From assembly GCA_037447605.1 (NCBI GenBank), contig CM074818.1, positions 496,001 to 560,000 on the forward strand: a stretch of DNA of 64,000 nt, given 5' to 3'. Both the position numbers and the translations under genes were made by a program. This DNA is from Zygnema circumcarinatum SAG 698-1b. Lineage: Eukaryota > Plantae > Zygnematophyceae. The notes below the pieces were generated by a model. That model was given only the letters and a program-made list of their open reading frames with translations, did not search any database and was not told the DNA's origin. This document shows positions 1 to 64,000 of this stretch, piece after piece (positions within the stretch are counted from its first letter, which is position 1; every line of letters begins with the position of its first letter).

Positions 1-7
1 GCCGATA

Positions 8-432
8 CAGTGGACCCCCATAATATTGTCCACCTTGTACAGTGAGTCCCCAAGAAATTCGCCCCGATTTTGCCGAAACCACCTTTTTGTACGGTAACTC
101 AATGTTAACGTATTAGGGATGTTAACCTAACCTGACCTATTCTCCAAAATAAAATCTGTTAATCGGAACGGATTTTAAACATGGGTCACGCTTTTACGCT
201 GTACGGTAAGTACGAATAGAATCTCTAAATCGTACGGTATAGGTACGGTACCAATAGAAACTCGTGTATCTAAAGTACGGTACGATACGATACGATACGA
301 TACATACAGACAGACATGAACTCTAACATAATATCGCTCGCCTATTGGTAACACGGACCATATATTTGCAAATTGCAATATTTTCGCCCAGTAGTTGCCG
401 AAACCATGACGAAAATATTATGGGGTCCACTG
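8..432. mobile_element. Non-autonomous Tc1/mariner-like MITE (~425 bp)
   Basis: Seen: terminal inverted repeats CAGTGGACCCC(C)ATAATATT at 8-28 and 413-432, flanked by TA at 6-7 and 433-434; no transposase ORF. Known: a TA target duplication and CAGT termini typify Tc1/mariner. Confidence 0.75.
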
Positions 433-964
433 TATCGGCATGGGGGGCCGGCAGCAGGGCTGTCCAATGGTAGACTGCCACGTCGCAACCTCTGACCCAA
501 AAGGGTCAGGTGAGGACAACGTTTCCGTAGGCTCGCCGCATCTCGCGGGCCGCGCCGCGATGCGCGGCGCCGTACGTCGGTGCACGGTCGGATCCTGCGC
601 GCGAGGCGCGGGGTCCGATTGTCTACAAGATCTCTCCTCCCGAAAGATCCAAGGGAGGGGGGGGGCGTGATTAGCCAGAATGAAAGTACAGTTTTTTTCC
701 CGAAAGGGGGCGCGGATATCCAAAAAGTGGGGCGCCTGTATCATTTTCCAGTTTTTATGCCTTTCAAGACTTGTTTAAAAACAGTACTTTGCTTTGACGT
801 CCGTGGTACGTTCCGCGTGAAGAGAAGTACTGAATTCAAATTTTTTTTTCCGGCCATGGTAAGGGTTGGCTCTGTTTCACCCACCTGCTTTCGTTTGATT
901 CTCGCTTTACTTGTCCTTTAACCATCCTTTAGTCATCCTTTAGTCATCCTTTAGTCACAGAAGA

Positions 965-3798
965 ATGGGCTCGTGGCTTGACTATCTTGGCTTGACTAAG
1001 TTGGAGTCAGCCCCTGCTGGTAATAATGATGCAGCAGGACTGGCTCAAATTGGCTCTGCAGGGAAATCTGAAAAAAATAATAATAAGGAAATAATATTTG
1101 ATGATAAAAAGGAAGAAATTCAAGTTGTTGGAGAAAAAGTTTCTGAAAATGAAACTGAGTTTGAGTTTGATTCAGCTGTTGCTGCTGCTTCTGATGATCT
1201 GAAGAAGAAAAAAAGCGAAAAAAATGAGAAAAAGTTGGAGGTGAATGGATCTGAGCAGCAACAGCAGCAGGCCTTCTCCTCCTTTACTCGATCTCTCTCT
1301 TCCTCTCCCAAGCAGGTGCTGCTTGTCGAAGAAAATGACTTTATTTTGAAAGAAAACGGTGAACAGTTTTCTGCAGGTGATAATTTTTTGCAGAAAGAAA
1401 CTGAAATAGAGAAAAAATCTGCACATTTTCTTCCTAAGTATGACATAGAAAAGTCTGGAACTCAAACTGAATCTGGACCTGTTTCTGCTGATGATGATGC
1501 AGGTCCTCCTACCAAAAATACTGAAACTGAAACTGAAACTGAAACTGAAAAGCTTGTAAAAGATGAAGATCCCATTCCCAACGGAAAAACTGAAACTGTA
1601 ACTGAGCCCCTTCAAAAGGGTGGTCCTTCATCATCTAACAATGATCCATTATCAGCCGGAAAACTGAATCCCTCTCCTGAATCTGTCCCTATTTCCGCAC
1701 CTATAATTACTGAAACCAAAGCACATTCAAAATCTGCATCATCATCATCATCTCCATCACTTAAAACGATAGCTCCACTTTCTTCTTCTTCTTCCACTTT
1801 TTCAAGTCCTGCTGCATTCATTCCTCGGACAGTTTTCAGTAATCTGATTGCGGATACTCAAGCAAGTTATTATTTTCCGATGGAGTTTTTCGTGGCCTGG
1901 CAAGGCGTGCTCACGATTGCATATTCCGGCATTCCGCCGGCGCTGGAAGAGGTGAGGCTCGAAAATGCATTGGGTTTTTGGTTCATGGTTGCTCTTTAAA
2001 GAAGCAGGAGCGAATGTGATTGAGTTGGAGTTTTGCTCTGTGAGGGAGGGGGGAGGGGGAGAGGGAGAGGGGGAGAAGGGGAGGGGGAGGGGGAGGGCGA
2101 AGGGGAGAGGGAGAGGGGGAGGGGGAGGGAGGGTGAGAGGAAGAGGGAGAAGGAGAGGGAGACTAGAGGGAACAGAGAGAAGGGGGAGGGACAGGGAGAG
2201 GAAACAGGGAGAGGGAGAGGGAGAGGGAGAGGAAACAGTGAGAGGGAAAGGGAGCGGGAGAGGGAGATCTTTCGCATCATGCCGATTTTGAGTGGACATA
2301 TGTATCCGTCGCATGGATTCATGCTCTCACTATAAAGCATTGTCATTGTCTGTTTCCTTTCTGCAGTTAAAGCAAAAGATTGATGAAAATTTCCCTTTCT
2401 TCGTGCCGGAAAACCCGGGCTCCAAATGGCCCAAAACCACGCTCGCATGTCTACGTGACAACAAGCGCCTCACCTTGGAGCAGCTTCAGACTCTCCGAAA
2501 GATTTGCAGGTCACTTTGGGACCTCGGAAAACCCTAAAAACCTCTTAGCCATAGAAACTGAAACCCTACTAATCTAGGAATGTGAGAATCGTTCCAACCC
2601 TAACCATCTGTTCTTGCACCTTAAACGCTAAAAAATCTTAATTTTGAACCCTTATCTAACCCTTACCCTGACACAAATCCTGAAACTAAACCGGACCCCA
2701 AGCCCTGACCAAAACCCTAAACTTTGAATCCTAAGCCCCGGGTAATAAGTTATACCGGTAAACGTTTTTTTGTAAAATTAAACCCTTACTCTAATTCTAA
2801 ACCCTGACGTCTAACCCTAACCCCAACCCTAAGTCTAACTCTGAACCCTGAACCCTGAACCCTCAACTTAACCCTAACCCTACCCTGAACCCTAACCCTA
2901 ACCCTAATCCTAACCCTGAACCCTGAACCCTAACCCTAAACACTAAACCCTAACCCTAACCCAAAAAAATGCGGGGTGGGAATGTAATATGTAATGTTTC
3001 AGCCATGAGAGCTTCCGCCTCATCGTCTGCCCTCCAGTTCTTGTGAATAAGCTGTCGACGGTGATCTATGAGTCCTGCTGTTTGGAGAAAATAATTTCCA
3101 GCATGGAAACGCCATTGAAAGGTCCGCCGAGTAAGGCAGAATCTTCACCAAATCAGCGGAGTTACACGATGGGAGTTTTGAACGAATTTTCTTCGAAAAA
3201 TCTTGAAAACTATTATTTTCACGCGTCGAAAGATGGTAAGTCATTCTTCCTCTTCTGTTTCTTTGGATTTGCAGGGCAGGAAATGACTGTTCGGAAAGGT
3301 TGGGAGGGAGGGGGGGGGAAAGAGAAAGTGTGTGGGCAGGAGAAGAAAGAGAGAGAGGGGGGGGGGGGAGAGAGAGAGAGAGAGAGAGGGAGAGAGGCAG
3401 AGAGGCACCAGCTGTTTTGAGGGGAAAGGGACCGGCTTGGGCTTGAAAGGGATGGGAGAATGGGAGAGGTGGTTCAGGAGGAATGAGAGAGTTGTGGGGA
3501 GAGGGGGGGGGGGGGGGNNNNNNNNNNCCCCCTTTCCCCTTCCCTGCCTCCTCCCTTCCTCCCTCCCTCCCTCCCCTGTTTTTACTTATTGAAATAACCT
3601 TTTCTTTGGGTTTGGAAAGGTCACCGGAGTCGACATTACCGCGAGTCAAAACTTGGAGTAACTTTGGTGCATTTCCTGGAAGCTTCCGTTCCGGCTGCTT
3701 TGGAAAAATTTCGGGCAGCGGTTGAGGCCGAACTGCCCGAAATGTATGACTGGTTCGATCCAAACTCGCTGCATATAACTCTGCGGGCCTTAACTTAA
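965..3798 (+). CDS. 2H-phosphoesterase-like protein with long acidic/Ser-rich N-terminus; exons 965-1951, 2367-2509, 3003-3235, 3620-3798
   Basis: Seen: four exons with GT-AG junctions and matching phases. The C-terminal domain reads YSGIPPAL..ENPGSKWPKTTLACL ... MYDWFDPNSLHITLRAL*. The H-x-T motif (HIT) is a 2H superfamily hallmark; the family call is inferred from motifs only. Confidence 0.7.
2570..2960. repeat. Degenerate interstitial (CCCTAAA/CCCTGAA)n tract in an intron; similar tracts at 9902-10150, 37620-37850, 39560-40050, 40968-41050, 60110-60200
   Basis: Seen directly. CCCTAAA is the Arabidopsis-type telomere unit. Confidence 0.85.
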
Positions 3799-5770
3799 AT
3801 TGAACAAAAAAAAAAGGATTGAGGAAGACTGTCATTTCGGGTTAGGTGAGTTCCGAAAATTTGAAAAAAAAAATTGTGCAAATGTGTGCTAATGTTGAAC
3901 AAGTTCTATATTTGGAACTTAGGGTTTGTTGGGAGGTTAGGTTTTGAGCACTTTGGAGGTGTGGGTGGATACTTTTTTTAGGATTAGGCAGAGAGAAAGG
4001 GAGAGAGAGAGAGAGGAAGAGAGAGAGAGAGAGAGATAGGGAGAGAGAGAGAGGTGGGTAAGAGAGTGGTTTCCAAGGGGGTGTCTCGTAGGACGAAGGA
4101 AGCAAGCACAGGCTTTTCCTTTTTAAAAAATTGTTTATCTTTTACCTCTATTTGAAATTTGCTGCTAATAGCATCCATAGGATTTGATTTGGACCCGCCA
4201 CAAACATGTCTTTGCGCTTTGTCAAATTTTGACTTAAGTTCGCATTGAAGGGGGAGAGTTGAGGGGGGAGGGGGAGAAGGAGAGATGGAAGGAGGGGAGA
4301 TGGAATGGGTGAAAAGAGGGGAGAGAGTGGGAGTGGGTAGAGGGCGGAGGAGAGATGGAGGGAATGAGAGGGAGGAGATAGAGCAGGGGGGTTGGGAGAG
4401 AGGGGATGGGATAAGGGAGGAGGAAAAAGGGTGGAGGGAGAGGGGAGAGGAGTGGACAGGGAGTAAGAGGCAGGGGAAAGGAGTTAGAAGTGTGGAGAGA
4501 GGGTGGTGGGAGAAGAAGTGGAAAGGACGGAGGGGAGAGGAGGGAGAGAGAGGGGCAGAGAGGGAGGGCAAAGGGAAAGGGCGAGGAGAGAGGGCGATGG
4601 AAGAAGAAAGGGATAGGGTAGGAAATTGAATTCCTTTGCTTCGCTCAAATTATGTTCTTGCCGTTGAATATATATGTTGTTGAATGGAGCACATTTTGTG
4701 ATAAAAGCACGCGTTTAGGTAACTTTGTAGACGAAACAAACCCATAAATCAAGTTGATGTCCAGCATTTGAAAATTTCAATATTCAAGGGAGAGAGTGCG
4801 AATGATTTTTCATGATTTTACTTTGTCGTGATTTCTCTTTGAATCTAGACCTACCTTCACTTGCCTTGGTTAACGGGAGTTGGTTCCCTCCCTCCCTCCC
4901 CCCCTTCCTCCCTCCCTCCCGCCTCCCTCCCTCCCTCCCTCCCTCCCGCCCTCCCTCCCTCCCTCCTCCCCCCTCCCTCCCTCCCTCCCGCCTTCCCTCC
5001 ATCCCTCCTCCCCTTAACATGCACTTGGTTAAGCAGTCTTTTAACTTGACCGGACTTCACTATCTTTGACCTAAATTTGCGTGCTTTTGATTTTATCCTC
5101 CATCCTCTACAACTCTCCTGGGAAGAGCCTCTTCTGCCGTGAAACCGAACAGGTTGAGAAATTGTGTATCGTGTTTACTTTATTCCTCAATCCTCAATCT
5201 TATTGAATAATAGTGTTGAACTTTGAACACTCGAGGTCGAACTTCTTCGATTTAAGAAAGTAAAAAGGTTTAAGAAAAAAGTTCAAAGTCTCAATGTGTT
5301 CGGTCGCACGTGTGGATTCCACTTTTTGCCACGTTGGTTCCGTGCGATTTGAGGGGTCCGGTTAACTTTCTGATCCTATTTTTTCCGTACAACTCTTCCT
5401 GCGAGAAGACCAACAATTTCCGTACGGACCTCCGGGTTCACGCGATTTGCGATCCACTAAAATCTCATTGTTGATCGGTAGACCCAAGGAAAACTGGAAA
5501 TTACTGAAATTTATTGAAAATACTGAAAATAATGAAAATCCAGTTAAAGATGAATCCAAAACGGAACCAATCCTCACAGGGACAAACCACACTGCAAAAA
5601 AGCAACTCGCTACATGGAGGCGAAAAACGGAAGGGGCGGATAAAAGGAGAGTGAGGGGAAAGGACAAACGAAGGCGCTCTTTAGAAGGCTCAAAGCCGCA
5701 TCCAAAAAAAATCCCTCGAAAAAAAATCCATAGCAGATCATGAAATGGAACTAACTATGGAAGCAATTTC

Positions 5771-7262
5771 TCAAAGAAGGGCAGAGACGATGGCGGCATA
5801 TATTACACATATGTTCCGTTTCTGTTCCAGTTTCAGATTCTGAAAAAAAATCTGAAAGGGAAGACCATGCTCCAATGGTCCCGTTACAATGACGCCTGCA
5901 ATTAACCTGAAGTATACAAACGAAATGAAGGAATGTAAGAAACCAAACAAAGCAAGGTCTCCTCGGAAGAAGTGGTAGTGAGGAATCTGAAAAGCGGCTC
6001 CCTCCCACCCTCCCTCCCTCCCTCCCTCCCTCCCTCCATCCCCCCATCACCTCCCTCTTCCCCCACGCCTCCCTTCCCCTCTACCTTCTGCTTCCCTCTC
6101 CCTCAACCCTCCTCCCTTTCTCTAACCTACCCTTCTCCTTGGCCCCCCCTTCTCCGATTCTCCTCCTTCCATTCCTCCCCACTCCCCACTCTCCCGTATC
6201 CCTCCCTCCTCCCTCCTCCCCTTCCTCCTTCTCCATCTCCTCCCCCCTGTCCTCCCCACACCCCAGTCTCCCTCCCCCTCTCCTCTCCCTCCCCTCTTCC
6301 TCCCATCCCCTCCCTCTCCCTCCCCTCTCCCTTCCCTCCCCTCTCCTTCCCTCCCCTCTCCCTCCCCTCCCCTCTACCTCCCCTCTCCCTCCCCTCCCCT
6401 CTCGCTCCCCTCTCCCTCCCCCTCTCCCTGCCCTCTCCTCTCCCTCCCCTCTTCCTCCCCTTCCATCTCCCTCCCCTCAATGCGGGCCGGAAGAAAGGGG
6501 GGGGAAGGCAGAGAGAGAGAGAGTTGAGAAGAGAGAGGAAGAGAGCTGGAACATGGAGCTGGAACAGCTCCCTCCCTTCCCCTCTCCCTCCCCTCTTCCT
6601 CCCCCTCTCCTCTTCCTCCCCCTTTCCTCTTCCTCCCCCTGTCCCTGCCCTCTCCTCTCCCTCCCCTCTTCCTCCCCTCCATTCTCCCTCCCCTCTCCCT
6701 CCCCTCCCTCTCCTTCCCCTCCCCTCGCCCTCCCCTCCCCTCTCCCTCCCCTCCCTCCCCCTCTCCCTGCCCTCTCCTCTCCATCCCCTCTTCCCCCNNN
6801 NNNNNNNCCCCCCCCCCCCCTCCTCACCCCCTCTCTCTACCAGTCCCTGCTCCACGGAAACTTAGGGTTTATGATCAGGAAGGCGCAGAAGGCCACGTTG
6901 GCCGCCATGAACGACCACGTCGGCGGCCGCCCCATCAGGAAGGCCCGCCTCCTCCTCTCCTCCCGCCGCCTTTCTTGCTCCGACGGGCTCGCCAAAGCCG
7001 CCGAAGTTGCCGAACTTGACTTCTTTGGCAAAGTCAACGAAGTCGCCAAAGTCTTGGCAGAAGTCGCCGAAGTCAACGAAGTCTTCGCCGGAGTCGACGC
7101 GGCCGAGGCGGGCCGCGGCGCGTGCGCCATTTTGGAACGCCACGTGGTGGGCGGGCGGCCGAGGCGGCGGGCGCGGGCAATGACGTCACCCGCACTTGCG
7201 ATCCACGCGCGGACGTCGTCGAGGTCGACGAGCGGGGCGTCCGGCGCGGGCGCTGACGTCAT
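5771..7262 (-). CDS. Hypothetical small membrane protein; exons 7262-6841 and 5906-5771 (more exons could lie in gap 6798-6807)
   Basis: Seen: ATG at 7262, high GC3 in exon 1, phase-2 donor (TG|GTAG) matching the acceptor at 5906. The spliced product has hydrophobic stretches SFMAANVAFCAFLII, WLIAGVIVTG and ICVIYAAIVSALL. No family recognised. Confidence 0.5.
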
Positions 7263-7702
7263 GGCGGGAGGGAGGGAGGGAGGGAGGGAGGGGAGTGAAC
7301 TATCTAGGGACTAGGATGGGGATTAGGGTTCTAAGGTTTAAGGTTTAAGGTCGTAGGTCTTAGGGTTTAGGGTTTAAGGTCGTAGGTCCCAGGGTTTAAG
7401 GGTATAGGGTTCTAGGGTTTAAGGGTATAGGGTTTTAGGGTTTAAGGTCGTAGGTCTGAGGGTTTTAGGTTTTAGGGTTCAGGCTTTAGGGTTTCTGCCG
7501 CGCGACGTCTCGTGGATTCCGTTGACCAACCTTGACCAGCCTTGACTTCCTTTACCTCCATTGACCTGAAAGCTGGCGTCCGTACAGACCTAAACCCGAA
7601 AGGTTCAGGGCCGCCCTTTGTCGTTTTGCGAGCGGAGGGGGCGGCAGTGTTTAGGGCCCCCGGAAGGTCCGTTTTTAGAGTTTTTAGGGTTTTTTAGGGA
7701 CT
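7263..7702. promoter_or_regulatory. Compact bidirectional promoter with degenerate TTTAGGG (telo-box-like) tract
   Basis: Seen: 440 bp between divergent ATGs (7262 minus, 7703 plus); 7325-7500 is a degenerate GGGTTTA array. Regulatory function is inferred. Confidence 0.5.
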
Positions 7703-9033
7703 ATGGCGACGGGGGCCAATGGGGAGCGTCCACGTGGCGCTCGGGACAGCAGGTACAAACCCTAAAGCCGGTCTGAACCCCTGAACTTCTTAAACCCTAA
7801 TCAAACCCTAATTCTTTTTTTTTCAGAGTTCGAATTTCCGCCAGATTTTTGCAAACCCAGTTTTTTCTTCTCTACATTAACCAAATGTAAATTGAATGAA
7901 AAGGGAGCCTTGAAGTCAAATTGAATTTACTTTTTTATTATATATTGAAAAAGAAAAATCTCCCATTTAATTTTAAATCTTTTTAAACCCTCCCCAGGTC
8001 CGTGCGCAACTTCGTCAAATGGATGCAACGCGCAGGGATCCGCTACACCCCCTCTCTCTCCTTCTGCTCTCCCTCTCCCTCTCACTTTCCCTCTCCCACT
8101 CCCTCCCTCCCCCACTCTCTCTCCCACTCTCCCTCCCCCACCTCCCACTCCCCCTCCCCCTCCGTCCCCATAAATCCTCTAAAACCCTCTCCCTTCCTCT
8201 CTCTCTCCCCCTCTCCCTCCCTCCCCCTAAAAACCCTAATATTCTCTCCCTCCCCCTCTCCCTCCCTCCCCCTAAAAAACCTAAAACCCTCTCCCTCTCC
8301 CTCTCCCTCCCTCTCCTACCTTTGCGTCCGAACCCTCTCCGACCTCTCTTCTGGTGACGTCATCGCCACCATTCCCAAGTCAGCATGCCTCACTAAACGG
8401 ACCACGGACTGCTCCGCCTTCATAGAAACCGTAAAGCTCGACGGAAAACTGGCGCTCTCTGTGGCTCTGATGTGGGAGAGGAGTGCGGGAGAGAGGTCGA
8501 AATGGTTCGAATATTTGAAGGCGATTCCGAAGAGGGAGGAGGCGGCCTGCGTGTGGGAGAGAGGGGAGGCGGAGAGGCTGCTCAAGGGGACGGAGTTGGA
8601 GCAGGTGTGGGAGGGAGAGGGAGAGGGAGAGGGAAAGGGAGAGGGAGAGGGAGAGGGGGGGAGGGAGAGGGGGAGGGAGGAGGAAGGAGGGAGGAGTGAG
8701 GAGAGAGGGAGGAGGGAGGAGGGAGGAGGGAGGAGGGAGGAGGGAGATTGTAGAGTGTGAGACAGGGAGAGTGTTTATATGTGCTTGTGTGAGAGAGAGG
8801 ATTTGAGGCAGAAGGAGAGGGAAAATAGTGCACGTGTGCCTGAGAGAGAGAGAGCGAGAGGGGGGAAGCTGTGAGAGATAAAAGGGAAGAAGGGTTTTCA
8901 AAATCTGTGTATGAGATGGAGAGAGATAAACAGGGAAGCAGAGGGAGAATGCGTGCTTGAGAGTCAGAGAGAGAGCTTGAGAAGAAGAGAGGATTGTGTG
9001 CGTGTGTGGGAGAGAGGGAAATAGGGAGAGTGG

Positions 9034-9065
<32 letters not shown>

Positions 9066-11251
9066 CATCCTAAAGTCTCCCAAGCAGTGAACTACCCCTG
9101 CAGGATGTGCTGGAAGACCTCTCTCTCCTCCGGCGAGAGTGGAGGGAGAGAGTCCTCCCTCTCACTGTGGCGGAGCCTCTCTCCTTCCCTCCCTCTCTCT
9201 TCTCCTTCGAGCACTACCTCGACGCTCACTCTCTCGTCTCCTCTCGCGCTTTCACTATCGACAAATTCCATGGCTTCGGAATGGTGCCCCTCGCCGACTT
9301 GTGAGAATTTTTTAGGGTTTAGGGTTCAGAAAAGAAAAGAAAAAGGAAAAAACTATGTTTTTGGTTTGCAGTGTTTGATTTCTGGTTTTTAGTATATTAG
9401 TTGGAACTGATTTCAGTTGCCCGTAACTGTTCCGTGTGATCTGCTTTTGCTTCAAAGACAGATTCAATCATAAGACGGCGGCGGAGGATGTGCATTTCAC
9501 TGCTACGGATAACGGAGACGATGACGGAACTAGTGAGCATGGAGACGAAGAGGGAGAGGAGGAGACGGAGGGAGGAGAGGAGGAGAGGGAGAGTGGAGAG
9601 GAGGAGAGGGAGAGTGGAGAGGAGGAGAGGGAGGGAAGAGAGGAGCAGAGGGAGAGTGGAGAGGAGAGGAAGAGTGGAGAGGAGGAGAGGGAGAGAGGTG
9701 AGGAGGAGAGGGAGAGAGGAGAGGAGGAGAGGGAGAGAGGAGAGGAGGGAGGGATTGAGTCTCAAGGGGAGGAGAAGTTGGATGATAAAGAAAGTGAGGA
9801 ATTAAACAAAGACGACTTCGAAGACAAGAGTGAAGAGGAGGAGGAGTTGTTGGAGATGATTTTAATCAAAGATGTGAAGATGGGAAACGAGGTATTCAGC
9901 AAACCCTAAACCCTAAAACTTCAACCTTAAACCCTAAACCTTAAACCCTAATCCCGTAAACCCTGAACCTTAAACCCTAAACCCTAAAGCCTGAACCGTA
10001 GAAACTGAACCTTACACCTTAAACCCTAAACGCTAAACCCGGAACCCTAAACCTTAACCCTAACCCTAAACCTTAAATCCTAAACCCTAAACCCTAGACC
10101 CTAAACCTTAGACCCTGAACTTTAAACCCTAAACCCTAAACCCTGAACCCTATGAATCACTCAATCAGATTTATTTCATCGACCCATTGAACTTAGTTTA
10201 CAACTTACTCCCTTTTTTTTTTTTTTTGGTGCAGATTTTTAACACTTATGGACAGCTCAGCAACGCAGCTCTCCTCCACCGTTATGGATTCACAGAACTC
10301 GAAAATCCGTACGATTTGGTCAATATCGATACCGAGCTCGTCCTCAAAACGGTTTGCAGAGCGAGCGCTCAAACCAAAAAGAGTACGTCGTCCCCTCTCA
10401 CTTTGAGGAGGGCGAGGTACTGTTTTCGATTATGCGACGAAGCCCAATGTGGGCCCCAATGTACTTATTTCGAAATCGACTCTTCGGGCAAACCCGAAAT
10501 ACGGCTTCTTCTTCTGGTGAAATTTTTGTCACTGCCCGAGGAGAAAATTTCGAGGGTTGCTGCCCGGGCTGCTGATGTCAGCGGCGACGTCATCAAATTT
10601 GCGGAGTTGATGGGTTGGAAACCGAAGAAAGAGAATCGAAAAAATCGAAAAATTCGACGGAAGGCGAAGGGGTGTCGAAAAAGGAGAAAAATAAATAGCG
10701 ATGGGGATGATGAGGGGTTAAATTTTATTAAAAATAATCATTTAGATAATATTATGGAAGAAAAAGAGGGTCAAATGGGGTTGTGTGAGAGTGAAGAGGG
10801 AAGGGAGGGTAGGAAGGGAGAGAGAGGGAGGGAGAGAGAGGGAGGGAGGGGAAGGGAGAGTGAGGGGGGGAGAGAGGGGGAGAAACAAGGAGAGAGAGAG
10901 GGGGAGAGAGACGAAGAGAGCGAGAGGGAGAGAGGGAGAGAGAGCGAGAGGGAGGGAGAGGGAGAAGGAGAGAGTGAGAGAGAGTCTCTCTCCGACGGAA
11001 GCCTCCCAAAGGAAGGGGAGGAAAATGAGGAGTTGGAAAAATGGCTAAGTTCGAAAATCGTCTCAAACTACATGGTACGAATTTTGGATGCGAGAGACCG
11101 ACTCTATGGGGCCCACAGTTCCGTTGAAGACGACTGGGAACGGCTAACGGAACTGAGCGCATGTAACGGAGGGAGGGCGTTCCATGCGCTTTCGTTGCGT
11201 TGTAGCGAACGGAAAATTTTGTTGAAATGTAAACGGAGGTTTACGCGTTGA
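7703..11251 (+). CDS. SETD6: SET-domain N-lysine methyltransferase (SETD6/Rubisco-LSMT-like); exons 7703-7752, 7998-8604, 9104-9300, 9462-9891, 10235-11251
   Basis: Seen: GDVIATIPKSACLT, SKWFEYL..IP, LLKGTEL, SLVSSRAF, GMVPLADLFNHK, IFNTYGQLSNAALLHRYGFTE.ENPYD, which are characteristic SETD6-class motifs; all junction phases match. Confidence 0.9.
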
Positions 11252-12069
11252 AATAGCCGCTGATATGAATTTTTTGGTTTTTGGGAGAAAACTGAGTTTT
11301 TTGTGATGGGGAAAATGCAAGTAGCTTTTGTAACAAAGTTAAACTGAAGGATTAAAGAGTTATTGAATGGGGGAGGGAGGGAGGGAAGGGAGGGGAGTGG
11401 AGGGAGGGAGGGAGGGAGAGAGGGAGGGAGAGAGGGAGGGAGAGAGGGAGTGGGTAGGAGGGAGGGGAGGGAGGGAGGGAGGAGTGGGAGGGGAGGGAGA
11501 GCGGGAGGGAGGGGTTGGGAGGGGAGGGAGGGGGGATTGGGAGGGAGAGGGGGAGAGGGAGGGAGAGGGAGGGAGGGGGTGGGAGGGGAGGGAGGGAGGA
11601 GTGGGAGGGAGGAAGGGAGGGAGTACCAACTTCCAACACGAGGAGCGAAACCACGAGTCCGGACAGAACCGTTGCTATTCCGACGATGAGTACCGGTTGT
11701 ATCGAGACTGCCGGCGATAATCTTCGGTTTGAACGCACAGCTGGCCGGCCGGCCGTTTACAACCGTCAAGTTTTGGAAAAAACTTGGTTTTCGGAAGTCT
11801 GCAAACTTTCCGCCTCGGTTTGCAACTCGGAAATTTCGACCCCTGAAAAGTTTAGCCCTGCCCGAACGGAATTTTCCCAACTGAAAATGTTTACGCTGTG
11901 TTTCTTTGTGTACCAAATGCCGGGAGAAGAAATTTATTCAGCCCGAAAAAAAATAATTTTAATTTCCATTTGGGATGCTCTCCCTGCTCTTCAAAATCCT
12001 GCCCCTTTTTTCACAGTGGGCGGAATCCCGAAGGGAGGGGACGAAAACGACAAAAAATAGGGGCAAGAC

Positions 12070-24800: not shown

Positions 24801-26914
24801 AAAAATGCACGAACTTATTTCAAACCAGAGAGAAAGAGAGCGCGAAAGAGAGAGAAGGAGAGAGTTTGGGAAGGGGTAACTATGGAAATAACGAATTCAC
24901 CCAAACAGAAGACAGTGAGAGAGGAAGAGAGGGAGCGAGAGAGAGAGAAAGAGAGAGAGAGGGAGAGATAAGGAGATGGAGAGAGTAAGGGAGAGAGAGG
25001 GAGGGAGAGGGAGAGAGCGATGAGTGTTGGGTAAGAGTGGCGAAGCAACGGACCAATGGGAGATTGCCACCTGGCTCCGCAACAGCCAGCAAAATCTCAT
25101 TACAGAAGTCAAGCTGCGTCTCAAACTGCCAATCGTGAATCGCCACGTGGCACACCCACAGGGCTCCAAAGTGAGCGAGAAAGAGAAAGTGAGTGAAAGA
25201 GAGAGAGAGAGAGAGAGAGGGAGAGAGCAGCAAAATGAGCATAAGCGTGACAGGAAACGTGAATAATAATTGATGATTACAATGATTTTTTAATATACCC
25301 ATCGTATAGTACAAACCTGATGATGGCAATCTCGGCATCGCAAAACGCTGCCAATTGTCCCTTCAAGAGGCCACCTCAGCCCTAAACTTCGATCAGTTTT
25401 CCCATTTGTACCCCAACTCCTCCTCCCCGTATGTGAGGCATTTCCTGCGCTCTCATTGGCCAGATCCGGCCCGGGCAAGACCCTAAGATTGGAAGAAAGG
25501 AGAGCTTCCATCGAAAATGTCTGCGAATTCCCTCCCTTTACTTTCCGCTTCTTCTCTTTTTCGATTCCTGCTGCTAAGTACATAAGTGACTCCGAAGCAT
25601 CCTGCAAGGACACTATACGGCAATGGAACTCTACATCAAGACGATTGCAATAATATTCGTAACAATATTCATAACAATGTTCATAACAACGTTCATTAAA
25701 CACAAAAGGTTTGCTTATGACTGTACTGCAACTCAAACATCGATTGGTACTGAGGGCTGCTTTTGAAGGTCTATTAGCAATGTGAAGGTTTAGCAGCTCG
25801 GTTGAGACATAGTGAGAGAGTTTGGCCGTAAAAGGTGGGTCTTTTTGTTGAGTATATAGATTCACAGTAGCGTATGAAGTGGGAGAAGAAGTTGTGGATG
25901 AGCTCTGGAAGGCATACCTGCTGCTCGGAGAGGTCAAAATATTGTGTATGGTGGTGCAGGGCCTGCATCACCTTCCTTGGGCTCAACACGTGGTGCTCCC
26001 CGATTGGCTTACACAGGCCTGAAAATGCTAAGAATTGGTGGTCTTACTGAACAGGAAGATCATCAAAGAATGGGAATTCCTCAAATCAGATATCAAGATT
26101 ATGTCATAGGGCTTCGACATCATGTGCAGAAAATCGACTCGAGATATGATATTTCTGACTAAAGCATTCCCCCCTCTCTGTCGCTCTCTCTCGCTCTCCC
26201 TCTTTGTTTTGCGAATGAAGAGGTTGTTAGCTTTATAAGGGTGATAAGCATTTAGGTTTTCACACCTTCGAGAAGTGCAGCAACAGCATTAGTCAGAGGC
26301 ATAGACTGATCTTTCTTTGCCCCAGTTTGACCTTTCTGCTCGGCTTCCTCTTCTGCCAGGTACTCCACCACTGAATCGCAGCTCGCCAGAGCCTGCGGGC
26401 ACCATCATCATGCCATGCATCACATCACCATAGCATGCTGATCACAGTGATGATGAAGAATGAATGAATGAATGCCCAAACTTCCTTCAAAAATCAAAAA
26501 GAAAAAAGTTGAAGCACTAGTCCCAACGCATATACATACCTGAAGAACGGCATTCAAGAAGCAATTATTGCCTCTGTTTTCCAATCCTGCAACTGTAAGC
26601 CCTTCAAAGCTTAACTCAAAGCCATCATTTTGACTGTTCAAAACGCTCGCCCTCCCTTCCAATGCCGGACCCTCCGCCCTTTTCAAATGCTCCCCTTGGA
26701 AGCCCTCCTCCTTCTCCTTCTCTGCGGTGAGAAGGTATCGGAGGGCCGCCATGGCTGCGCAGAAAGCTCCGGCTGCTGAGAGGAGGAGGAGTGGAGGAGG
26801 AGGGTTGGGAGGAGGAGGGAGGGAGAAGCTCTTCAGAAGGAGGGACTCGCGGATGCGAGAGAGGAGGTTGAGGAGGACGTGAGGAGGGAGGCGGAAATGG
26901 AGTGAGGAATCCAT
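21828..26914 (-). CDS. UBP27: Ubiquitin-specific protease (UBP27/USP30-like); exons 26914-26540, 26392-26266, 26018-25918, 25601-25317, 25125-25054, 24769-24596, 24318-24181, 23525-23466, 23183-21828
   Basis: Seen: Cys box GLENRGNNCFLNAVLQALAS, QQDASE, His box YDLVSVVVHYGGATGGHYTVYR, terminal WVAISDS...ASLLFYEQL, and an N-terminal hydrophobic segment. Orthology to UBP27 is inferred from VLSPRKVM and the architecture. Confidence 0.9.
23804..24163. repeat. 26-bp minisatellite arranged as two opposed arrays inside a UBP27 intron
   Basis: Seen: 3 units of CTTCCATTGACATCCGTAACATCACC (23804-23890), then about 9 reverse-complement units ACGGATGTCAAT(A/G)GAAAGGTGATGTT (23907-24163), interrupted by gap 24077-24086. 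Confidence 0.9.
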
Positions 26915-27634
26915 GGCTGCCGAGGTTGGAGTTACAAATCAGGGTTAGGGTTTAGGGTTTAGGGTGCAAGGCTTAGGGTTAGGGATTAGGTTTAGGTGGT
27001 TAAAGAGTAAGACAATGGTTATGACCACAGTCAAGGCTGAGCTGAGATCCACAGTCATCAAATTAGGGTTAGCTGGAGTGCAGCAATGCTCCTTTTCTGC
27101 AAGCTTCGGATGCGTCCAGAATTAGGGTTCAGGGTCCAGGGTCGCACTGCGCTCGGCGCCCGGGAGGACGAAAGACTGAGGGCTTAAAATTAGGGTTAGC
27201 TTGCGGAAACTTTTGAGGGTTCAAATTCGTACGAGGATGCTCCGTACGGAAAGCGCGAAAATGCTTACAGTACAGAACGCGACGCCGACGTGGCGCCGAC
27301 TTGGCGTCTAGATAGTACAGGTGTGCCTTTAAACTCACTCCGGAGAGGTCGGCCAGCCAGGTCTTCAAACGACCCAATCACCGACCACCACGTGGTCGTG
27401 CGTGTGCGCCCATCGTACAAGTGAGATCCACGTGTCTCGTCTGCTCGTCGCCAGATCAACCGCACGTGCGAGAGATTAGATCAACAAAAGTTGGACTGTG
27501 TCAGCAAAAGTTGACCAAAGTTGCCCGTGCGAACGCGCCCTCTGGATGCCCCTGAACCCTCGCCCACCTAAACCATCCCCCCTTCAAGAACCCTTCCCCC
27601 CACCCCCCCACCCCTCCACCGCGCCGCCCTCCCC
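26915..27634. promoter_or_regulatory. Bidirectional promoter between UBP27 (-) and the amylase homolog (+)
   Basis: Seen: divergent ATGs 720 bp apart, TTAGGG tract at 26940-27000 and CACGTG motifs. Function inferred. Confidence 0.45.
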
Positions 27635-30600
27635 ATGGCGGCCATGGCCGCATCATGCCGCGCATGCCACCCATGCAGGCCATGTCGCCCCTCCCTCCCC
27701 GCATCCCTGAACCCTGCGCCCGCCCGCCTCGCCCTCGCCCCCAAAGCCCTGAACCCTTCCAAAGCCCTGAACCTCTCCTGCTCGGTCTCGCCCGATCCCC
27801 TCCCCTCATGGCGTCCCATCCCCCCCATCCCCCCCATGGCATCCCCCATGCCATCCATGCCCCCCATGCCTCCCATGGCCCCCATGGCGGTGCCCCCATC
27901 GGCCGCATACATCGCGGCCGCCCTGGCCAATGAGGGGAGCGCCGAGGCCCCCCTGGAAGCTTCCGAGGCGGGCCACGTGTCAGACGCAGCGACGGTCTGC
28001 GTGCTGCAGGCCTTTCCTGCGGCGCCACAGAAGGCGGGGGATGGCGCCACGTGGCACCAGCATGTGCGGGCCCACGTGGATGACCTCGTGGCCGTCGGAT
28101 TCACGGACGTGCTGCTGCCGCCCTGTGTGCAGGCTCTGGATGCCGAAGGTCCGTCAGGGATACAGGGTTTTGGAGGGTTTGGGGAGAGGGAGAGGGAGGG
28201 AGAGGCTGAGGGAGAGGGAGGGAGAGGCTGAGGGAGAGGGAGGGAGAGGGTGAGGGAGAGGGGGAGGAGTTTGGGGTTCTTGAGGGTTTGGGGAGAGGGA
28301 GAGGGAGAGGGAGGGAGAGGGGGAGGGAGAGGGAGGGATAGGGGGAGGGAGAGGGAGAGGGAGGGAGNNNNNNNNNNAGGGAGAGGGAGAGGGAGGGAGA
28401 GGGAGAGGGAGGGGGAGGGAGAAGGAGAGGGAGAGGGGGAGGGGTTTGGGATTTATGGTATTGGGTTTCGGCATGTTTAGTATTTTCAATTTTGTACTCC
28501 CGTGGTAAAACTTTGATTCTTCTTGTAACCCTTAAGCTTCTTAAAACCTTAAACCCTAAACCCTGAACCCTGAACCCTAAACTCTCATGTATGCATGTAT
28601 GCATGTCTGTGTGCATGCATGCCCCTCCCTCTGATTGCAGGTATGCAACCCTGAACCCTCCTGTGGGCTGCCAGGGTTTATGCCTTCCAAGTTCTATGAC
28701 CTCAATTCCGCGTACGGAACGGCCGCTCAACTGAAAGATCTGATCGACAATCTGCATGGAAACGGTCTGCGCGTGACGGCGGAAATCGTGCTGAATCGCC
28801 TACGTGGCAAGCAGCCATTGGGCCACGTGGCATGGAAGAGGGTGGGCGGGACGGTGGACGAGGTAGGGCTCCTCGCCGACCCTTTGCATGTCAGGACAGT
28901 TTTGCTGGCGTCAGCAAAACTGCTGAAAACAAACAAACCCAACAAACCCGCTGTAAAAGTGCTGACGTCAGCATATATCGCAGATTCGTAATTCCGTGCT
29001 TTTGGGGTGTATGGAGTCGGCATAGTTTTTGTTTAATTGTCTTTTCGGGACTTTTTTTTTGGCTTCTTAAGGGATTCGGGATTTGGGGTTTTCTGTTTTC
29101 GATATTTTAATTTTCGGTTTCAGATTTTGGGGTTTTAATTTTTTTTCATTATTTTCTATTGAATTGTGTGAGTTTTCAGGAAATCGATTGGGGAGATTGG
29201 GTTGATCGAGTCGGAGAATTCGATAGCACCTCTTCAAGGGGGGGCGAGATGGATGAGGAATTTGGAGAGCTCCCAGCCGTAGATCACGCGGATCCAACGG
29301 TTCAGAGTGATGCCAAAGGATGGCTCATGTGGATGAAGAAGGATGTTGGGTTTGATGTGAGACCCCAATGACCTTTTTTTCAAAAAACAAAAAAAAGTCA
29401 AAAAAAGCCTTTGTATTTGCATGGAAAAGTTTGCTTATTTATGTTATTGGGTTGCGATTTATTTTTTTGGGGTAGCTTATTAGGGGATAGGGGGGGGGGC
29501 GCGGGGGGAGGGAGGGCTTTTGTCGTATTCAGAATTCTGCAATACCTGGCTGATGGGTTTGTCTTTTCTTGTCTGGTTTTTGGTTTCTGGTTTTTGGGTT
29601 TTGAGTTTTTGGTTTGTTGAATAGGGATGGTGCTTTGACCTCGCGAAGCTGTTTGATCCGACTGCTGTTTATGTGTAAGGCGACTTTTTTTTCCTCATTT
29701 AGTGAACCCTTTGTAGGATTCTAAATGCTTTACAAAGTTAGAATTGATTCTATCGATCTCAGGTGTAACATGTTAGTCGTGGTCTTGCTTCTCTGCGACA
29801 ATGAAATGATTGGCCTTAGTTATTTGAGGCTCTGCAGCTCCTGGGGAGGAAGGGAGGGAGGAGGGGAGTGAAAGGGGAGGGGGGAGAGGGGAGGGAGGGG
29901 ATGGGGATGGGGGAGGGGAGAGGGGGGATGGGGGAGGGGAGAGGGGGAGAGGGGGAGGGGATGAAGAGGGGAGGGAGAGGGGATGGAGAGGGGAGGGGGG
30001 GGGAGGGGAGAGGAGAGGGGGGGAGAGGGGAGGNNNNNNNNNNGGGAGAGGGGAGAGGGGGAGCAGAGGGAGGGGAATAGGGAAGGGAGAGAGGGGAGGA
30101 GGAGAGGGGGAGGGTGAGAGGAGAGGGGGAGAAGGGAGAAGGAAGGGGGAGAGGGGAGGGGTGAGAGGGGGAGGGGAGTGTAGGGGGAGAGGGAAGGGAG
30201 AGGGGTGGGTGATGGGAGGGGAGGGAGGAGGGAGGGAGAGGGGAGGGAGAGGAGAGAGGAGGGAGGAGGGAGGGGAGAGGGAGGGGAGAGAGGAGGGAGA
30301 GATCGTCTATTTCTGAAAGAAGCTCGGCAATTTTTTCCATTGAAAGAGTGTCTAGAAGTCTTCAAATGGGTGAGGTTGTATGGGAGCTGGTGATGAATAT
30401 AAACGTCGCTATTCTAGAGAGTGCAGGCCTTGGCTTGTGCTTCTGCAGACGCACAAAATATAAAAGCAACACTTCTGAAGCTCCAATTGCATCCTGGTCA
30501 TATCTGGGGAGAAGAGAGAAAGGGAGAGAAGAAGAGTGTCAGAAGATTGCAGTTTTAGATTCACTCCACCTCCCTCCTTCCCTCCCTCTCTCCCTCCCTC

Positions 30601-33530
30601 CCTGCCTGCCGATGATGAGCACTTTGTATCTATGTGTGTCAACGGAGCTCTATGGAGCGATGATCTCATCTCAAATCTTCTCTCTGAGGCATTGGCTCCC
30701 TTAAAAAAAAACAAAAAATGAACCTGGGTTTTTGGGTTATACTAATCTAGACTCTTTTTTTTTTTGCTTCTACCCCCTTTTTTTTTTTTCTTTGCAAGCT
30801 GCACATGCTCAGATTCTTACGAAGTTTTAGATCCCTCTATCCGACAATTTTTCTTTTTGATGTGAGGTTCTACTTTCTACTATTGCAGATATTGCGATGC
30901 AACATCGCCGGGATTAGCGATTGGAGATGTTTGGAATCCCATGAGATATAACGGCACAGATTTGGAATATAATCAAGGTAGCTTGCTTGTTTGGGGGGAG
31001 GGGGGAGGGGACATTAGGGTTTACTCAGTTTCTTGGAAAATATAAATAAGTAAAGAAAGGAAGAGATAGAATAGAAGTGAGCCCTACTTACTTCCTACAT
31101 TTTTCTTTATTGATTTCCAGATCAGCATCGGCAGGAATTGGTAAACTGGGTTAAGGGAACGCGTGAGAAGGCAATGGCTCTCGACTACACCACAAAGGTA
31201 TCCCACTCTCTCACTCTCTCCCGCTCTCCCTCTCTCTCCCACTCTCCCAACTCCCCGCTCTCTGCGCTCTCTCGCACTCCCTCTCTCTCACACTCTCCAG
31301 CTCTCCCTCTCTCTCCCGCTCTCTCTCGCTCTCTCCCACTTCTTGAGGTGGTAGGCAGGGGCCTACCATTGCCCTCCCCCTACCATCCGAGATTTCTACA
31401 ACGCACTCCCTTCGTTGTGGGACTACTCCATCCTCTTCCTCCACCGGGCCAACCCCTCCCCCCTCCTCTTGATCCCCTTCCTCTTCTCTTTCTGCCCTCC
31501 AACCCCGCCTCCCCCTCCCTCTCCCCCTCCTTTCCATTTGCCCCTCCCTCTCCCTCCCTCCCCCTCCCCCTCTTCCTCCCCGCTCCTCCCTCTTCTCGAC
31601 CCTCCTCCCCTTCTCTTGCTTCCGTTCCTCCCCGGCTCCCTTTTCCTCTCCCGGTCACCCTCGTCATCTTGTGCTCCCCCCTCCCTCTCTCCCTCCCTCC
31701 CTCCCCCCCTCTCTCTTCCTCCTCCCACTTCTCGACCCTCCTCCCCTTCTCTTTCTGCCCTCCCTCCCCGCCTCCCTTTTCCTCTCCCGCTCACCCTCTT
31801 CATCTTGTGCTCCCCCCTCCCTCTCCCTCTCCCTCCCTCCCCCTCTCACTCTCTCTTCCTCCTCTCTCTCTCTTCCTCCTCCCTCTTCTCGACCCTCCCC
31901 TTCTCTTTTTTCTCTCCCTCCCCGCCTCCCTTTTCCTTTCCTGCTCACCCTCTTCATCTTGTGCTCCCCCCCTCCCTCTCCCTCTTCCTCCCTCCCCCTC
32001 CCCCTCTCTCTTCCTCCTTTCTCTCTCTTCCTCCTCCCTCTTCTCGACCCTCCCCTTCTCTTTCTGCCCTCCCTCCCCGCCTCCCTTTTCCTTTCCTGCT
32101 CACCCTCTCCATCTTGTGCTCCCCCCCTCCCTCTCCCTCTCCCTCCCCCCTCCCTCCCTCTCCCTCCCCCGTGACGTGACGCAGGGCGTCCTCCAGCAGG
32201 CCGTCCTCCGGTCCGAGTATTGGCGGTTGGTGGACTCGGAGGGACGGCCCCCCGGCCTGCTCGGATGGTGGCCCTCCAAGGTGTGCCCTCAACCCTAAAA
32301 TTTCTTAAAAGAAAAAAAAAGAAGATGAACCCTGAACCCCGTAGAACCATCTTCATAAACCTGCAAAAAAAAATTGACAGTAATTTGAAAAGTCTTAAAT
32401 TTCGTAACGTCAAATAACCCTAGAAGTCCAGATATGCTAAATTTAGCAACCTGAAAAGTCGCAAAAAACTCTTTTTCTTTCCCCTCCTCCCACTTCCCCC
32501 CCCCCGCTTCCACTTACCCCCATTTTTTTTTGGATGGGGTTTGGAAAATAGGCTTTGACTTTTGTGGAGAATCGCGCGACTTCGGACCATTGGCCCTTTC
32601 CTTCCTGGGGTGTGCTTCAAGGGTGGGACAGCTGGCAGCTCCCTATTGGCTGGTCCTTTTTTATATCCTAATTTTTTTTATTTTTTTTTCCCCAAATCAC
32701 CTAAAACTTGAAGCTCTCCATAAAACTCGAAAGCAGGAAAAATAGAAAGTACTGAGATTAGTTTTTTTACATATTTTTTCTTGGATGGGGTACTAATGGG
32801 GGTTTGGATTTTTGGATCTTAATGCAGTTATTGCTATATTTTGACCCATCCTGGAACACCGTGTGTACTTTGGGAGCATGTTTATGACTGGAAACTTCGG
32901 GTACGACTCTCTCTCTCTCACTCTCTCCCTCCCTCTCTCTCGTTCTCTCCCTCTGTCCACTCGCTCTCGTCCCTCTCCTCTCCCTCACTTTCCTCACTCT
33001 CTCCCTCTCTCTCGTTCCCTCTCCCACCTTCCCTCGCTCTGAACCTTCTCCCCCCCTCCCCCCTCGCCTCTCCCTCTCCCCACTCCCACTCCCTCTCCCA
33101 CTTCCTCTCCCTCTCCCTCTCCACTCTTCATCCCCCCCTCCCCCACTCCTGCCCCCCTTACCCCCCCTCCCTTCCCCTCCTCTCCTGCCCTCTCCGCCCT
33201 CCTCCCTACCACCCTCTCCCTCCCTCAAATTTTCCTCCCTTTGAGCTTTTTTTTTGGTATCATTAATCTACTAACGGCTCACTTAAAGTTAGATGTAATT
33301 CTAGTTCAAAATCTAAATTGTAATCTATTTTTTGGCCCTGCAGGATGTGATTGGGAGCCTCATTGCTGCTCGAAAGCGCGGAAAAATTCACTCTCGATCT
33401 CAGATCCGGATTCTCGCCTGCCAATCAGATCTCTACGTCGCACGTGTGGGGTCAAATGTTGACTCTGAGGAGTTCCATGGGCTCCTTGTAAAGATGGGGC
33501 CCAGTTTTGACATGCGTGGAACGGAGCCAG
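27635..33530 (+). CDS. Alpha-amylase (GH13, plant type) homolog with degenerate catalytic residues; exons 27635-28148, 28675-28862, 29180-29356, 29625-29674, 30889-30977, 31121-31197, 32185-32280, 32552-32622, 32828-32900, 33344-33530; last exon probably in gap 33937-33946
   Basis: Seen: GFTDVLLPP, EGFMPSKFYDLNSAYG, WLMWMKKDVGFDGWCFD, HRQELVNWV, DYTTKGVLQQAV, WRLVDSEGRPPGLLGWWPSK, WPFP, GYCYILTHPGTPC, DLYVA, LVKMGP. All ten junctions are phase-compatible with no stops. Confidence 0.92.
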
Positions 33531-33946
33531 GTGAGCATGGAGACATGCTGGGGTGGTAGAGGGAGGGAGAGGAGAGAGAGAGAAGGGGATGAAGGAGAGG
33601 GGAGAAGGGAGAAGGGAGAAGGGCGGGGAGGGCGGGAGAGATGGAGGGGGTGGGAGGGGGCGGAATGGGGAGAGGAGTGGGGGAGGGGATGGGGAGGGGA
33701 GAGGGAGTGGGAGAGGGAGTGGGAGAGGAAGAGAGAAAGGGGAGAGGGGAGAGGAGAGTGGGGAGAGGGGAGTGGGGCGAGGGGCGAGGGGAGAGCGGAG
33801 AGCGAGGGAGGGTAGGCGAGGGGACGAGAGAGAGTGAGAAAAGAGAGAACTAAGATAAGGGAGAAAGAAAGAGCGGAGAGAGGAGGGAAGAGAGTGAGAA
33901 AACGAGGCGGGTAGGGCCGAGTGAAGCGAGCGACTCNNNNNNNNNN

Positions 33947-36900
33947 AGACATGAGATGGCATGTGCGCATGTTCCATAGGATTAGAACGGCATGGGACAT
34001 TCATTTTAGGTTTTTTTTTTTTATTTTTTGATTATTTAAAAAATCTCCTTATGGGTTATGCAAGTTGGGTTTGATCTAATGGGGTACCGTACCACAGAAG
34101 TCTTTTTAGCAAAAATGATAATAATTTTTTATGAAAGTTCAAAGAATATATGAATCCAAATCTGAAGTCACACTCGCAAATGGCTTTGACTATACTTAGG
34201 GCTAAAAAAGAAAATTGTTCTCCGAGGACGCTCCTTGAAATGCATTCCGAAAGTCGACTGTTTTCAGCTCGAATCGGAGCCGGAATTTGGCGCGCCGTGC
34301 ATGTCGTAGGCGGCCCTTGGGAGCGTATCGGACGGTTCTAATTTAAAACTCTAGCAACGTTAATTCGAGCAGATCTACTTCACAGGCAAGCGGATGACAG
34401 GCATAGCCGTAGGCTGTACGGTCCAGTCCTACACAATAAGGAAAGGCGACTCGTGTGCGAAGTTAGTGAAATTGTACTTCGGAAACAAGCAGTCGACATA
34501 CAAAGCCTTGAACAACAAGTTTGTTTGAACAGGAACCTTCGTGTGGGCCGTGTGATTTGCATTCCCTTAAATGCCATAGTGCAGTAAATGGAACTCGTCA
34601 CTCCCTCCCTCCCTCCCTCCCTCCCTCCCTCCCATATCCCAACATGGGTAGACAGGTACCCCAACAAAAACAAATGCACTTCTATTCCACAATCCTCGTG
34701 GTTCTCCCCCCTCCCTGTGGACTGGTGTTTGGAATTTGGGGAATGTGTGCGTAGCATCCCCTTATTATAATGCTACTGGGCAGTCGCTAGGAGGCCTTAG
34801 CCCCCCTCCAGATGTTGAAGAGTTGTTCTGCTTTGAAGGTTTAATATCAGAAATACACCCGAATATAAGATTGTTTTTCAATCTCACTGGTCAGCCCCCC
34901 CCTAAATTAAATTCCAGGACCCTCCCGCTATTGGCCCGAGAAGCTAAGAAAAAAACATCCTTTCTTCACCTTTTCTTTTAGTGCATCAAACAAGCAAGAA
35001 ATAGTATATCGATGGGAAATTAGGTTAGCCCGACCTGACAGCTTGGCAGAAGTCGCCACGTGGGTGTCTCTCATTAAAAACCTCGAATCGCGTGCTGACA
35101 CGTGGCGAGCGCTGGCGAACCAGCCAGCCAGTAATCCAATGGTTGCAACCATTCGATTTCCTGGCAACCATTAGGTTGCCAACCATTGGCTTTCCAACCA
35201 TTGGCCCTCCAACCATTGCACATCCAATGGCTGCCCAACGGTTTCCGACCACGCTCAACAGCAAGCCGCTGTAATGACGCGGAGCGTGCTTGGGAGCGTG
35301 TGACGCGGAACGCGACAGAAACACCTTCCGCGCTGAGCCAATGGGGGTGCGCCCATTCCTGTTACGAAATCCGTTAACATTTCTCTGTTTGACGGGTTCG
35401 GTGTTCCATGAGCGGAATCTACGAAACCAGTCATAACGTGCCAGGTGGAAGATCTCCGTACTGTGACCAGTATCTGGGTCTTGGCGTCTTCAAATCTGCC
35501 AAGGCCCCGGTCACAGGTCCCTTTCTCGGCCGCTCGTCTCCGCCGCCGCGTCCTCGCCCTGACGGCCGCCCTTGCTCCCGCCCTCTGCCCGCTGGCTGCT
35601 CGGCTGGGCTGGGCTTCGGGTTTTTGGGGTTCAGGGTGAAGGGCTTCGCGTTTTAAGGGTTCAGGGTGAAAGGATTCGCGTTTTTACGGTTCAGTGTCAA
35701 GAGCTTTACGTTTTTAGGGTTCAGGGTCAAAGGGTTCAGGGTCAAGGGTTCAGGATCAAGGGTCAAGGGTTTAGGGTCGAGGATCAAGGTTTCAGGGTCA
35801 AGGGCTTCGGATTCTTAAGGTTCAGGGTCAAGGATTCAGGGTTTAGGGTTTGAGTGCCCCGAGCGACCGCTGTTCTCAGGACGTGCTGTCGAAGTCGCGA
35901 TGGCGGGCCGGCGGGCTGCGGAGGATGGGCGGCGGNNNNNNNNNNAGACATGAGATGGCATGTGCGCATGTTCCATAGGATTAGAACGGCATGGGACATT
36001 CATTTTAGGTTTTTTTTTTTTATTTTTTGATTATTTAAAAAATCTCCTTATGGGTTATGCAAGTTGGGTTTGATCTAATGGGGTACCGTACCACAGAAGT
36101 CTTTTTAGCAAAAATGATAATAATTTTTTATGAAAGTTCAAAGAATATATGAATCCAAATCTGAAGTCACACTCGCAAATGGCTTTGACTATACTTAGGG
36201 CTAAAAAAGAAAATTGTTCTCCGAGGACGCTCCTTGAAATGCATTCCGAAAGTCGACTGTTTTCAGCTCGAATCGGAGCCGGAATTTGGCGCGCCGTGCA
36301 TGTCGTAGGCGGCCCTTGGGAGCGTATCGGACGGTTCTAATTTAAAACTCTAGCAACGTTAATTCGAGCAGATCTACTTCACAGGCAAGCGGATGACAGG
36401 CATAGCCGTAGGCTGTACGGTCCAGTCCTACACAATAAGGAAAGGCGACTCGTGTGCGAAGTTAGTGAAATTGTACTTCGGAAACAAGCAGTCGACATAC
36501 AAAGCCTTGAACAACAAGTTTGTTTGAACAGGAACCTTCGTGTGGGCCGTGTGATTTGCATTCCCTTAAATGCCATAGTGCAGTAAATGGAACTCGTCAC
36601 TCCCTCCCTCCCTCCCTCCCTCCCTCCCTCCCATATCCCAACATGGGTAGACAGGTACCCCAACAAAAACAAATGCACTTCTATTCCACAATCCTCGTGG
36701 TTCTCCCCCCTCCCTGTGGACTGGTGTTTGGAATTTGGGGAATGTGTGCGTAGCATCCCCTTATTATAATGCTACTGGGCAGTCGCTAGGAGGCCTTAGC
36801 CCCCCTCCAGATGTTGAAGAGTTGTTCTGCTTTGAAGGTTTAATATCAGAAATACACCCGAATATAAGATTGTTTTTCAATCTCACTGGTCAGCCCCCCC

Positions 36901-37934
36901 CTAAATTAAATTCCAGGACCCTCCCGCTATTGGCCCGAGAAGCTAAGAAAAAAACATCCTTTCTTCACCTTTTCTTTTAGTGCATCAAACAAGCAAGAAA
37001 TAGTATATCGATGGGAAATTAGGTTAGCCCGACCTGACAGCTTGGCAGAAGTCGCCACGTGGGTGTCTCTCATTAAAAACCTCGAATCGCGTGCTGACAC
37101 GTGGCGAGCGCTGGCGAACCAGCCAGCCAGTAATCCAATGGTTGCAACCATTCGATTTCCTGGCAACCATTAGGTTGCCAACCATTGGCTTTCCAACCAT
37201 TGGCCCTCCAACCATTGCACATCCAATGGCTGCCCAACGGTTTCCGACCACGCTCAACAGCAAGCCGCTGTAATGACGCGGAGCGTGCTTGGGAGCGTGT
37301 GACGCGGAACGCGACAGAAACACCTTCCGCGCTGAGCCAATGGGGGTGCGCCCATTCCTGTTACGAAATCCGTTAACATTTCTCTGTTTGACGGGTTCGG
37401 TGTTCCATGAGCGGAATCTACGAAACCAGTCATAACGTGCCAGGTGGAAGATCTCCGTACTGTGACCAGTATCTGGGTCTTGGCGTCTTCAAATCTGCCA
37501 AGGCCCCGGTCACAGGTCCCTTTCTCGGCCGCTCGTCTCCGCCGCCGCGTCCTCGCCCTGACGGCCGCCCTTGCTCCCGCCCTCTGCCCGCTGGCTGCTC
37601 GGCTGGGCTGGGCTTCGGGTTTTTGGGGTTCAGGGTGAAGGGCTTCGCGTTTTAAGGGTTCAGGGTGAAAGGATTCGCGTTTTTACGGTTCAGTGTCAAG
37701 AGCTTTACGTTTTTAGGGTTCAGGGTCAAAGGGTTCAGGGTCAAGGGTTCAGGATCAAGGGTCAAGGGTTTAGGGTCGAGGATCAAGGTTTCAGGGTCAA
37801 GGGCTTCGGATTCTTAAGGTTCAGGGTCAAGGATTCAGGGTTTAGGGTTTGAGTGCCCCGAGCGACCGCTGTTCTCAGGACGTGCTGTCGAAGTCGCGAT
37901 GGCGGGCCGGCGGGCTGCGGAGGATGGGCGGCGG
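33947..37934. repeat. Apparently identical 1989-bp tandem duplication (33947-35935 = 35946-37934), each copy preceded by a 10-N gap; probable scaffolding artefact
   Basis: Seen: constant offset of 1999, identical ORFs in both copies, and copy 1 ends exactly at a gap. Confidence 0.9.
37134..37234. promoter_or_regulatory. ~15-bp-period CAACCATT(GG) array (CCAAT-box-like) upstream of the kinase gene
   Basis: Seen: five CAACCATT units flanked by two CCAAT motifs, ~170 bp upstream of the ATG at 37407 (duplicated at 35135-35235). Function inferred. Confidence 0.35.
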
Positions 37935-51670: not shown

Positions 51671-53518
51671 CCGCCTGCCGCAATGCAGAGCCTTCTCTCA
51701 GCTTCAAATAGCGTGCAACGGCGCCGTCCTCTTTCGACAGCCATCCTGCTTTCAAGCTTTCAAGCTTTCAAGCTTTCAAGGCTATCGTCATGGAAGAGCG
51801 GCCGAATTCCAGAAGAGTGAAGCTTCTCACCCTCTATTGTTTCCTGATATCATTTCCAGGCAAGCGAGTGTGGTTGATTTGGTTATGTATCCATAGAGGA
51901 TTACTTCAAGGAAGTTCGTTTCTTGTCTCTTTAGACGTACTTACTTTGACAATCGCAATGCCTTTTCTCAAAATAAGTTGCAGCAGTCCTGGCAGTGATT
52001 CAGTCAGCATGGACATTGCCTGTCCCTAACTGACTATTGATGTTGAGAACATGGAGCTGTGATTTGTGATGATGAGTGTGAGAAGTGTGCCGGATGACTT
52101 GGGGATCCACTTTGACCGTATGTCGGATCTATCTTTCCCTCACTCCCACTTTCCCTCCCTCCCTCTCCCCACTCGCTCTCGCCCACTCCCTCTCCCTCTT
52201 GCCCTCTCTCTCGCTCCTCTTCCCCACTCTCTTGCCCTCCCTCCCACTCTCGCCCTCGCTCTACCCTCTCTCTCTCGCTCGTCCCTCCCTTCTCTCTGTT
52301 TCCCTCTCTCTCTGTCTCATTCTCTCTACCTCTCTCTATCTCTACCCGTCCCTCTCTCTCCACCACTCCCTCAACCGCTCTCGTCCTCTCCCTCTCCCTC
52401 TCCACCTCTTTCTCCCTACCTCCCTCTCTATATCGCTCTCTCTCCACCTCCCACTCATTACCGCTCTATCTCTCACTCTCTTTACCTCTCTCTCTCTTCA
52501 CCTCCTTTTCCCTCCCTCACTCCATGCCCTAACTTTCTTCTCTGCAGACCGCCTGTATTCCGCTGTGGCAGGAGAATTTAACACTTTGGCCAAAAGAAAC
52601 TTGCGCCAAATCGTCTCCCCGAAAGTAAAAATAGGGAAGGCCAGCAGTTTCGATATGGGGATGCCGCGAGGCGCCTGAGTGGCTGCGTGGTCCATTCAAA
52701 TTCTTTCTGCTCGACAGCGAACCACGAGGAACAACAACCAACTCTCCCCGGACCATAACACGACGGTCACTTTCCGCCGGTGCCGCTGCGCACGTGCCAG
52801 CGAACAAACGCCCGTTAAACTGGACCCCGTTGCACGCGAACTGGAGAGTGCATGGAATGGAACCGAGATGTTTCGTATCGAGATGTGCAACCTGAGAGTA
52901 TCGTATATATCGAGGTATCCCTGCGATATTCATGGCTTCCAGAAGCTGCCGTCTGCCGCGGCCCTGTTTGCTTGCAGGCGTCTTCTTCCCCTAAATGTCA
53001 GTGGCGGTTTCGCCTTCTATCTCGTATCGTCCTCCCACTTCGACACAGACAACAGTTATTGTAAACAATCTCTTGATTGCGCCATGAGCGCGACTTCAAT
53101 TCCATCCGTTCTCTCTCTTCTTTCGCATATGTTATAGGCAGAACCGGAGAAAACACGGCATTGCATACACTGTTATTCTGACGGCGTTGTGGAGGCATCT
53201 GCACCGCCATGGGATAGTGCATGCATTTCTGAGTAGCAAGTATTGAATGACTTCTGGACCAGACCTGCAGGATACCCGCCATGGCTTTCCTGCAGCGAGC
53301 GTTGGCACGAAGGCGGTGGCAGGCCCTCTGCAGCCGCTCCTCTATGCAGGCCTTCGCCGCGCGGTCCGTCAGCCATGCCGCAGAGCGCGCTCCTCGGCCG
53401 CTTTTCTATGACGATGGCGGCGAAAGCTTGAAAGCAGGATGGCTGTCAAAAGAGGACGGCGCCGTTGCACGCTATTTGAAGCTGAGAGAAGGCTCTGCAC
53501 TGCGGCAGGCGGGTGAGC
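51665..53518. repeat. Inverted repeat: 51665-51761 vs 53422-53518 (95/97 identical), with weaker extension to 51803/53395
   Basis: Seen: GAAAGCTTGAAAGCAGGATGGCTGTC(A/G)AAAGAGGACGGCGCCGTTGCACGCTATTTGAAGCTGAGAGAAGGCTCTGCA(C/T)TGCGGCAGGCGGGTGAGC occurs on opposite strands. Confidence 0.92.
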
Positions 53519-54011
53519 ATGCAGCGGAGGGTAAGAAGCTGCAAGGCGTGAAGGTGGCAGGTGGACGGAACACTCCAAGGCATTTTTCAGACAATGTGTT
53601 TGAGAATGTATGTAAGGATAGGGTGTTTTCTCTCCTTGATGAAGTCAGAGTCGCACAAAGAACACGGTCTGTAAATAGTGTCTCGGAAGACTTGCAAGAA
53701 TTGGTGAATGCGAAGTTGAAGCATTGGCACGGGAAGGTGGATGGCGTTGCTGCTATGCGCATATTGCAGCGCTTGGATCGAAATATTTCGCTCGCGCAAT
53801 GCTTTTATCATTGGATTAGAAGCCAGCCAGGCTTTAAAGTGCACCCCTCCCATGTCGGAGTCTTAATAAAGATCGCAGGCAGAGCAAAAGAGTTTGCTGT
53901 GATGGAGGAATACTTGAAGAACTTCTTTTCACTTACTGGAAAACCCCCCGATGTTATTGAGTTCACGGATGTTATGAAGTCCTACGCGGAGGCTCAGCGC
54001 ATTGATAGCAT
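53281..54011 (+). CDS. Pentatricopeptide-repeat protein, 5' part (truncated by gap 54012-54111); organelle-targeting-like N-terminus
   Basis: Seen: Arg/Ala/Ser-rich presequence; ISLAQCFYHWIRSQPGFKVHP..VGVLIKIAGRAKEF and PDVIEFTDVMKSYAEAQRID match the typical PPR N-terminal and first-repeat pattern. Confidence 0.75.
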
Positions 54012-54458
54012 NNNNNNNNNNNNNNNNNNNNNNNNNNNNNNNNNNNNNNNNNNNNNNNNNNNNNNNNNNNNNNNNNNNNNNNNNNNNNNNNNNNNNNNNN
54101 NNNNNNNNNNNCTCCTACTATTCCCCTTCTCTTTGACTTTTGCCTTCAATACATGTGAGCTCCCCCTTGCCCTTAAAGGCCCTAAAGAAGCGCAACACTC
54201 GCTATTCAGACTGCAAAAATATATGGCCTATAAAAAGAAGTTCATTCACCTAATGCTCTTCTCTACCCTATACATATCTCAACCCTCACCCTTCCCCTCC
54301 CCCCTCCCCCCCCCACTCTCTCTCTCTCTCTTCCTTCCCCTCCCCTCTCTCGCTCTCTCCCTCGCTCTCTCTTCTCTCTCTCTCCCTCTCTCCCTCCCTC
54401 CCTCTCTCCCTCTCTCCCACTCTCCCTCTCTCTCCCTCTCTCTCTCCCCCTCTCGCCC

Positions 54459-56336
54459 TCACACATGCCCATCCGCCTCCACTTGCAAGAGCGCTACAAG
54501 CCCTACAAGAGCGTTTCGGAGCAGGTCGCTGCGCGTCCCGGGCTTGTTCCGATCCATGGAGTTCCAAAAGTGCCGCACGTGCCGGCCCATGTTGCCCGTG
54601 AACTCGCGATGTGGAACAATGGCAAGGTGCCGCTTGTACTTGTTGATGATCATGTGGAGGCGGAACTGCTCCCAAGGACGCTTGATGAAGTTCTTGCCGG
54701 GGGTCTGGTCATCGTACCACTCATCCAGGAACTGGTGGGAGAGAGAGAGAGAGAGGGAGGGAGGGAGGGAGGGAGGGANNNNNNNNNNAGGGAACGGGGA
54801 GGATGAGAGGGTGAGAGGGAGGAGGAAGGGGGAGGAGAAGGGGTGAGAGGGTGAAAGGGAAAAGGAAGGGGGAGGGGGAGGGGTGAGGGGAGGGAGGGAG
54901 GGAGAAGGGTGAGAGTGTGAGAGGGAGGAAGGGGGGGGGAGAGGGGGACGGGTGAGGAGAGGAAAGGGGAGGGTGAGAGGGTGAGAGAGAGGAGGTAGGG
55001 GGAGGGGTTGGGAGGAGGAAGAGGGGGGGAGGGTGGGAGAGAGGGGACAGGAGGAGAGGCAAGGAGTGGAGAAGGAACGAGTCTCAAGCACAACAGAAGG
55101 TTTGAAATCACTGTTTTAAAGTCCCTGTTCTACTTTGATTTTGAGTTTGTGTTGAGTTTGAGTAACAGTTTTCTTTCAAGGTTCCTTTCTCAAAAATCGA
55201 TTTGTGGACGTTTTGAAAGTGGGAACGACCAATGGGTTGTGCTCAAGATACAGGTGCTTCTTTCTGATGGAGAGAAACATCTCCAAGTTCCTATCTTTGA
55301 GTTCATATGGGCCATGGATATATTGATAGATAGTAAATAGACGAGAGTGTAGGCAGATACCGCATTCAGGGAGCGAAGGCAAGTCAGAATTGGGGGTGAG
55401 AGAGAGAGAGAGAGAGAACCAGATGGGAAGGGAACAGGCCAAAACATGGGGAGGGCGAGCCAGGAAAAAGTGGGAGGAAGGCAGAGAGACACGCACTGGT
55501 AATGTTGTCTATATTGTGAGTAAGGGAAAACATAATGTAATGAAGGGGAGAAGGTGGGGGAGGAGAGATTGAAGGGAGGGAGGAAAGGAGGGAGAGAGGG
55601 AAGGCTGAAAGGAGGGAGAGAGGGAGGGAGGAAAGGAGGGAGAGAGGGAGGGAGGAAAGGAGGGAGAGAGGAAGGGTTGAAAGGAGGAAGAGAGGGAGGG
55701 CGGAAAGGTGGGAGAGAGGGAGGGAGGAAAGGAGGGAGAGAGCGAGGGTTGAAAGGAGGAAGAGAGGGAGGAAGGAAAGGAGGGAGGGAGGGAGGAAGAA
55801 AAGGAGGGAGAGAGGGAGGAAGGAAGGGAGGGAGAGAGAGAGAGAGGCAGGAAAGGAGGGAGAGAAGGAGCTCCGAACGAATGAAAACTCGAATTGACAG
55901 AGCATTACAGAGTGGGGTTGTACGTACTTCATGAGTGAGGCTTGAATTTCTCAACAGAACGACTCCAGTATTGACAAAGTCCAAGCAGGCCCCGGGAATC
56001 TCCGGAAAGAAGCAGTTGGAGTGGCCGTTCCTTGGCAGCAGTCCGATGAGCTGAGTGTCGGACTCGGGGGGGTCGAGCATGTGAGTGGGGGACTCGGGGA
56101 ACCACGATTGGTACTTCATGTCGATGTTGGGGTGCTGGATGGCATCAAAGTAGTTCTGCAGCAACAACAACAACAACATGCAAGTCACATAGGAGGAGGA
56201 GGAGGAGGAGGAGGATTAGGGTCAATTAGGGTTTAGGTCCGCAGTTGGAAAGGAATGGGGTGACGAACGTGAAGTTGAGATTCAGACTGAGGGCGGATGA
56301 GGTAGGTGGGGGGGAGAGAGGGAGAGGGAGGGAGGA

Positions 56337-56372
<36 letters not shown>

Positions 56373-56541
56373 AGAGAGAGACATGAAGACTGAAAAGTGA
56401 AATTACACCTAACGGAATGCGGTCAAGAGCATGAATTTGAAATTCAAACTCAGAGGACGGAGGAGGAGAGAGAGAGCGAGGGGAAGAGAGACAGAGAGAG
56501 AGAAAGAGAACGATCGACAGAGAGAGAGAAAGAGAGAGTGC

Positions 56542-56584
<43 letters not shown>

Positions 56585-58369
56585 CTGGAACTACACCTAA
56601 GAAGGATGCGGTCAAGAACCTGACCCTGAACTCCAAACTTCAAACTTCAAATTTCAAACTTTAAACTTCAAATTTCGAACTTCAAACTGAGACGTAAAAA
56701 CTGCAAACTGCCATCTTCAACTGCAAACTCAGATGGACCAACTCCTGATCCCTATTAATCCCATTTCCGTACATGTATACGGCCTTCAACCGTACACATG
56801 TACGGACCCCATCCGTACCGGAATGGTGAGCTTCCGGAGCCACTGGTCCATGGATAGTGAGTGGTCGTCCATGCGAAGGTACGCGTCGGAGTCGAGGAAG
56901 AGCGCCCACTGGCAGCAGCACCGCAGCTGCTGTTGTAGGTACCGCACTTTGTACCACGCGGGGGCGCGGGGCTGCGCCTTGGAGGCGAACTCGCTCGAGG
57001 AACTCACCACGAACTTGTACCCGTGCCGCTGGGCGTACAGCCTGGAGGGAGGGAGAGGGCGGGGGGGGGGGAGGGGGGGGGGGAAGGGAGGGGGGGGGGG
57101 GGGGAGGGAGGGGAAAAGGGGAGGGAGGGAGGGAGGGGAAAAGGGGAAGGGAGGAGGGGAGAGGAGGGAGGGAGGGGAGGGAGGGAGGGAAGAAGGGAGG
57201 GGAGTGGGGGAGGGGAGGGAGGGATGGGGGGAGGGAGAGATGGAGGGATGGAGGAGGCAGGGGGGGAGGGATGGAGGGGGGAGGTAGGGAGGGACGGAAG
57301 CAGGGAGGAAGGGAGGGAGGGAGGAAGGGAGGGAGGGAGGGAGGGGCAATAGAGGGTAAGATGAGAACTTTGTCTCTGTCTCTCTGTCTCTCTATCTCTC
57401 ACTCTCCCTCTCTCGCTCACTACCTCTCTCTCTCTTACCTACCTCCTCCCTTCCCTCCTTCCACACAAGGAAATCACATCCTAATTCCTCCTTGCGGCAG
57501 TGTGAACCTTGACCCAATTACGTTTTTTTCGTCATATTCTAAATGTTCCCACAACCTCACTCCGTTGAATTTCTATTCCTGTTCACTCTTCCATTTCTTA
57601 TTCCCTTATCGCCAAAGAACAAATTCAGTTCACTTCAATTCACTCCAAAATTCACTTCAATTCAATTCAATTCACTTCAAAAAACACTTCAATTCACTTC
57701 AATTCAATTCCGGAAAAGAAAGTATCGCATATATTCCTCACTTGTTTATGATTTTTGAGGAGATCCAATAGGGGAGGTCTTTCCCCCTCGTCTCCAAATA
57801 CGAGTTTGGGGACTCCGCCGCGGAGCGAATTTTGAGGCCTCGGTTGTCCATATACAGGATGCACCCCTCGCCACGTGGCGCATTGCCGCTGGTCGTCTCG
57901 CTCTGCTCTTTGTTGCCATTGGTCGCTCGCTGCGTGTTATCGCTCTCTTCCGCCACGTGTCCCTCCGTACCAAATGACGTGTAGTGTGGACTATGCCCTC
58001 TCCCGCTCGCATGATCGGCGGCCTGCACCCATCCATGCATGCATCCATGTATGTATGTATGTATGGATGGATGGGGTCATGCATGCATGCATGGATGGAT
58101 GGAATGCATGCATGGATGGATGCATGAGCGGTTATTTCTCTCCTTTCACCATAGAGATAAGTGACATTTGAACATTTGAAAAAAATTAAAAATCAGAAAT
58201 TTGAGTTCAAGAAAAAAGGCCGCACCTCGCCGTTGACGATTTGCGCCACGTCCGATGTCCAGCGTTGCCGCAGGCTTTGACCAGCGCCCTCTGCCACGTC
58301 AGCCCTAATGGAGGGAACGTGAGGGAGCAGCAGCAGCAGGACCGGCAAGAAGAGGCGGAAGCGCGCCAT
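54459..58369 (-). CDS. GT34-like glycosyltransferase, paralog B; exons 58369-58226, 58022-57742, 57041-56819, 56155-55928, 54731-54459
   Basis: Seen: MARFRLFLPVLLLLLP signal/anchor; GCILYMDNR..LPYWISSKIIN, YAQRHGYKF, PAWYK, WALFLDSDAYL, FVNTGVVLLRNS, FLDEW, PWEQ; colinear with paralog A. Confidence 0.87.
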
Positions 58370-61303
58370 GGCGGGGAATGTAGGCGGAGAGGGCGAGAGG
58401 GAGAGGGCGACGAAGAGGGAGAGGGAGACGGAGAGGGAGTGGGAGAGGGCGAGGGAAAGGGAGAGGGAGAGGGAGAGGGAGAGGGAGAGGGAGAGGGAGA
58501 GGAAGAGGGAGAGGGAGCGAGAGAGGGAGGGAGAGGGAGAGAGATGTACAGGGAGAGGGCGAGGAAGACGAGGGGGAGAGTGTTCAGGCGCCGACTACCC
58601 GCCAGTTTCATGTTATTGGTTTGGGAGCTCCGCAATATGCGGAGCTCCAGGGTGTTGTCGTATTCGAGGAGCAAATAGAGGCGCGGCGACGGCGAAGGAC
58701 CGCGGACGGTCCACTGTGGAGGGCGGATCCGGGCAGGCGCTCCCCGGGAGGACCGCACGTGCGAAACGGTACGCCCTGCTCCAGGTAGGACCAGAGGGCT
58801 TTGACTTTAGTGAGGACCACCTGTACGGCAAGCCCCAATGGCATGATTCGCAGGACACTTGGCGAAGACCAGGGGGCGGCGAGAAATTGGCGGGAAAACG
58901 GAAGGTGGGCAGTTCTAGTTACAGTTCCAGTTAGCCTGTTTGTGGTTTTAGTGTCTTGTCTGCAGTTCCATGTCGCAGTTGCAGCTAGCGTATTGTATTT
59001 CTTTGGTTGGAAAAGCTGGACTTTGAGACGGTAAAACATGGGCAATCAATCAATCAACGAATAAGAGGCTGACACGCCAGCATAAATTGCGTACGTAGCA
59101 GCTTTGAATTTCAAAATTTCTCCATTCTCGACCTTGGGCGGTGGATTTCGTTGCTTTGCAAAAGTCGGTGTGTCGGTGAGCCTATGGGCGCCGCCGGCCG
59201 AGGGGCGCTCAAAGGACTGACGAAAGTCGGTGCCGACCTACGATAATCTCGTATTTGTCGCCTGGAATGGACCTCACCCAACGACGTCGTCTGTCGTTGA
59301 GGAAAAATCCAAACATGTTCGTCGTATTGATGTACGATTTGGAATCGTGTTAATTACCTAAATGAAATACGACACTTCAAATTCGGCACCTTCTGGTCAA
59401 CGATTGTGACGTGCCGAAAATGAAGACGTGTTCGTACGTTTGACTGTACGGTCAGGTGTGGGCGAACAGTAAACGACAGTACAACCCCCGACGGTGGTCA
59501 AACATTTTCTGAATAAACGACCAAAAGTACAAGTGTCCAAACCGAGACCTTTGACCCCATTGTCGCGTCTGTTTCGTACGGCCACTTGTCGCCTCTTTCC
59601 AATTTTGTATGAGGCCGAAATTTTGGATGTTTTGCACGTGTACGAGGAGTCCGAGGAGGAGCTGAGGAGCGCTGTGCTTTGGACACGTGCCCTAAACCCT
59701 TGAACGGCGAACACTCAGCCTCATAGCACTCAAAACCCCAGCGGCAAGCGAATAAGAAACAGCCACGTAACACTAAACCCTCTATGGCGACTTAGAAACG
59801 TCCGCTGGCAGCTGACTTGGCGGAATAGAAGCTACAGACAGGCGTGATCGATTGACACGTGGCATTAGGGCTGGCACGTGGCAGCAGGTGAGTGGCTGGT
59901 GCTTTCCCGGCATCCACGTGGCAGCGTTCCATTGGTCCTTGTTGGTTCGATTATGTGAGAAGGTGGTTCTCAGCAGATTGTTTATTTTGAGCACTAGGAG
60001 GAATTTTCCAAAAAGTTTAGAACTGAAAAACTAAAACGAGAGTTCGGAAAGGGGGTGGATGAGGGGAGGGGCATTTTTTTAATTTTTTTTTCAAGGGCTT
60101 GAAAGTTCAGGGTTTCGGGTTTCGGGTTTAGGGTTTAGGGTTTAGGGTTTAGGGTTTAGGGCTCAGGGTTTAGGGTTTTCAGGGTACCCTAAAACCCTGA
60201 AAACCCTAAAATCGTGCACTGAATCGGGTCACGTTTGGTCCAATGCGCAGCACACACATATTTGTCCAACTCATATGTTGAATGCATGGAGAAAATCTCG
60301 CCTGGCAAGGAGATAGAAAGAGAGAGAGGTGGGGGGAGAGAGAGAGGGGGAGAGAGAGAGGGAGAGAGAGAGAGAGAGAGGGAGAAAGAGAGAAAGAGAT
60401 GGGAGGAGAGAGAGAGAAAGAGATGGGAGGAGAGAGAGAGAAAGAGATGGGAGGAGGGAGAGATGGGGGCAGACAGAGATGGGAGAGAGAGGGAGAGATG
60501 GGGGGGAGAGAAAGAGTGGTGGAGAGAGAGGGAGCAAGAGCGAGATGGGGGGAGTGAGAGAGAGGGAGAGAGATGTGGGGGGGAGAGAGAGAGAGAGAGG
60601 TGGGGGGGAGAGAATGAGTGGGGAGAGAGATGTGAGATAGAGCGAGATGGGGGGAGAGAGAGAAAGGGAGAGAGATGTGAGAGGGAGAGAGTGAAAGAGA
60701 TAGAGATGGGAGGGAGAGAGAGAGAGGCGTGTGGTAGTGACGTTGCGGTGTGCGCGTAGGCGGTAGGGGCACAACCCAAAGGGCACAAAAAGTGTCGTGT
60801 CCACATTCCACCCTTTCCTTTGTTTTGCGCCCTAAAAATTCACAAAACCCTAAAAACTCGAAATCAACAGGTGTTTGGAATTGTCGTGCAATGGTTCACC
60901 CTTTGCCGTCTCGCTCTCTCTCTCTCCCCCCTCTCTCTCCCTCTCTCCCACTGTCTCTCGCACACTCTCTCCCAAACACTGTCCCTCTCCCCCCAACTCT
61001 CTCCCTCTCCCCCTCGCTCCCCCATCTCTCTCTCTCTCTCCCGCCTCACCTTCGCTCTCTCTCTCCCAACCACTCTCTCTCCCCCATCCCTCTCTCTCTC
61101 GCCTCACCTTCGCTCTCTCTCTCCCAACCACTCTCTCTCCCCCATCCCTCTCTCTCTCGCCCTCTCTCCACCATCTCTCTCTCACTCTCTCTCTCCCAAC
61201 CTCTCTCTCTCTCTCGTCCCCCCATCTCTCTCTCTCGCCCCCCATCTCTCTCTCTCTCTCTTCCCTAATTCTATTTTGAAACCCCTTCTTCTTTTTTGCA
61301 GCC

Positions 61304-63358
<2,055 letters not shown>

Positions 63359-64000
63359 GTGAGGGAGAGGGAGGGAGGAGGGAGGGAGGGAGGGAGGTGG
63401 GAGGGAGGGAAGGGGGAGGAGGAGGCTCTATCGTGCGGGTGTTAGCTAGGATGGGGCTGGTTGCTGTTGGGTTTGCTAATAGGTTTAGTTTTTGAATGGG
63501 GAGAGTGAAAGGGAGAGGGGAGCAGGAGGCGGATTGAGGTGAGAGAGGGAGCGAGATTGAGAGAGAGGGAAGATGCAAGATAGCTTGAGAGGGTGAGAGT
63601 GGGAGAAGGAGACGATAGGGGAGTAGAAGAGAGTGGAGAGTGGGAGAGAGAAAGGTGAAGGGGGAGGAGGAGAGAGTGCGAGAGTGGGAGAGGGGGAGGA
63701 GGAGAGAGTGCGAGAGTGGGAGAGAGAGGGAAGGGGGAGGAGGAGGAGGAGGATGGGGGAGGAGGGAGGGAGGGAGGGAGGGAGGGAGGGAGGGAGGGAG
63801 GAGGGAGGGAGGAGGAGGGAGGGAGGGATGGGGGAGGGAGGGAGGGAGGAGGGATGGGGGGAGTGGGAGGGAGGAGGGATGGGGGGAGGGAGGGAGGGAG
63901 GGAGGGAGGGAGGGGAGGGAGGGAGGGAGGGAGGGAGGGAGGGAGGGGAGGGAGGGAGGAGGGAGGGAGGGAGGGAGGGAGGAGGAGGAGGAGGGAGGGA

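What the first reader, a model, noticed from the sequence alone, without database searches (positions are those of the whole stretch)
27635..33530. Intact plastid-targeted alpha-amylase homolog with degenerate catalytic machinery (candidate starch pseudoenzyme)
Seen: in a 10-exon, stop-free gene, the four GH13 conserved regions read EIVLNRL (canonical DxVxNH; His->Arg), GWCFDLAK (GWRFDFAKG; nucleophile Asp at 29637 kept, Arg->Cys), AIGDVW (AV[AG]ExW; acid/base Glu->Asp at 30926) and FVENRA (FV[DE]NHD; His->Arg and third catalytic Asp->Ala at 32573-32578). Surrounding structural motifs are well conserved, and the N-terminus is Ala/Ser/Arg-rich like a transit peptide. Known: GH13 amylases need the Asp-Glu-Asp triad, and non-catalytic regulators exist among beta-amylases (BAM4/BAM9). 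Inference: a maintained, catalytically dead alpha-amylase acting as a glucan-binding or scaffold regulator of starch turnover. I know of no described plant alpha-amylase class like this.
Basis: partly seen in the sequence, partly recalled or inferred. Interest (0 to 1): 0.78.

Follow-up and report, generated by a model that had tools for sequence, protein, structure and literature searches.

The report
Conserved alpha-amylase look-alike with altered active site
This alga has an intact gene for a starch-cutting enzyme look-alike whose cutting residues are changed the same way in relatives from other streptophyte algae and a liverwort, so it is an old, maintained and apparently undescribed protein class that probably no longer cuts starch.

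Summary
A plant-type (GH13_6) alpha-amylase homolog lies at 27635-33530 (+): ten exons, all GT-AG, no stop. It reads EIVLNR, GWCFDLAK, AIGDVW and FVENRA at conserved regions I-IV. Both flagged gaps lie inside GA-rich introns at intron positions shared with orthologs, and no residues are missing there.

New here: the gene is not a lone oddity. It belongs to a clade with 100/100 support, together with Spirogloea, Mesotaenium, Closterium, Klebsormidium and the liverwort Calypogeia. All members share His->Arg (region I), Arg->Cys/Phe/Ser (II), Glu->Asp (III), Asp->Ser/Thr/Ala (IV) and Tyr->Phe, and all keep the nucleophile Asp. All 112 other amylases fetched keep the triad.

The clade is under purifying selection: Closterium dN/dS is 0.12-0.15, and the window protein keeps 89% of clade-invariant columns and 15/15 signature columns.

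Caveats: orthologs have an 11th exon of about 20 residues that is absent from the window. The assembly breaks at gap 33937-33946, which is followed by an exactly duplicated 2-kb block. Expression evidence is indirect. Loss of activity, plastid targeting and any regulatory role remain inference.

No paper describing this class was found, and this scan had not noted it before.

The parts
27635..28148 (+). Exon 1. An N-terminal extension of about 122 residues (Ala/Pro/Ser-rich, first acidic residue at position 54), then the start of the barrel (VLQAF...LPPC...LDAE).
   Evidence: Homology to the Spirogloea ortholog starts at 27992. The start codon is unverified.
28368..28377 (.). Assembly gap inside intron 1 (28149-28674), within GA-rich microsatellite.
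   Evidence: There is no indel against orthologs at the exon 1/2 junction, and the intron position is shared with Closterium and Klebsormidium.
28675..28862 (+). Exon 2. It holds Phe in place of barley AMY1 Tyr52 (GFMP) and conserved region I, E-I-V-L-N-R, at 28782-28799 (Asp->Glu, His->Arg).
29180..29356 (+). Exon 3: the remodelled domain B segment and the VDH motif.
   Evidence: The equivalent stretch of the Spirogloea model has pLDDT below 50.
29625..29674 (+). Exon 4: conserved region II, G-W-C-F-D-L-A-K. Arg->Cys; the nucleophile Asp (29637-29639) and the Lys are kept.
30034..30043 (.). Assembly gap inside intron 4 (29675-30888), within GA-rich microsatellite.
30889..30977 (+). Exon 5: conserved region III, A-I-G-D-V-W. 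The acid/base Glu is replaced by Asp at 30926-30928.
31121..31197 (+). Exon 6 (DQHRQELVNW...DYTTK).
32185..32280 (+). Exon 7. It carries the Trp-Trp pair (32266-32271) equivalent to barley AMY1 surface site SBS1, W278/W279.
32552..32622 (+). Exon 8: conserved region IV, F-V-E-N-R-A (32561-32578). His->Arg and Asp->Ala, plus a 3-residue deletion relative to the other clade members.
32828..32900 (+). Exon 9 (YCYILTHPGTPCV...).
33344..33530 (+). Exon 10: most of the C-terminal beta-sheet domain. Lys and Asp of the barley 'sugar tongs' site are kept and Tyr380 is Phe. It ends at a donor that is conserved in orthologs.
   Evidence: Pfam PF07821 at 2e-9.
33531..33946 (.). Start of intron 10, running into gap 33937-33946. 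The expected 11th exon is missing beyond it. Reading through the donor gives a stop at 33557-33559.
33947..37934 (.). Two exact copies of a 1989-bp block (33947-35935 and 35946-37934), separated and preceded by gaps. This is probably a contig placed twice, and it marks the break that hides the gene's 3' end.

Best explanation
The window encodes a real, selectively maintained member of an old and apparently undescribed clade of plant-type (GH13_6) alpha-amylase homologs. The clade is found in streptophyte algae and at least one liverwort.

The clade keeps the amylase fold. Its -1 subsite and catalytic centre, however, are changed in a fixed way: His122->Arg, Arg204->Cys/Phe/Ser, Glu230->Asp, Asp297->Ser/Thr/Ala (TAA numbering) and barley Tyr52->Phe. 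The nucleophile Asp206 is kept.

Most likely the protein no longer hydrolyses alpha-1,4-glucan. Instead it probably acts as a non-catalytic glucan-binding or partner-binding protein of starch turnover, probably in the plastid, much as ISA2 does for isoamylase and BAM4/BAM9 do for beta-amylase.

Shown: gene structure, clade membership, the substitutions, purifying selection and fold.

Inferred: loss of activity, glucan binding, plastid location and a regulatory role.
For: - Gene model: a ten-exon open frame with all GT-AG introns, recovered exon by exon by the Spirogloea ortholog. All ten intron positions are shared with Closterium and nine with Klebsormidium.
- Homology: the best solved relatives are barley and rice alpha-amylases, and exon 10 matches PF07821.
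- Clade: 100/100 support, with a stem of 0.71 changes per column.
- Key positions: the clade reads R, C/F/S, D, D, S/T/A and F where 111-112 of the 112 other amylases read H, R, D, E, D and Y.
- Selection: the Closterium pair gives dN 0.11-0.12, dS 0.78-0.95 and dN/dS 0.12-0.15.
- The window copy keeps 118 of 132 columns invariant in the four other lineages, which is within the 81-96% range of the other members, and all 15 clade signature columns.
- Fold: the Spirogloea ortholog model has pLDDT above 90 over the barrel and domain C, and a TM-score of 0.86 to barley AMY1.
- Binding sites: the SBS1 Trp-Trp is kept, as are Lys and Asp of SBS2.
- N-terminus: every member has a non-hydrophobic extension of 41-164 residues.
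- Expression (indirect): runs labelled as DNA hold 1.00 of the words of 28675-29674. One run holds 0.33, where I calculate 0.335 for exons only. Thirteen runs from three studies hold 0.56-0.71, values that match retention of single introns.
Against: - No activity, binding or localisation data exist.
- The nucleophile Asp and an Asp at the acid/base position are invariant across the clade. That is not what a purely dead site predicts: in ISA2 the nucleophile itself varies (PMC12510319).
- A GH13 amylase lacking the third Asp is active (PMC5347038).
- SBS1 is lost in Closterium (GLLP). SBS2 Tyr380 is Phe (Met in Klebsormidium), and His395 is Ser in orthologs.
- The window copy lacks its last exon in the assembly.
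- The window copy is the most changed member at region IV, with NRA and a 3-residue deletion.
- The RNA evidence is arithmetic on shares of words, and the run types are not on record.
- No targeting predictor was available.
Confidence: 0.55

Rival explanations
1. It is a neofunctionalised enzyme. The clade is catalytically active with a re-engineered centre (the nucleophile Asp plus a shorter Asp acid/base, and Arg in place of His). It acts on a different glucan or substrate, or carries out transglycosylation rather than starch endo-hydrolysis.
For: Asp206 and the Asp at position 230 are invariant in all nine clade sequences, and His122->Arg and Tyr52->Phe are also fixed. Fixed replacements suggest selection for a new site geometry rather than decay. 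The BmaN1 group shows that GH13 can work with an aberrant triad (PMC5347038). Domain B, which shapes the cleft, is remodelled.
Against: Four to five residues that contact the -1 glucose are changed at once. Two of them vary within the clade: Arg204 is C, F or S, and Asp297 is S, T or A. That variation is more typical of released constraint. The window copy also lost His296 and changed the loop that follows.
Confidence: 0.22
2. It is still an ordinary but weak alpha-amylase. The substitutions lower the activity without abolishing it, and the protein degrades starch like its paralogs.
For: The fold, the nucleophile and a carboxylate at the acid/base position are retained. Databases name the Klebsormidium member 'alpha amylase'.
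Against: All 112 other amylases fetched keep Glu230 and Asp297, and 111 of them keep His122 and Arg204, so these residues are under strong constraint wherever the activity is used. The clade sits on a long stem and scores poorly against the Pfam catalytic-domain model, at 20 bits against a cut-off of 22 in Spirogloea and Closterium.
Confidence: 0.08
3. The window copy itself is a young pseudogene of this clade. The last exon is truly lost, region IV is decaying further, and the gene is no longer functional in this species.
For: Exon 11 is not found in 64 kb. Region IV reads NRA with a 3-residue deletion where all other members read NH[ST]TGS. The terminal branch is 0.70, against 0.45-0.56 for the Spirogloea, Mesotaenium and Klebsormidium members. 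No direct RNA evidence was obtained.
Against: There is no stop or frameshift in 1.5 kb, and all ten introns have GT-AG ends. The copy keeps 89% of invariant columns and 15/15 signature columns. The missing exon coincides with an assembly gap followed by a duplicated block with 0 mismatches, which points to a misassembly. The shares of words in probable RNA runs fit spliced transcripts.
Confidence: 0.08
4. The unusual residues are an assembly or sequencing artefact.
For: The region holds gaps and misassembled repeats.
Against: The same substitutions occur in independent genomes of at least seven other species. Six runs labelled DNA and further runs from eight studies in all hold the stretch that contains regions I and II.
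Confidence: 0.01

Closest known systems
Plant GH13_6 alpha-amylases (barley AMY1/AMY2, rice AmyI-1; Arabidopsis AMY1-3)
   Same: About 40% identity over about 410 columns. The domain order is the same: barrel A, domain B, C-terminal beta-sheet domain. Conserved regions I-IV are collinear and the SBS1 Trp-Trp is kept. The model of the Spirogloea ortholog has a TM-score of 0.86 to barley AMY1.
   Different: The acid/base Glu is Asp and the transition-state Asp is Ala (Ser/Thr in orthologs). His122, Arg204, (in this copy) His296 and Tyr52 are replaced. Domain B is remodelled. There is a 9-residue insert in domain C. The group forms a separate clade with 100/100 support.
ISA2, the non-catalytic GH13 paralog of isoamylase ISA1
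   Same: It is a GH13 starch-enzyme paralog with substitutions at catalytic positions that has been kept by selection over deep time (PMC12510319).
   Different: ISA2 belongs to the isoamylase branch and is found throughout Chloroplastida. It varies at 4 of 5 key residues, including the nucleophile, and is known to bind ISA1. In this clade the nucleophile is kept, the distribution seen is streptophyte algae plus a liverwort, and no partner is known.
BAM4 and BAM9, non-catalytic beta-amylase-like regulators
   Same: The logic is the same: a plastid amylase paralog without canonical catalysis that regulates starch degradation. BAM9 binds and activates AMY3 (PMC8774843, PMC12046210).
   Different: They have a different fold and family (GH14). 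For them function and partners have been shown by experiment; here nothing has been tested.
BmaN1 group of GH13 alpha-amylases with an aberrant triad
   Same: They are GH13 members that lack the third catalytic Asp (PMC5347038).
   Different: They are bacterial and carry a single change (Asp->His). The Glu, Arg and His residues are otherwise kept, and the enzyme was shown to be active. Here five or more active-site residues differ.
AMY1-AMY6 subfamilies of green-plant alpha-amylases (Ju et al. 2019)
   Same: They belong to the same gene family and have the same domain plan (PMC6426938).
   Different: That survey of 78 species reports the active site and SBS1 as well conserved in all six subfamilies, and its text never mentions Klebsormidium. 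None of its subfamilies has the substitutions seen here.

Membership tests
GH13 subfamily 6 plant-type alpha-amylase (EC 3.2.1.1) | Fold: (beta/alpha)8 barrel with domain B and the C-terminal beta-sheet domain (PF00128 plus PF07821). | tested here: met
   PF07821 at 2e-9 on exon 10 and a weak PF00128 hit on exon 2. The best PDB sequence hits are barley and rice amylases. The ortholog model has a TM-score of 0.86 to 1HT6.
GH13 subfamily 6 plant-type alpha-amylase (EC 3.2.1.1) | Catalytic triad Asp206 / Glu230 / Asp297 (TAA numbering). | tested here: not met
   Asp is kept, Glu->Asp and Asp->Ala. All 112 other amylases fetched keep all three.
GH13 subfamily 6 plant-type alpha-amylase (EC 3.2.1.1) | Invariant -1 subsite residues His122, Arg204 and His296. 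| tested here: not met
   They read Arg, Cys and Arg in the window protein.
GH13 subfamily 6 plant-type alpha-amylase (EC 3.2.1.1) | Placement inside the plant/green-algal amylase tree. | tested here: met
   It falls inside the plant-type radiation, as a separate clade with 100/100 support beside the AMY1-type group (87/78).
GH13 subfamily 6 plant-type alpha-amylase (EC 3.2.1.1) | Endo-hydrolysis of alpha-1,4-glucan. | not testable with these tools
   This needs a recombinant protein assay.
The Asp-variant amylase-like clade (Spirogloea, Mesotaenium, Closterium, Klebsormidium, Calypogeia); unnamed | The shared substitution set (NR, W-C/F/S-FD, GDVW/ADVW, N-H-S/T, QGF) and 15 clade-specific columns. 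| tested here: met
   15 of 15 signature columns and 118 of 132 invariant columns are kept. At region IV the window copy differs further, reading NRA.
The Asp-variant amylase-like clade (Spirogloea, Mesotaenium, Closterium, Klebsormidium, Calypogeia); unnamed | Shared intron positions and 11-exon structure. | tested here: inconclusive
   All ten intron positions match Closterium and nine match Klebsormidium. The 11th exon is absent from the assembled window, beyond a gap.
Starch-metabolism pseudoenzymes (kind: ISA2, BAM4, BAM9) | A paralog of an active starch enzyme with catalytic residues replaced. | tested here: met
Starch-metabolism pseudoenzymes (kind: ISA2, BAM4, BAM9) | Maintained by purifying selection. 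| tested here: met
   dN/dS is 0.12-0.15 between two Closterium species. Conservation holds across lineages, though dS is saturated for the window gene itself.
Starch-metabolism pseudoenzymes (kind: ISA2, BAM4, BAM9) | No catalytic activity, and a regulatory or partner-binding role. | not testable with these tools
   This needs biochemistry and genetics.
Starch-metabolism pseudoenzymes (kind: ISA2, BAM4, BAM9) | Plastid localisation. | tested here: inconclusive
   All members have a non-hydrophobic N-terminal extension, which is disordered in the model. No targeting predictor or experiment was available.

The most novel reading that the evidence does not exclude
The clade is not a dead enzyme. 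It is an alpha-amylase derivative, old within the streptophytes, with a rebuilt Asp-Asp centre (plus Arg for His and Phe for Tyr) that performs a new reaction or senses a glucan or sugar ligand in the plastid. It arose before Klebsormidiophyceae and the lineage leading to land plants diverged, persists in some bryophytes, and was lost in vascular plants.
Probability: 0.22. Interest if true: 0.8.

Novelty: new variant of a known kind. Interest (0 to 1): 0.62.

Why it matters
Non-catalytic paralogs (ISA2, BAM4, BAM9, LSF1) have turned out to be key regulators of starch metabolism, yet I found no counterpart described for alpha-amylase.

This clade would be that counterpart. It is old, being shared by Klebsormidium, the conjugating algae and a liverwort. 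It is under purifying selection. It was absent from the seed-plant and other vascular-plant proteins returned by the searches.

It therefore gives a concrete, testable candidate for how the closest algal relatives of land plants control starch turnover. It is also a natural experiment on what a GH13 active site with Glu->Asp and Asp->Ser can still do.

A practical point: databases currently name members 'alpha-amylase', which may misstate their function.

Tried and rejected
1. Word search with the stop-free frame 31114-32295, restricted to exon 7, to get round the length filter. It found nothing and cost one search.

2. Read laying on 27600-33590 to see splice joints and the residues in reads.
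   - Local scripts on the closed machine did read the whole window file: regex, and tblastn of ortholog proteins against the window.

3. Search for the 11th exon, by tblastn with five ortholog C-termini and by a motif regex on both strands. It gave only chance hits, for example 44718.

4. My recollection that the 'sugar tongs' Tyr380 lies in the DLYVA motif was wrong. Chain numbering shows that residue is Tyr364. Tyr380 aligns with Phe in GPSFD.

5. Chlorokybus P0141 scored like a clade member but is two canonical amylases fused in one gene model.

6. Synteny with the GDT1 gene that lies upstream in Closterium: no GDT1 homolog is in the window.

7. dN/dS for the window gene against orthologs: dS is saturated (2.4 or undefined), so only the Closterium pair is informative.

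8. Short exons gave no usable Pfam or PDB hits on their own.

9. The spliced 516-residue protein could not be passed to the remote tools, because it has no reference. The Spirogloea ortholog was therefore folded instead.
Full report
**What is there.** The region holds a ten-exon gene on the + strand. The exons are 27635-28148, 28675-28862, 29180-29356, 29625-29674, 30889-30977, 31121-31197, 32185-32280, 32552-32622, 32828-32900 and 33344-33530.
- Every intron starts with GT and ends with AG, and the joined frame is open.
- Exon 2 aligns to rice and barley alpha-amylase structures at E about 1e-8.
- Exon 7 aligns to barley AMY1 residues 253-282.
- Exon 10 matches the plant amylase C-terminal domain PF07821 at 2e-9.
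- A tblastn of the Spirogloea ortholog against the window finds the ten exons in order and nothing else amylase-like.

**The gaps.** The two gaps flagged by the program, 28368-28377 and 30034-30043, lie in introns 1 and 4, inside (GGGAGA)n-like microsatellite.
- The exons on either side join in phase.
- The protein shows no insertion or deletion against seven orthologs at those junctions.
- Closterium and Klebsormidium orthologs have introns at the same alignment columns.
- The gaps therefore do not affect the coding sequence.

| Region | Window reads | Canonical | Change |
|---|---|---|---|
| I | EIVLNR | DIVINH | Asp->Glu, His->Arg |
| II | GWCFDLAK | GWRFDFAK | Arg->Cys; nucleophile Asp at 29637-29639 kept |
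| III | AIGDVW | AVGEIW-type | acid/base Glu->Asp at 30926-30928 |
| IV | FVENRA | FVDNHD | His->Arg, Asp->Ala at 32573-32578 |

In addition, the Tyr that stacks on the -1 glucose in barley (QGYMP) is Phe.

**It is a family, not an accident.** A HMMER search with exon 10 against 1.8 billion representative proteins gave 15 hits. One was a 518-residue Spirogloea protein. Word searches from that protein, and from a profile of the clade, returned several hundred amylases.
- Nine sequences share the unusual pattern: the window protein, Spirogloea, Mesotaenium, four Closterium species, Klebsormidium nitens and the liverwort Calypogeia fissa. The last sits on a 34-Mb scaffold, so contamination is unlikely.
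- All read Arg for His122 (the partial Closterium NIES-65 sequence lacks this region), Cys/Phe/Ser for Arg204, Asp for Glu230 and Phe for Tyr52. Those covering region IV read Ser/Thr/Ala for Asp297. All keep the nucleophile Asp.
- All 112 other amylases in the set keep the triad, and 111 of 112 keep each of His122, Arg204 and Tyr52.
- A maximum-likelihood tree puts the eight full or near-full sequences in one clade with 100/100 support on a stem of 0.71 changes per column. The clade sits inside the plant-type radiation.

**It is maintained.**
- Two Closterium species give dN 0.11-0.12, dS 0.78-0.95 and dN/dS 0.12-0.15 over 531 codons.
- For the window gene dS is saturated, so I used conservation instead. 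It keeps 118 of 132 columns (89%) that are invariant in the four other lineages, within the 81-96% range of the other members. It also keeps all 15 columns that separate the clade from canonical amylases.
- Together with the intact frame and splice sites, this argues against a decaying pseudogene.

**Fold.** The Spirogloea ortholog modelled with a 41-sequence alignment gives pLDDT above 90 for the barrel and domain C.
- It gives pLDDT below 50 for the first 100 residues and for residues 205-247 in domain B.
- Its best structural matches are barley AMY1/AMY2 and rice AmyI-1, with a TM-score of 0.86 by target and 40% identity.
- The catalytic-domain Pfam model scores only 20 bits (cut-off 22) on the Spirogloea and Closterium members, against 50 bits for rice.

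**Binding sites.** Barley AMY1 binds starch granules through SBS1 (W278, W279) and the 'sugar tongs' SBS2 (Y380, H395, with K375, D381 and others) (PMC5735674).
- The window protein keeps the Trp-Trp pair.
- In SBS2 it keeps Lys and Asp but has Phe for Tyr380.
- Closterium has lost the Trp-Trp pair, and orthologs have Ser for His395.
- Glucan binding is therefore plausible but not assured.

**N-terminus.** All members carry a 41-164-residue extension before the barrel that is not a hydrophobic signal peptide.
- In the window protein it is Ala/Pro/Ser-rich with no acidic residue before position 54.
- Part of it is encoded by low-complexity and telomere-like repeats.
- This fits a transit peptide but was not tested, and the start codon is unverified.

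- Indirectly, for 28675-29674 (exon 2 to exon 4) the six runs labelled DNA hold 1.00 of the sampled words.
- One run guessed as RNA holds 0.33, and I calculate 0.335 for words lying wholly in exons.
- Thirteen runs from three studies, with assemblies of 34-51 million letters, hold 0.56-0.71. I calculate 0.69 for intron 2 retained and 0.64 for intron 3 retained.
- This suggests spliced transcripts but does not prove them.

**The 3' end.** In Closterium and Klebsormidium an intron follows the codon equivalent to 33530, and a last exon of 19-23 residues ends the protein.
- No such exon exists in the window.
- About 400 bases into intron 10 the assembly has gap 33937-33946.
- The gap is followed by a 1989-bp block that recurs with 0 mismatches after the next gap, the signature of a contig placed twice.
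- The exon is most likely lost in this break. A true truncation, with a read-through stop at 33557-33559, cannot be excluded.

**Interpretation.** Five residues that contact the -1 glucose or carry out catalysis are changed, so canonical hydrolysis is unlikely. The closest functional parallels are the non-catalytic ISA2 (PMC12510319) and BAM9, which activates AMY3 (PMC8774843, PMC12046210).
- Two facts keep an enzymatic reading alive. The nucleophile Asp and the Asp at the acid/base position are invariant across the clade. And a GH13 group lacking the third Asp is active (PMC5347038).
- I put about 0.55 on a non-catalytic binding or regulatory protein, 0.22 on a new activity, 0.08 on a weak ordinary amylase, 0.08 on a young pseudogene in this species, and 0.01 on an artefact.

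**Novelty.** Seven literature searches found no description of such a clade.
- The 2019 family survey defines six subfamilies with a well-conserved active site and never mentions Klebsormidium (PMC6426938).
- The library searched lacks most subscription journals, so this is not proof of absence.
- Earlier notes of this scan identify the genome as a conjugating green alga and record a different, bacterial-type amylase elsewhere in it. They do not mention this clade.

Noticed in passing
window 33947-35935 and 35946-37934: A 1989-bp block occurs twice with 0 mismatches, each copy directly after a 10-N gap. This is probably one contig placed twice by scaffolding.
   Followed up: yes
window 46102 and 47763: The sequence right after gap 47753-47762 recurs exactly at 46102. 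The sequence before that gap recurs at 49361 and 49575. This is another gap-linked duplication.
   Followed up: partly
window 28149-28674, 29675-30888, 31198-32184, 32901-33343, 33531-33936: Five introns of this gene (1, 4, 6, 9 and 10) are filled with long GA-rich or CT-rich microsatellite. Telomere-like CCCTAAA/CCCTGAA units occur in intron 1 (about 28548-28585), in exon 1 and upstream of the gene.
   Followed up: no
L001 1-11358 and L002 3001-19268 (Closterium): In two Closterium species a GDT1-family (PF01169) gene lies directly upstream of the amylase-like gene. In one annotation (P0017, 800 aa) the two are fused into a single model. No GDT1 homolog is in this window.
   Followed up: partly
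P0141 (Chlorokybus atmophyticus, 976 aa): This gene model contains two complete canonical alpha-amylase domains in tandem. It is either a fused annotation of tandem genes or a true two-domain protein.
   Followed up: partly
P0099 (Oxalis oulophora, 425 aa): This AMY2-type amylase reads DFCFDSQKG at region II (Arg204->Cys, and the motif is otherwise disturbed) while it keeps Glu and Asp. It is the only exception among the 112 other amylases.
   Followed up: no
P0009-P0013 (ENA, Logan and JGI metagenome contigs): These unnamed fragments have C-terminal domains that most resemble the liverwort member of the clade. They may come from further bryophytes.
   Followed up: no
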